Assembly (NCBI GenBank): GCA_963706575.1
Contig: CAVPNL010000002.1
Coordinates: 32,001 to 96,000, forward strand
From: an uncultured delta proteobacterium
Lineage (GTDB): Bacteria > Desulfobacterota > Desulfobacteria > Desulfobacterales > JAHEIW01
Reading direction: 5' to 3'
Length of the DNA stretch: 64,000 nt
The position numbers and the translations under genes were made by a program. The notes under the pieces are model-generated. The model was not told where the DNA came from, searched no databases, and was given only the letters and a program-made list of their open reading frames with translations. Positions 1-64,000 of the stretch are shown in pieces. Each line of letters starts with the position of its first letter. Within the stretch, counting starts at the first letter, position 1.

Positions 1-661
1 CGTGAATCAGCAGAACCGGTCCCCGGTAGCGTTTAACGGCCTCAAGATTGTTAAACGCGGTCCCGCACCAGAAACTCGGGCACTCCGAATTTTGCAGCCA
101 TGGAATGAACGCTGGTGAAGGTCGACATGAGAATCAAAGCAGCCGAAGGTCTTTCGAGCGCCAATGCACAGACCGCTCCACCGCCGAGGGATCGGCCGAA
201 CAGGACAATCCGGGATGGATCGACCTCTTTTCTGGATACCAGGGCGTCATAAGCCGCCACAAAAGCATGCCGAATGCTTTGCTCTGACGGCGTGCCGCTG
301 GAGCGCCCGTAACCCGGATATTCCACCAGCAGCAAACCGATTCCCATTCGGCTGAAATTTTTAAGGGCCTCCGGCCAGATAGTCGATTAATTCAGCGTTG
401 CCATGTGCAAAAATGACCGCCGGTGCCGGCAGCGCATCCCGGCCGTGAACCGGAGGCAAAAACCAGGCTTCAGTTTTGCCGTATCTCGGTTTTTAGCCAG
501 ATTTTTTCCAAACCGGCAATGCTGGCACCCGGGTCTCCTTGCGGAGGTTTCGGAATCTGGCTGCGCGGGAATAAAATGGAGCGTTGCATCAGGAAAAGGA
601 AAATACAGTAGATGCAATAGAAAACAAGTACCCACGCGATGGTTTTAACGAGCGGATTCAT
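1..661 (-). CDS. Alpha/beta hydrolase with N-terminal membrane anchor (frameshifted; runs off left edge)
   Basis: Fragments 470..661 (TM, QRSILFP) and 51..347 (EYPGYGRS, GRSLGG nucleophile elbow). Confidence 0.8.
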
Positions 662-754
662 TAAATTATTTTATTGGTTAACCGCTGATGGGATGTCAAG
701 TCGATAAAAGCGGATGGCGTGAACTTCTTTGCGCCCATAAGAAAGGATTTAGCC

Positions 755-1998
755 ATGATTATCCAGAGTATTGCAGGATTATTGGTTTTTGCCGGCATTG
801 CCTGGTGCATGAGTGAAAACCGCAGACAGGCCAGCCTGAAGATCGCCGTTATTGGAATCATCATTCAGCTGGCGGTTGGGCTCATTCTTTTAAAGCTGCC
901 GATGTTCAGAGAGTTTTTTCTGTTTTTGAATCGGCTGGTGCTGTCCTTGCAGGCAGCAACCACCGCAGGGAACATCTTTTGTATTTGGCTACCTGGGCGG
1001 GGCAGATTTGCCTTTTAAGGAATCGTTTCCCGGCGCGAGCTTCATTTTAGCATTCAGGGCGCTTCCGCTGGTGCTGCTGATGAGCGCCCTGTCGGCGCTG
1101 CTGTTTTACTGGAAGATTTTACCGGTTGTTGTTAGAGCGTTTTCCTGGGCTCTGCAGAAAACCATGGGGGTAGGGGGGGCCGAAGGACTGGGTGTTTCGG
1201 CCAACATATTTGTCGGAATGGTGGAATCACCGCTTTTTATCCGCCCGTATTTAAAGGAGATGACGCGCAGTGAGATTTTCACCCTGATGACCTGCGGCAT
1301 GGCCACCATTGCCGGAACCGTTATGGTGCTGTATGCAAGTATTTTAAGTGATAAAATTCCGGATGTTATGGGGCATATTCTAACCGCTTCCATTATCAGC
1401 GTGCCGGCTGCGATTACCATTTCTAAAATCATGGTTCCGGAAACCGGGGAGCTGACCAGCGGGAAATTAACCGCACCGGATCAGGCATCAAGTTCGATGG
1501 ATGCCATCACCAAAGGCACCCTTCAGGGGGTTGAATTACTGATTAACATCATCGCCATGCTGGTGGTGCTGGTGGCACTGGTCTATCTTGCGAATTTAAT
1601 TTTGGGACTTTTCCCTGACATTGGCGCAAGGCCCATCACGCTGCAGAGACTGCTGGGGATTATCATGGCGCCGATTGTGTGGCTGATGGGTGTTCCCTGG
1701 CATGAGACCACCACTGCAGGGGCCTTGATGGGGACCAAAACCATTCTGAACGAATTACTGGCCTATATCGATCTGAGTCGTCTGCCCCCGGATGCATTGA
1801 GCTCCCAGAAGCCTGTTGATCATGACGTATGCCATGTGCGGCTTTGCCAATCCGGGCAGCCTCGGGATCATGATCGGTGGTATGGGGACAATGGCACCCG
1901 GTCGCCGCAATGAAATTGTTGCTCTGGGTCTGCGATCCATCATTGCCGGCACCCTGGCCACTTGTATGACCGGTGCAGTTGTCGGAATTATTGGTTGA
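755..1998 (+). CDS. nupC: Concentrative nucleoside transporter, CNT/NupC family (frameshifted)
   Basis: Fragments 719..1018, 1008..1913, 1816..1998; motifs ANIFVGMVESP, GMATIAG, GTKTILNE, CGFANPGS. Confidence 0.88.
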
Positions 1999-2132
1999 CC
2001 ACTTCTCAGATGTCTTACATTCACTAAAGCCTGGATTCCAAGTTGACAGGGACCGGTAAATTCATTACTTTAACGACTTGGAATCATGAAAAATATCCGA
2101 TGCTAATTTCGGAAATAAAGGGAGGAACTCTG

Positions 2133-2339
2133 ATGGCAGACATGCAAGTTTATGAATGTGTCAATTGCGGGAACACCGTCGAGGTCGGCGCGGAAGAATC
2201 AAAATTACCTGAATGTTGTGGCAACGCGATGAAGCCGGTTGAAGATTTAAAAGCCTGCGGATTAAGCACGACTGCGGAGCATTCCCGCTTCGATGATTTT
2301 GATGAACCCTGCGATGATGGCCGATCGGGAAAGATTTAG
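2133..2339 (+). CDS. Small desulforedoxin-like Cys-rich metal-binding protein (68 aa)
   Basis: RBS GGAGG 2121-2125; VYECVNCGNTVEV...PECCGNAM (CxxC...CC) plus two further Cys. Confidence 0.75.
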   Translation: MADMQVYECVNCGNTVEVGAEESKLPECCGNAMKPVEDLKACGLSTTAEHSRFDDFDEPCDDGRSGKI

Positions 2340-2397
2340 GCTATCGACCGATTTCAAAGTAAAGCCCAAATTACCCACCGTCATCTTTTCGTGTGCG

Positions 2398-2440
2398 AAG
2401 CTCACCTCAAGGCTGCACAATTGCCTGGGGTGAGTTTTTT
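2398..2440 (+). terminator. Intrinsic terminator
   Basis: CTCACCTCAAGGC...GCCTGGGGTGAG stem followed by TTTTTT. Confidence 0.65.
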
Positions 2441-2602
2441 AATTTCCCGCCATTTATACTGAAAAACGATCACGCATGGATCTTGGGGAAGGTAATTTTA
2501 TTGACAGAAAAATTAGGCCAAGATAAAAAACTATTTGAGAAGTTCTTTATGATCTCGATATAATTTTGGTTTTTCACGCCGGCTATTGATGAGGTATTGC
2601 TT

Positions 2603-4123
2603 ATGAACATATCGAATATCATCAAACAGCATGTGGACGAGCACCCAAACGAGACGGCGATTATTTTTGAAGAACTACGCCTGACCTATGGGGAACTTGA
2701 TCGGTTGATTAATCGGGTTGCCGGTGGACTGCTAAAAAGGGGTTTAATGCGCGGGGACGTGTTGTCGTTATTTTTGCCGAGTATTCCGGAGTTGATCATC
2801 GGTTATCTGGCGGCGGTTCGGGCGGGGCTGATAGTTAATGTGGTAAACGCCATGCTCAGGGAACAGGAGGTGGCCTATATTTTGAAGGATTGTGCCACCC
2901 GGGCCGTATTGGTGGATACGAAACGGCTGTCAATACTGGAAGCAATAAGGCCAGAGGTTGAATCCCTAAATTCGGTGATTGTGCTTGGAAAGTCGGGAAG
3001 CGATCAATATGACACCTATGAATCCGTGCTGGATTCGGGTAAAGACCAATTCGAACCTGTTGACTTCCAAGACGGGGACCTGTGTCATCTGATGTACACA
3101 TCGGGTACTACCGGCCGGCCTAAAGGCGTTATGGCCACCCATCGAAATGTCTGGCACAACGCCACCCATTTTGGGAACGTTCACTTTCAAGCAACGGACA
3201 CCATCATGGTGGCCACGCCAATCTTTCATTGCTGGGGTCTGGTCAACGGAACCTTTGGGATGCTGTCTAAAGGGGGAACCGTGATCACGGTGGAGCGGTT
3301 TTATCCTGATCGGGCCTTAAACGATATTGAACGCCTTAAACCAACGATTTTTCAAGGTGTGCCGCCCATGTTCAACCTGTTGCTTCGGCAGCCGGAATTG
3401 GACAAGCGCGAGATCTCCTCGGTCGTCTTTTGTCTTTCAGCAGCCACCAAGATGCCGGAAAATTTGATTCATCAAGTAGAACAACGGCTCAACTGGCGTT
3501 ATGCGGAGGCCTGGGGCCTTACCGAGGTCTCTTGCGTGGGCACGACCGCACCTTATAAAGACACCCGCATCGGTTCCTGCGGCAGGGGCATGGACGATGG
3601 CGAGATCAAGGTGGTGGATGAGCAAGGTGCTATTTTACCCGTCGGACAACAGGGAGAATTGTGTATTCGCGGGACTTGCGTGACGAAAGGGTATCTTAAC
3701 AAACCGGAAGCCACAAAAGAGGCTTTCGATACCGAAGGCTGGTTTCATTCCGGTGACGTCGCCTACATGGACACAGAGGGTTACGCTTACATTGTGGACC
3801 GCAAAAAGGATATGATCAATGTGGGCGGTGAGAAGGTGTTCCCGTCAGAGGTCGAGGACATGATGTTATCCCACGCCAAGATTAAGGATCTGGTGATTGT
3901 GGGCATCCCCGACGATCTTAAAGGCGAAGCGCCCAAGGCCTTCATCGTGCTTCGAGAGGGAGAAGCCGCCACGGAAGAGGAAATTCGAGCACATTGTAAA
4001 GAAAAAATGGCCCCTTACAAAGTGCCGGTGGCGGTTGAATTTATTGAGGAGGTGCCGCGCGCTGCATCGGGCAAGGCCCTGAGGCGATTGCTGCGGGACA
4101 AAGAGTGGGGCAAATGCGATTAA
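2603..4123 (+). CDS. Acyl-CoA synthetase / AMP-binding enzyme
   Basis: YTSGTTGRPKG, WGLTE, GWFHSGD, DRKKDMI, PRAASGK motifs; intact; GAGG RBS. Confidence 0.93.
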   Translation: MNISNIIKQHVDEHPNETAIIFEELRLTYGELDRLINRVAGGLLKRGLMRGDVLSLFLPSIPELIIGYLAAVRAGLIVNVVNAMLREQEVAYILKDCATRAVLVDTKRLSILEAIRPEVESLNSVIVLGKSGSDQYDTYESVLDSGKDQFEPVDFQDGDLCHLMYTSGTTGRPKGVMATHRNVWHNATHFGNVHFQATDTIMVATPIFHCWGLVNGTFGMLSKGGTVITVERFYPDRALNDIERLKPTIFQGVPPMFNLLLRQPELDKREISSVVFCLSAATKMPENLIHQVEQRLNWRYAEAWGLTEVSCVGTTAPYKDTRIGSCGRGMDDGEIKVVDEQGAILPVGQQGELCIRGTCVTKGYLNKPEATKEAFDTEGWFHSGDVAYMDTEGYAYIVDRKKDMINVGGEKVFPSEVEDMMLSHAKIKDLVIVGIPDDLKGEAPKAFIVLREGEAATEEEIRAHCKEKMAPYKVPVAVEFIEEVPRAASGKALRRLLRDKEWGKCD

Positions 4124-4135
4124 AACCAAATTGCT

Positions 4136-4282
4136 TAGAAGTGGTTTCAAAATCTCAGATCAGGTTCAAGGGCAAGGCGCAGGCCGATCGAGAAAGCGCA
4201 GCATACATGGGGTATGTGAGCATTTATCGGAGGTCTGCAACGCAGCCATTGGGCCTTAGATGAGGGTTTGAAACCACTTCTA
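4136..4282 (+). mobile_element. ~147-bp TA-flanked hairpin element (MITE-like), copy 1
   Basis: TIR TAGAAGTGGTTTCAAA...TTTGAAACCACTTCTA; near-identical copies at 54050 and 63025. Confidence 0.85.
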
Positions 4283-4298
4283 GAGGGAGGGAACTGCG

Positions 4299-5120
4299 AT
4301 GAAAAAGGTATTGACCAGTCTCGAGGAGGCGGCCAGGCTTGTTCAGGACGGCGACCTGGTAACCTTCGGCGGGGCGACCTTCCACCGGGCTCCGATGGAG
4401 TTTGTGCGGGAGCTGGTGCGCCAGGGGAAAAAAGAGCTGAATCTGATAGACCGCGAACCGGCCATGGACTTTGATCTGCTCATCGGTGCCGGCTGCGTTG
4501 CCAAAGTGCGCACCGGCATGCTGGCCTTTGAGGTCTTTGGAATGGCCCCCAATTTTCGCAAAAAGTCGGAGAAAGGTGAAATCGTCACGAAAGAAGGGGC
4601 CTGCCAGCCGATCATTGCCGGATTTCGTGCTGCCGCGATGGGCCTGCCGTCGCTACCCGTGAAAGGGATGCTGGGCTCCGATCTGCTGACGATCAGCGAG
4701 GTGGTCGGCAGCCAGACAGAGATTAAGGACCCTTTCACCGGCGAAACGATGATTGCCGTCCGGGCCATTGAACCGGATATTGCGATTATTCACGCCCAAA
4801 AGGCGGACGAATACGGCAACATAAGGATCGAGGGGCCTTTTTATGAAGACGTCATCAAAGCCAAGGCGGCCAAAAAAGTGGTGGTAACCGTCGAAGAGCT
4901 GATTTCCAACCGTGATATCAGAAAAATGCCGCAGGCCACAACCATACCGCACTTTATTGTGGATGCCGTCGTGGAAACGCCTAAAGGCGCCTATCCGTGC
5001 TCCTGCTTTAATTATTATGATGCGGACTATGATCACATCAAGGCATACCTCAAGGCAGCAGCTCAGGATCAATTTGAACAATATTTGGATAACAACGTCT
5101 ACAGGAGGGCAAGTGCATGA
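4299..5120 (+). CDS. Class I CoA-transferase-fold subunit A (GctA/AibA-like)
   Basis: SLEEAA...DGD...GG..RAPM, RAAAMGLP, DPFTGE, HAQKADEYGN. Confidence 0.88.
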   Translation: MKKVLTSLEEAARLVQDGDLVTFGGATFHRAPMEFVRELVRQGKKELNLIDREPAMDFDLLIGAGCVAKVRTGMLAFEVFGMAPNFRKKSEKGEIVTKEGACQPIIAGFRAAAMGLPSLPVKGMLGSDLLTISEVVGSQTEIKDPFTGETMIAVRAIEPDIAIIHAQKADEYGNIRIEGPFYEDVIKAKAAKKVVVTVEELISNRDIRKMPQATTIPHFIVDAVVETPKGAYPCSCFNYYDADYDHIKAYLKAAAQDQFEQYLDNNVYRRASA

Positions 5121-5878
5121 ATGCAAGGATCGAGACACCGGATTTGATGATCTATGCCATGGCCTTGGAGATCGAGAATTTCAACACCGTGCTTCATGGG
5201 GTTTCTTCACCCCTGCCGGTTCTGGCCATGAGCGTAGCGCGCAAAACCCACGCACCGGATATGGCCTATATTTCAGGAGCAGAGGGAGTCGACCCTGAGA
5301 TTGACCGGATTTACCCATCATCCTTCGATCCGCGTTTGAATCGGAATGCAGTGGCTTACTTCGGGCTGCACGAGGCATTTGACCTGGCCCAGCGGGGTGA
5401 GCTCGATGTTATGTTTTTGGGGGCGGCTCAGGTCGACTGTAATGGCAATACCAATCTCAGCCTCATCGGAGATGTTGAGCGGCCCAAAGTTCAACTGCCG
5501 GGCGGGGCGGCTTCGGCCTTTTTGATGCCCATCACGCCAAAGGTTGTGGTCTGGGTCACGCGGCATTCCAACAGGGTTTTTGTTGAGGAAGTGGATTTTG
5601 TGACCGGCCAAGGCTATAATCATCGTTCTGAGGAGTATAAAGTAAATGAGATTGTGGTCATATCCAATCTGGCCGTGATGAACTTTAAAAATCCGGAGAG
5701 GGCGATGCAGATTCAGTATTATCATCCGGGCCACACGATTGAGGAGATCAAGGATAGCACCGGCTTTGATCTTCGGGTGGCGCCGGATGCATCGGAAACC
5801 CCGGCCCCAACTCAGGATATCCTTGACTTCATTGCGGAAATTGACCGGGACGGTGTACGACTGAGCGAATTCCATTAA
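5117..5878 (+). CDS. Class I CoA-transferase-fold subunit B (AibB/GctB-like; canonical Glu absent)
   Basis: ARKTHAP, FLGAAQVDCNGNTN, LPGGAAS, HPG...TGF; ATGA overlap with subunit A. Confidence 0.85.
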   Translation: MNARIETPDLMIYAMALEIENFNTVLHGVSSPLPVLAMSVARKTHAPDMAYISGAEGVDPEIDRIYPSSFDPRLNRNAVAYFGLHEAFDLAQRGELDVMFLGAAQVDCNGNTNLSLIGDVERPKVQLPGGAASAFLMPITPKVVVWVTRHSNRVFVEEVDFVTGQGYNHRSEEYKVNEIVVISNLAVMNFKNPERAMQIQYYHPGHTIEEIKDSTGFDLRVAPDASETPAPTQDILDFIAEIDRDGVRLSEFH

Positions 5879-5924
5879 AGCGTAAGTTTTGGGCAGGAAA
5901 CATCCGCATCAAGGAGAATTATCA

Positions 5925-6968
5925 ATGGCGACAACCACCGGCAGGCAAAGAGTTTCCGCAGCTTTTAAAAAGACCTTTACTGATGCGGACATAAAACTTG
6001 ATCGAATCCCCGCTTATCCCATCCTGGGCGCCCATAACGCCCAGCTTATTGGCGCCTCCATCAGGGAGTTTCTGCTGGATCCCAAAATCTTTGTAAAAGC
6101 CCAGGTAGCAGCATATGAGCGCTACCGGCCGGATATCATCGTTATGGAGAGGGATCTGCTCATGGATGTTGAAGCCATGGGCAATGAACTCAAATTTCCC
6201 GCGGACAGTATGTGCATATCTACCAAGGTGGCGCTTGAAGATAAGGGAAAATTGAGCAGCCTTAAACTTGCAGATCCAACAAAAGACGGCCGCATCCCGG
6301 ATTATATGGAAAGCCTGGCTGAAACCAAAAAGATCATCACCGATGCGATCGTCTCTGCCGTGATTGCCGGTCCCTGGACCGTTGCCATCGGACTCAGAGA
6401 GGCAGAGCCGCTGCTGCGGGATGCAATCAAAGATCCGGATTACATTCATGAACTCATGGCGTTTTGCACTCAGGAGTCCATCCGGTTCGGCGAAGCGGTG
6501 TGTCCCCTTAAGGTGGGGCTCAGCTTTTCCGAAGCCCCGGCCTCATGCAGCCTGATTTCTCCAAAGATATACCGGGAATTCATCTTTCCCTATCATAAAC
6601 GGATCGCGGATCATTTTAAGGAAAAAAAAGTCGGAACGGGCCTTCATATTTGCGGATATGCGGATCCGATTATAGAAGACATGGTTAATACGGGGATGAC
6701 GAACCTGAGCATCGATGCACCTTCGGATCTGGCCAGGGCGATAGCGTTAACCCGGGGCAAGGCTGTGCTCATCGGCAATATCAACACCAATCTTTTCTTT
6801 TCCGGGACCAGACGGGACATGGAGCGGGCGATAAAAAATTGTATTGAGATTGCGCCCGATGACAGCGGATATATCCTGTCCAGCGGTTGCGAAGTGCCCG
6901 GTATCGCCCCGCCGGAAAAGGTGGCATGGTTTATGGAAATCGTCAACGAGCTTTGCGTGAAAGACTAA
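5925..6968 (+). CDS. UroD/MtaA-CmuA family (MT2-type) Zn methyltransferase
   Basis: GPWT, ASCSLISP..Y.EF, HICG (HxC), GNI, SSGCEV distal Cys; RBS AAGGAG 5911-5916. Confidence 0.85.
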   Translation: MATTTGRQRVSAAFKKTFTDADIKLDRIPAYPILGAHNAQLIGASIREFLLDPKIFVKAQVAAYERYRPDIIVMERDLLMDVEAMGNELKFPADSMCISTKVALEDKGKLSSLKLADPTKDGRIPDYMESLAETKKIITDAIVSAVIAGPWTVAIGLREAEPLLRDAIKDPDYIHELMAFCTQESIRFGEAVCPLKVGLSFSEAPASCSLISPKIYREFIFPYHKRIADHFKEKKVGTGLHICGYADPIIEDMVNTGMTNLSIDAPSDLARAIALTRGKAVLIGNINTNLFFSGTRRDMERAIKNCIEIAPDDSGYILSSGCEVPGIAPPEKVAWFMEIVNELCVKD

Positions 6969-6996
6969 GCAGTGGGTGCAGATAGGTCGGAATCTT

Positions 6997-8427
6997 CTAT
7001 TTTTCCGGTTTGCGGTGGACGGCGATCATGGTAATGTCGTCAAATTGGGGCGCATTGTCGATGTGATCGAACAGATCGGTCTGGATTCTTTCGATCAATT
7101 CTGTCGCCGATGAGGCCCGAACTTCCAGAAGCGCACGAAATTTTTCTTTAGAATACAGGGTTTGACGGGGGGAAAGGGCTTCAGTCACCCCGTCGGTATA
7201 ACCGATCAGAATGTCGCCCGGTTCAAGTTGCGATTGTTGGATTTTAAATTCCGCACCGGTGATGATGCCGACAACGGGACCTGCAGCACTCAACGTCTCT
7301 TTGATTCCGGACTGTCCAATAATAAAAAGCGGCTCATGTCCGCCATTGATATAAGCGATGTTCGCCGGTAACCGGATTGAGGATCCCAAAAAAGAGGGTG
7401 GCAAACATGGTCTCATGGCCGTGTTCCAATGAGATATAATCATTGGTCAGGGGTACGGCCTGCAGCATGCGGAATATATCGACCTCCACGGTGCTCTTTT
7501 CCGCTGGGGCGGATTGGCCGGCTGACCACCCCGCCAGGCTGATCTGCCCGGAAAAAACCCGCATCAGGCTGCGAAACAGCGCCATGTACAAGAGCTGATC
7601 CCACGCCTTTATCGCATACGTCCGCGATCACCAGTCCCAATGTAATTCCCCGGCAGCATGAATGCATCATAAAAATCCCCGGAAACCTGGCGCGCCGGAT
7701 AAAATGAGGTTTCGATTTCCCATCCCGGAATCTGGGGTATTTTATTTGGCAAAAAATCCCTTTGGATTTTTTTGCCCTTTTCAAGCTCTGCATTCAGTGC
7801 TTGCGAGTAGTTTTCAACTTCTGCTTTCGCCGTTCGAGGGAATAATACGATTTTTCGAGTTTGGCATAAAGGCGCGCATTTTCCAAAGCAATCGCAATTT
7901 GTCCGGCGGTCATTTCCATCAAATCGGCGGTTTCCTGGCTGAAATGACCGGTGCGCGCGTGCAACAGGGTGAGCAGACCCAGAAGCTTTTCATCCCGCAG
8001 AATCGGCACTGCCAGTGCGGAACGGACCGTATAGGGCTGGTCCGGGAGGTCCAGCCAGCGATCGTCCGTTTGGGTGTCTTCAATTAAGCCGACCTGGCGA
8101 TGGCGTCTGATCCAGCCGGCCAGACCTTTGTCTAAAACTCGGCCGATGAGTTGAGAGCGTTGTTCCGGTGTTGCATCGGCGCGGGTCAGAATGCTCTCGA
8201 TTACCACACCATTGCGATCGAGCAGAAAAAGGGAGTCCTTTTTCTGCCCCTGTTAGATCCACAAAGACTTCCAGCGTTTGCTGTAGAATTGAAATCAGTT
8301 TTTCTTCTTTACCGGTAGATCGTGCCAGTGAAACAAAATTTTCAAGCAGTTTGCTCTGGGCTTGAAATGCTGCTTTTTCACTTTTTAATTGCGCCAGCTC
8401 TTTTTTAAGCGTCTTGAGTTCCTGCAA
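6997..8427 (-). CDS. GAF + SpoIIE/PP2C phosphatase (frameshifted)
   Basis: GAF fragment (ALAVPI...QIAIALENARL), IADVCDKG, GYTDGVTEA, DDITM; GGAGG before TTG start. Confidence 0.85.
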
Positions 8428-8685
8428 TTTGATCTACCTCCCATAAGAGAGTTTTGATTGTGGGGCAGGACAAATCGTCATCTTGGCCATTTGGAATTGT
8501 AAAAAAAATGTTTGACTGTCGCTGTGCCGAATGGGTATAAACGCATTACTTGGGTCAAAGCATACATCAGTTGAGCAGACAATACAACTTTACTTTAGAA
8601 GCCGATTTACCTGCCAGGTCTCAGATTTCACACAGCCTTGATAATCACTTCTATAGTTTTTTATCCAAGCGGCCGCTCTTTTTTT

Positions 8686-8702
8686 AGCATATCATGTGCC
8701 CA
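8686..8702 (-). promoter_or_regulatory. Candidate sigma54 promoter for the phosphatase gene
   Basis: Minus strand TGGGCACATGATATGCT: GG-N10-GC spacing. Confidence 0.4.
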
Positions 8703-8830
8703 AGCAGTTTCTTCCCGATTATCAAACTTTGCGGCTTTCAGCGCAATGAATATCATAATCAATCATAAGCCAGGTTGGTTTGCGTTAAATTTAAGTCGGC
8801 GTAAATGTCCAACAGCAAAGGAGGTCTTCG

Positions 8831-9256
8831 ATGTTTAACCAAATTCTTATGGCGTTAAAATTTGGTGCGGCATCTGAGTTTGCGCTGGTCAAAGGTATTG
8901 AACTGGCCCGGGTACATGATGCCGAACTGCATATTTTTCACGCCCTGGATTTTACCTTAAACGAACTGGAAGAAGACGATCCGAAGCGGGTTAAAGTGGT
9001 TGAAGATGCGCAACAGCAGTACGCTGCCAAAATAAAACCGTTGCTGGCAGATTTTGAAAAAGGATCCTTTATCTGTTTGCCGGCTGATCCGGCCATGAAA
9101 ACCTGTAAGATGGCCCGGGAACTGAATGTGGACCTGATTATTTTGGGCTGTCACCAGCTTCCGGAGAAAATGTGCCTCGGCCGGGTCGACTATATCGGCA
9201 TGACCATTCTCGAAAAAGCGCCGTGTCCGGTGCTGCTGGTTCCACTGTGTGAATAG
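8831..9256 (+). CDS. Universal stress protein
   Basis: MFNQILMA..., VDLIILG, ILEKAPCPVLLV; RBS GGAGG. Confidence 0.88.
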   Translation: MFNQILMALKFGAASEFALVKGIELARVHDAELHIFHALDFTLNELEEDDPKRVKVVEDAQQQYAAKIKPLLADFEKGSFICLPADPAMKTCKMARELNVDLIILGCHQLPEKMCLGRVDYIGMTILEKAPCPVLLVPLCE

Positions 9257-9343
9257 AACCCATAAAATATCAGGTTGTTTGGGGAGGGGGATCAATCGTA
9301 ACTGGAATTAGGATTTAGCGACTCTTACTGGTGCGGGGAAATC

Positions 9344-9994
9344 TCATTGTTCTGTCTTTTCGGTGTCAAGCGGCGGGTTGAGTATTTTTCTTAAATTTTT
9401 AAGTGAGTGAATCGTCGTGTCGCGAGTGCCGGAATTGGAAAGATAATTTGCAAATGGACCGGCGGCATTGGTGCGATTAATAAATGTAATGCGGGTACGG
9501 CCAGCAGATATTCGTTCAAGAATCCATTGATGCTCGGAGTCAGTGATTCGCACACATTGTTTTCTCAATGGAATGAAGGGCGTTCTTAATGCGATACTGT
9601 GGATAATCACTTTTTCCGACGCATAATCAATAGTGACTTCAGTCTTATACACGACATCCCGGTCTGAAAACGGCCACGGGGTGTCGATGGTCACATAAAG
9701 GAAAAATTGAAAATCGGATGAATTTTGGGCGGGCATTTTTTTGGCTTCAATGCATTTAAAAAACCATCGGGGATAGGAATCAATATCAGACAAAAAAAAT
9801 CCGACTGTCTCCAGGGACCGGCTAACAATACAAACCCCCTTAAATTGCTTTTCTGAATCCCCGTTCACTTCTCTGGCATACAAGGTAATATCGTCATTAT
9901 CAACGATGAATTCCCACTCGCCGCCAGCAACTGAAATTGTCGGCAAAACCATGATTATCAAAATAATGGTTATGTGCTTAAATGTGTTTTTCAT
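9344..9994 (-). CDS. Exported START-domain lipid-binding protein
   Basis: Signal peptide; YPRWFFKC, TPWPFSDRD motif. Confidence 0.8.
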   Translation of the reverse strand: MKNTFKHITIILIIMVLPTISVAGGEWEFIVDNDDITLYAREVNGDSEKQFKGVCIVSRSLETVGFFLSDIDSYPRWFFKCIEAKKMPAQNSSDFQFFLYVTIDTPWPFSDRDVVYKTEVTIDYASEKVIIHSIALRTPFIPLRKQCVRITDSEHQWILERISAGRTRITFINRTNAAGPFANYLSNSGTRDTTIHSLKNLRKILNPPLDTEKTEQ

Positions 9995-10000
9995 TTAAAA

Positions 10001-10505
10001 TTAAAAAGGCCAGAAGCTCTGATCATACCAGATGTCTTCCGTTAGTTCCCTGTCAATATCAGCCAGAAAATTCAGATGCTGCGTCTCCCATTTTGCCAGC
10101 CAGTTGTAAAGTGCTTTTTCATTTGGATCGGTGGCGGCGGCAGCACGATCGGAATACAGTTTTATGGCGCTTTCTTCCATGGACATCGCCGCCGATATGG
10201 CAGCCGCTTCATAATCGGCTGCGGAAATTTCGGATTTAATTTCCTTTGAAAGGACCTGGCTGTCGATACCGGGTTCATGCTGGTCGTCAAATTGGTCGTC
10301 ATTGAATTGCTTATTGTCCTGATAGGCTTTAAATTGTTCGGAAAGGATTCGGATATGATTTTCCTCCTCAGCGGCCATCGTTTCGAAAAAATCGTTTAAC
10401 AGCTTCAGCGGATGCCTGCTGGGCCACTTTTTCATAAAAGGCCTGTCCTCTTTTTTCCATCAGAATTGCACTCTTTAAAATATCAGTCGTTTTGTCGTCA
10501 GCCAT
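10001..10505 (-). CDS. Rubrerythrin/ferritin-like protein (frameshift near 5' end)
   Basis: MADDKTTDILKSAILMEK.. then EEENH, MEESAIKLY, WETQH di-iron motifs; C-terminal FWPF. Confidence 0.82.
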
Positions 10506-10506
10506 A

Positions 10507-11487
10507 TTATTCCTCCATTTTTCCGCATATTTGATCGAATAGCCTGATAATCATGTTTTCATACCAGCTTTGCAGTTTAAATCCGGTAATGAACCCATTG
10601 TGTCCCCCATGGGGATGAATGACCAATCGGATGTGTTTATTGAGTTTAAGATCATAAAAATCTTCTATCGGAATGATCGGATCATCTTGAGCCGTAACAA
10701 TGGTTGTCGGGGTATGAATATCCGCAATTGCCGGCCCCATTACCGCATAGGCATCGAAGTAATCTTGCGCTGTTGGGAAATCGCTGTATTTTTCAAGCAA
10801 CGCATCGGTTAACGCCTGAATCGTTTTCACTCCCATTACGTCTCCAAAATCGTACAGGTCCGGAAATAAAGCTTGCTTTTTTGTCAAAGAGCGCCGCCAT
10901 TTCGCCAGGAAATATTTTCTGATAAAAGCGATCTGATCGATTTTTGTTGTCGATTTTTGCGGATTCAACACCGGGCTGATGCTCACCGCATGACACAGAT
11001 TTTTAATGGGAACATTGACACATTTTTTTAAAATGCGCAAAACGAAATTGCCCCCTAATGAAAATCCAATCAGAAAGACCGGGCGGCCGCTGGAGAAAGC
11101 GGCCGCCTGCACGACCGCCTGATAAACTTCTTCTAAAAGAACCGCATAGAAAATACCTTTATTGAGATGGTGACTGTCTCCATGGTCTCTAAAATTTAAT
11201 CTGAAAATGTCATAGCCATTGGCATACAGGCTTCTGCCGCAGCGTAATAGGTAAGTTGAGTCTGCGCTGCCCTCCCAGCCGTGCAGCAGAATCGCCAGAC
11301 CTTTTGCCTGACCGTCATTTTGAACGGAATGATAGCCCAGCAGTTTAATGCCCTCGGCAGTTTCGATAATTTCTTTGCGAGCCACATCCCGCATGGTATT
11401 GGTTCCCAGCGTGCGGAGCTTGCTGCTGGCCAGGACCGTCTGTATGTGGGCATTTTTTAAAAAAAACGGTGGCTGAAATCCATCCAA
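10507..11487 (-). CDS. YheT-like alpha/beta hydrolase
   Basis: NAHIQT, HGWEGS, GFSLGG, DDPII, GGHNGF. Confidence 0.88.
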   Translation of the reverse strand: MDGFQPPFFLKNAHIQTVLASSKLRTLGTNTMRDVARKEIIETAEGIKLLGYHSVQNDGQAKGLAILLHGWEGSADSTYLLRCGRSLYANGYDIFRLNFRDHGDSHHLNKGIFYAVLLEEVYQAVVQAAAFSSGRPVFLIGFSLGGNFVLRILKKCVNVPIKNLCHAVSISPVLNPQKSTTKIDQIAFIRKYFLAKWRRSLTKKQALFPDLYDFGDVMGVKTIQALTDALLEKYSDFPTAQDYFDAYAVMGPAIADIHTPTTIVTAQDDPIIPIEDFYDLKLNKHIRLVIHPHGGHNGFITGFKLQSWYENMIIRLFDQICGKMEE

Positions 11488-11571
11488 CGGTCTGCATGGT
11501 CAATTCCTATAGCTCTCAAAATTAGCAGTTCATCTTGGAAGACAGATAAAAAAGTCCCAACGGTGCTCTAA

Positions 11572-11727
11572 AGTTAGAAGTGCCTAAAATGCCTAAAATG
11601 AGCTAAAATGTCTAAAGTTATAGAGTCGCTGCGCTCCATCTTTTATTATAAAGATGCTCGTACTGAGGCTCTGACGAAATTCCTCAATTTTAGGCATTTT
11701 AGATCATTTTTAATTTTAGATCATTTT
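11572..11727. repeat. Inverted nonamer-array element (AAATGCCTA-type), copy 1
   Basis: GCCTAAAAT-like repeats on the left, TTTTAGGCA/TTTTAGATC on the right; related copies at 35401 and 51449. Confidence 0.75.
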
Positions 11728-11969
11728 ATTTTTGCGCCTCTTGATAGAAAGTTAGCCCCCAGATTCCGGTGTTCATATCATGGCGGATGATATAGATCCC
11801 TTCATCGTTGCCCCAGTATTTTAAAATAGCGGTGATCCGGATCCAGCCAGCGATCGAGCACTTTTTTGACTTCAATTTTGCGAGACTGAAACCAGATGAT
11901 ACGCGGTGTTTCTTCTCCCCGATATCCCGCGTAACATTCCACTTTAATTTCGATGATTGGTGCTTTCAC
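11726..11969 (-). CDS. Small conserved hypothetical protein (one frameshift)
   Basis: IKVECYAGYRGEETPR...LDRWLDPDHRYFK then GIYIIRHD...WGL in the adjacent frame. Confidence 0.65.
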
Positions 11970-11971
11970 TT

Positions 11972-14379
11972 TCAAACTCTGTTCATTTGTTGCCAGCTGA
12001 AAATCACGACCAAATAAGCGGCGATGGCACAACCTAAAATAAAAGATATCCCAAAGATAAGAGCTATCTGGGCGGACACAATAGCTGTGATCACCGAAGC
12101 ACAGCCATTGGCCGACCAGGCGTATGCGCGTTGGGTGGCGGAAGATAACAAATCGCGCATACCAATGGTAAAGGGCAGCCCCATCAGGAACCCGATGGGA
12201 AATAATATCAGCAGGGCCCAGACATATTGCCAGATATTGCCTCAAGTCCCAGCAGGTAGCCCATAAGCGGGTCCAGTGCGAGGAAAGCCAGCAATAGGAT
12301 GGCGATCAAAATTGGCAAGCGCCTTTTTTAAAACGGATTTATCTTTTTTTTGGGCCCAGGCACCCCCGAAGCTTGAAAAAATGAGAATCCCGCAGACCAC
12401 TACGCTAAAGCTAATCACCGGATCGCCGAAAAGCAGAATATATTTTTTAATGAAAAACAGTTCGATGAACATAAATCCGGCCCCGACCCCTAAAAAATAA
12501 AGGACTTGAGAGATGGATGTTTTTCTTTGACTGCGGCGGACAAAAACAAGCGGCAGAAAAAGTAAAAACCCGCTGACCACCAGCGCTTCGATCAAAACCA
12601 CCAGCACCACGATTTCTCCGGACATCAGCAGGGCATACAGGCGACTGCCCAGGGTTTGATATAGTGATTTTACTTTCGGCCATTTTAGATAACGACCGGG
12701 AAAGGGGCGATTGTCCGACTGGGGCTGGATATCAAGAAGATAGGATCTAAAATACCCCTTTTCTTGACCTTTGCGGTAGGCGGCTGCCAGACGATTGACT
12801 TCGATAAAATGGTAGGGCGCATCAAATTTATTGAAACGGTTGGCTTGGTCGGATGTGATCTGGGGAAGAAATACAATGTCAAAATTAAGATTTTCAGCAA
12901 AATTTTTCAAACGCGTCGTCGTCGTGCGGTGAAGCGGCTGTTTAAATACCAGCAGGGTAAAGGTATCCCAGTTGCGAAGAATGGCAAGGTGGTCGGCCGG
13001 ATTGCGAGCGCCGATCAGCTTTAAACCTTCATAGGCGGATGCCCACAGGCGAAGGCAGTCGGCCGGAGGCAGCAGCAGTCTGCGGGAAATGATAACCACC
13101 CCATCCGGCGTCAGGTGCTGCAGGTATTGTAAAAACGCATCGGTGGTAAACAGGTGCTCCTGATCGAGAGCGGCCGAACCCGGAATCGCGGTCCCCCAGT
13201 TTTCCAGATGGATGATGTCAAACTGCTCGGGCGTTTGTGAAATAAAGGCTCTGGGTGGCTGGCAGACAACCTCAGCACCGTAATGTCTGCTTAAAATTTT
13301 GGCCAGCGGCGGATTTTCAATCACGATGGTGACATCTTGAATCTTTGCGGATAGAACACACGGAATAGCCGTTCCCCCTCCCTGCAAAACGACGAGGGCT
13401 TTTTGAGCTCCGGGGCGCAGATGGTATCCGCTGTAAGAGAGGGTAAATGCCGAAAATCGGGTGCTGTCCCGGGAACCGGACGGATACAAAACAAGCTGAT
13501 GATCACCGTCTCTAAATGTCGCTTCCTGCGCCGTAATGCCTTCCTGATAGCGCAGGCTCAACCCCGGAGCAAAACGGATATAGGGGCTCTGTCACCCGAT
13601 CGGTTCGCCCCCTGATATTGCTGAACGTCTGTTCGATACGGGTTTCTGGAAATTGCAGAACCTGGGAAAGGGCTTTATAAGGCGAAGGCTTCACGCGGAT
13701 CAGCCAGTCTCCATAGGGGGTTACCAGATAGATCGAACCCAGGACCAGGACGATACTGAAAAACGCCAGAGCAATTTGAGTTGATCTCTGGCTTTCGGAC
13801 GCCGTTTGAATTTTTTGTAAACGACCGAGGCTCGACCGGCATCAGGACCATCGGAACAATGGCGCAAAAAACAACCAGCTGACCTTCGCTGAAAAAAGGG
13901 AGCAACAGCGCTGGAAAGATCGCACCGCCGGCCGAACCGCACATGGTGGCGAAATAGATCAGACCGGTCTTTTCAGGCAGGCGGGTGTAAGCCAGCGCTA
14001 CAATGAGGCCTGAAAAAAAGAAGGGCAGTGCTAAAAGAATGAAAGCGATGAGCAAATAAACGCTCTGGATGGGTTCAAGCGGCAGCCTGAAATAATCCAG
14101 CGGACTGTTGTTCAAAGCGATGAAGGCCAGGATGGTGGTTGCCGTATACAGTGCAACAAGAATGGCGGTTGTCTTGCGGATAGAGAAAGAATGCGGGTGT
14201 TGGCCGCGACGGGCATTATAGATGCTTAGATAGGTTCCGCTGGCAGCAAAGCCAAACAGGGCAATGCTGATGACCATAAAAGAAAGGTGATTCCACTGCC
14301 CGATGGAAAAGATCCTTGTCAGCAGGACCTCAAAGGCCAGAGTGGAAAAACCGATAAGAAAGACGGCACTAAAAATCAT
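11972..14379 (-). CDS. Polytopic membrane protein with spermidine-synthase-like SAM-binding domain (frameshifted)
   Basis: AFEVLLTR..ISIALFG, SPYKALSQ, FDII..EHLFT, DNRPF, GFMFIEL, MGLPF..G, AWSANGCASV. Confidence 0.82.
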
Positions 14380-14385
14380 GGGCTA

Positions 14386-15116
14386 TCAAGGTGAAGGCTT
14401 TTTTAGCGCATAACCGGTCATGGGTACAAAAAGAACACCGGTAATTTGCTTCACGCTCAGATCTTCGCCCTGTTTGGTGACCATAACCAGATTCTGGTAA
14501 CTAAACGGGTTGCCCAGCGGCAAAGCGAGTCTGCCGCCGTCTTTTAACTGTTTGAGCAATGGCGGCGGAATATGATCGATGGCAGCGGTGATCATAATCG
14601 CATCAAATGGCGCTTGTTCCGGCCATCCGAAATAGCCATCTGAATGTCGAGTTTGAATCGTTTATATCCAAGTGATTTCAAAATCTTATTGGCTTTATAA
14701 TAAAGTTTTTCTTTAATTTCGATGGTGTAAACTTGTTTGGCCACTTGCGCCAGAACTGCCGCCTGATATCCGGAGCCGGTTCCAATTTCCAGGATGCGAT
14801 GATTTTTTGCAGGTTGCAGGATTTCGGTCATCAAGGCAACCACATATGGCTGTGAGATGGTCTGTCCTTCTCCGATGGGCAATGGACGGTCCGCGTACGC
14901 GACCGGCAAAAGGTTTTTGCGGCACAAAGCAATGGCGTGGGACGGCCTGCATGGCCGCTAAAACATTCGGGTCGGATATGCCCCGATTTTTGATGGTGGT
15001 CTGGACCATGTGATCCCTGGCTTTTTTGAATTCAGCCGAATCCGAAACGACATCCGCATGAACCAGGAGAAGTGAAAAGCATGAACCAGAATAAAAGCAA
15101 TGATGATTTTTTTCAT
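14386..15116 (-). CDS. pcm: Protein-L-isoaspartate O-methyltransferase with hydrophobic N-terminus (frameshifted)
   Basis: [43 protein letters not shown]. Confidence 0.9.
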
Positions 15117-15175
15117 AGACCGCTCTCCCTGCAGGAATTTATTTTCTATAACATAAAAATGCAGCATTGTCAGGA

Positions 15176-15293
15176 GTCAACGACCACCCGCACAGCGGGT
15201 GGCCTGTCTTTTACCGCCAAAGGCGGTAAAAGACAGGGGTATCGAAGTGCCCCAATCGTTGCGGGTGAAACCGGGTGCAAAGCACCCGGTTTG
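15176..15293 (-). mobile_element. Non-autonomous IS200/IS605-end-like palindromic element
   Basis: Three perfect hairpins with 3-nt loops (15184-15202, 15203-15237, 15267-15291); minus strand ends CCACCCGCTGTGCGGGTGGTCGTTGAC. Confidence 0.55.
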
Positions 15294-15437
15294 GAAAACC
15301 CAATCGACAAAACTTACACTGTTGATTTTTTGAGTTTTGATATATAATAAGAGGTAAATATAAAATGGATCTATAAACAAAATTAACGGCAACCTAAATT
15401 GAATCGATCATTTTAGGTTCAAAAAAGGAGCAACTGG

Positions 15438-15896
15438 ATGCCATTATTCGGCAAGAAGAACAAAGAAAAGAAAGCAGAGCGACCCCAGGCGGCCTTATCG
15501 CAGAATGAGACGTCCTATTTTGGCAAAAATCTGATGATTAAGGGCCGCGTTTCGGGAAATGGCAACGTTATTATTTTGGGCGGCCTTGACGGGGAATTTA
15601 ATTTACGAGGTCGGGTTAAGGTCGCTCAGTCGGCTAAAATCAAGGGCGAAGTAAAAGCAGACGTCATTTCGGTAAATGGCAGCGTACAGGGAAGTCTGGC
15701 CGCCAAGGAACGGATACACCTGGATCAGACAGCTCGAATTGAAGGGCAGATTACTACGCCCAGGCTATCCATATCGGAAGGCGCCTCTTTTGATGGCGAA
15801 ATTACGATGAAAGATCGATCATCAACACCGTCCAGACCCGCTGGCATAGATTCAGCCCCGGACGCTCAAAATACAAGCGCACCCCCTAAAAAATGA
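15438..15896 (+). CDS. Bactofilin (polymer-forming cytoskeletal protein)
   Basis: Beta-helix pattern IKGRV.G.G..G.G, ARIEGQI, EGASFDG; RBS AAGGAG. Confidence 0.9.
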   Translation: MPLFGKKNKEKKAERPQAALSQNETSYFGKNLMIKGRVSGNGNVIILGGLDGEFNLRGRVKVAQSAKIKGEVKADVISVNGSVQGSLAAKERIHLDQTARIEGQITTPRLSISEGASFDGEITMKDRSSTPSRPAGIDSAPDAQNTSAPPKK

Positions 15897-15980
15897 GTGA
15901 CTGGTGATATCCGGATGCCGCAAAGGCTGCACAAACGCGCGCCCAAATGAATCGATCGAAATTCAAAAGGAGCTCTATTC

Positions 15981-16398
15981 ATGCAAAAAGACAAATCCGC
16001 CGACTCCATATCTTTACTGAGTAAAAATGTCAGAATTGAAGGTGAAATTCATGGGACCTGAAAATCTTCATGTGGAGGGCTATCTCAAAGGCTCCGTTGA
16101 ACTATCCGGCGATATCTTTATCGGCAATACCGGTATCGTTGAGGCCGATGTTGAAGCCAAAAATATTGTTATCCAGGGAGAGGTGACCGGCAACGTGAAG
16201 GCCCACCAGCAACTGGAGATCCACCCCACCGGAAAACTTATCGGCGATTGTACCGCGGCGTCCATCGACATTAAAGAAGGCGCCGTGTTTGAGGGACGCT
16301 CGAATATGATCAAATCATCGGGAGCTGCCGTCAGTTCAAGCCCGGCACCAACAGACAGCGATGCTTCACAAGATCGCAAAGCTCCCCGGTCGGAATGA
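15981..16398 (+). CDS. Second bactofilin (frameshift near 5' end)
   Basis: AAGGAG + ATG 15981; LHVEG..G.V, VEADVEA, IKEGAVFEG. Confidence 0.85.
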
Positions 16399-16402
16399 TG
16401 GT

Positions 16403-16876
16403 TTATTCTAATTTGTTGGTTGGATCGCCCCCAGCCACCATGTCATTTAATATGCGGCGTTCGACCGCATCAGGTAAAATCCCATTTAGCTCTGCTTCCA
16501 GAACAAGATTGCCATCCTGATTGAAATAGACGGCTTCCGCCTTGGCGCGCAAGCGCTCATCAATATCGATTATGGTAAATCTGCAAGTTATCGTCTCACC
16601 GAAATAAACCGGTTGCTTGAATCGAAAGTTCATGACCGAAGCCAGCCAGCCAATCTGGCCGCCGATTTCAGTCAGCATGCTGCCAACCAGCAGACCGTGG
16701 CAGATTCGATCTTTGAAATTTTTGGCTTTTGAGAATTGCGAATTAAAATGTACCGCATTATAATCCCGGGTAACGGCGGCAAAGGTCATCATATCCACTT
16801 CGGTAAAACGTCGCGAAATGGTAAACGTATCACCAACCTGTAAACCTTGAATGGTCCGATTGCGAATTTCTGACAT
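16403..16876 (-). CDS. MaoC-family dehydratase
   Basis: DYNAVH, RICHGLL, F.QPVYFGET. Confidence 0.88.
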   Translation of the reverse strand: MSEIRNRTIQGLQVGDTFTISRRFTEVDMMTFAAVTRDYNAVHFNSQFSKAKNFKDRICHGLLVGSMLTEIGGQIGWLASVMNFRFKQPVYFGETITCRFTIIDIDERLRAKAEAVYFNQDGNLVLEAELNGILPDAVERRILNDMVAGGDPTNKLE

Positions 16877-17084
16877 AACTGCTCCTTGATTGGAAGGTCC
16901 GAATTTCAGGATGCCGCGATAACAGATTATAAAAACCGGTCTTACTTATTCACAAAGGCTGGATATAGTTCATACACAAGATTAAATCACAAAGGAGTAC
17001 TGTAAAATCAGCTTTAGTGTTTGTATCCCATAAGTAACTTACAAAACGCGCATTATTTTTTCAATCTTCTTTTAAAAATCGAAA

Positions 17085-17297
17085 GGTATTGGGTGTCAGG
17101 TGTCAGGCACCAGGTCCAGGAGAAAGAGGGCAGAGTAGGGCAGCCCTCTGCGGCTGCCTTTTACGATGGCTGGCACAGAGGCCAGCCCTACTTCATCATT
17201 CAAAATTCCGTACTCGATATTCGATATTCAAAATAGACCAAATTGATGGATAGGCCCTCCGGACCAAAGACTGACACCCGAAACCTGACACCTGAAT
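17085..17297. repeat. Nested repeat: GGTGTCA heptamer arms enclosing a GTAG-type REP doublet
   Basis: Arms 17085-17120 and 17271-17296; GTAGGGCAGCC...GGCCAGCCCTAC 17135-17191; TTCGATA heptamers 17198-17234. Confidence 0.75.
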
Positions 17298-17301
17298 CAC
17301 G

Positions 17302-18234
17302 ATGGTACCGGAATATCTTAAGAGAAAAATGGGCAGGGGTATATTTTTATCAATTTTATTTTTCGGGTTGACGGTGCCATCGTTATTATTGGCGGCCGGA
17401 CCATCAGTGCTGGATACACCGCAGCTTGTGGTTGTTTATGATCAGGGGCTGAAGCAAACCGCACAGCAGGTCTTGGCTGCGTATCCCTCCATTAAACAGA
17501 CGCTTGAATCCATTTTTCAATGGCCGGTGAACTTTCGTCCCTCCCTGGTGCTGATCAATAATCAAAAAAAATTCCGCCAGCTGGCGGGCCATGAACTGGT
17601 TGTGGCATATGCACTGCCCCAAAAAAACGCGGTGGTCATTGATTACTCAAAGATGAACACGTCACCTTTTACCCTGGAAAGGATTGTTCAACACGAGTTG
17701 TGTCATTTACTGCTGCATCACCACATCAATGAGGATAATCTGCCCCGTTGGCTGGATGAAGGTATCTGCCAATGGGCCAGCGACGGTTTAGCCGATATAT
17801 TAATGGACGCCAAGCGGGACCGTTTGCCGGCAGCTATTTTGTCGGGCAGCTATTTTGATCTGGTAAAATTAGCCCATCACTTCCCGCATGATAAAAATGG
17901 CCTTATTCTGGCTTATGAACAGAGTAAAAGTGCGGTGGCGTATATGATTCGCCAGTACGGCGTGCAAGGTATGCGGGATCTATTGGGTCTGCTGCGGCAG
18001 GGGGTTGATATTGAATCCGCATTTGAGAACGGTTTTGCGATCTCATTTGAAAAGTTCGAAGATCAATGGCGCAACCATCTTAAAACAAATATCAACTGGT
18101 TTACCTACCTTTCCATCCACCTCTATGAAATCCTGTTTGTGTCGGCGGCACTGCTGACAATACTGGGGTTTATTCGAAGGTTGCACAGAAAAAGGGTATA
18201 TGAAAAGGGCAATGAGGAGATGGAAGATTATTAG
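17302..18234 (+). CDS. Peptidase MA-like metalloprotease (signal peptide, C-terminal TM)
   Basis: HELCH (HExxH), PRWLDEG, LAYEQS. Confidence 0.85.
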   Translation: MVPEYLKRKMGRGIFLSILFFGLTVPSLLLAAGPSVLDTPQLVVVYDQGLKQTAQQVLAAYPSIKQTLESIFQWPVNFRPSLVLINNQKKFRQLAGHELVVAYALPQKNAVVIDYSKMNTSPFTLERIVQHELCHLLLHHHINEDNLPRWLDEGICQWASDGLADILMDAKRDRLPAAILSGSYFDLVKLAHHFPHDKNGLILAYEQSKSAVAYMIRQYGVQGMRDLLGLLRQGVDIESAFENGFAISFEKFEDQWRNHLKTNINWFTYLSIHLYEILFVSAALLTILGFIRRLHRKRVYEKGNEEMEDY

Positions 18235-18377
18235 AACCCATCTCAAAAAAGCGTCTTAGTGCCCATGGCTGCGTTGCAGACCTCCGATAAATGCTCACAT
18301 ACCCATGTATGCTGCGCTTTCCCGCTCGGTCTGCGCCTTGCCATGAACCCTAATCCACATTTTTGAGATGGGTTCTA
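18232..18377 (-). mobile_element. Hairpin element, variant termini (type II), reverse orientation
   Basis: TAGAACCCATCTCAAAAA...TTTTTGAGATGGGTTCTA; core is the reverse complement of the copy 1 core. Confidence 0.82.
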
Positions 18378-18990
18378 TAAGTGGTTTTTGCTGTGCTCCT
18401 CGAAGTACTGGACTTGGTAGGTTGAAACTTCAAGCTTCGATTGCTGCCAGGCATCTGATGCCAGGCCGGCTTTCAAGCAAAGCTGCGCAAGAAAATCCTG
18501 CGGTTGTTGTATCTGTTCCCATACCTGCGGCAGGAAGGTTGCACTGGCAATGTCCTTGCGAAGAATCACCCCATCGATATGGGGACGAATCTTTTTTAAC
18601 AGATCAGCTGCCTCCCGGTAATACAGCGGCCGGGGCTCCGATAGAATACTGACTTCGATTGAGACACGGTCCAGTTCCGAGAGGCTCAGCGACGAAAACC
18701 GGGGGTCATGGAAGGCGGCATTGATGGCATTTCGGCGAACGCCGGATACCATTGACTCATTGGATGTCAGGTTGCCGATACATCCTCTAAGTTTTCCGTC
18801 AATGGTCAGTGTGACGAAGGTCCCACAGGATGAATTAAAGCAGGGATCGGTTAATGCAGCATTCAAAGAATCGATCTCTTTTTGCGGTATTTTTTTTACA
18901 GAGGTGTTCCGACAGCGTGTGCCGGGCCAGCTTGACCAGTAACTGTCCCTGTTCGAGGCTTAAATTTTGACTGTCATCGTGTTGGTGCAT
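18375..18990 (-). CDS. amrA: AmmeMemoRadiSam system protein A (AMMECR1 domain; frameshift near 5' end)
   Basis: GTFVTL...LRGCIG, AAFHDPRF, ATFLPQVW, LCLKAG. Confidence 0.9.
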
Positions 18991-19185
18991 TTGAGGAAAG
19001 CAGAATAAAAAAGTTGCTTAGCTACGGATTTATGAACAGTCCGAACTGTTGTATGACGGCCATTCCCTGACGAGAATACACCGCGCAGAAACAAACTGTC
19101 AAATAAAAATAACCAGTGGTCATCACATTCTGGCGGATGAGCGTTTTAATTCGAATCGCAATGTAAACCTGCCGCAGGCGTGAGC

Positions 19186-19213
19186 TTCAGATGGGGGCTT
19201 GAAACCACTTCTA
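19186..19213 (+). mobile_element. Right-end remnant of the hairpin element
   Basis: AGATGGGGGCTTGAAACCACTTCTA. Confidence 0.6.
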
Positions 19214-21677
19214 GACAGTTGCATGCAGAGTTGCCTCATCAACATCTGCATCGGAACATTTTTCTTTAGCAGTCGGCTTTACCCACCATTCTTCTCGAAA
19301 CATGGATTTGTAGATGTTGTTGAACATAAAGCCCAGCAGCGTATAAGCAGAAATTCTTGAGACCTGCTTTTCGAGCCTTATTGAAAGTTGCTTTTGCTGC
19401 TCGAGATGCAGTTTCAGGGTGCCCAGATATTTGAGAAACACAATTGTGTCGGAGTGGTCGCCGGATGGGCTATGCATGGATTTAACCTTATTTTCAAATT
19501 CGATTCGAAGGTGATTAATTCTGGCAGGGGAGGAATCAAGTAATCGTTGCCGGCTTTGCGGACTTCCAAAAACAGTCTGGTTGCTGATGCAACGCTTTAT
19601 TTTTTCGGTGGTGGCCAGGACATCGTTGGACAATACCTTTTTAAACATCTTTTTGGAAGTATCGGGAATGGTCAAAAAAATGGATTTAAGCAGCTGTTCT
19701 TTTTGATTCATTCGGGTCTGAAATTCCAATAGTGCGCTGCGCCAAAACGCACGGCTGACATCGGCGACGATTTCGGTTTCCAGCATTCCTTCCATCTGGC
19801 CGAACTTTATTTTATTGCGAATATCTGCAAACAACCGGGCGGTTTTTTGAAACATCAGTTCACCGGTAACGGCTTTAAAAATCATTACCAGGGTGGCGTA
19901 CCAGTCCTGTAAATGTAATATTTGGCTTAAATTGTCGAAATGCTTCCGAAAGGACCACATTGCTGAAAAAATGTGACGGGGTTGCATAAAACGGCGTGCC
20001 GCCCAACAGGGGTTGTTTGATCCTGCCATCTTTCGATTTTCCAAAATCTACAGCGGTTTCTACATCGATGATTCCAAGCTCGTATTCATCGGGGTTCATT
20101 AAAAACAAGGGGTACTTTGCAGGATCGCCGGCGACCAGCAAGTTGTCCGGTTTCAGGTCTCGCATGGCAATGTGCCTGGTCCGCAGCCACGCCAGCAGGT
20201 CCAGCAGATTGGTTATGATGCCGGCCATTTGAGGCTTATTTTGTTCAAAGCGTATCTTATGGACATATTCGGTGATGGTGTTTCGGTAGGCCGTGACCGC
20301 CTCCATCTGCTTGGAAAGAGTCAGCTCGATCAGAAGATTTAATTCCTTAACCAGATTTTCAGGAAGACCGGCTTCTTTGATGCCAACCGCTTTTCTGGCC
20401 AAATGCGTCAGGAACCAGGTTTGAATGCGAAACATTGAGACATTCGATGAAACACCGGAATCTGTTAGAAACTGGCGAATGGCAGCCTGGCATTTGTCAT
20501 ATACCTGTCGGATTTCGATGCCGATGGATTCTTTGGCCTTGCCATATCTTCCGCGGAATTTTTGGTTATCAAAAACGGTTTCGGCGTTTTCGATGATTTC
20601 TTGCGCCATTGCATCTTTGACATCGTGCAGGTTATCGACAATATGACTCAGAAAATAGTATTTTGAAAAATCCATAAAAAATACAAATGTATTTTTTATC
20701 TTTAAATAATTCTGGTACTCGGATTTTGAGACGCAGCCAGTTGACGTATTTTTCTTCCAATTGATCAACCGGCAAATGAGCACTTTCGGGTAATTTATGA
20801 ATCATGCTCATGATGGTCGAAACCCGGGGCACGATGCATTCTTTGGGTGCCAGTTTCTCGACAATCTGGCCTTCTTTTTTGATACTTTTATTGTAGTATT
20901 CAAATTCAGAGATCGGCTTTACGGGTATTTTAACCACCAGGTGGACATCATAAATCACGTAATAACATTTGCTTTTGCTGCCGGCTTCCTCACCCAGCGG
21001 ACCGATGCTCATGCGGCGCCGCATCCATTCTCCGCGATGTTTTATGCGTAGCTCATAAACCGTATTGGACCCCGAAGGCATTGTCCATTAATGGCTTTTG
21101 TCTTCATCGGGGCGTCTGGATCGGCGCCGATCTGGAGTCTGAACAGGTTTAAAAAGTAGCTAATGATATCGGAGGGCGTGATCGCTGTCATCGGCATCTT
21201 CATCGGGCTGCGGCGCCGGTTTCTGAATATTTTGCCGTGGGCGGGATTTGGGGCGGGTTGGCGATCTTTGAGGATCAGATGAAGGATCAGCAGCACAATG
21301 ATGCAAAAGGCCGTGGCTGCCAGGATGGCGATTACCCAGAACGATCGCTGGCCAAATGAAACTGTTGTATTGTTGGCAAAGTCCTTAAATTCGTCATTGG
21401 CACTGATCAAAAGGAGGGATACATTTAAACTTGGCGTGCTTCAGCATCATTTCTGAATTTGGTTTTCCATAGCTCTCGACTTCGATTTTATTGACGGTAA
21501 AAACTTCATCATCGATTTTATAGAGGAGAAAACGACCGGATTTCCAGATCTCATCGACGGTAATCACGGTGCCATTTTTCAGGACTACGATGTTCCTGTC
21601 CTATAGTCGTTTAAATAAACAGCACCGATTCCGACCATTACCAGCAATAATAAAAGAATCGCATGACGCATTTTCAT
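19211..21677 (-). CDS. Large membrane-anchored protein-kinase-like protein (several frameshifts)
   Basis: Two hydrophobic segments; VVKIP, MRDLKPDNLLV, IIDVET, GGTPFYATP. Confidence 0.75.
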
Positions 21678-22137
21678 ATTGAGCTAACCCCGCATCTGTA
21701 TTCATCGTATCATATTCAGCGCCAAGGGCGAAGTCCTTTATGCGTTGATCGTAGATTAACATGCTGAAATTATAAGTAAATAATAATATAATGAATTGGT
21801 TACAGCGCCACAAGGGTTGAAGACAAACCATTATTCTTTTATCGGGAAACTATGAATTTTCTTGAATGATATTTTCAGCTGGTGCGGGATTGGCAATACC
21901 TCGTAATGTATTGAAAATAATTAATTTAAAGGAGCTGCATCGGTCGGGATATGAATCAGTAGTGACCTTGCTTTTCATTGACCCCGGCACAACAGTTCAT
22001 TATACTCGATCACCGACCCGGCAGGATCATATACTGGCAATATTTTCAGGCGGTATTACCTTGTCATTGTAACAAGTGAATCTACCGAATAGGGAAGATT
22101 TAATAATTATTGAATATATTAAAATCTGCATCTGAAC

Positions 22138-22616
22138 ATGTGGAAACTGATTCTCTTGATATTGGCGGGGCTTTACACGCTTAATCCGTATGACATCTTT
22201 CCGGATTTTATAGTCGGCTGGGGCTGGCTGGATGATTTGATCATCTGGATACTGTTGTGGAGATATTTTGTATCCCTCAAAAAAAAGTTCGCCAGTTACC
22301 GGCCGCTATTATCAATCGAGCCGACGGCGGATTTAAAGCAAAGGCGTTCCGGGAATTATTCCGGCCAGAACCGATCAGATCCAAAGGATCAATATTCCGA
22401 AGATACTGCACGACGGGAATGGGATCCGCACCGCATACTGGGAATTGACCAGAAGCGCCTCCACCGAAGAGATAAAGCACGCCTACCGGGAACTTGCCGG
22501 CAAATACCATCCGGATAAATTGGAGCATCTGGGTGACGAATTTAAGGCGCTTGCAGAGATGCGCTTCAAAGAAATTCAACAGGCATACCAGGAACTGACC
22601 GGGAAAGGGCTCATAG
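22138..22616 (+). CDS. DUF1232-like + DnaJ-domain protein (frameshifted; 3' end approximate)
   Basis: Y.LNP.DIFPD...GWLDD; DPHRILGI, YRELAGKYHPD, FKEIQQAY. Confidence 0.78.
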
Positions 22617-22642
22617 AAAGAAACTTGAGTAATTGGACTTCC

Positions 22643-23120
22643 ATGATCCCGTGTTTTGCAGCAGAAAAAACGCTTGGCAGGCTGACCAAATGGCTGCGCC
22701 TGCTTGGTTTTGATACCCGGTATGAATCCGAATTATCGGGTAAAAAATTTATTGAAACCCTGGAAAAGGATCGTATTCTGCTGACCCGGACCCGGCGGAT
22801 TCAAAAACAGTTTGCATCCCGCAAGCTGATTTTTATTGAATCGGACCATCTGGATGCAGCAGTTAAATCAGATTTTCCGGGAACTGGATTTAAAAGCATC
22901 GCAAACACGGCCATTTTCAAGATGTCTGCAATGCAATGTGTCGATCGTAGCTGTGGCAAAGACCTCGCTGCTGGGCCGGGTGCCGGATTATATTTTCGAA
23001 ACCCACGATCACTTTCAAAAATGTCCTGAATGTGACCGCATCTACTGGCCCGGCAGTCATACCCGTAGAAGTCTCGAAAAGATCCGGCAGCTGTTGGGTT
23101 TGGATCTGTCGCAAAAGTAA
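22643..23120 (+). CDS. Mut7-C RNase domain protein (frameshifted)
   Basis: LGRLTKWLRLLGFDT, RILLTR, SRCLQCN, CPEC.RIYWPGSH. Confidence 0.85.
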
Positions 23121-23163
23121 GCGATCGGTAAGACGCGAACCGACGAAAAAACACAACAAATTA

Positions 23164-23257
23164 TTCGTGGCTGAAAGCCACTCCCGCTGTTTATACCCAT
23201 CAGATTGTGCATTCTGTTTCTATTGCTGAGAACAGTGGGAGCCGCTCATGCGGAGAT
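23164..23257. repeat. REP doublet (degenerate)
   Basis: TTCGTGGCTGAAAGCCACTCCCGC...GTGGGAGCCGCTCATGCGGAGAT. Confidence 0.6.
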
Positions 23258-23278
23258 TCGTTAGCGTGATGGTACCGC

Positions 23279-24058
23279 ATGTCAAAAGAAGTCATCGCAC
23301 TTGAGGCGCGTCTGAAGAAATTGTAAAAATGTACGCACACTGGGAGTACGCCCAAATTTTTCCGATTACAGCCCCCGGGAAGCCGAACTTATCCGCAGGG
23401 CAGACAAAATTTATTACCCGACGACTTTTTATGCAGATCTTTTCGACGCTATGGGTAAGGCCACCTTTCCAAGCTATCACACCTACAAATGTGTCCAGGA
23501 CAAAATTAAGCAAACGGCGCTGTTCGACCTGCTCAATTTGCCACATCCACGCACCCGGGTATTTTATGGCAATCGTCAGAAAAAATTGATTCTGGATCAT
23601 TTCAGCTTTCCATTCATTGCAAAAATCCCGCGGGGTTCTGCCCTGGGAAGCGGCGTTTATTTGATTCATAACGAAAAAGAACTTCGCAATTATCTGGAAC
23701 AGACGAGCCCGGCTTATATTCAGGCATATCTGCCGATTGATCGCGATATTCGCGTGGTGGTCATCGGCGCCGCATCGTCCATGCCTACTGGCGCATTGCC
23801 CCGCCAGATGAGTTTCGCAGCAATGTGGCTGTCGGCGGGCGAATCAGTCTGAAAGCGGTTCCTGAAAAGGCCCGGGATCTGGCGTTGCAGGTCGCTCGTT
23901 CCTGTTGCTGGGATGACGTCGGGATTGATATCTGTGAGCACAAAGGCCGCTTTTATGTTTTGGAAGCCAATATGAAATACGGTAAAGAGGGTTTCCGGGA
24001 AGCCGGCCTTGATTACGATCAATTAATGGAATCCATGATCGCAAATGAAGAAATATGA
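23279..24058 (+). CDS. RimK-like ATP-grasp ligase (frameshifted)
   Basis: DKIKQ, FPFIAK..GSALG.GV, YIQ.YLP.DRDIRVVV, VGIDI, VLEAN. Confidence 0.82.
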
Positions 24059-25216
24059 CGAAGAAATAATAAGTCTTGCTCGCTGCGCTCTGGATGAGCA
24101 GGAAACGAAGCAATTGTCCGACCGTGCAGCCCTGAACAGAGGTGCAATCCGTCGGGCGTTGGAAGAGCGAAGGCAGACCGACTATCGCCAGGATTTTTCA
24201 ATCGATGTCGATCGAATCTTACACGCCCACGCCTATGCGCGCTACATCGATAAAACCCAGGTGTTTTACCTGATTAAAAATGACCACATTACACATCGGG
24301 TTCTGCATGTTCAACTGGTTTCAAAGATTGCACGCACCATCGGGCGCTATTTGAGATTGAATGAAGATCTGATTGAGGCCATTTCCCTGGGACATGATAT
24401 CGGGCACGCACCCTTCGGTCATGACGGTGAGCGCTACCTCTCCGAACTGTGCGAAAATTACGACATCGGCTCGTTTCAGCACAACGTGCAAAGCGTACAA
24501 TTTCTGGACAAAGTGGAACGCAAAGGCATGGGTTGGAACCTGTGTTTGCAGACCCTTGACGGCATATTGTGCCATGACGGCGAAGTGCACGATCAACTGC
24601 TTGAGCCCGTGACGGCAAAAAACTTTCGATACATTGGATCGAGAGCTGGCAGCCAAAAAAAAAGACCCCCGGTCAATCCTGACACCCATGACGCTTGAGG
24701 GTTGTGTGGTTCGAATAGCCGACACGATCGCCTATATCGGCCGTGACATTGAAGATGCCATCCGGCTGAATCTAATTGACCGCTCCGAATTGCCCCCGGA
24801 CAGCGTCGAATGCCTTGGAAATACCAATGGCACCATTGTCTTTAACCTGGTGACCGATATCATCCAGACCAGTTTTCAAAAAGCATTACGTGGCTTTTAG
24901 CTCGGATGTATCTGATGCCTTAAAACGCTTAAAAAGATTCAATCTGGAACGAATCTACCTAAACCCCGCAATAAAAACGCATTCTTCGAATCTAAATAAA
25001 CTCTTTGGTTTTCTTTTTGAGAAATATCTTTGCGATATTCGAAAGAAAGATACCTCATCCGTTATTTTTAACCGATTTCTCAACGGCATGTCTCCGGCCT
25101 ACACCGAAACCCACAGCAGTGCCGAGATTGTCCGTGATTTTATCGCCGGAATGACAGATGAATATTTCCTGAGCCAATGCCCGGACTCGATGCGCCCTGA
25201 AATCCTTCGGATGTAA
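24045..25216 (+). CDS. HD-domain dGTP triphosphohydrolase-like protein (frameshifted)
   Basis: DRILH..Y..DKTQV, GHDIGHAPFGH.GE, ADTIAY..DIEDA, DFIAGMTD. Confidence 0.87.
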
Positions 25217-25480
25217 CCCGGAAACCAGCTGAAAAGTGAAAATGGTTAAATAGCTGATTCGTTAAATGCGTTAAAAATGGATCGACTCCTTTGACGAATT
25301 GACAATTTAACTAAGTCAACTCATTCGACCAATCCCAAAAATCACTTGAGTTTTGGGCCTAAAAACCGTAAATTAAAAACAGGGCGTGAAATTTTTACAA
25401 CTGAATGAAAATACAGGGCATTTTATGAAAAAAGCCCTACCTGAATTCTGCGGTCTAACAAACAAATTGAGGTCTCTGTG

Positions 25481-25972
25481 ATGAAAACCATGTGGGCTCC
25501 CTGGCGGATGGAATACATTCTTAAAGACAAAGAAGACCGGTGTATATTCTGTGCAGCATTGGAAGATCAGGATGAACTGACGCTTTTTAAAGGTGAGGTG
25601 ACCATGGTCACGATGAACAAGTTTCCATACATCAACGGCCATCTTCTGGTTGCTCCCAGACGCCATATCGCAACCCTCGATCAACTCGATAAGTCAGAAA
25701 TGGGAGATTTGCTGGCAACGGTTGAGCAATCGGTGGGTATTTTAAAATCGGTCATGAAGCCCGATGGGTTCAATGTGGGCCTCAACCTGGGCAAGGTGGC
25801 AGGGGCCGGTGTCGAGGAACATCTGCACTTTCATATTGTGCCGCGCTGGTTTGGTGATACAAATGCACTAACCGTATTCGGCGAGGTAAGGGTGATTCCA
25901 GAACATATTAAAGCCACGTATAATAACTTAAAGCCATACTTTAATAAAATTGATTTAAATATTAAAAATTAA
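25481..25972 (+). CDS. HIT family hydrolase
   Basis: WAPWRMEYI, CIFC, HLHFHIVPRW. Confidence 0.92.
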   Translation: MKTMWAPWRMEYILKDKEDRCIFCAALEDQDELTLFKGEVTMVTMNKFPYINGHLLVAPRRHIATLDQLDKSEMGDLLATVEQSVGILKSVMKPDGFNVGLNLGKVAGAGVEEHLHFHIVPRWFGDTNALTVFGEVRVIPEHIKATYNNLKPYFNKIDLNIKN

Positions 25973-26180
25973 ATAATATCATAAAAATTTAGAAAATTAC
26001 GCTGTTTAAGTCTTGTTTTATGTTTGGGTTTCGTGTTTCGTATTCTAATATGCCTGTATAAAATCATATATTTCATACCAAACACCAAACACTTTGATGA
26101 ATTCATCACCCCACCTTGAAGCCGAAACGACCCTGTGATATTAATGCTAAAAAAGCTGTGTTGTTCTGATTGATTGACTG

Positions 26181-28802
26181 ATGAGCCCACCCAAATTAAC
26201 TCCCATGATAAAACAGTATCTCTCCATCAAAGAGGAGTATCCGGATGCGATCCTCTTCTATCGGATGGGGGATTTCTTCGAAATGTTTTTCGAAGACGCC
26301 CAGGTGGCTTCCCGGGTTTTGGAAATCACGCTGACTTCCAGAAACAAAAAGGACGAATCTCCGGTTCCGATGTGCGGCGTTCCCCATCGGGCAGTTTCCG
26401 GATATATTGCCCGGATGATCGACCACGGCTACAAAGTCGCGATTTGTGATCAGATTGAAGATCCGGCAACCGCCAAAGGCTTGGTCAAACGGGATGTTGT
26501 GCGGGTCATCACGCCTGGAATGATCCTTGACGAAGCGTTTCTGGACAAACGATCCAACAATTTTGTCCTGGCGGTTGCCCGCCATGGAGACCTATTCGGG
26601 TTGTCATATCTGGATATATCCACCGGCGTCTTCCGATTGGCCGAGTCCGCTGATCTGGCCGCGATGATTGATGAATCCCTGCGCATATCCCCCAGAGAGA
26701 TCCTTCTACCGGAATCAGCCAAAACCGATCCTCAAATGAGCGCTATTCAGCAGGCCTTGCTCGAGCGCTCCGTTACCTATCTGGCAGACAGTGCTTTTGA
26801 GCATAAACGCTGCTACGACCGGCTGACCGAACAGTTTAAAACCATTTCTCTGGAAGGTTTTGGGTGTGAAGAGATGCCGGCCGGGGTGCGGGCCGCCGGA
26901 GCCCTTATTTTTTATGTCCGTGAAACCCAAAAGCAGAAAATCGAGCTCTTTACCCGTCTGGAAACTTACGCTTTAGGCCAATACCTGCTGGTGGACGACT
27001 TAAGCTGCCGCAATTTAGAACTTGAAAAAAACATTCGTTCCGGTACGCGGCGCGGCACGTTGATCGGTATTATCGATCATACCAAAACAGCCATGGGCGC
27101 TCGTTTGCTAAAATTATGGCTGCGGTACCCGCTAATTAAGATCGAAGACATCCAGGCCCGCCACGAGGCGGTTGAAGAAACAAAAAGTAACATCTCAGTC
27201 CCGGCAGGACATTCGCGAATACCTGAAATCGGTATTTGACATCGAACGGGTCGGCAGTAAAATTGTTATGGGGCATGCCAATGCGCGGGATTTGATTGCC
27301 CTGAAACGGTCCCTTTTGGCGTTACCGCATATCCAAAAGATGGTTTCAACGCTGAAATCCGCGCTTTTTCAGTGGGATGAGAACCTGAACCCGCTTTATG
27401 AACTGGCGCAAGTGATCGAAAATGCCATCCGGGAGGATGCGCCGCCGACGATCAATGAAGGCGGGATGATAAAACCTGGCTACCATAATGGGTTAGATGA
27501 ACTGGTAAAAATCAGCCGGGATGGCAAGGGCTGGCTGGCCAATCTGGAAGTCCAGGAGCGGAAGGCCACCGGAATCACCGCGTTAAAGGTACGGTATAAC
27601 AAAGTCTTCGGATATTATATCGAAGTGCCCAAGAGCCGTGCATCGGTGTGCCGGTCAACTACGTGCGCAGGCAAACCCTGGTCAATGCCGAACGTTACAT
27701 TACCGATGAATTGAAGACTTTTGAGACAAAGGTTTTAAATGCAGAAGATCAGCGGGCGGCTCTTGAGCTTGAAATATTCAATGAGATCAGACAGGAAATT
27801 GTCAAAAATTATAAAAATCTTCAAAGTGCGGCCCGATTTTTAGCGCGTCTGGATTGTCTGCTGAACCTGGCCGAGAGTTGCCGATCAAAATGATTATTGT
27901 CGACCGGAAATGACCATAGACGGTCGATATTCATATTGAAGACGGGCGCCATCCGGTTGTGGAAAAAATGATCACCGGCAGAGCGATTTGTGCCCAACAC
28001 GGTTTCGATGGATAACGAAACCAACCAGATTCTGATCATAACCGGTCCGAATATGGCCGGAAAATCCACGGTTTTGCGTCAGGTGGCATTGCTGGTCATT
28101 ATGGCGCAAATGGGATCGTTTATACCGGCCAAAAAGGCGTCCATCAGTGTCGTCGATCGAATATTTACGCGCGTCGGCGCTCTGGACAACCTCTCACAGG
28201 GACAGAGCACCTTTATGGTCGAAATGCAGGAAACGGCCAATATCCTGAACAACGCCGGCGAACACAGTTTGGTTATCATGGATGAAATCGGCCGTGGAAC
28301 CAGCACATATGACGGGCTGAGCATTGCCTGGGCTGTGGTGGAGTATCTGCATGATTTGCATAAAACCGGCGTTAAAACGCTGTTTGCGACCCACTATCAC
28401 GAATTGACGGATCTGGCCCAGCAAAAACCGCGGGTAAAAAATTACAATATTGCCGTCAAGGAATGGAACGACGAAATCATATTTTTGCGTAAACTGGTCG
28501 AAGGCGCCACCAATCGCAGTTACGGCATTCAGGTGGCTCGCCTGGCCGGAATTCCGGGAGAGGTCATCAACCGCTCCAAGAAGATCCTGTATCGCATTGA
28601 AAATAAAGAACAGGATTTAACAGACGCCTTTTCCGATAAAGAAACCGGAAAAGCAGGGCCGCAGCAGATGGATTTGTTCGGCAAGAAAGATCATTTTTTC
28701 GTTGAAAAATTATCCAAACTGGATATATCGAAAATGACACCGCTGGAGGCGCTCAACTACTTGAATGAACTGCGGGATAAAGCCAAAGACATCAGCGAAT
28801 AA
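26181..28802 (+). CDS. mutS: DNA mismatch repair protein MutS (frameshifted in this sequence)
   Basis: [56 protein letters not shown]. Confidence 0.96.
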
Positions 28803-28822
28803 ACGATCTATAGGCTTGACAT

Positions 28823-28919
28823 ATCGTGGCTGGAAGCCACTCCCACTGCCATCGGTATTCAACGCAATTTCTAATGCGCTTTTGCGAAGCAACCTGTGGG
28901 AGCGGCATCTTGCCGCGAT
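28823..28919. repeat. REP doublet
   Basis: ATCGTGGCTGGAAGCCACTCCCAC (28823-28846) and GTGGGAGCGGCATCTTGCCGCGAT (28896-28919). Confidence 0.8.
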
Positions 28920-28971
28920 ATTCAAGCGTATTTTGAAACGGAACAGGAACAAGCGACACCGAAAATATATT

Positions 28972-31042
28972 ATGACGGAAACTGCTAAAAAACTTTTTAT
29001 AATTGCCATCATCCTGTTGATTCTTGGAGAAGTCTCACTTTTTTCGGCGTTTTCGGCGGCAGCCCCCCGGGATGCGTATTTTGATGCCGAAGCCTGTTAT
29101 CGCAGTCTGCGTCAAAATCCACACGAAAATAAAATACCGCCACAACTGGATGCGGTGCATCAAGAAATATCAGTCGGTTTACAATCAGGATCCTGCCGGG
29201 CCCTGGGCGGCAGCCGGCCTTTACAAAGTCCGCCAAAATGTATCAGGATCTGGCGAAATTTTCCGGCAAGGAATCAGACAAAAAAGAAGCTCTTGACATC
29301 TTTCAGCAGATTGTCGACATCCTATCCTAAAAGCCGCTACCGGCAGAAAGCCGCCCGGGAAATTCGCAAACTGGGCGCAAGCGTCAGCCGCCCAGAAGAC
29401 ACCGCAGCCGAGCAGCACAAATTGTCTCCCGCCAACGGAAGCAATCACCCAAAGATGCCTATATCGACGCCGAGACCTGTTACAGCAACCTGCGCGAAAA
29501 CTCCCGCAAAATGAAATATCGTGACAACTGGTTGCGGTGCATTGATAAATTCCAGTCGGTTTATGACAAAGATCCGGACGGGCCCTGGGCGCCGTGCCGG
29601 TCTTTTTATGGCCGCAACGCTTTATCAGAAGCTTTATGCCTATTCATATGCTTCAGATGATCTTGAAAGCGCGCACAGCATCTTCAATCAAATCATCACC
29701 CAGTTTCCCGACAGCCGCTATCAGGCCAAAGCCGCTTCAGAGCATCCAAAACATGCCCGGATCGGCCAAAAAACCGCTGGCTGCCGAACCGGATCCGATT
29801 GCCGAAAAAATTAAGGCGCGGGAGGCTCCAGAAGAATCCACCGAAGGACGATCAAAGCCCATCGACCCGGTCGGCTCCCGGCGGGATGGCCACCGTCACC
29901 AATCTGCGCTTTTGGTCCAACCCGAATTATACCCGGGTGGTCATCGATGCCGACCGGGAGGCCGCTTACTATCATCATCTGCTCAAAAAAGATCCGTCCC
30001 TCAAAAAGCCTCAGCGGCTTTATGTTGATTTAAGCAAAAGCCGGCTGGGCGAACATATTCGCAAGAGCATCCCGATTCATGATGACCTGCTGACTGACGC
30101 CCGCGCCGGCCAATACACGCCGGATTCCGTCAGGGTGGTCGTCGATATTAAATCCTTTGAAACCTATAAGATTTTTTCTCTGAAAGATCCGTTTCGGATC
30201 GTCATTGACGTATGGGGAACCAAGACCGCCAAAGCCCCTGAGGACAGCCCCGGCCGTCTGAAACGGTTAAAAAAGGCGGCAAAATCCCTCCCGGCTCTTT
30301 GGCCAAACAGCTGGCTTTAGGGGTTAGGCGAGTTGTGATTGATCCGGGCCATGGCGGCAAGGATTATGGGGCACCGGGTTATCTTAAAGGCGTGCACGAA
30401 AAACAGGTCTCTCTGCAGATTGCCAGACAGTTGGCCAAAAAGATTAAAGCGGAACTGGGGCTGGAAGTCATTTTGACCCGCAATCGGGATCGATTTTTAA
30501 CCCTGGAAGAACGCACTGCCTTTGCCAATACCAAAAGTGCAGATCTTTTTATTTCCATCCATACCAATGCCTCCAGAGACCGCAGGGCTTACGGCATTGA
30601 AACCTATTTCCTGAACCTGGCCACCGATGAGGAAGCCATACGGGTTGCCGCCATGGAAAACGCCACCTCGACTAAAAATATCAGTGATCTGCAGAAGATT
30701 CTGTATGACCTGATGCAAAACGCCAAAATCAATGAATCCAGCCGCCTGGCTGCCTATGTGCAAAGTTCCACGATTCGCCATCTGAAAAACAAACGATATA
30801 GCCGCATCAAAAGCAAAGGCGTCAAGCAGGCACCGTTTTATGTGCTTTTAGGCGCCCAGATGCCCTCCATCCTGATCGAAACCTCTTTTATCAGCAACGA
30901 CCGTGAGTGCAAACGCCTGGTCAATCCGAAATTCCAGGAGCGACTGGCTGAAGGCATTGTCGAAGGGATTCGAAATTATATTAAAGCGACCTCTCCAACG
31001 GCGTTATTAAAAATACCGCAGCAATCCCGGCCACGGGGGTAG
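28972..31042 (+). CDS. N-acetylmuramoyl-L-alanine amidase with duplicated TPR-like modules and AMIN domain (frameshifted)
   Basis: Signal peptide; YTRVVID, RLYVDL, PFRIVID; IDPGHGGKD, FISIHTNA, ILIETSF. Confidence 0.87.
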
Positions 31043-31052
31043 CCATTTTACC

Positions 31053-31973
31053 ATGACCGATCAAACGCCAGATACCGGCCCTCCCTTCAACCCCTATCTT
31101 GCCCTGATTATCGGCACAATGGCAGTATCCACCGGTGCAATTTTTGCGCGCCTGGCGGATGCGCCGGCCCTGGTTATCGCTGCTTACCGGGTGGGGATTG
31201 CATCTCTTATTCTGGCGCCCATCACCTGGTGGAAAGCCCGTGATGAAATTGCAAAGCTGTCGAAGCGAGACCTGAAACTGGCGGTGATATCCGGCTTTTT
31301 TCTGGCCTTGCACTTTGCGACCTGGATTTCCTCTCTTGATTATACATCGGTGGCCAACAGCGTGGTGCTGGTCAATACCAATCCCCTCTGGGTGGGTTTG
31401 TTGACCCCTCTGATCGCCAAGGAAAAGGTCAAGCGTGCGGCGCTGATCAGTATCGTTATCAGTGTTATCGGCGGCGCAATTATCGGTTATGGCGATTTTG
31501 CCACCGGCGGAAAGGCGCTTTTGGGTGACGGCCTGGCTTTGGCCGGCAGCTTATGTGCGGCCGTTTACCTGTTGCTGGGGCGTAATTTGCGTCGCAAACT
31601 GTCTCTTTTGCCTTACATTTTCATCTGCTATGGGAGTGCCGCTGTTATCCTTTGGATAATTGTCCTGTCCCTGGGGCTGCCCATATCCGGATTCAGCACC
31701 GGCACCGTGGCGGCTTTTTGGGGCATGGCGCTGATCGCTCAAATCATCGGGCACAGCACCTACAACTGGGCCTTAAAATGGCTGAGTGCCGGACTGATCG
31801 CCGTGAGTCTGCTGGGTGAACCCATCGGAAGCACCATCCTGGCGTATATCCTTTTCGATGAAGGACTGACCGTGTATAAATTTGTGGGCGGGGGCATCAT
31901 TCTTTCTGCCATTTATATTGCCGCATCAAGCGAAAGCCGGATCGCTAAAACACAGAAGCGGTCTATAAAATAG
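31053..31973 (+). CDS. DMT/EamA family transporter
   Basis: About 10 TM; ALHFATW, GHSTYNWAL, LGEPIG. Confidence 0.9.
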   Translation: MTDQTPDTGPPFNPYLALIIGTMAVSTGAIFARLADAPALVIAAYRVGIASLILAPITWWKARDEIAKLSKRDLKLAVISGFFLALHFATWISSLDYTSVANSVVLVNTNPLWVGLLTPLIAKEKVKRAALISIVISVIGGAIIGYGDFATGGKALLGDGLALAGSLCAAVYLLLGRNLRRKLSLLPYIFICYGSAAVILWIIVLSLGLPISGFSTGTVAAFWGMALIAQIIGHSTYNWALKWLSAGLIAVSLLGEPIGSTILAYILFDEGLTVYKFVGGGIILSAIYIAASSESRIAKTQKRSIK

Positions 31974-32030
31974 CTGATTGTGCCCGTATAATTCTGTTGT
32001 TTAGCAGTATCCCTCGTTGCATTGTCTGCT

Positions 32031-32054
32031 GTGGGAGCGGCATCTTGCCGCGAT
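32031..32054 (+). repeat. Solo REP
   Basis: GTGGGAGCGGCATCTTGCCGCGAT. Confidence 0.75.
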
Positions 32055-32108
32055 CGGCAAATGTTCCATTTATTTTAATTTGACAAAGACGTAGTCCGAT
32101 CCTTTATC

Positions 32109-32182
32109 AAATTTGAAACGCTCAATACTGCATTGAATACAAGACAAAATAATCCCCTTTTTTAAAATTTGAAACGCTCAAT
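32109..32182. promoter_or_regulatory. Two identical 18-bp operator-like sites upstream of the crotonase gene
   Basis: AAATTTGAAACGCTCAAT at 32109-32126 and 32165-32182 (TTGA-N5-TCAA dyad). Confidence 0.55.
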
Positions 32183-32207
32183 TTAGAAAAAATTTATGGA
32201 GGTCTAC

Positions 32208-33000
32208 ATGGCTTACGAAAACATCATTTATCAGGTTGAAGAAGGAATTGCGACAATCACGTTTAACCGGCCGAAAGCGCTCAATGCCCTGAACGCTGCA
32301 CTTTTGGAAGAATTTTCAGAAGCGCTGGATGAAATTGCCGCCGATGAAAATATCCGGGTTCTGGTGCTGACCGGTGCCGGTGACAAATCCTTTGTGGCCG
32401 GAGCCGACATTACCGAACTGGCGACTTATAATTCCCTGACGGCCAAAAATTTTGCGCAAAAAGGTCATGCCATCATCGCTAAACTTCAGCAACTCCCCAT
32501 TGCCGTCATCGCAGCGGTAAACGGTTTTGCCCTGGGCGGCGGCACCGAGATTGCGATTGCCTGTGATTTTATTTATGCATCGGAAAACGCCAAATTCGGC
32601 CAGCCGGAAATCAATCTGGGTCTGATACCGGGATTCGGCGGCACCCAGCGGCTGCCGCGGTTAATCGGCTCGAATAGGACCAAAGAACTGGTTTTCACCG
32701 GTAAAATGATTTCCGCTGCCGAAGCCGAAAAAATCGGACTGGCCAACAAAGTGGTGCCCCAGGATCAGCTGATGGAAGAAGTCATGAAAACCGCCAGGGA
32801 AATTGCTTCCAAGGGTAAAGCTCTCTCTCAGGGCTGCCAAACAGGCGATCAACTTTGGACTGAACACCGATCTTGCCACCGGCATTCACATTGAAGTTGA
32901 TGGCTTTGCCATGTGCTATGGCAGTTCAGACTCCAAAGAGGGCACCTCGGCTTTTCTTGAAAAAAGAAAGCCGGAATTTAAAGGTAGTTTGAAAGATTAA
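32208..33000 (+). CDS. Enoyl-CoA hydratase (crotonase; frameshift near 3' end)
   Basis: NRPKALNAL, FVAGADI, NGFALGGGTE, FGQPEINLGLIPGFGGTQRL. Confidence 0.93.
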
Positions 33001-33137
33001 ACGATTGTCGGTTTTGTCGATACTTGCTTGCCTCCAACCTAAAGCGAAGCGCTCCTCAAACGAAGTGCTCCTCTATCGAAGCGATTTTATAGTGGGGCGT
33101 TGGAAGGTAAAGCGATATCTTCTAAAGGTGGGTACTA

Positions 33138-33381
33138 TGGCGGATAAGAAAAACACGCTTCAACTCATCTGGGGCATCCTGCTCCTGTTGGCCGGGGATT
33201 GGCGTTTTTTTTCGAATCCCGCAGGTGATGCCTGAAATTAAAAAAATTGAGCATTTCGCCCCTTACATGCTTTTCATTTATTTTTGCTTTTATCTGCTGG
33301 GTATCTTGTTAATCGTAGGAGGCGGAAGAAAGGTTTACACTTACTTGAAACAACCAAACAGGAAAAATTCAAACAACTGAG
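33138..33381 (+). CDS. Small two-TM hypothetical protein (frameshifted)
   Basis: MADKKNTLQLIWGILLLLAG, then FFRIPQVMPEI...FCFYLLGILLIVGG in the adjacent frame. Confidence 0.55.
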
Positions 33382-33413
33382 GAAGATTTGGAGTAGTTTC
33401 TTTTCAACATTCC

Positions 33414-33496
33414 GTTTAATTGGTTCAATTTGTTTCATTGGTTGAATTTGTTCAGGCTTAAAACGAATCAAACCAATCAAACCAATACAACCAATA
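33414..33496. repeat. Inverted ATTGGTTCA-type nonamer array
   Basis: ATTGGTTCA/ATTTGTTTC units facing AAACCAATC units; half-array also at 35358-35401. Confidence 0.65.
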
Positions 33497-33500
33497 TCAA

Positions 33501-35331
33501 CTATTGTTTAGCTGCCTTCCTGAATTTTTCCAGTTGCGCCTTATAGTAAGAGCGATTGTCTTTGGCCAGTTTCAGCGCCCGCTCGCCGACTTCAATCGCT
33601 TCCTGATACATTCCGTTTACAAAATAGCTCTCAGCCAATGTGTCAAAGATGTGGGATGAGGTCTCGACTTCTGCTGCCAATTTTGCAAGACTCAGGGATC
33701 GTTCGGGGTTGCGCAGGGATTCAATCTCACAGGTTGCGTAAAGCCAGGCCAGGTTATTGAGTACATGTGGGTCATGCAACCGCAGCTCAATGGCTTTTTC
33801 ATAGGCGATATTGAACGCCTTCGTAATCTTTACGGTTGTAATAAAGATCTCCCAGAAGTCGATACAAATTGGGATTGTCCGGAGATTTTTGCAGTTCTCG
33901 GGTAATGACTTTTTCTAAAAAATTTTGATTTAATTTATCTCCAATAACGCCCGAGGTTCAGCTGGTATCCAATGACGCCGATCAGCAGCATTGCGGCAAG
34001 GTATATGCCGATGCTTTTTTTGACTTTACGATTATGTTGTTGGATCCATTCCGGCGTCGTATTCACATTTTTGCAGGTAATCGATTCGTTCCCGAATACT
34101 GAAATGGTGCCAGTTCGGTCGGTCGGCGGATTGCCCGCTGGTGGTTACAATTTTTTCCAGCGTTGAGATCAGCGGTTTGGCGGAATCAAATAAAGAGAAA
34201 ACATAGATATCCGCCTGACGTTCGAAATTGCGCATGAAAGAAACCGAAAATAAAGCGAAAATAGATTAAAAACACAATGATGATCACCAGACTGAAAAGG
34301 GCTGAAAAAATGGTGGTCTGATCGAATCCGGTTTTATTGATAAACCAGTAAACCGGCTCAGCATAAATGATTCCAAAAAGAATCATATCAAAAGTGACAT
34401 AAGACAGCAGCATGTAGCCGACAAAAAACATCAGATAAAACACCAGATGTTTTTTTTTGACATGACCGATTTCATGGGCAATGACGGCATCGATTTCTTC
34501 GGGCTCGAGTAATTGAAGCAGGGAAGGGGTTACCAGTATGTAGCGAAACTTTTTGATGAGCCCCATGACGCCGGCAGTGATCATTTTGCCGCCGAAGATC
34601 GGCCAGTAAAGAATATCTGCATAGGCAAGGCCTGCCTTTCGGCATAAACTTTCGATGCGTGTTCGATGCTCGCCGGATTCGAGCGGCTTGCAGCGCCAGA
34701 ATTTCTGGATCATTGCCGGCCCGATGACAGCCACGGCAAAAAGAAAAATGAGAAAGTAAGTCACCTCACCTTCGGTGGTCGCCAGAAAGCGAGCGGGCCA
34801 TTCAAACGGCAGTGCTTTTATCAGATCGGCAAATCCGGAAAGAATAAGCCAGGGAAGCAGCACCGGGATTGAAAAGGTGATGTTTGAAAAAACATATGAT
34901 CTTTTGGAGATGTCGCTGCGGTATAGTTTTTTATAGGGACCATAGGCACACGCCCAGACCAGTGCCAGGTAAAATACAAACAGGCCCAGAAACAACAGCG
35001 CCTCAAGCGTCGGAATCGTATTGAAAAAGGGGATGTCAATTAAAAAAGAGGAGAGATTCAGGCCATAAATGTCGATGGCAAAAACCACAATCGCCATGAT
35101 GGACTGACGCATTAAAATGGAATGAAAAAGAGAATCGAGTTGTGAAAAATTGCCGTTGGCAATTCGCTTTTCGAGTCTGCGAAATAGAAATGCAGTAAAA
35201 TAAAAAAAGAATACAATTAAACCGATAAAGAAGATGATCGTTTCAAGGCCGCTGAAATTGGTCTCTTCGGAAGGCTGATACGTCAGGTATATCAGAAGAA
35301 CAATGATAAAGTATAAAAAATTTCCAAACAT
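33501..35331 (-). CDS. M48 family metalloprotease with C-terminal TPR (frameshifted)
   Basis: Multiple TM, VIAHEIGH, FERQAD, HFSIRERI, LNNLAWLYAT, DTLAESY. Confidence 0.87.
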
Positions 35332-35400
35332 AATATCCGTAATGTTATATATGGCTATATTGGTTTGATTGGTTTTATTGGTTCAATTGGTTCCATCGGT

Positions 35401-35538
35401 TAGAAATGCCTAAAATCGTCTAAAATGAGCTTAAAATGCCTAAATTTATGGTTTCGCTCGCGCTCCATCTTTTATTATAAATATGATAGAATTCCCTAAT
35501 TTTAGGCATTTTAAATCATTTTTAATTTTAGCTCATTT
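35401..35538. repeat. Inverted nonamer-array element, copy 2
   Basis: Shares TCGCT(C)GCGCTCCATCTTTTATTATAAA core with copy 1; right arm overlaps the queH stop. Confidence 0.75.
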
Positions 35539-36060
35539 GAAAAAACGTTCTTTTTCACTGTAGATGCACCCGCAGTAATGCTGCCGGTACAGCCCCATTT
35601 GTTTTGAGCATTCGATGCCTTCCTTCCAGCCCTCCCGATAATCACGGTATAAAAACGGGACACCCACCGATTTGCCGATGGATTCTCCCATCGAGCGGAT
35701 AAGCTCATGTTGCTGGTGCTTGCTGTATAGCAGTGTCGAAGAGAAGTAATCGAATTTTCCGCGTTTGGCGAGCAGGGCCGTTGACCTCAGGCGGTCATGA
35801 TAGCAATAATTACAGCGCTCGGATTCCCGAAAGGCCACATTGCGGATAAATCCTTCCAGATCGTAGCCTTCCTGGTAAATGACCTTCAAATTGATCTGTT
35901 CGGCATAGGCTTCAAGGGCTTCCTGACGCCTTAAACATTCGGTGTAGGGATGAATGTTGTGGCGGTAAAAAAAGCCCATGACCTCAAGGCCCTCTTCTCG
36001 CATGTTATTGATCGGATATATGGCGCAGTTTGCGCAGCAGACGTGCAAAAGGACTTTCAT
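35533..36060 (-). CDS. queH: Epoxyqueuosine reductase QueH (DUF208)
   Basis: [33 protein letters not shown]. Confidence 0.88.
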
Positions 36061-36742
36061 TGTCTTTCTCCAAATATCGCCGTGCCGATCCTCACCAGGG
36101 TGGCGCCCTCTTTGATGGCAACTTCAAAATCACCGGTCATACCCATAGACAGTTCGTCCAGGGATACATTGGGCAGCGATTGTTCTTTTATCTGATCCCG
36201 CAGTTTCACGCAGGGCGGCGAAAAACGGCCGGACTTTTTCCGGTTGGTAAAAATAGGGCGGCATGGTCATCAGGCCTTTAACGGCGAGGTTTTTCAACTG
36301 GCTGATCTCTGCAATCAGCCGGGGGGCCTCATCAGGTCGAGATTCCGGATTTGGTGTCCTCAGCGCTGATATTGACCTGCACCAGGATTTGCTGGATTTT
36401 ATCCACTTTTCCGGCCTGTTTGTCCAGTTCACGTGCCAGTTTGAGTGAATCGACCGAATGAATTAAATCAAAAAGCCTGACGGCATATTTGGCTTTGTTT
36501 GATTGCAGATGTCCGATAAAATGCCAGCTGACCGGATATTGAACCAGTGCTTTGAATTTATCGCGTGCTTCCTGGACGTAATTTTCGCCCAGAATGGTGA
36601 CACCGGCCTCGATGGCTTCTTTGACGATGTCAGCCGCAATGGTCTTGCTCACCGCCACCAGGCGAACGGAATCCGCATCCCGATTACAGGATTCGGCCGC
36701 CTGGCGAATTCGCTGTCTTATCTGTTCCAGTCGTTGTTTCAA
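36057..36742 (-). CDS. yggS: PLP homeostasis protein YggS (frameshifted)
   Basis: [39 protein letters not shown]. Confidence 0.92.
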
Positions 36743-36820
36743 TTTTAAGCCTCGTTAATCGAATTTTCTGCCAATAAAATAACACAATTTTACTGAATCA
36801 AAAACCGATCTCAAAAACGA

Positions 36821-36884
36821 ATCGTGGCTGGAAGCCACTCCCACAACGCATTGCAGCAGTGTGGGAGCGGCATATTGCCGCGAA
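36821..36884. repeat. REP doublet
   Basis: ATCGTGGCTGGAAGCCACTCCCAC-16 bp-GTGGGAGCGGCATATTGCCGCGA. Confidence 0.8.
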
Positions 36885-36942
36885 AAAGCTTCAGTACAAA
36901 GCTATTGGGCCTAATCCTGTCGCCGGCGGATTTAGATCGCTT

Positions 36943-37553
36943 CTAACGCTTTGTTGGATTAAGTCCGATGACCCCTTCCTGGGTCAGAAACTCAATCACC
37001 TCACACACCGGAAGACCGACGACATTGGTATAAGATCCGTTAATGCTTTTGACCAGAAAGGTCCCGATACCCTGAATGGCATAGGCACCGGCTTTGTCAA
37101 AAGGTTCGCCGGTTTGAATATACCAGTTCGATTTCTGCATCATTTAGCTTTTTAAAATGCACATCGGTTTTTACTGTTTCTGAAAAAAATCTATTTTTCT
37201 TTTTACAGCAAATACAATACCCGGTCAGCACCTGATGCGTTTTGCCGCTGAGGCGCTGAAGCATATCGTGGGCCTCTTCTTGTGGAACCGGGTTTACCCA
37301 GAATTTTGCGGTCGATGAGCACAATCGTGTCGGCTCCGATGACCCAGGCGGCCGGATGCTTTTGCGATATATCGAGCGCCTTTGATTCGGCCAGCGTGAT
37401 GACATAGGAATCCGGGTTAGACAACGCCACCGTACTTTCGTCAAAGTCACTTGGAATTACGGAAAATGTGAGCCCCGCCTGTTCTAGTAATTCGCTTCGC
37501 CGCGGGGATTTGGAGGCGAGAATTAACCTGGAACGATCATGCGGCGCATTCAT
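36943..37553 (-). CDS. maf: Maf-family nucleoside triphosphate pyrophosphatase (frameshifted)
   Basis: [41 protein letters not shown]. Confidence 0.92.
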
Positions 37554-37690
37554 GTTCAATCATTATCAGATGAAATACCGTTTGACAAGACGCAAGAAAT
37601 TAGAATAAATTAAATGAGTTAAATATTTTATGTTAGATTTGGTAAATTCAGACCTTTGACTTCGAAAACCTTTCTTTAAACAGGCCACCG

Positions 37691-39213
37691 ATGACTGAAG
37701 ATTCGACGGTAAAGTACCGAATACTGGCTGTTGACGATGATTCAGACGATTTTAGATCTGTATCGTCAGATTTTGAATTCAGATGCAAAAAGAGGCGGCT
37801 TTAAAGGCCGCATTTGAGGTCGATTGCTGCACCCAGGGCAGATGAAGCGGTTGAGGCTGTAAAACTCTCCCTTGAATTCAACCGATCCTATTGCAGTCAT
37901 TTTTCTGGATTTGAACCTGCCGCCCGGGCCCTGATGGAGAATGGACGGCAGAACAGATTCAGAAGCTGGATCCTTATACCAACATCGTACTGGTCAGCGG
38001 CTTTATGCGTGCCGGCCCGGAAAAATTGGTAAATCGGTCGGACGCTTCCGACAAGCTCCTGTACCTGCAAAAGCCGTTTCATCGGCAGGAAATTCTTCAA
38101 TTCGCAACTGCGTTGAGCGTAAAATGGCAGGCCGAAATCGAATTGCGCAATCTGCACCAGGAGATGGAGGGTTTGGTGGGCGAACGCACCAGATGCCCTG
38201 CTGCAAACCAACAAACAGCTGCGCAAGGAAATTGAATTCCGCCAGGAAACCGAAAAAGCGCTGCACATGAGCGAAGTTAATTTTCGCAACATGATTTACA
38301 ACAATGCCGACGGCATTCTGATCCTGGATGAAAATTCAATCGTGAAGTTCATGAACCCGGCGGCTGAAACCATTTTCGGAACCAAAGCCGAGCATTTTGT
38401 CGGTCAGAGCCTTCGAACACCTGATTATTCCGGGCAAACCCACCGAGCTGGATATTATTATCGGGGACGGCAAATCCGTTGTGGCTGAAATGCGGGTCAT
38501 GGAAACGGAATGGGAAGGGAAAAAGGCCTATCTGGCATCTTTGCGGGATATTACCGATCGCAAACACATGCAGCTAGCGGCTGCAGGTCAGTCTGGACAA
38601 CCTCAAAGAGGTGATGGACGGAACGATCCGCGCCATGGCACTGGCGGTCGAAATGCGAGACCCTTACACCTCGGGCCACCAGCACCGTGTGGCACAACTG
38701 GCCCAGGCCATCGCTGAGAGAAATCAGCCTGCCCGCTGACGATGTCGAAGGGGTTTATATGGCGGCTTCAATTCATGATATCGGTAAAATCTCGTTGCCG
38801 GCCGAGATCCTCAGCAAACCGGTAAAATTGACTGAAATCGAACGAAAAATGATCCAGGCACATTCAAAGGTGGGCTATGATATCTTAAATGGAATTGATT
38901 TTTCCTGGCCCATTGCCCAGATCGTGCTGCAGCACCATGAACGGATGGACGGTAGCGGGTATCCCCATGGACTCGGCGGAAAAGAGATTTTGATCGGGGC
39001 ACGAATTGTCGGTGTAGCCGATGTGGTTGAAACCATGGCATCTCACCGGCCTTACCGGCCCGCCATCGGGCTGGACAAGGCGCTGGACAGAAGTTTTTAA
39101 AAACAGGGGCAGGCTCTATGATGAAAAGGTGGTAAATGCCTGTCTGACGACTTTTTAACGAAAAAGGCTTCGAATTCCCGGAACCCCAACATTTATTATC
39201 CGCCAATTCCTGA
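37691..39213 (+). CDS. Receiver + PAS + HD-GYP signalling protein (many frameshifts)
   Basis: RILAVDD, YLQKPF, NPAAE.IFG, RDITDRK, HDIGK, HHERMDGSGYP, HRPYRP. Confidence 0.82.
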
Positions 39214-39255
39214 AATATTACCCGAATGAAGCGAAAATAGTTAATTCGACTTTTC

Positions 39256-39318
39256 TTCGTGGCTAAAAGCCACTCCCACATCGCATACGAACTTGTGGGA
39301 GCGGCATCTTGCCGCGAT
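39256..39318. repeat. REP doublet
   Basis: TTCGTGGCTAAAAGCCACTCCCAC-15 bp-GTGGGAGCGGCATCTTGCCGCGAT. Confidence 0.8.
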
Positions 39319-39336
39319 ATTCTACGGCCACGTTAA

Positions 39337-39520
39337 TAGAACTCATCTCAAAAATAGGATTTTGGTTCAAGATCGCGGCGGGGTGACTATCCAGCGTTCT
39401 GGATTCCCGCGCAGGCGAGGATATCTTGCTGTGAGTCGAACCGGACTCCCGCCTGACGGCGAGATGACAATCATTTAGCAACAGATATTGGGCCAAAAGA
39501 CATTTTTGAGATGGGTTCTA
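39337..39520 (+). mobile_element. Hairpin element with type II termini and a different interior (184 bp)
   Basis: TAGAACTCATCTCAAAAAT..TTGGTTCAA...TTGGGCCAA..ATTTTTGAGATGGGTTCTA. Confidence 0.75.
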
Positions 39521-39602
39521 AAAAGATTTAATTAAGCGCGTACGCTCAATTAAATCTTGAAAACCCGTTTCATTTCAGGTATCAGAGCACTTAATCCAAA
39601 AT

Positions 39603-39690
39603 GCCCGGGTGGCGGAAATGGTAGACGCAAGGGACTTAAAATCCCTCGGTACTAAGTGCCGTGCCGGTTCAATTCCGGCCCCGGGCACCA
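39603..39690 (+). tRNA. trnL: tRNA-Leu (anticodon TAA), long variable arm, encoded CCA
   Basis: GCCCGGG acceptor stem, AGGGA-CTTAAAA-TCCCT anticodon arm, GGTTCAATTCC T arm. Confidence 0.97.
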
Positions 39691-39694
39691 ATAA

Positions 39695-39738
39695 AATAAA
39701 GGGTTTAGAAGAATCCATCTAAACCCTTTATTGTTTTT
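39695..39738 (+). terminator. Perfect 15-bp inverted repeat after the tRNA
   Basis: AATAAAGGGTTTAGA-N8-TCTAAACCCTTTATT then GTTTTT. Confidence 0.7.
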
Positions 39739-39905
39739 AACATCAATTTTCTTCGTATTTATCCCCATCTTGTCCCCAACAAACGACGGTTGCATAGAAG
39801 ATTTTTGACAGAGAATCGCTATTCTGATAGATAAAAATCGTTTCTATCTTCTTATCCAAATAATAGCAAGCGGATAACCCGATGGAGGTTTTCATGAGCT
39901 GAATT

Positions 39906-39945
39906 AGAACCCCACTTCTCTATGAGAAATGGGGTTTTTATTTTT
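39906..39945 (+). terminator. Intrinsic terminator
   Basis: AACCCCACTTCTC-TAT-GAGAAATGGGGTT + T-tract. Confidence 0.65.
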
Positions 39946-39979
39946 CGAACCTCTCAATATATAAGAATGAGGAACAAAA

Positions 39980-40342
39980 ATGGACAGTGATCAAGCGCTG
40001 TTTTCCGAACACTATGCAGCCGCTCAATCATTGAAGAGTCCCTGGACTCGGATGGCAAGCACTTATGGCTGCATAATGGTTGTTTTGTCCAGAAAAATGT
40101 TGACGATAAAGCCCCATTGGTTTGCAAAATGGGCGATACGTTTACTTGCCCTGGATCTAAATCACGAGATACCTATCACCAATGTCAAAAGTGTAACGAA
40201 GAAGGGAAAATGCTTTGGCTATGGCAAAATCGAATTGCATTTTGTGACCATACACGGAGAAAACCAAAAAATATTGCTATACCTGAAAAAATATCAGGAA
40301 TTTGTTGATAAGACAGAAAGGGAATGCAGGAAGATGCACTGA
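39980..40342 (+). CDS. Hypothetical protein
   Basis: Intact 120-aa ORF with GAGGA RBS. Confidence 0.65.
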   Translation: MDSDQALFSEHYAAAQSLKSPWTRMASTYGCIMVVLSRKMLTIKPHWFAKWAIRLLALDLNHEIPITNVKSVTKKGKCFGYGKIELHFVTIHGENQKILLYLKKYQEFVDKTERECRKMH

Positions 40343-40604
40343 AATGGTTTGTGATATTCTGGCATATCACAAGTTGCCTGTTTTAGTGATATTCTCATCT
40401 GCAATTTTTAGATTATTGCCGGAACACAATATGCAGGGCATCCCATAATTCATAAACATCAACACTATCTATTGTATACTTCTCTGGTGAACTCAAAATG
40501 GTTACGGCATACCTTGGTAAAAATGTAGGCGTTTTGATATGTTGACCTTTAATGGACACTATTGGCAATATTCTTCACTTTGACATCATGCATTTTGCGG
40601 TATT

Positions 40605-41855
40605 ATGGACTCAATAACAGCATCATCTAAACCGAATATGGTCGGTTGGATACTATTAGCAAATATATTGCTATCTCTTGCCCTTGGATGCAGTATTCCT
40701 TCCAATGGACCACAGAAAACATTAACTCCAGAATTTATTGAACAAGGTGTTTATGGCAAATCAAAGAAGTACCTTAAGAACGGCCTATCAGTTGTTTATC
40801 TAACAGGAACCCCCTATGAAATTGGATTAGCCCATGGGAAACTCTGTAAAAAAGAGATAGAAGAATTAAATGCAAGATTTTTCAATCTATTTGATCGCTT
40901 TGCCAAAGATCCTCATAATAGATGGATTGAATTATCGAGACAACTCGAAAAAAATATTCCAAAAGAATACATTGATGAGATGCGTGGTATTTCGGATGGT
41001 TCAAGTATTGAGTACAATAAGATCCTGTTTGCCAATACATTGTCCACAATTTCAATGAAGGATTCATGTTTGGCCTTTGCATTTCAGAACTCCAATTCAG
41101 AAATCATTACCCTTCGACAAGATGATGAGTTTAAAAACACTGATTTTCACCGTAAGATGATTTTGTTCATAATAAAACCGGAGAAAGGGATAGGGTTTGC
41201 CGCTATAATTACACCAGGATGGATTGATGGAGAGACAGGCATCAACGAAAAGGGGATTACAGTTTCACAGAACAATATAGGGATTAAGCAAAAAGAGTGG
41301 GATGTTATGCCGATCACCGTATTGTCCAGATACATGCTACAGTATTCTAAAACAATCGATGAGATTGACCGGCTGCTTGATGAGCAGCACGCATATCCGG
41401 GCCGATTGATATTCGTATCAAGCAGAGATGGAGCTTCTGTGTTTGAGTTCGCTAATACAGAAAAAGCCAGAATCAATATGAAGAACGGATTTCTTGCTTT
41501 ATCGAATCATGCGAGGGTGATTCCATCTCGGAGGTCAGATGGTAGTTCTGTGAAGCGGCTTTCCATACTTGAGGAATTCTTGACTGAGAATGGCGATAAA
41601 ATGAGTATCGAAAAAGCCATTGAACTTGCTAGAACACCTTACCTTTCACGCGACAATTTCTGGGACAGGCTGCGAGTTCATAACAGACAGGCCTACGTCT
41701 TTTCGCCCAGAACGCTCAATTTCTGGATAGCTCGTCCACCATCAAATAACAATAAACCAGCATGCTATGGGTCATATGCCGGTTTCAATTTGATTCAGGA
41801 ACTATACGGCTCTGGGCAAGATCCAAGTCCCAAATCTTTTCCTGCGTATAAGTAA
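40605..41855 (+). CDS. C45-family (AAT-like) Ntn-hydrolase, probable lipoprotein
   Basis: LALGC lipobox, GTPYEIGLAHG, EMRGISDG, DSC nucleophile, GINEKG, SNH. Confidence 0.83.
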   Translation: MDSITASSKPNMVGWILLANILLSLALGCSIPSNGPQKTLTPEFIEQGVYGKSKKYLKNGLSVVYLTGTPYEIGLAHGKLCKKEIEELNARFFNLFDRFAKDPHNRWIELSRQLEKNIPKEYIDEMRGISDGSSIEYNKILFANTLSTISMKDSCLAFAFQNSNSEIITLRQDDEFKNTDFHRKMILFIIKPEKGIGFAAIITPGWIDGETGINEKGITVSQNNIGIKQKEWDVMPITVLSRYMLQYSKTIDEIDRLLDEQHAYPGRLIFVSSRDGASVFEFANTEKARINMKNGFLALSNHARVIPSRRSDGSSVKRLSILEEFLTENGDKMSIEKAIELARTPYLSRDNFWDRLRVHNRQAYVFSPRTLNFWIARPPSNNNKPACYGSYAGFNLIQELYGSGQDPSPKSFPAYK

Positions 41856-42341
41856 AAAATGCGACCATTAGTCCTCGGTCCAGGTGGCGTACCTCATATA
41901 CTATAATGCGGATTATTGTCCTCATGGGTGATGCAGTTAGAAAGCGTGGATCTTTATATAAAGTCCACGCTTTTCTAATTTTATATGGGGACACAAGATA
42001 TTGGGGTGGCGGACTCTAACTTTAAACTGGGATGCTCCAACATATCAGTACTTTTGGAAACCTGAAAAACCTGTGATATTCGATTTTAATCACAACTCAA
42101 AAGGGTGAATCCGGGCCTATAGTACGCCGGGGGACTTACCTGCCCACTGACCGCTGTCCGCTTTACTCTAAACGAAGACGGAGACTTCAGCGAAGAGAGA
42201 TCCTCCAGGAGTCACTTCGTCAATACCTCCCACAATTTTGCCGTCGTAGAGGCAGTTCTCAATTTCTTGCCTGCCTGTAGCAGGAATGCTAAAATAAGGA
42301 AACAATTGAATTTTGAATTGGAAGCGCAAGGTATTGGTACA

Positions 42342-42878
42342 ATGGTAAAATGCCCGAGATGCAACCTCGAACAAGAAGATTCAGCTCAATGCGAGTATTG
42401 CGGTCTTGTTTTTGAAACGCTTGGGGACTCAACCCCTGCCGCAAAGGCCGTACAACCGAAACGGGCTGTGTTGTTTGCCATTATTCTGGTTGTAGCAGGG
42501 GCCCTGGTTGCCGGTTATTTATTTATTTCCGATCAAAACAAATCCGGCGAAAAATCCACAAGCGTTAAGCGTTCAAGCGATTTTGCCCTAACAGCCGACG
42601 AAAATGATCTCAAGACAGTGGCAAAAGAATTATCCGGTGATGTCGGTCTCTTAAACGACCTTACGGGCGGATATACAAAGGGCAGCATTATAGCGATGAT
42701 CATTTTCAGCATCATCGGGCTTGGTTATTTTACTTATGGGAAAAAGAGCCAACAATTTTTAATGCTCCTCTGTGGCATCGCTCTCATGGGATATTCTTAT
42801 TTTGTGGACGGCACCGGCTATATTATTTTGATCGGGGTAGGCCTGAGTGTGATTCCCTTTATTATTGGCAGAAAATAG
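42342..42878 (+). CDS. Zinc-ribbon membrane protein
   Basis: CPRC...CEYCGLVF; several TM; GLGYFTYGKK. Confidence 0.72.
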   Translation: MVKCPRCNLEQEDSAQCEYCGLVFETLGDSTPAAKAVQPKRAVLFAIILVVAGALVAGYLFISDQNKSGEKSTSVKRSSDFALTADENDLKTVAKELSGDVGLLNDLTGGYTKGSIIAMIIFSIIGLGYFTYGKKSQQFLMLLCGIALMGYSYFVDGTGYIILIGVGLSVIPFIIGRK

Positions 42879-42927
42879 GGGGCTTTGATAACCATCAAGG
42901 CTTTCATTTTTATCGGCAGGGCGGGTT

Positions 42928-44403
42928 TTAAATCTCCTCGGTTTGAAGTCTATTGAACATTGAATATTGCTCAAACAGCTTTATAAGCTCTTCTTTTAAG
43001 GCGTTGGCATTATCCACCGCCTTCAAATATTCGGTTTTGAGCGAATTGATATGATCCACGGCTGACAAATACTCTTCACGGAATGTTATGACTCCCTTCT
43101 CAATATTCCGCTCATATTCATCTTTCAGTGAGTTAAACCCGGTTTTCAGCGTTAATGAATACTCCTCCTTCACGGAACTCAGCTTTTCAAGGGCCTTTTC
43201 ATATTCGCTCCTTAATCTGTCAGTCCATTTCTCACCAGCAAACAAGTATTGACTCTGAAGTTCCTGTAGTAATTCCTTTACGGATATAATATTATCTATC
43301 CTAAAAGCATTGCTCCCGGCAAAAGCAAAACCTTTATCCATAATCCCTTTTCGGGCGTTATCAAGCGCCAGGGAAATGCAATAGCGGGCGGTCTTGAGAT
43401 CACAGCTTTTGAGGCACTTCCAGGCGCATTTGATTTTCATTTTTTTCCCGGACGATACATCCTTTAAAAAGCGGCTCTTGATGGCCCGGCCCGGCATGCC
43501 GACAGGGCTCTTGATAATTTCGATATCATCCTCACTGCAGGCAACATATGACTCTTTGAATCTGATATCGGCGTCACATTCATGTGTGGCCACGAATCTT
43601 GTGCCCATCTGGACACCGCTGGCCCCAAGTTTGAAAACGTTATAAATATCAGTGCCCGTAAAAACGCCGCCGGCCGCAATTACGGGGATGGTTCTGCGGA
43701 ATTTTTTCTCATAACTTTTTACCGCGGCAACAACCTGGGGCAAAATATGCTCGAGTGCAAAATCAGGATCATCGATTTGTTCCGCTTTAAATCCCAGATG
43801 TCCCCCTGCTTTTGGCCCTTCCACAACAACCGCATCGGGGATATCCTCATATCTTTTTAACCAGGAACTGAAGATAAGGCGGGCTGCTCTGGCAGAGCTT
43901 ACAATTGGAACCACTTTGACCCCCGCTGATCTGAAATCCTCAACCGGAATCCCCTTAATCGGCAGTCCGGCTCCGAGGAAAACCATATCGACCTTTTCTT
44001 CGATTGCGACCGTGAGAAGCGCATGAAAATCGTGCACGGCTACCATAATATTGACGCCAATGATTCCCGAGCTCATTTCTTTTGCCTTTCTGATCTCTTT
44101 TCTTAAGGCAATGACATTGGCATCTTTATGAGTGGCATAATATTCAGGGTCAAGCATCCCGATTGAATTTGCGGCGATTACGCCGATACCGCCTTCATTC
44201 GCAACCGCGGAAGCCAGCCCTGAAAGAGATATCCCAACTCCCATTCCGCCCTGAACAATGGGGAGTTTTGCAACAGAATCACCGATTCTCAGCTTAGGCA
44301 TTCTTGACCACTGGATTTTCGAAAAATCAAATCTGGGCCATTCTATTTCACTGAAATCTATTTTTGGTATCTGCAATTTTGATAACATACTAAAATCCAT
44401 CAA
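42928..44403 (-). CDS. Nitronate monooxygenase/FabK-like flavoprotein with terminal extensions
   Basis: PIVQGGMGVGIS, EGPKAGGHLG, VIAAGG, VQMGTRF, SPVGMPGRA. Confidence 0.88.
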   Translation of the reverse strand: MMDFSMLSKLQIPKIDFSEIEWPRFDFSKIQWSRMPKLRIGDSVAKLPIVQGGMGVGISLSGLASAVANEGGIGVIAANSIGMLDPEYYATHKDANVIALRKEIRKAKEMSSGIIGVNIMVAVHDFHALLTVAIEEKVDMVFLGAGLPIKGIPVEDFRSAGVKVVPIVSSARAARLIFSSWLKRYEDIPDAVVVEGPKAGGHLGFKAEQIDDPDFALEHILPQVVAAVKSYEKKFRRTIPVIAAGGVFTGTDIYNVFKLGASGVQMGTRFVATHECDADIRFKESYVACSEDDIEIIKSPVGMPGRAIKSRFLKDVSSGKKMKIKCAWKCLKSCDLKTARYCISLALDNARKGIMDKGFAFAGSNAFRIDNIISVKELLQELQSQYLFAGEKWTDRLRSEYEKALEKLSSVKEEYSLTLKTGFNSLKDEYERNIEKGVITFREEYLSAVDHINSLKTEYLKAVDNANALKEELIKLFEQYSMFNRLQTEEI

Positions 44404-45079
44404 TTAATGTTCCTTTCCGGAAAGAAAACACATATGTGGCTGTCTTTGTCGGCCACAAGAGGGCGAGTTTATGATAGTTAGGCCTGTATGTCAAGGATGC
44501 ATATAAAGCCGGGCGTTCGATGCAGATATACTTGATTATCTAATGGGTTAAACGTGCATTTTTGACATTACCCTATAGTATACCACAATTTTATTAAGAT
44601 ATCATTTTCATCTCATCGGTTTTCACTTTGCTTGAACTGATTAAAAATAAGGATCCGGGCTCACGGCTCACGCAAGAAGCAGAATTTTACCTTAAACCTT
44701 AATATATTTAGGTGCTCTCAGTACAAAAGGCAACAAAAGGCGCCGTTTGCGAAAAAGTCGTTTATACGAGCATACACGTTCCTGTGTGGGCATTTTTGAG
44801 CCAATTCAATAAACGCTCTAAATACTCATAAAAATAGTTGTGAATTCCGACCTGGGTCTTTAAATCCTTTGTAGTTCAAACAGGTTACCAATGGAGCCCT
44901 AACGAGATCCGGTGGGCTGGATTCGATTCTGGTCTTGGGTACCCTATCTTAACGCCTTCAGAAATTTAATTCTGAAGGCATTTTTTAATACAAAACTTGT
45001 TTTTTGTAGTTGAGTGCCAATAGTATGAAAAAGATTTTCGGGAGATTTTGCAAAATGGGGGCACAAGAGGAGGTTTGAA

Positions 45080-45937
45080 ATGAGATGGAGAACCGGGAGG
45101 AGAAGCCGCAACATTGAAGATCGGCGCAGAATTCGGGTGACGCGCAAAGCCGCAGGCGGGGGCATCGGGATCATTGTTATTGCCCTCATCGCCATGTACT
45201 TCGGAGTCGATCCCACCGTAATTTTAAATCAGCAGAGTCCGACTACCAGCAGTGTGTCCACGCACACAACCTCAAAACCGATTTCCCCTGCTGATAACCA
45301 GCTGGCTGATTTCGTATCCGTGGTGCTGGCTGATACCGAAGACACCTGGCGCGCCCTGTTCAACAAAATGGGCAAAACCTATCGGGAACCCAATCTGGTG
45401 CTGTTTTCAGGTGCGGTCGAATCCGCCTGCGGCTACGCTCAGGCAGCGATGGGACCTTTTTATTGTCCTGCCGACCAGAAGGTCTATATTGACCTGAGCT
45501 TTTACCAGGATTTAAAAAACCGCCATGGAGCACCGGGGGATTTCGCCCAGGCCTATGTGATTGCCCATGAAATCGGGCATCACGTTCAGACGCTGCTGGG
45601 GATTTCCGAAAAAGTACACACGGCGCGCAGACGCCTCAACCAGGTGGAAGGCAATAAGCTTTCGGTATTGCAGGAATTGCAGGCCGATTGCTTTTCAGGT
45701 GTCTGGGCCCATCATGCCAATCGTGCCCGGCAGATTCTGGAAGAAGGGGATATCGAAGAAGCCTTAAATGCTGCCAGCGCCATCGGAGATGACCGCCTGC
45801 AGCGCAGGGGCAGGGGATATGTCACCCCGGATTCTTTTACCCACGGCAGTTCCAGACAGCGCGTGAGCTGGTTTAAGCAGGGACTTGAGACCGGTGACAT
45901 CCTGGATTGCAACACTTTCCGAGCGGATAATCTGTAA
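45080..45937 (+). CDS. ypfJ: YpfJ-like neutral zinc metallopeptidase
   Basis: GPFYCPAD, AHEIGHHVQ, ELQADC, IGDD, FTHGSS. Confidence 0.9.
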   Translation: MRWRTGRRSRNIEDRRRIRVTRKAAGGGIGIIVIALIAMYFGVDPTVILNQQSPTTSSVSTHTTSKPISPADNQLADFVSVVLADTEDTWRALFNKMGKTYREPNLVLFSGAVESACGYAQAAMGPFYCPADQKVYIDLSFYQDLKNRHGAPGDFAQAYVIAHEIGHHVQTLLGISEKVHTARRRLNQVEGNKLSVLQELQADCFSGVWAHHANRARQILEEGDIEEALNAASAIGDDRLQRRGRGYVTPDSFTHGSSRQRVSWFKQGLETGDILDCNTFRADNL

Positions 45938-45968
45938 ACACGAAATGCTTCGGGTCCTGTTTCGTGAA

Positions 45969-46382
45969 TCAGATCCTAAAGCCGGATATCAAATGAAAAA
46001 AAACGTAGTATAGGCCGCCTGCAATGCCGATCAGGCTCGCGATGAGCCAGACAATCCGGCGCCGGTTAGCCCGATGCTCTCTAATCGCTTCTTTTTCGTT
46101 TAAATACTCGATGGCGGTGTCAATAATGGTTTTGCGCAGGGCGAGGACCGAAGGTTTGCGGCAATGCGGGCATAATTCAAGGAAGTTGCCTAAATCTTTT
46201 GTTTCGTAATGGTAACGACTGACGTACTGCTGCGGGGTGCTGATGGTTTCATCGATTTTTTTCTTCGGCCGGCTTTCTAAAAGGATCAGGGACCTTTCCT
46301 CGCCGGCGATGCCGGGTTCAATATCTAATATGGTCATTTCCTCCTGATTTAATTTTTTTGCCTCCATTTTTCCCACCTTCAT
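45969..46382 (-). CDS. Hypothetical protein with CxxC and C-terminal TM
   Basis: CPHC; hydrophobic C-terminus. Confidence 0.65.
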   Translation of the reverse strand: MKVGKMEAKKLNQEEMTILDIEPGIAGEERSLILLESRPKKKIDETISTPQQYVSRYHYETKDLGNFLELCPHCRKPSVLALRKTIIDTAIEYLNEKEAIREHRANRRRIVWLIASLIGIAGGLYYVFFHLISGFRI

Positions 46383-46439
46383 TGTTGAAGTGTTTTTATC
46401 TCCTATGGGCGATTAAAAGCGCCTGGTTTGAATTATTAT

Positions 46440-46538
46440 TCACCACAGAGTCCGCAGAGCACACAGAGATAAAAAATTATAATTTCAACTCTTTTATTTC
46501 TGATTTCATTCTCTGTGCACTCTGTGTTCTCTGTGGTA
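46440..46538. repeat. Inverted CACAGAG nonamer array
   Basis: CCACAGAGTCCGCAGAGCACACAGAG...CTCTGTGCACTCTGTGTTCTCTGTGG. Confidence 0.75.
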
Positions 46539-46595
46539 AAAAATCCAGCATCCGTGTTTGAAGCTGAATTACCGAATTCCCCCGATTTTAAAATT

Positions 46596-46611
46596 TGCAG
46601 AAATCATGCCA
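46596..46611 (-). promoter_or_regulatory. Candidate sigma54 promoter
   Basis: Minus strand TGGCATGATTTCTGCA; dyad GTGAAATCGTTTTCAC upstream at ~46660-46675. Confidence 0.5.
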
Positions 46612-46906
46612 GATTCCCTAGCAGTTAAATCCATTGAAATCATAGATAGTTGCGCTTGGAGTGAAATCGTTTTCACAAGTCTGCCTGTGAATAAAAATAA
46701 ACAATAATGGGTAGGATTTTTCATATTTTTAAGGAGTTATATAGATTGCCATAAGAATAGATATTCTGATTTAAGATATTTCCACAGGTGCCGATAGTCT
46801 AATTCAGAGGCTGGGCGAAAGATCAGAGAGCCCCAAAAATCGAATTAATCGTTACCACTCGAATAACGGTTAGCAGTAAAAAAAAGTTGTCAAACAGGAG
46901 AACGCA

Positions 46907-48046
46907 ATGGCAATTCCTCAGCATCTTGAAGTCATCAAACAGGGGGTGGCGGCCTGGAATAACTGGCGCATCGACAACCCCGCTGAAGAACCCGACCTGG
47001 CCGGGGCCAACCTCAGCAAAACAGACCTCAAAGAAGCCAATTTAAGAGAAACCGATCTGAGGTGGTCGGATCTGACATGTGCAAACCTGAGCAGCGCTTT
47101 CCTCAACCGGGCAGACCTGCGGCGGGCAAATCTCAGTCAGGCAAATTTTAAGCTGGCAAATCTGAGCGAAGCCAATCTGAGCGAAACCTACCTCAGCGGC
47201 GCTGATTTGAGTGAAGCGGACCTTAAAAAGGCTTTTTTTATTCGATCGGATCTGGCCAACGTCAATCTCAGCAACTCGGATTGCCAGAGGGCAGATTTTA
47301 GATGGGCCTATCTGATCAAGGCGAGATTCAATGGCGCAAATCTCAGCGGTGCCAACCTGATCGAAGCCAATTTAACCAAGGCTGAATTAAAAAAGAGCAA
47401 CCTCAGCGAAGCATTTGTCGCCTGGAGTTGTTTCGGTGATAACGACTTGAGCCAAACCCATGGGCTTGATGCGGTTAAACATTTCGGGCCTTCTACAATC
47501 GGGATCGACACCATCTATCGCTCAAGGGGCAATATTCCTGAAGGATTCCTCAGAGGCGCCGGCGTACCGGAGCACTTTATATCATATACCCGGTATTTGA
47601 ACGAAAAAGCGTTTGCGCATAGCAGTTGCTTTATCAGTTTTTCCGGAAATGATCGCAATTTTGTCGAAAAAATCGGTGAAGACCTGCAACGTGAAGGGAT
47701 CCGTTGCTGGTATGCACCTGAAGAAATGAAGATGGGGGATGCGATCCGGCAGCAGGTCGATCAGCTGATTCGCATACAGGATAAGCTGCTGGTGGTATTG
47801 TCAAAATTTTCAGTCGAAAGCCCATGGATTCAAAAAGAGGTAGCGGCGGCATTAGCAGAAGAGCGCAATCGCAAACGAACTGTTCTATTTCCGTTACGTC
47901 TGGACAACGGCAGCATGGATGCGGAAAAAGATTGGCTGGCCAATCTTCAAAAAAACCGTCAAATTTATGATTTTAGCGCCTGGCAAAATTGGGAGGCGTA
48001 TTACACTCAATTTAACTGTCTGCTTGAAGATTTAAGAAAATCCTAA
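46907..48046 (+). CDS. Pentapeptide-repeat + C-terminal TIR domain protein
   Basis: About 30 A(D/N)Lxx repeats; CFISFS..D, CWYAPE, LSKFSVESPWIQKEV, LFPLRLD. Confidence 0.9.
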   Translation: MAIPQHLEVIKQGVAAWNNWRIDNPAEEPDLAGANLSKTDLKEANLRETDLRWSDLTCANLSSAFLNRADLRRANLSQANFKLANLSEANLSETYLSGADLSEADLKKAFFIRSDLANVNLSNSDCQRADFRWAYLIKARFNGANLSGANLIEANLTKAELKKSNLSEAFVAWSCFGDNDLSQTHGLDAVKHFGPSTIGIDTIYRSRGNIPEGFLRGAGVPEHFISYTRYLNEKAFAHSSCFISFSGNDRNFVEKIGEDLQREGIRCWYAPEEMKMGDAIRQQVDQLIRIQDKLLVVLSKFSVESPWIQKEVAAALAEERNRKRTVLFPLRLDNGSMDAEKDWLANLQKNRQIYDFSAWQNWEAYYTQFNCLLEDLRKS

Positions 48047-48054
48047 CAGGTGGC

Positions 48055-48131
48055 AAACAAGAAGCACAAGGAAGTATGGAAAGGCTGGAACACCTCCCGG
48101 CGCCTTACGGTAGCCGGCTTCCTTGCGCCGC
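48055..48131 (-). ncRNA. Candidate small structured RNA with 16S 3'-end complementarity
   Basis: Promoter upstream, 11-bp closing stem, GNRA hairpin, GGAGGUGUUCCAGCC, U-rich tail, no ORF. Confidence 0.55.
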
Positions 48132-48136
48132 TCTTT

Positions 48137-48163
48137 AGTATACCACATTGTGGCATATGTCAA
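48137..48163 (-). promoter_or_regulatory. Sigma70-type promoter (extended -10)
   Basis: TTGACA (48163-48158), TG-G-TATACT (48145-48137); spacer only 15 nt; palindrome CCACATTGTGG in the spacer. Confidence 0.55.
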
Positions 48164-48221
48164 GTTAAATCCGCAGAATCTAAACAGGATAAAATCAGTA
48201 TGGGATACGGGACAATGTCAA

Positions 48222-50021
48222 ATGGATGAAAAATCGCAAAATAAGCCTGAAACACAGACAGAGCCGGAATCATCCGGGCACATTGATTCCATTCCTGTTA
48301 CAAATGACATCGAACAAAATATTGAATCATTCGAGAATATTGAAAGCGAACCTGAAAGTATCGCTTCGGAAATGAAAGCGACACCTGATCATGCCATTGA
48401 CAATCCGGAAACAACCAGACCGCTCGATAAAGCGCATAAAGACACCGGGCAGGAGTCAGATTATCCGGAAACAGAACGCGCGCATGAAACCCTGCTATCG
48501 AGCTCAAACGATGACGACGATGTTGGAGCACCTGAAAAAGAAGACCTAAGCGGCACCGAAGGGGTTGATGATGATGGGGGAGGGGTGGGTACAACAGATG
48601 TGGTAAAAGCGGGAGTTGCCCAATCCGACCCTATCGCTAACGATGAAGTGGAAGAGATCCGGGAATCGTCGGAGGATAAAGTTGAAATCGAGGAAATAGA
48701 TGAAAAGCAGGAAAATAAAGGTGATTTCGAGGACGATGATCCGGCAGCCCAAACTCAAATCGAGCTAGAAACAGCCGACGCTGAAGAAAAAAAAGACAAT
48801 ATTGCGGAAGGAAAAACCATTCAAACGCCGGCAAGAAAAAGCTCAGTGTTTAAAGTGGCGGTATCGGCCATCTTAATTGTCGCTGCGTTTTCCGGTTTTT
48901 TCTTATTTGACAACAAGTCAAAAGTTAAGGCGACCTCTCAGCAGGCATTGAATACTTCAGAAAAGACGAAGATTTCTCCAAGCCGGCATAAAAAAACGGA
49001 GATCAGCAAACCGGCAACATCGAAAATCAGCAGCATTTATAACGCCAAAATTGAAGAAATAACCGCTCTCAGAGACAGATTGCTGCTTAAGCAAGAAGAA
49101 ATTATGCGTCTCAAAAAACGTTACCAGGATGGTGTAGAAGAACTGGAAAATGAGATTTCAGATGAGCTGCAAAAAAAAGAAAGCAACACCTTTCTGCAGG
49201 CCATGGATGACAAAGCCATTGCCTTTACGCTTCGCACCATTCAGCGCCGGCAGGCCTATATTCAACAGCTTGACGGTCCTGCAAGATGGATTCACCTGGC
49301 CTGCGAGGAGTTGCTGTATATCAAGCGGCGAACATTGATGGATCTTCAGGTAGCCGAGATTGCCGGTGGAATTGATATGAACAAACATGTGCGACTAATT
49401 AACGCCGCAGTTCGAAAATATCAGCCCACTGCGGACAAACTTGCCCCGGACATGACAAATGCGCAGCTGGAGCCGCTGGAAACCATATGGAACCGTATTC
49501 AAGATAAAATACAGCTGTATGCTTCAGTTCGGGCCCATTCCCAAAACCAGATCATTTCCGATCAGATTTGCACGGGAAATTTTAACCGTTTAAACGAGCT
49601 TTCCGAAATTTCGGCCGAAACCGCTAAATGTATCACAGAGATGCAGGCTTCAGATCTCTTTCTTAACAGGCTGGCCGAAATTTCACCCGCTGCCGCCAGG
49701 CAGTTGTTTCAATGGAAAGGAAGCTGGGTTTGTTTAAACGGTGTCAGAGCCCTTTCGCCGCGTGCTGCTCACTATCTCTTCCAGTGGGATGGCAATTGGA
49801 TATCTTTAAATGGTTTAACCGAATTCCCGGCTGAAATTGGCGAGACACTGTTGCATTGGAACGGCCGGCAGCTGGAGCTTATGGGTTTGCAGTACAGTGA
49901 AGATTATCCGGCAAGTATTGCCTTAGAATATCTTGCCCGGTGGGAACGTGACGGTGGAAAATTATTTGTGCCGCAAATCATTAGAAAAAAAATTGACGAG
50001 ATGCATAGAAATACAACCTAA
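48222..50021 (+). CDS. Single-pass membrane protein: acidic N-terminus, helical domain, LRR-like repeats
   Basis: E/D-rich first ~200 aa, TM VAVSAILIVAAFSGFFLF, 24-aa repeats LxLNGLxxxxxxxAxxLxxWxG. Confidence 0.78.
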   Translation: MDEKSQNKPETQTEPESSGHIDSIPVTNDIEQNIESFENIESEPESIASEMKATPDHAIDNPETTRPLDKAHKDTGQESDYPETERAHETLLSSSNDDDDVGAPEKEDLSGTEGVDDDGGGVGTTDVVKAGVAQSDPIANDEVEEIRESSEDKVEIEEIDEKQENKGDFEDDDPAAQTQIELETADAEEKKDNIAEGKTIQTPARKSSVFKVAVSAILIVAAFSGFFLFDNKSKVKATSQQALNTSEKTKISPSRHKKTEISKPATSKISSIYNAKIEEITALRDRLLLKQEEIMRLKKRYQDGVEELENEISDELQKKESNTFLQAMDDKAIAFTLRTIQRRQAYIQQLDGPARWIHLACEELLYIKRRTLMDLQVAEIAGGIDMNKHVRLINAAVRKYQPTADKLAPDMTNAQLEPLETIWNRIQDKIQLYASVRAHSQNQIISDQICTGNFNRLNELSEISAETAKCITEMQASDLFLNRLAEISPAAARQLFQWKGSWVCLNGVRALSPRAAHYLFQWDGNWISLNGLTEFPAEIGETLLHWNGRQLELMGLQYSEDYPASIALEYLARWERDGGKLFVPQIIRKKIDEMHRNTT

Positions 50022-50040
50022 TAAGCAAAGAGGAATTGAG

Positions 50041-50622
50041 ATGCTGAAACGAGTTTCCGGTATGGTTATTATGTCAATTCTGGCGCTGTTATTATCATTA
50101 AATCTGGTGTCAGCCGGTAGCCCTAAGACCGGAGCTTTGGAGCAAAAAATATATGAAATTTCGTCTTTACGGGCAAAGATTATTGACAAAATCGATCAGG
50201 CCTTTGAGATGCGGACTCGTCTGGAACATCAACTGGCTGACCTGCAAGACGAAATCCGATCCGAGCAGATCCGTGCCGAAATTTATACCCATCAGGAAGC
50301 TTTGCAAAATTTACGAATCCGCTACAATCTCAGTTTAATTCAGGTTTTAAGGGCTTATATAAACCGACTTAATGAACGAATTGCTTATTTCCAAAATGGC
50401 AATGAACACTTAAGATTTTTTGCTCATCAGATTAAAGACGATATTGCCATAATTAATACCTTGAAAGACATGGAAATTGATAATTTAACTGACCGCATCA
50501 ACCGTGTTTTGGATGAATTTATCCCCGAGACGAAAAAAAAGATTTTTAATGTGAGCAGTGTCCGGATGCTGCCCATCGAACGCGTCTGGGACGAAACAAC
50601 CATGGAGTTTCAGTTGAACTAG
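50041..50622 (+). CDS. Exported helical protein, paralogous to the central domain of the upstream gene
   Basis: GAGG RBS, signal peptide, gapless alignment to 49047-49490. Confidence 0.78.
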   Translation: MLKRVSGMVIMSILALLLSLNLVSAGSPKTGALEQKIYEISSLRAKIIDKIDQAFEMRTRLEHQLADLQDEIRSEQIRAEIYTHQEALQNLRIRYNLSLIQVLRAYINRLNERIAYFQNGNEHLRFFAHQIKDDIAIINTLKDMEIDNLTDRINRVLDEFIPETKKKIFNVSSVRMLPIERVWDETTMEFQLN

Positions 50623-50710
50623 AAGTGGTTTCCAAACCTCAGATAAGGTTCCCCGCTTAGCGGGGCAACGCAGCCATTGGGCCTTAGATGGGGTTTTGAA
50701 ATCACTTCTA
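50620..50710 (+). mobile_element. Internally deleted hairpin element (91 bp)
   Basis: TAGAAGTGGTTTCCAAACC...GGTTTTGAAATCACTTCTA; core replaced by CCCCGCTTAGCGGGG. Confidence 0.78.
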
Positions 50711-50974
50711 ATAGCCTCTGCGAAACGATTCTGAGAATTGAAGCTTGCCGGCAGGTCACTTTGGGATTGAACTGGAGCAGTCCGAAGGAATTATAAGAGA
50801 ATATGGCCCGCTTAGAACAAAAATATAAAGTTATGACGCGTAAATATCATTATAAAATAACTATATATTCAGGCAGTTGTCTTGTATAATTTCCTAAATT
50901 AGGTTATGATAGAGGTAATGGCAAGTGATACGACAGCGCTTGAGAGGAAATCGTGATTTAAAAGGGCAAGCATT

Positions 50975-51376
50975 ATGAATAGATGTGCGCTAATCGCTTT
51001 TTATTTAACTGTGATTTTAATCTGTGCATCATGCTGGGGTCCTAAAATATCAATGGAGGAAGAAAAAGTCCTGGCCACGCTGGCCAATATTCAGGGAAAC
51101 CTGGAAACCAGCATTGACTATCAACAATATCTCGAGTTGCTGGGTCTGGCCAAAATTGAAATTGATATTTTAAAAAGGAGCGGTAAAAATAATACCTGTT
51201 TTATGGGTGCGGTCGATAAATGTTATTCATATTACTTCACCGGCGGAAAAGCCTGGAAACAAAAATTAGAAGCAACCGACGAGTCCCGCAAAAGCGATAT
51301 GGACCTGACCATGTCGGTTCTGCATTCTCAGGCCGCGCTAAGCATCCAGATGGCCAGTAATTGCTATAAAAATTAA
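50975..51376 (+). CDS. Hypothetical lipoprotein
   Basis: Hydrophobic N-terminus ending ICASC; 133 aa. Confidence 0.7.
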   Translation: MNRCALIAFYLTVILICASCWGPKISMEEEKVLATLANIQGNLETSIDYQQYLELLGLAKIEIDILKRSGKNNTCFMGAVDKCYSYYFTGGKAWKQKLEATDESRKSDMDLTMSVLHSQAALSIQMASNCYKN

Positions 51377-51448
51377 AACTGCTTAAACTTCTATTTTCTC
51401 TTCCTCATTCAACTTTTCAAAGAAATCAACCATAGCCTTATCTTTATC

Positions 51449-51571
51449 TAAAAATGCCTAAAATGACTAAAGTGAGCTAAAATGCCTAAAGTTGAGGAAT
51501 TCTACCCGTCGAGAGCCTCTGGGTCGAACGATCGTATTTTTAATTTTAGCTCATTTCTCCTTGATTTTAGG
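51449..51571. repeat. Inverted nonamer-array element, copy 3 (reverse orientation)
   Basis: AATGCCTAAAGTTGAGGAATT is the reverse complement of the copy 1 right junction. Confidence 0.7.
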
Positions 51572-51734
51572 ACGATTGCTTGGGGTCATCAAGTTGTTGC
51601 AAAAATTCCCTGAACCAGGGGGGATTTTCCCAAATAATATAGATAAGAAATATAGCAGTGAGGGGAAGAAAAAAAACGGCCAGGTCCACCAGAAGAATGA
51701 TAACGCAAATCAGGATCCGTTGTTTCTTACTCAT
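51567..51734 (-). CDS. Small membrane protein (55 aa), not in the ORF track
   Basis: MSKKQRILICVIILLVDLAVFFLPLTAIFLIYIIWENPPWFREFLQQLDDPKQSS; starts 8 bp after the upstream stop. Confidence 0.65.
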   Translation of the reverse strand: MSKKQRILICVIILLVDLAVFFLPLTAIFLIYIIWENPPWFREFLQQLDDPKQSS

Positions 51735-51741
51735 GGCTGTC

Positions 51742-52116
51742 TCACAAAAGTCCCTTATCTTTTAAGATTGACATGGATCTCTGACCGATGGTGGTGACCT
51801 GGGTTAGCGCCCGGGTAAGGTGATAACCGGCTTCGTGCGTCACACTGGAATTAATCATTACCATGGCGGTGTCAATGTTTTTTTCCACTTCTGTCCAGAG
51901 TTCATTGGGAGCGGATTTTCTGCAAATAAGGATTTCACTGCCGATCATGTCAACAGTGGCCTTTATTATTTTTTCGGCACCCGGCTTGTCTCCATCAGAG
52001 AGGGTTTTGTACATTTCAATCACCTGGGTTGTCCAAATCAACCCCGCTTTTATCTTTTCGCTTTGTGAAAATGTGGTAATGGCGTCCCGAATTTGCATAT
52101 AAGAAATTCCTTTCAA
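51742..52116 (-). CDS. Hypothetical protein
   Basis: Intact helical ORF (FSQSEKIKAGLIW...LKDKGLL). Confidence 0.7.
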   Translation of the reverse strand: MKGISYMQIRDAITTFSQSEKIKAGLIWTTQVIEMYKTLSDGDKPGAEKIIKATVDMIGSEILICRKSAPNELWTEVEKNIDTAMVMINSSVTHEAGYHLTRALTQVTTIGQRSMSILKDKGLL

Positions 52117-52175
52117 ATATTCAGCTATGATAATTTAAGCGGGAAAAGTTTTACGTTCCAACAGTGATTCAGCAA

Positions 52176-52318
52176 ATTCGATTGCGGATTTTAGATTGCG
52201 GCCTGCGACGAGCTCAGTCGAGTCGAATGCGGATTGTTTGACAATATGTTCTGATACAGAGAAGTAAAAGCGATACTTCTAAAAATCCGAAATCCGAAAT
52301 CTGCAATCCGAAATCTGC
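52176..52318. repeat. Inverted GATTGCG/AATCCGA heptamer array with short palindromic insert
   Basis: GATTGCG units interrupted by CCTGCGACGAGCTCAGTCGAGTC; right arm AATCCGAAATCCGAAATCTGCAATCCGAAATC. Confidence 0.7.
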
Positions 52319-52381
52319 CTAACGCCGGCACCTCAGCTGTAAAGCCCATGAGGATCAAAAATAAATTCGGGCCTGAAGACG

Positions 52382-53131
52382 CTACTTACGATTGATCATC
52401 GCTGCCATATAACCGGCACCAAAACCATTATCAATGTTGACGACGGCCACATTGGAACTGCAGCTGTTGAGCATGGCAAACAGGGCCGTCAGACCGCCGA
52501 GGCTGACACCATACCCCACGCTGGTCGGCACTGCAATCACCGGGCGGCTGACCATTCCCGCAACAACGCTGGGCAAGGCACCTTCCATTCCGGCAACAAC
52601 AATAAGCACGGATGCTTTATCAATGCTCTCTTTATGGCTAAACAGGCGATGAATGCCTGATACACCCACATCAAAAATGGTTTCTACCCGGTTCCCCATC
52701 GCTTTAGCTGTCAAATAGGCTTCTTCGGCAACCGGTATGTCCGATGTGCCGGCTGAAATGATACAAATGATCCCACGGCCGATGATTCGGGGTTTTTTAA
52801 GCTGCCACACAAGCATTCTGGCATCCGGGTGATAGACTGCATTCGGAAAGCGCGCTATAACTGCATCGGCTTTATTCTGTTCAAGTCGGGTAACCAGAAT
52901 AATGTTTTCTTGATCCTTCATTTTCTCCATGATGCCGATGACCTGATCGGCATTTTTCCCTTGCCCGAAAATTACTTCCGGAAACCCTTTGCGCAGAGAA
53001 CGGTGATGATCAACATGGGCGTATTCAATATCTTCGTAACCAATGTGACGCAATTTTACGGCAGCATCTTTAACCGGCAGCCGGCCATTTGCCACTGATT
53101 TTAATAGGGCAAGTAATGAATCGTTATCCAT
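52382..53131 (-). CDS. larB: Nickel-pincer cofactor biosynthesis protein LarB
   Basis: DHHR..RKGFPEVIFG.GK, AGTSDIPVAEEA, DVGVSG.HRL, AGMEGAL, NIDNGFGA. Confidence 0.92.
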   Translation of the reverse strand: MDNDSLLALLKSVANGRLPVKDAAVKLRHIGYEDIEYAHVDHHRSLRKGFPEVIFGQGKNADQVIGIMEKMKDQENIILVTRLEQNKADAVIARFPNAVYHPDARMLVWQLKKPRIIGRGIICIISAGTSDIPVAEEAYLTAKAMGNRVETIFDVGVSGIHRLFSHKESIDKASVLIVVAGMEGALPSVVAGMVSRPVIAVPTSVGYGVSLGGLTALFAMLNSCSSNVAVVNIDNGFGAGYMAAMINRK

Positions 53132-53132
53132 T

Positions 53133-54038
53133 CTATTCTTTGATTTCCTGTTCGACGATGTCACCGGATCCTGATGAAACCGATTGACCGCTCGATCTGG
53201 CTGAGTTCATCGGTGCCTGGAGGACTTTTTCGAGGTCTTTTATTTTTCTAAGTATGGATGCCAGCCGTTTGTCGATAGCCGATTTTGTTAGGTCCAGATC
53301 TCTTTGAAAATGCTTCCTGGCTTTGAGCAGTTCCAGCTGCAATGCGTCTTTATCCATCTTCCGGCCGGACAATGAAGACAAATCAGTTTGAATCGCATTC
53401 AGCTCTTTAGAGTGGGTGGCTGCCGACGCTTTTAGCGTTTTTTCGGTACTTGCAGAAAGCTGGGTCAAATTTGCAGAAAGTGTGGCCAGCTGTTGCTTCA
53501 GATCGTTGTTCTGGGTCTGCAGATCAGTTGTCACGGAGTTGATGGTTTTTAACTCCTGACGAAGCGGGTTTAAGGCGATATCGATTTTTGCAATGGCATC
53601 CTGTGCGTCTTTTTTGTCCGCCTTGGTCGCGTTTATTTTAGCGACGGTGTCTTCGGCCTGTTTCAGGTTGTCTTTCATGGACTTATCCACTTTTTCGAGG
53701 TCCGCCAGTTTCTGGGTTAACGCCACCTCCAGATCACCGTATTTTTCCGATAATTTGGTAAAATTTTCTTCCAGCTGGGAGGAAAGATTTTGAATTTCCA
53801 TGGCCCCGGTATCCTGGCTCTGGCTGACCCGGCCGGTGATGTCGCGGTAGGCAATGTAAAAAACAACCCCAATCAGAACCGGAATCAGAATCGATATAAT
53901 GGTTACCCGGTGGCTTAATTTCTCAACCCGTCGATCTTTGGCTTCTTCCTGGTAAATGGTTTGCTCAGAATCCGGCTCTTCATCACCATTTCCATCAAAT
54001 TTAAATGAGGAATACTGTTCGTCGTCAATCATGGTCAC
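53133..54038 (-). CDS. Membrane-anchored coiled-coil protein
   Basis: TM IISILIPVLIGVVFYIAY followed by ~200 aa of heptad-rich helix. Confidence 0.78.
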   Translation of the reverse strand: MTMIDDEQYSSFKFDGNGDEEPDSEQTIYQEEAKDRRVEKLSHRVTIISILIPVLIGVVFYIAYRDITGRVSQSQDTGAMEIQNLSSQLEENFTKLSEKYGDLEVALTQKLADLEKVDKSMKDNLKQAEDTVAKINATKADKKDAQDAIAKIDIALNPLRQELKTINSVTTDLQTQNNDLKQQLATLSANLTQLSASTEKTLKASAATHSKELNAIQTDLSSLSGRKMDKDALQLELLKARKHFQRDLDLTKSAIDKRLASILRKIKDLEKVLQAPMNSARSSGQSVSSGSGDIVEQEIKE

Positions 54039-54049
54039 TATCCTTTTCT

Positions 54050-54196
54050 TAGAAGTGGTTTCAAAACCTCAGATCAGGTTCAAGGGCAAGGCGTCAGGCC
54101 GATCGGGAAAGCGCAGCATACATGGGTATGTGAGCATTTACCGGAGGCCTGCAACGCAGCCATTGGGCCTTAGATGGGGTTTTGAAACCACTTCTA
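54050..54196 (+). mobile_element. Hairpin element, full copy overlapping the guaA stop
   Basis: TAGAAGTGGTTTCAAAACC...GGTTTTGAAACCACTTCTA. Confidence 0.87.
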
Positions 54197-55723
54197 CTCC
54201 CACTCGATGGTGCTGGGCGGCTTCGAGCTGATGTCATAGACCACCCGGTTGACGCCATCGACTTCATTGATTATCCGATTGGAAATTTTGCCAAGCAAGT
54301 TATGCGGCAATTTTGCCCAATCCGCCGTCATGGCATCTTTGCTGGTTACTGCACGAATGGCGATTATATTTTCATAGGTCCGTTGATCACCCATTACCCC
54401 TACGCTTTTCAGGGGCAACAGAACTGCAAAAGATTGCCATAATTTTTTATAATATCCGGCATTCTTGATCTCTTCAAGTAAAACGTCGTCCACCTCCCGC
54501 AATATTTGCAACCGCTTGCGCCTAATCTCCCCCAAAACTCTGACGGCAAGGCCCGGGCCGGGAAAGGGTTGACGCCAGACCAGATCATCCGGCAGCCCCA
54601 GCTCCTTGCCCAGTAGGCGAACTTCGTCTTTAAACAGGTATCTAAGAGGCTCAATGAGCTTTAATTTCATTTTTTTAGGCAGTCCGCCGACATTATGATG
54701 GGATTTGATGACGGAGGTCGGACCGCCAAAAGCTGATACCGATTCAATCACATCCGGATACAGGGTCCCCTGGGCTAAAAATTCGGCGCCCTTTATCTTT
54801 TTGGCTTCCGCCTCAAAAACCTCCATAAATATGCGGCCGATAATTTTTCTTTTTTTCTCCGGGTCTGTGACTCCTGCCAATGCTTTTAAGAATCTGGCAC
54901 CGGCCTTGACGAATCGAATTTTGATATCCAAGTGCTGATTTAGAGTGATTTTCAGTTTGGCGGTCTCGTTTTTTCTCAAAAGCCCGTTGTCGACAAAAAT
55001 ACAGGTTAGCTGTTTCTGGATGCCTTTGTGCAACAGAATTGCCGTTACGGAAGAATCCACGCCGCCGCTTAATCCAAGGATAACCTTTTTATCACCGACC
55101 GTCTGCCGGATATCTTCGATGGCATCCTTGGCAAAAGATTTCATCGACCAGGAGCGTTTGCAACCGCAAATTTCGAACAGAAAATTTCGTAGAATTTTTT
55201 TTCCCTGGGGCGTATGGGCCACTTCAGGGTGGAATTGAACCCCTATCAATTTCCGGTTGCGGTGTGCCGCCGCCGCCACCGCCGTATTTTCGGTGGAGGC
55301 GGATATTGTGAAACCGGCTGGCAGGCGCTGAATGGAATCACCATGGCTCATCCAGCACTGGATCTTTTTTTGAATGCTCTTAAAAACACCGGTTGGGCGT
55401 AAAACGCTCAATTCAGCAAACCCGTATTCGCGCCTTCCGGCCCGCTTGACGGTTCCGCCCAAAGCAGACAGCATAAATTGCATACCGTAACAGATACCTA
55501 GAACCGGAATGCCTAGTTTAAATACGGCCGGGTCGATTTTGGGACTGCTTTTTTCATAAATGCTCGATGGCCCGCCGGATAAAATAATGCCCTCAGGGTC
55601 CAAACGTCTGATAGCATCGACTTTGATTGTCGGCGGTTCGATCAGGCAGTAGACGTGATTTTCCCGCACCCGGCGGGCAATCAGTTGGTTGTACTGAGAA
55701 CCGAAATCAATGATGAGTATCAT
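54194..55723 (-). CDS. guaA: GMP synthase (glutamine-hydrolysing)
   Basis: [45 protein letters not shown]. Confidence 0.98.
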
Positions 55724-55739
55724 AGAGAGACCTGAGAAC

Positions 55740-55768
55740 CCGAATTGAGCGATAAACGCTCAATTCGG
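55740..55768. promoter_or_regulatory. Perfect 12-bp inverted repeat upstream of guaA
   Basis: CCGAATTGAGCG-ATAAA-CGCTCAATTCGG. Confidence 0.45.
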
Positions 55769-55976
55769 CGTTAATGGTTATTGGTGAATCGTTATTAGAA
55801 TTCGATGACAAGCTCATATTATAACCATAAAACAAAAATAATGTAATAATAATGAATTTCTACACAAGGAAATCATTGGGGGTATCGGTTTGCGAAATCA
55901 GGGTGAATATGTTAGAGACGGCTCTAAATGTCAACATTTAATACCTGAATTGAGGGTTTTCACAACCGGTTTTATC

Positions 55977-56759
55977 TTGCAGCGAATCATTGTACAAATT
56001 TATGAAGTCCAGACGCCTTTGGAAGCCGAGGCGCTCATTGAACTGGATGTCGATCATATTGGCAGTGTCGTCGTTTCGGAAGAAAATTGGAAGCTTCCGC
56101 AATTAAAAAATACCATTAAAACCATTCGCTCGACCACCGCCAAAAGCAGTTTAATTCCGCTGTATAACCACCCGGAATCCGTTGTGCGCACGCTGGACTA
56201 TTATCAACCGGATATTGTCCACTTTTGCGAGGCATTGTCGGACAGGGTCAATATTTGGGATTTCTGTGACCGATTGATTCACCTGCAGGCGTTCGTTCGA
56301 AAACATTTTCCGGAAATTAAAATCATGCGATCGATTCCGATTGCGCAAACCCGGGAAACCGATAGGATTCCGACACTAGAGCTTGCACAACGCTTTGAGA
56401 CGGCAAGCGATTTCTTTTTGACAGACACGATTCTGATGAATTCTTGCGGCACTGATATTGATCGCCAGCCGGTGCAGGGTTTTGTCGGAATCACCGGGGA
56501 AATCTGCAACTGGCAAACGGCGCAGAGGCTTGTGGAAAACGTGAATATTCCTGTTATTCTGGCCGGCGGCATTTCTCCACATAATGTCACGGATGGTATC
56601 CGGCAGGTAAGGCCGGCGGGGGTGGACAGCTGCACCCGCACCAATGTACTTGATAAAACCGGTAAACCGATTCGGTTCAAGAAGGATCTTTTCAAAGTTA
56701 AACAGCTGGTTCAGCGGGTTCGTGCGGCTGAAAAATCACTGTCGCAAGCCAAACGGTAA
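55977..56759 (+). CDS. TrpF (PRA isomerase)-like TIM barrel, divergent (start uncertain)
   Basis: FLTDT, GITG..CNW, PVILAGGISP.NV, PAGVDS, KD..KV. Confidence 0.75.
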   Translation: MQRIIVQIYEVQTPLEAEALIELDVDHIGSVVVSEENWKLPQLKNTIKTIRSTTAKSSLIPLYNHPESVVRTLDYYQPDIVHFCEALSDRVNIWDFCDRLIHLQAFVRKHFPEIKIMRSIPIAQTRETDRIPTLELAQRFETASDFFLTDTILMNSCGTDIDRQPVQGFVGITGEICNWQTAQRLVENVNIPVILAGGISPHNVTDGIRQVRPAGVDSCTRTNVLDKTGKPIRFKKDLFKVKQLVQRVRAAEKSLSQAKR

Positions 56760-56893
56760 CAGCGTTTGATTTGAAAACATGACAAAATGGAAAGTGACGC
56801 CTATTTTAAAACCTAACCCCGGTTTTTTATTTTGTTACCGGTTAATTCTGGTGATTGTGTTCGGTTGCCAGTAACAAAGGAGGAAGATGCAAT

Positions 56894-57457
56894 ATGCTTG
56901 AAAGCAGTGATTTAAGAAAAGGGCTGAAATTCGAACTGGATGGAGAACCTCATGTGATTGTCCAGTTTGATTTTGTAAAGCCCGGCAAGGGTCAGGCGCT
57001 TTACAAGTGCAAACTGAAAAACATGCTGACCGGCGCCCAATTTGATAGAACTTTTCGATCCAGTGAAAAATTCAAAGAGGCTGATCTGGAAGAAGTTGAA
57101 ATGGAATATTTGTATTCAGACGGCCAGCGTTTCTGTTTTATGAATACCAGCACCTACGATCAAGTGTTCGTCACCGAAGAGCAAGTTACAGATTCAATAG
57201 ATTTTTTAAAAGAGAATACGATCTGCAGTGTCTTGCTGTATGAAGGCAGCCCCATCGGGATCTCTCTTCCATTTTTTATCGATTTAAAAGTTGAAAAAAC
57301 AGATCCCTGGGTAAAAGGCGATACCGCATCCGGAGATTCCAAACCGGCAACCCTTGAAACCGGATATGTTCTAAATGTCCCGCCGTTTATTGAGGAAGGT
57401 GAGCTGATTCGAATTGATACCCGCACCGGTCAATATGTCGAGCGTGTCAAAACCTAA
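56894..57457 (+). CDS. efp: Elongation factor P
   Basis: KPGKGQA, KGDTA, LETG, VPPFI, DTRTG.Y.ER; RBS GGAGG. Confidence 0.97.
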   Translation: MLESSDLRKGLKFELDGEPHVIVQFDFVKPGKGQALYKCKLKNMLTGAQFDRTFRSSEKFKEADLEEVEMEYLYSDGQRFCFMNTSTYDQVFVTEEQVTDSIDFLKENTICSVLLYEGSPIGISLPFFIDLKVEKTDPWVKGDTASGDSKPATLETGYVLNVPPFIEEGELIRIDTRTGQYVERVKT

Positions 57458-60373
57458 ATGCAATTCCCAATAGGTCACTTTTTAGACGCTTTTTTCGCTT
57501 CCGAACGCCTGCGGTCTCAGGTGGTGTTTCAAAAAACGTTGCCGGCTACAGGGGCCATATGGGCCGATCCCCGGGAACCGTGGCCGGATTCGATGCGGGT
57601 CGTTCTGGAATCAGCTGGAATTAAAAAATTATACCGGCATCAGGCGACCGCGATTGATTTCATTCGCAACGGCCGGCATGTCATCGTGGCCACACCCACT
57701 GCCAGCGGCAAAACGCTGGTCTATGATCTGCCGGTGCTGGAGTATTTTCTATCCGACCCCGATGCAACCGCGTTGTATATTTTTCCGCTGAAAGCTCTGG
57801 CCCAGGATCAGCTGCAAACATTTGAAACCCTGTCGTCGTACCTGAAACCTTCCGGGCCAACGGCTGCCATCTATGACGGTGATACGTCTGCCTACCGCCG
57901 CAAACGCATCCGGCAAGCCCCGCCCAACGTGGTCATCACCAATCCGGAGATGCTTCATCTGTCTTTGCTGGCCCACCATCGCAAATGGGCCCCCTTTCTG
58001 TCCAGACTGCATATGGTGGTTGTTGATGAAGTCCACACCTATCGCGGGGTAATGGGATCTCATGTGGCCCAGATCTTCAGGCGGTTTGACCGCATCTGCC
58101 ACCGGTACGGGGCATCGCCGACTTTTATTTTCAGCTCGGCCACGGTGGCCAATCCCGCACAGCTGGCCCATCAACTTACCGGTCTGAGGGTAGAAACAAT
58201 CGGTGACAGTGGGGCGCCCCGGGGCCAGCGCCATCTTGTATTCTTAAACCCGGTGCTGGGGCCGGCTCGCGCCAGCATCCATCTGCTGAAGGCCGCTCTG
58301 AAAAATGGATTGAGAACCATCGTCTATACTCAATCCCGCAAACTGACCGAGCTGATCGCCATGTGGGCCGGCAGCGAATCCGGTACATTTGCCGATCGAA
58401 TCAGTGCTTATCGAGCCGGGCTGCTGCCACAGGAGCGCCGGGACATCGAGGCACGCCTTGCCAGCGGTGATTTGCTGGCGGTTATTACCACCAGTGCCCT
58501 GGAACTGGGCATCGATATCGGGGATCTGGATCTTTGCCTGCTGGTGGGCTATCCCGGTTCGGTCATTTCAACCTGGCAGCGGGGCGGACGGGTCGGCCGC
58601 AGCGGCCAGGATTCCGCCCTGGTCCTGATTGCCGGAGAAGACGCCCTCGACCAGTATTTTATGCGAAATCCGCAGGATTTTATAAACCGCAAGCCGGAAT
58701 CTGCCGTCGTCAATCCGTTTAACAAACAAATTATGGCCCAGCATCTGGTGTGTGCGGCTGCTGAACTGACGCTCAGAACTGAGGAGAAGCTTCTCACTGA
58801 AGAAAACGCACCCGAGGTGCTGGCCAAACTGGAAACAGAAGGTCATTTGTTAAAAAGCGCCGACGGCAAAGAAATATACGCGCGTCGCAAAGCACCCCAT
58901 CGGGATATCGATATTCGGGGTGGCGGAAATCGGTTTCAGATTGTCGAGGCGCAAACTGACAAGCCCATCGGCGAAATTGATGATTATCGGGCGTTTCGTG
59001 AAACCCATCCCGGTGCCGTTTACCTCCACAAAGGAAACACTTTTGTGGTTGATCACCTCGATATCCCCCGGCGAACCATAACCGTTACCAGGTCCCGCGT
59101 GGATTATTATACCCGCATCAGGGGGCATAAGCTGACTGAGATACTGAAGATTAATAATCATATATTTGTTTTAGGAACAAAGGTTTATGAAGGAACAATT
59201 AAAGTCACAGATCAAGTCACTGAATTTGAAATGTGGCGCAGTCAGACTCACACGCTGATCAATCGAATTCCGCTGGATCTGCCGCCGCAGATTTTTGAAA
59301 CCCACGGCATGTGGTTTCAGATTCCGCAATCGATCCAGCGTGAATGCGAATCCCGATCCTTTGATCTGATGGGCGCCCTGCATGCCATTGAACATGCAGC
59401 CATCGGCATTTTTCCGTTACTGGTAATGGCGGACCACAATGATGTGGGGGGGCTGTCCACCAATTATCACCCCCAGGTGGGCAGCGCGGTAATTTTTATT
59501 TATGACGGCATTCCCGGTGGAGCCGGTTTGACGCGCCAGGCGTTTGCAAACACGCAGCAACTGCTGCGCTATACCCTGAAGACCATCCGGGATTGTCCCT
59601 GTGAAGACGGTTGCCCCTCCTGTGTTCAATCACCGCAGTGCGGTTCCGGCAATCGGCCCATGGACAAAAATGCAGCCATCTTTATTCTCGATCGCCTGGA
59701 TGCCCATGCAAAATCCAAAGATATCGCCGGAATCAATGGCCATTCGCGCGGGAAAAAAGAGCGAATGCCGCAACCGCCGGATGAACCTCAAAGTATTCAG
59801 CCGAAAGCGCCCGTGAGCCGCGGGCCAAACCTGTCTCAAAAGATGCATTTTGGTGTCTTTGACCTTGAAACCCAGCGGTCGGCCGCGGAAGTCGGCGGCT
59901 GGCAGCGCGCCGACCGTATGGGCGTCAGTTGCGGCGTGATTTATGACGCTCAAAAAGACGTTTTCAATGAATATAGCGAAAATCAAATTTCGCGCCTGAT
60001 CGAAGATCTTAAGGAATTTGAGCTTGTCGTCGGTTTCAATATTAAACGCTTTGATTTCCTGGTGCTGAAAGGATATTCGGATTTTGATTTTACCACACTG
60101 AATACCCTGGATATTCTTGAAGACATACACCGTCATCTAGGATTCAGATTATCACTGGCGCATGTGACTCAAGAAACACTGGGAACCACAAAGACTGGAG
60201 ATGGGTTGCAGGCGCTACAATGGTGGCAGGAAGGGCGACTTCGCGAAATTATCGATTACTGTAAAATGGATGTGAAGCTGACGCGGGACCTTTATCTATT
60301 CGGCCGGCAAAACGGACATATCATTTTCAGAAATCGGGATCAGAAGCGGGTCCGCATCCCCGTTAATTGGTAA
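57458..60373 (+). CDS. DEAH helicase (YprA/MrfA/Hrq1 type) with DUF1998 and fused DEDD exonuclease domain
   Basis: TASGKT, DEVH, SAT, QRGGRVGR, C.C..GCPSC.....C, FDLETQ, GFNIKRFD, YCKMDV. Confidence 0.9.
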   Translation: MQFPIGHFLDAFFASERLRSQVVFQKTLPATGAIWADPREPWPDSMRVVLESAGIKKLYRHQATAIDFIRNGRHVIVATPTASGKTLVYDLPVLEYFLSDPDATALYIFPLKALAQDQLQTFETLSSYLKPSGPTAAIYDGDTSAYRRKRIRQAPPNVVITNPEMLHLSLLAHHRKWAPFLSRLHMVVVDEVHTYRGVMGSHVAQIFRRFDRICHRYGASPTFIFSSATVANPAQLAHQLTGLRVETIGDSGAPRGQRHLVFLNPVLGPARASIHLLKAALKNGLRTIVYTQSRKLTELIAMWAGSESGTFADRISAYRAGLLPQERRDIEARLASGDLLAVITTSALELGIDIGDLDLCLLVGYPGSVISTWQRGGRVGRSGQDSALVLIAGEDALDQYFMRNPQDFINRKPESAVVNPFNKQIMAQHLVCAAAELTLRTEEKLLTEENAPEVLAKLETEGHLLKSADGKEIYARRKAPHRDIDIRGGGNRFQIVEAQTDKPIGEIDDYRAFRETHPGAVYLHKGNTFVVDHLDIPRRTITVTRSRVDYYTRIRGHKLTEILKINNHIFVLGTKVYEGTIKVTDQVTEFEMWRSQTHTLINRIPLDLPPQIFETHGMWFQIPQSIQRECESRSFDLMGALHAIEHAAIGIFPLLVMADHNDVGGLSTNYHPQVGSAVIFIYDGIPGGAGLTRQAFANTQQLLRYTLKTIRDCPCEDGCPSCVQSPQCGSGNRPMDKNAAIFILDRLDAHAKSKDIAGINGHSRGKKERMPQPPDEPQSIQPKAPVSRGPNLSQKMHFGVFDLETQRSAAEVGGWQRADRMGVSCGVIYDAQKDVFNEYSENQISRLIEDLKEFELVVGFNIKRFDFLVLKGYSDFDFTTLNTLDILEDIHRHLGFRLSLAHVTQETLGTTKTGDGLQALQWWQEGRLREIIDYCKMDVKLTRDLYLFGRQNGHIIFRNRDQKRVRIPVNW

Positions 60374-60391
60374 ACCGGTCGACCCCTAAAT

Positions 60392-60658
60392 GGTTTCAGA
60401 TGTCAGGTCTCAAAATATATGGGACTGCGGACTGAGTGCTGAGGACTGAGGCATATCGAAATAGAAAGGTGGAAAAATCGTCCCTCCAGCCCATGCCTGA
60501 AAACGACAAGTCATGTTGAAATGGTAGAGCGCCAGGAATTTTTTCGCTCAGTCCTCAGTCCTCAGCACTCATTACTTGTCGATTTAGCCTGAAACCTGAC
60601 ACCCGGTAGGCCCTCCGGGCCAAAGACTGACACCTGCAACCCGACACCTGAAACCTGA
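60392..60658. repeat. Nested inverted heptamer arrays between convergent genes
   Basis: Outer GGTTTCA/CCTGAAA arms, inner GGACTGA/TCAGTCC arms (60422-60450, 60547-60571). Confidence 0.75.
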
Positions 60659-60659
60659 G

Positions 60660-61505
60660 CTAGGTGATGTGATCAATTAACTGGCCAAGATCTGTCAGAA
60701 TCAGATCCGCAGACAAATTTAAGCACCGTGCGTCATCCGTCCTCAAGCGCAGTGAACGCGCATCACCGGCAAACAGTGCGGTTTGAAACCCAAGTTGGTG
60801 CGCAGGGTAGATATCGTTGAGCATATCATTACCGACGAAAAGGGCAGCGGCTGTATCAAAACCCTTTGCTTCGATTGCAGATGCAGCCATTTTAAAAAGT
60901 ATCTCTGATGGTTTGGCACAACCCAATCGATACGATAGAAAAATAAGCTCGGAATCAAAACCCAGGTTTTCCATGCGGGCATCCAAAAACCATTCAAATA
61001 GCAGGGGTGTGAAAAATTGAGCATTGGAAATGATGCCCATTGCCAGGCTTTGTTGCCTGCATGCCGCCAGCAAATTTTCAAGATTGGGCATCGGGTATAC
61101 CGGGTTGACAATCAATTCATATTCGATGGCAAACCTGCGAACCAGCTGAGTATCGTCAAGACCAAGAATTTGCTGCCAGATTTCATCGATCTTGATTTCG
61201 GGATAATCGATCCCATTGTCTTTTAACCGGCGGTGTTTTAATTCAATAACATCGTGTAATTCCGCGACGAGAGCCTGCGGGGATTTGGCGATATCATATT
61301 TATGCACGAGCTGCTCAAGTTTCTGGCTCGGCGATGATGTTTTGCGGGCAAGACTGATATCACCGGAACCGCTGATAAATAAAGTGCCGTAAATGTCAAA
61401 AAGGACACATTGAATCTTTCCGTCAAGACCGCCGCCGGGCGTTATTGAAGTTGACAACGGCGACATCGCCGCCAGATAATCGGCAAACCATTCATCGTGC
61501 GCCAT
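60660..61505 (-). CDS. HAD-family hydrolase/phosphatase
   Basis: FDIYGTL, ISNAQ, AKPS, VGNDMLND. Confidence 0.88.
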   Translation of the reverse strand: MAHDEWFADYLAAMSPLSTSITPGGGLDGKIQCVLFDIYGTLFISGSGDISLARKTSSPSQKLEQLVHKYDIAKSPQALVAELHDVIELKHRRLKDNGIDYPEIKIDEIWQQILGLDDTQLVRRFAIEYELIVNPVYPMPNLENLLAACRQQSLAMGIISNAQFFTPLLFEWFLDARMENLGFDSELIFLSYRLGCAKPSEILFKMAASAIEAKGFDTAAALFVGNDMLNDIYPAHQLGFQTALFAGDARSLRLRTDDARCLNLSADLILTDLGQLIDHIT

Positions 61506-62916
61506 AGTCACCCCATTTAAGCAGGCTGAATTTTGTTAAATCTAAAAATTCAGCCAGCAATTTTTTTTTATCGATTTGCTGCCGAATTATTGTTTTGTCT
61601 ACATGCGCATAAATCGCTAACAGTTTCTGACGGTACTGTGACATGCCGTAGCTGCGAGCCACCGCATTACGGTTGTTTTCAATTAAATCTTTTTCATTGG
61701 CAGTCCTGCCGATTTCTGCCAGAAACGGATTCAAAGACAACAATTCATTTACATGAGTATGGGCGTTTTGAGTCAATAGGCGGCCAATGACCTGTTTTTG
61801 GAATTCTTCATTCAATAGCCCAAAATCGATCGTTCCACCGGCAGTAAGCGCAGCAAAGGTGCTTTGAATTCGATCATTGTCGATTACAAGATCAAACAGC
61901 TTGGCAGTGTTGTGTATCGTGTCTTCCCATTTTTCATAAAAATCAACCAATTCAAGCCAATCAACAGGTACATTCAGCGCTGTATACATGTGGTCAAAAC
62001 AAACACCGTTGGATTCAAAGTCCGTGCAGATATCGCAAAGTTTTCGTCCCCACACGGATTTGTTAAAAAGCCAGGGTTCCAAAAAAGAGAAACCGAAACC
62101 TTCCGTGATACTGGTGGTCAGCAGATATCGAGCCGAAGACAAAATGGCTTCATAAGGGTGATTTAAACCCCGTTCAAATTCTACCCGCAGCTGATAGTTG
62201 GTGACGAATGCTTTCCAGTCCTTATAACTCTCGATATCCGCTTGGCTGTTTGGCGGCAGGGTGATCACCAGGGTTTCATTATCCCTGAAAAAAAGAGATA
62301 AGAGGATGGCTTCGCCGATATTTTTTCGTCGGATCGCGCGGATGGGGTAGACGACATAAGGGCCCCCATTGGAAGCGATAGATGGATATGGATTGTCTGA
62401 AAAGTATACGGTATTAAAGATTTGGTGGAGCCCCTGCTTTTTTAATCCACTTTTAAGAAGAATCTGATAATCACGGGAATTGATCACACTGTAATGACAG
62501 TCTTGCGGGTAGTCTTCCTTAAAATATGACCGCGGTCGACCATCTTCGGCAAAATCGTGAATCTGTAAAAGTAATGCTAAACCTCTTTTTTGCAGGGCTT
62601 TCAGAATTTTTAAAAAATTTTTATTTTTTGCCAGAATCGGATTGTGTACATGAACAATGTCACAGGGTCCACCAAAATGCGACTCAATAGACCGCACCAC
62701 GGCGGCGGCAACTTTCTCAGGTTGAAAAGAACGATGGTAATCAGCTGAATAGGCCAATTCGGGAATATGAATCGTCTTTGCCGGAAAACCGGTCTGCGGC
62801 AATTCACCTGTAATGACGCACACGTCGCAATCGGATTTCAATGCTTCCACCTGATTTTTTAAACAGGTGGTTACCCCGCCGGTTTTAAGATGATAATGCA
62901 TGAAAACGATTTTCAT
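61492..62916 (-). CDS. GT4-like glycosyltransferase
   Basis: HYHLKTGGVT, HVHN, IHDFAED, PIRAIRRKNIGE, EGFGFSFLEPW. Confidence 0.85.
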   Translation of the reverse strand: MKIVFMHYHLKTGGVTTCLKNQVEALKSDCDVCVITGELPQTGFPAKTIHIPELAYSADYHRSFQPEKVAAAVVRSIESHFGGPCDIVHVHNPILAKNKNFLKILKALQKRGLALLLQIHDFAEDGRPRSYFKEDYPQDCHYSVINSRDYQILLKSGLKKQGLHQIFNTVYFSDNPYPSIASNGGPYVVYPIRAIRRKNIGEAILLSLFFRDNETLVITLPPNSQADIESYKDWKAFVTNYQLRVEFERGLNHPYEAILSSARYLLTTSITEGFGFSFLEPWLFNKSVWGRKLCDICTDFESNGVCFDHMYTALNVPVDWLELVDFYEKWEDTIHNTAKLFDLVIDNDRIQSTFAALTAGGTIDFGLLNEEFQKQVIGRLLTQNAHTHVNELLSLNPFLAEIGRTANEKDLIENNRNAVARSYGMSQYRQKLLAIYAHVDKTIIRQQIDKKKLLAEFLDLTKFSLLKWGDYGAR

Positions 62917-63024
62917 TGTGAATCCTATTGACCGAGCTGCAGATGGGTTTGCCTGCAAAATTGAATACGAGGGATCCTGGACTACGGTCCGGCTCGGTTT
63001 CGTAAAGCTTCCAATCCCTGAATT

Positions 63025-63172
63025 TAGAATTGGTTTCAAAACCTCAGATCAGGTTCAAGGGCAAGGCGCAGGCCGATCGAGAAAGCGCAGCATACATATG
63101 GGTATGTGAGCATTTATCGGAGGCCTGCAACGCAGCCATTGGGCCTTAGATGGGGTTTTGAAACCAATTCTA
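63025..63172 (+). mobile_element. Hairpin element, full copy with compensated terminal change
   Basis: TAGAATTGGTTTCAAAACC...GGTTTTGAAACCAATTCTA. Confidence 0.87.
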
Positions 63173-63299
63173 ATCATAATTTGAAGAAAATCGCTATAGA
63201 CAAGAATTCATATCAAGAGGAATTTCAGAACAATTACGGTCAGCGGCGGGTTGAAGATAGTGCTGTTTTAAAAATGGGAGTGTATCTCGACGTTACCCC

Positions 63300-64000
63300 T
63301 TAACGGTTACGAGGCGGTTTGTTTTTGCCGATAAATTGCAATTTAGTTGAGCCTATCGAAATGATATCTAACTCACTTAGCTTCTGCGGTTTTTTTGATG
63401 CTTTTTTATCATTGATTTTCGGTTTTGCCAAACCGCTTACATAGCTGAAAAAATAACCATCACGGGTCCGGCTAATAGTGGCGGCGGTTTTACCGATATT
63501 CCATCCCGGCACCAATATATCAGATGCTGCATCTTTGCCGATCTTTATGACCTTTTGTTTTAATGCCAGCGTGCCTTCACCCCCGACCAGATAAGTAAGA
63601 TACCCCCGGACTTTCTTCTTTTGTTTATTATTAGCCGGAGCCGCTATCGAAGTGGATTCCGGTTCAGGTTCCGGTGGCGCTGCCGCCGTCGGCTCGGGAT
63701 CGCTTTTCTCCACCATGGATCGATATTCATTTGTATCTATGATCATGGTGTTTTCCATTTCACTCGCCTGCTTGTCAACCGCCAAAGATTCACTCTCAAA
63801 ATAGGCAAAGATTAATGAATGCTTGCCAATGTTAATGACATCGCCATCCTCCAGCCAATGGGAGCTGACACGCTCTTCATTGATAAAAGAGCCATTTTTG
63901 CTCTTCAGGTCGACATAAACAAACCCATCACCGGCCGAATCGAGCTTTCCATGGTAACCGGAAACCGCCAGGTTATCGATGATGACATCATTATCTTTCT
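63300..64000 (-). CDS. Double FHA domain protein (5' end outside window)
   Basis: Frame open to the edge: DNLAVSGYH...DLKSKNGSFIN...GDVINIGK; ENTMIIDT linker; second degenerate FHA. Confidence 0.85.
   Translation of the reverse strand, partial: KDNDVIIDNLAVSGYHGKLDSAGDGFVYVDLKSKNGSFINEERVSSHWLEDGDVINIGKHSLIFAYFESESLAVDKQASEMENTMIIDTNEYRSMVEKSDPEPTAAAPPEPEPESTSIAAPANNKQKKKVRGYLTYLVGGEGTLALKQKVIKIGKDAASDILVPGWNIGKTAATISRTRDGYFFSYVSGLAKPKINDKKASKKPQKLSELDIISIGSTKLQFIGKNKPPRNR

What the first reader, a model, noticed from the sequence alone, without database searches (positions are those of the whole stretch)
48055..48163. Candidate sRNA complementary to the 16S rRNA 3' end, with no ORF (possible ribosome decoy)
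Seen on the minus strand: TTGACA and TG-G-TATACT, then GAGCGGCGCAAGGAAGCCGGCUACCGUAAGGCGCCGGGAGGUGUUCCAGCCUUUCCAUACUUCCUUGUGCUUCUUGUUU. It has an 11-bp closing stem (GCGCAAGGAAG/CUUCCUUGUGC, G-U only on this strand), an inner CCGGC..CC-GUAA-GG.GCCGG hairpin with a GNRA loop, and a U-rich tail. GGAGGUGUUCCAGCC (48097-48083) is 14/15 complementary to the usual 16S terminus GGCUGGAUCACCUCC, far beyond a normal SD, and no start codon follows. CGGCUACC (48116-48109) is complementary to the helix-45 5' strand GGUAGCCG, though this could just reflect internal pairing. A perfect palindrome CCACATTGTGG lies between the promoter boxes. Inference: a regulated ~75-nt RNA that binds 30S subunits or pre-16S (sequestration, hibernation or maturation). 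I do not recognise a known family. The 15-nt promoter spacer is short, and this organism's 16S is not in the window.
Basis: partly seen in the sequence, partly recalled or inferred. Interest (0 to 1): 0.78.

Follow-up and report, generated by a model that had tools for sequence, protein, structure and literature searches.

The report
Stand-alone phage C4-type small RNA
A conserved 67-base RNA gene of sediment sulfate-reducing bacteria descends from the antisense RNA switches of phages but has lost its neighbouring target, so it probably regulates RNAs elsewhere rather than blocking ribosomes as first proposed.

Summary
The RNA gene is real, but it is probably not a ribosome decoy. It is a 67-nt three-way-junction RNA (48129-48063, minus strand) with covarying stems and a promoter placed to start transcription at its first paired base. 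Relatives occur in 22 of 25 genomes of the family.

It belongs to the phage C4 lineage. It is 52/70 identical to an Rfam c4-2 member, and a model built only from its close relatives finds 5 of 8 c4-2 loci tested. In 9 of 15 such relatives, the P3 loop (a') and junction strand (b') match a two-part target in their own leader. The window RNA has no such leader or target.

The 14/15 match to the genome's own 16S end is real, but the GGAGG is buried in stems, binding to the free 16S tail is predicted unfavourable, and loop indels break the match in many relatives.

Best reading: a host-fixed C4-type RNA acting in trans through seeds UUCCAG and UUCCAU. The target is unidentified. The predicted site fits the genome's period-8 TGGAA palindromic repeats, a post hoc lead with weak co-occurrence. 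Transcription is not shown.

The parts
48158..48163 (-). -35 box TTGACA
   Evidence: TTGAC/TTGAT lies 34-37 nt before P1 in 51 of 67 type A contexts (53 have it within 45 nt, 14 lack it) and 36-38 nt in 14 of 18 type B contexts. Here the distance is 34.
48143..48153 (.). Palindrome CCACAATGTGG in the promoter spacer; possible operator, weakly conserved
   Evidence: Perfect in 12 of 53, degenerate in 31, absent in 10. Similar promoter motifs occur at three other sites of the genome.
48135..48142 (-). -10 region: TATACT (15-nt spacer, TG upstream) or TACTAA (17-nt spacer); either puts +1 at or just before P1
   Evidence: relatives show TA in the 17-nt register. Not called by the consensus scan. 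Start site inferred, not mapped.
48063..48129 (-). 67-nt three-way-junction RNA of the C4/c4-2 lineage (type A)
   Evidence: Fold; covariation; models R2 and R3; link to c4-2.
48118..48129 (-). P1, 5' strand (pairs with 48074-48063), 12 bp closing stem
   Evidence: 9 of 12 pairs show a change on both sides in 39 model-aligned sequences.
48097..48117 (-). P2 with internal loop and CC-GNRA-GG hairpin
   Evidence: 3 of 5 P2 pairs covary; loop is GYRA in 74 of 74 sequences tallied, which with the G-U pairs fixes the strand.
48085..48093 (-). Seed a': P3 loop region GUGUUCCAG
   Evidence: Loop unpaired; UUCCAG in 45 of 57 type A-like sequences; the same position pairs with the leader in c4-2 relatives.
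48075..48081 (-). Seed b': junction strand UUCCAUA
   Evidence: Unpaired except its first base; UUCCAU in 50 of 57; same role in c4-2 relatives.
48083..48097 (-). Stretch 14/15 complementary to the 16S 3' end; overlaps P2, P3 and the a' loop
   Evidence: judged incidental.
48054..48062 (-). U-rich tail after P1, probable 3' end
   Evidence: 5 or more T in the next 10 nt in 45 of 53 promoter-adjacent type A contexts. Not called as a terminator.

Best explanation
A C4-type antisense RNA that a Desulfobacterales lineage took from a prophage or other mobile element and fixed in the chromosome as a stand-alone gene. It is transcribed from a promoter that starts at P1 and ends in the U-tract, so it needs little or no processing (inferred). 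It folds into a stable three-way junction (supported by covariation) that displays two short seeds, a' (UUCCAG) and b' (UUCCAU). Like its c4-2 relatives it pairs with a two-part site of the form AUGGAA-NN-CUGGAA on a nascent RNA and changes termination or folding there (inferred by homology). Having no cis target, it acts in trans. Of the 0.55, about 0.2 goes to the genome's period-8 TGGAA palindromic repeats as target, 0.2 to leaders of incoming c4-2 elements (host-encoded immunity), and 0.15 to an unidentified host mRNA. C4 ancestry alone is about 0.85 likely.
For: Homology: 52/70 identity to L198, which scores 41.3 bits against Rfam c4-2 (cut-off 41); model R2, built only from type A, hits 5 of 8 distinct above-cut-off c4-2 loci given to it at 30-50 bits. 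Recognition rule: 9 of 15 c4-2-like relatives have a 12-14-nt two-part complement of b' and a' in their own upstream leader, each with different letters, reached by 0-1 of 100 shuffles; the target linker is AA in 7 of the 9. Hairpins with U-runs follow the target in several leaders. Two relatives lie beside phage capsid or cement genes. Both seeds are single-stranded and conserved (45 and 50 of 57) while the letters between P3 and a' vary. 0 of 9 type A loci tested has a cis target. Neighbours differ between subgroups and the promoter distance is fixed. No Hfq or CsrA was found in this 91.8% complete genome, which suits a self-structured antisense RNA. Repeat lead: 22 of 80 predicted sites fall in 39 repeat clusters, and TGGAA is the commonest period-8 repeated 5-mer after AAAAA and AAAAT.
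Against: No target is identified. No C4-like RNA lay near any of 163 viral target-like sites given to R3 (100 of 117; 63 of 63) or 30 genome sites. No predicted site at a convincing translation start in this genome. The exact site TATGGAANNCTGGAAY is absent in 5 of 5 relatives, and variant seeds of other families gave no clear target. The window RNA itself fails Rfam c4-2 even at E 5-10. 6 of 15 c4-2-like relatives show no clean two-part target. Repeat counts range from 2 to 338 matches among family genomes while the seeds stay the same; repeat-rich genomes of other families (G336, G141, G089) had no R3 hit and G271 and G186 have the RNA but 0 triple repeats. Transcription is not shown.
Confidence: 0.55

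Rival explanations
1. A protein-binding or structural RNA: after domestication the fold, not base pairing, does the work, for example as a decoy or scaffold for an RNA-binding protein.
For: P1 (GCGCAAGGA/UCCUUGCGC) and CC-GYRA-GG are conserved as sequence across types A and B, whose P3 regions are unrelated; the type B loop varies freely; no RNA target found.
Against: Shared P1 letters are also expected from one recent origin; the conserved single-stranded letters of type A sit exactly where c4-2 relatives pair with targets.
Confidence: 0.22
2. One reading: the RNA opens and pairs with the 3' end of 16S or pre-16S rRNA.
For: 14/15 match to the genome's own 16S end, kept in 21 of 59 type A-like sequences, with the A/G change tolerated as G-U; -7.3 kcal/mol if helix 45 is already open; a second 8-nt match to the helix 45 5' strand.
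Against: GGAGG is paired; binding to the free tail or intact helix 45 is +1.1 and +0.7 kcal/mol; indels and substitutions cut the match to 9-12 of 15 in 27 of 59; GG(A/G)GG is also present at this junction in c4-2 relatives such as L198 and L411; three other genomic sites match as well or better.
Confidence: 0.08
3. A relic or a terminator for the convergent TIR-pentapeptide gene, without a role as a free RNA.
For: It lies 16 nt past the stop codon of the convergent gene, an arrangement shared by 9 of 9 loci of the closest subgroup; P1 plus U-tail looks like a terminator.
Against: Other copies have other neighbours; inner helices covary and seeds are conserved; a promoter sits at a fixed distance; GNRA and G-U pairs favour the minus strand.
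Confidence: 0.08

Closest known systems
c4-2 RNA (Rfam RF02944, clan CL00128; PMC5737381 calls it a likely distant homolog of a known RNA, passage read)
   Same: Three-way junction of about 70 nt, P2 with internal loop and GNRA cap, P3 loop and junction strand exposed; 52/70 identity to a member in the same order.
   Different: Below the Rfam threshold; no leader, cis target or downstream gene; promoter directly at P1; kept in most genomes of a family rather than scattered on mobile DNA.
Phage P4 CI RNA with seqA/seqC (passage in PMC4825925)
   Same: Small structured antisense RNA; the paper states that CI is processed from a primary transcript and causes termination by pairing with complementary sequences.
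   Different: CI targets flank it in the same transcript; here none is present in cis. Processing appears unnecessary (inferred).
Phage P1/P7 C4 antisense RNA, immI operon c4-icd-ant (Rfam RF01695; passages in PMC8198154; table entry and alignment files in PMC2864571)
   Same: Two-part a/b recognition (recalled; the supplement lists 'a1, b1 targets of C4 antisense RNA').
   Different: No icd or ant genes and no prophage genes beside the window RNA; no Rfam C4 hit.

Membership tests
c4-2 (RF02944) | Score at or above the Rfam cut-off of 41 bits | tested here: not met
   No hit at E up to 10 locally or E up to 5 genome-wide.
C4 clan (CL00128) | Three-way junction: closing P1, GNRA-capped P2, P3 hairpin, single-stranded junction | tested here: met
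   c4-2 consensus structure shown.
C4 clan (CL00128) | Sequence homology to recognised members | tested here: met
   52/70 to L198; R2 hits 5 of 8 above-cut-off loci.
C4/CI immunity systems | Two-part target in the same transcript | tested here: not met
   0 of 9 type A loci; best upstream match 8 nt for the window RNA, reached by 17 of 100 shuffles.
C4/CI immunity systems | Lies in a prophage or mobile-element leader upstream of a controlled gene | tested here: not met
   Flanked by a convergent TIR-pentapeptide gene and a divergent gene without Pfam match; no SD within 45 nt downstream.
C4/CI immunity systems | Matured from a longer transcript (RNase P role recalled) | not testable with these tools
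   Promoter spacing suggests +1 at P1; ends not mapped.
C4/CI immunity systems | Antisense pairing causes termination or translation block | not testable with these tools
   Inferred by homology only.
16S-binding decoy RNA (proposed) | Accessible SD-like strand that binds the free 16S tail | tested here: not met
   (folding prediction only).
16S-binding decoy RNA (proposed) | Complementarity conserved beyond general sequence identity | tested here: inconclusive
   14/15 in 21 of 59 mostly near-identical sequences, 9-12 of 15 in 27, at most 11/15 in 16 type B.

The most novel reading that the evidence does not exclude
A phage immunity RNA was domesticated and re-aimed at the host's own repeats. 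Its two seeds, spaced as in c4-2 (3 nt on the RNA, 2 on the target), read AUGGAA-NN-CUGGAA, which is the period-8 unit of 39 palindromic repeat clusters, 25 of them between co-directional genes. The TGGAA arm is transcribed first in either direction, so the RNA could catch it before the hairpin closes and tune read-through or mRNA processing at dozens of operons at once, without Hfq.
Probability: 0.2. Interest if true: 0.82.

Novelty: new variant of a known kind. Interest (0 to 1): 0.5.

Why it matters
It is an RNA family that Rfam misses, present in most genomes of a sediment Desulfobacterales family, and it shows a phage self-immunity switch turned into a stand-alone host gene with paralogs. 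The c4-2 relatives give a simple recognition code (b-AA-a) that makes its target predictable and testable. If the target is the repeat family, one RNA would address dozens of operon spacers; if it is an incoming element, it is RNA-only host immunity.

Tried and rejected
Rfam scans of the window and the locus: nothing relevant. Model R1 had a misregistered structure and was not used. Loose pattern scans gave mostly chance hits: of 119 loci only those with a closing stem were kept; of 40 candidates fetched after, 4 were real.

Expression: 23 runs were listed, nearly all with a small share. Contigs from 4 RNA libraries of 4 studies carry the element, and in two of them it is the only part covered. 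These are relatives with different flanks, the element is simply the best-conserved part, and contigs from three runs run into the promoter, so this shows neither transcription nor ends.

Target searches: own genome; family and order genomes (where the hits look like codon patterns and are not confined to RNA-bearing genomes); viral contigs; variant seeds in other families. No type A RNA in viral contigs.

Small ORF after GGAGG: none. CsrA-site or Hfq-dependent models: neither protein found. The palindrome as a dedicated operator: mostly degenerate in relatives.

Literature: no paper for the Desulfobacterales RNA in searches; searches gave nothing that bears on it by title or abstract start. 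The c4-2 supplementary text of PMC5737381 and Additional file 1 of PMC2864571 could not be read; they may describe stand-alone c4 copies, which would lower the novelty.

Full report
Observation. Rfam has no match at cut-off or at E up to 10. The RNA lies antisense between a convergent pentapeptide-TIR gene (46907-48046) and a divergent gene without Pfam match.

Conservation. BLAST of 41 related genomes gave full-length homologs in the genus and family; named records with the motif are mostly Desulfobacterales. Two types share P1 and P2: type A (this RNA) and type B, with a different P3; a type B copy lies in this genome at G000:C4:63995-64069. Model R3 found a member in 22 of 25 family genomes, type A in 15 and type B in 15, in 17 of 151 order genomes and 3 of 151 phylum genomes; these counts include this genome. 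Covariation supports the fold: 6 of 23 pairs change on both sides in 18 type A sequences, 5 of 27 in 16 type B, and 14 of 23 in a 39-sequence alignment that was fitted to the model and so leans towards it. The loop is GYRA in 74 of 74 sequences. TTGAC stands 34-37 nt before P1 in 51 of 67 type A contexts, which places +1 at P1; the generic promoter scan did not call it.

The 16S hypothesis. But GGAGG is paired in P2 and P3, binding to the free 12-nt tail is +1.1 kcal/mol and to intact helix 45 +0.7, and only an already opened helix 45 gives -7.3. GGAGG occurs in 3 of 18 genome-derived type A sequences. Over 59 type A-like sequences, 21 keep 14/15, 11 keep 13/15 and 27 fall to 9-12; the set is enriched for near-identical metagenome copies by a pattern that demanded GG(A/G)GG, and it includes five divergent rows. 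Three other sites of the genome match the anti-16S 15-mer as well or better. I rate the decoy at 0.08.

The family. Divergent hits of my models are Rfam c4-2 RNAs: L198 41.3 bits, L265 50.4, against a cut-off of 41. The window RNA is 52/70 identical to L198. R2, built from type A alone, finds 5 of 8 distinct above-cut-off c4-2 loci given to it. Two relatives lie beside capsid or cement genes. PMC5737381 calls c4-2 a likely distant homolog of a known RNA (one passage read; supplement unreadable). PMC4825925 describes P4 CI RNA as a processed antisense RNA causing termination by pairing with flanking sequences (passage), and PMC8198154 describes P1 C4 control of icd-ant (passages). From PMC2864571 I saw the motif table and alignment files, not Additional file 1.

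The recognition rule. In 9 of 15 c4-2-like relatives the upstream leader carries the complement of the junction strand (b) and of the P3 loop (a), 12-14 nt in all, reached by 0-1 of 100 shuffles, with different letters in each locus; the linker is AA in 7 of the 9. Two more show only the a box, one an 11-nt match of other geometry, three nothing. Hairpins with U-runs follow the target in several leaders, as expected for termination control. None of 9 type A loci has such a target; 1 of 15 stand-alone loci of all types scored above its shuffles, with atypical spacing. Yet type A conserves exactly these two exposed positions: UUCCAG in 45 and UUCCAU in 50 of 57, 3 nt apart in 39. The predicted target is AUGGAA-NN-CUGGAA.

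The target. No convincing site lies at a translation start here. No cognate mobile element was found, though viruses of this lineage are probably thinly sampled. The predicted spacing equals the period of a repeat family, (NTGGAANN)n, in 39 clusters, 19 as inverted pairs and 25 between co-directional ORFs; 22 of 80 predicted sites fall in them, with summed duplex energies (about -14 to -17) at least as strong as the cis pairs (-8 to -15). Against this, the idea is post hoc; the exact 12-letter word ranks only within the top 9,859 words; linkers are mostly UA or UG, not AA; repeat counts vary from 2 to 338 with unchanged seeds; and presence across the order does not track the RNA. A whole-strand fold of the RNA with a repeat string showed no binding, but such folds cannot model loop-loop pairing.

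Expression is not shown: contigs of four RNA libraries contain the element but cannot show strand or ends.

Shown: sequence, fold, conservation, C4-lineage homology, cis rule in relatives, absence of a cis target. Inferred: start and end, pairing in trans, effect on termination. Verdict: a new stand-alone variant of the C4/c4-2 RNAs, interest 0.5. Two earlier notes of this scan describe chromosomal C4-like RNAs that keep their own target; I did not test them, and my C4 reading was noted before seeing them.

Noticed in passing
G000, 39 clusters, e.g. C1:320544-320629, C3:525904-526006: Period-8 TGGAA repeats forming inverted pairs of 85-154 nt, mostly between genes; present in 25 of 25 family genomes and 29 of 151 order genomes.
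   Followed up: partly
G000:C4:63995-64069 (+), L022:3996-4070: Type B paralog with the same P1 and P2, a longer P3 and a variable loop. Its UGG(A/G)A near the junction is complementary to the type A seed UUCCA (5 bp only), a possible cross-talk.
   Followed up: partly
L010, L012, L015, L019, L159-L161, L193, L196, upstream of the RNA: A type A subgroup lacks TTGAC but has TGTAAC about 90-100 nt upstream (resembles an ECF sigma promoter, recalled) and CATCTTTCCTCCTT-like letters just before P1, the complement of a strong ribosome site plus AUG.
   Followed up: no
L084:1682-1753 (-): A second small RNA candidate 150 nt upstream of a type B copy, with the same AGCGCAAG/CTTGCGCT ends, its own promoter-like motif, no GNRA arm and a CCUCCCCUCC stretch.
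   Followed up: no
L016:1501-1535 (-), genome G003: A type A copy that has lost its 5' half, in the family genome with the fewest repeat matches (2). G007 and G008 have 7 and 4 matches and keep intact copies.
   Followed up: no
G000 C5:61021 (-), C15:271699 (-), C4:41781 (-); L017, L018, L020: The TTGAC..CCACA.TGTGG.ATA promoter motif recurs before other genes, one resembling a NifU/NfuA C-terminal protein (label recalled), and before a conserved non-coding stretch in relatives.
   Followed up: partly
window 46907-48046 (+): Pentapeptide-repeat plus TIR_2 domain protein, convergent with the RNA in 9 of 9 loci of the closest subgroup.
   Followed up: no
L198, L199, L208, L265, L408, L411, L413-L416: Desulfobacterota c4-2 leaders follow a tight layout: promoter, b-AA-a target, CG, hairpin with U-run, RNA, then usually an SD and small ORF.
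   Followed up: yes
window 39603-39687 (+): tRNA gene, the only Rfam match above cut-off in the window.
   Followed up: no
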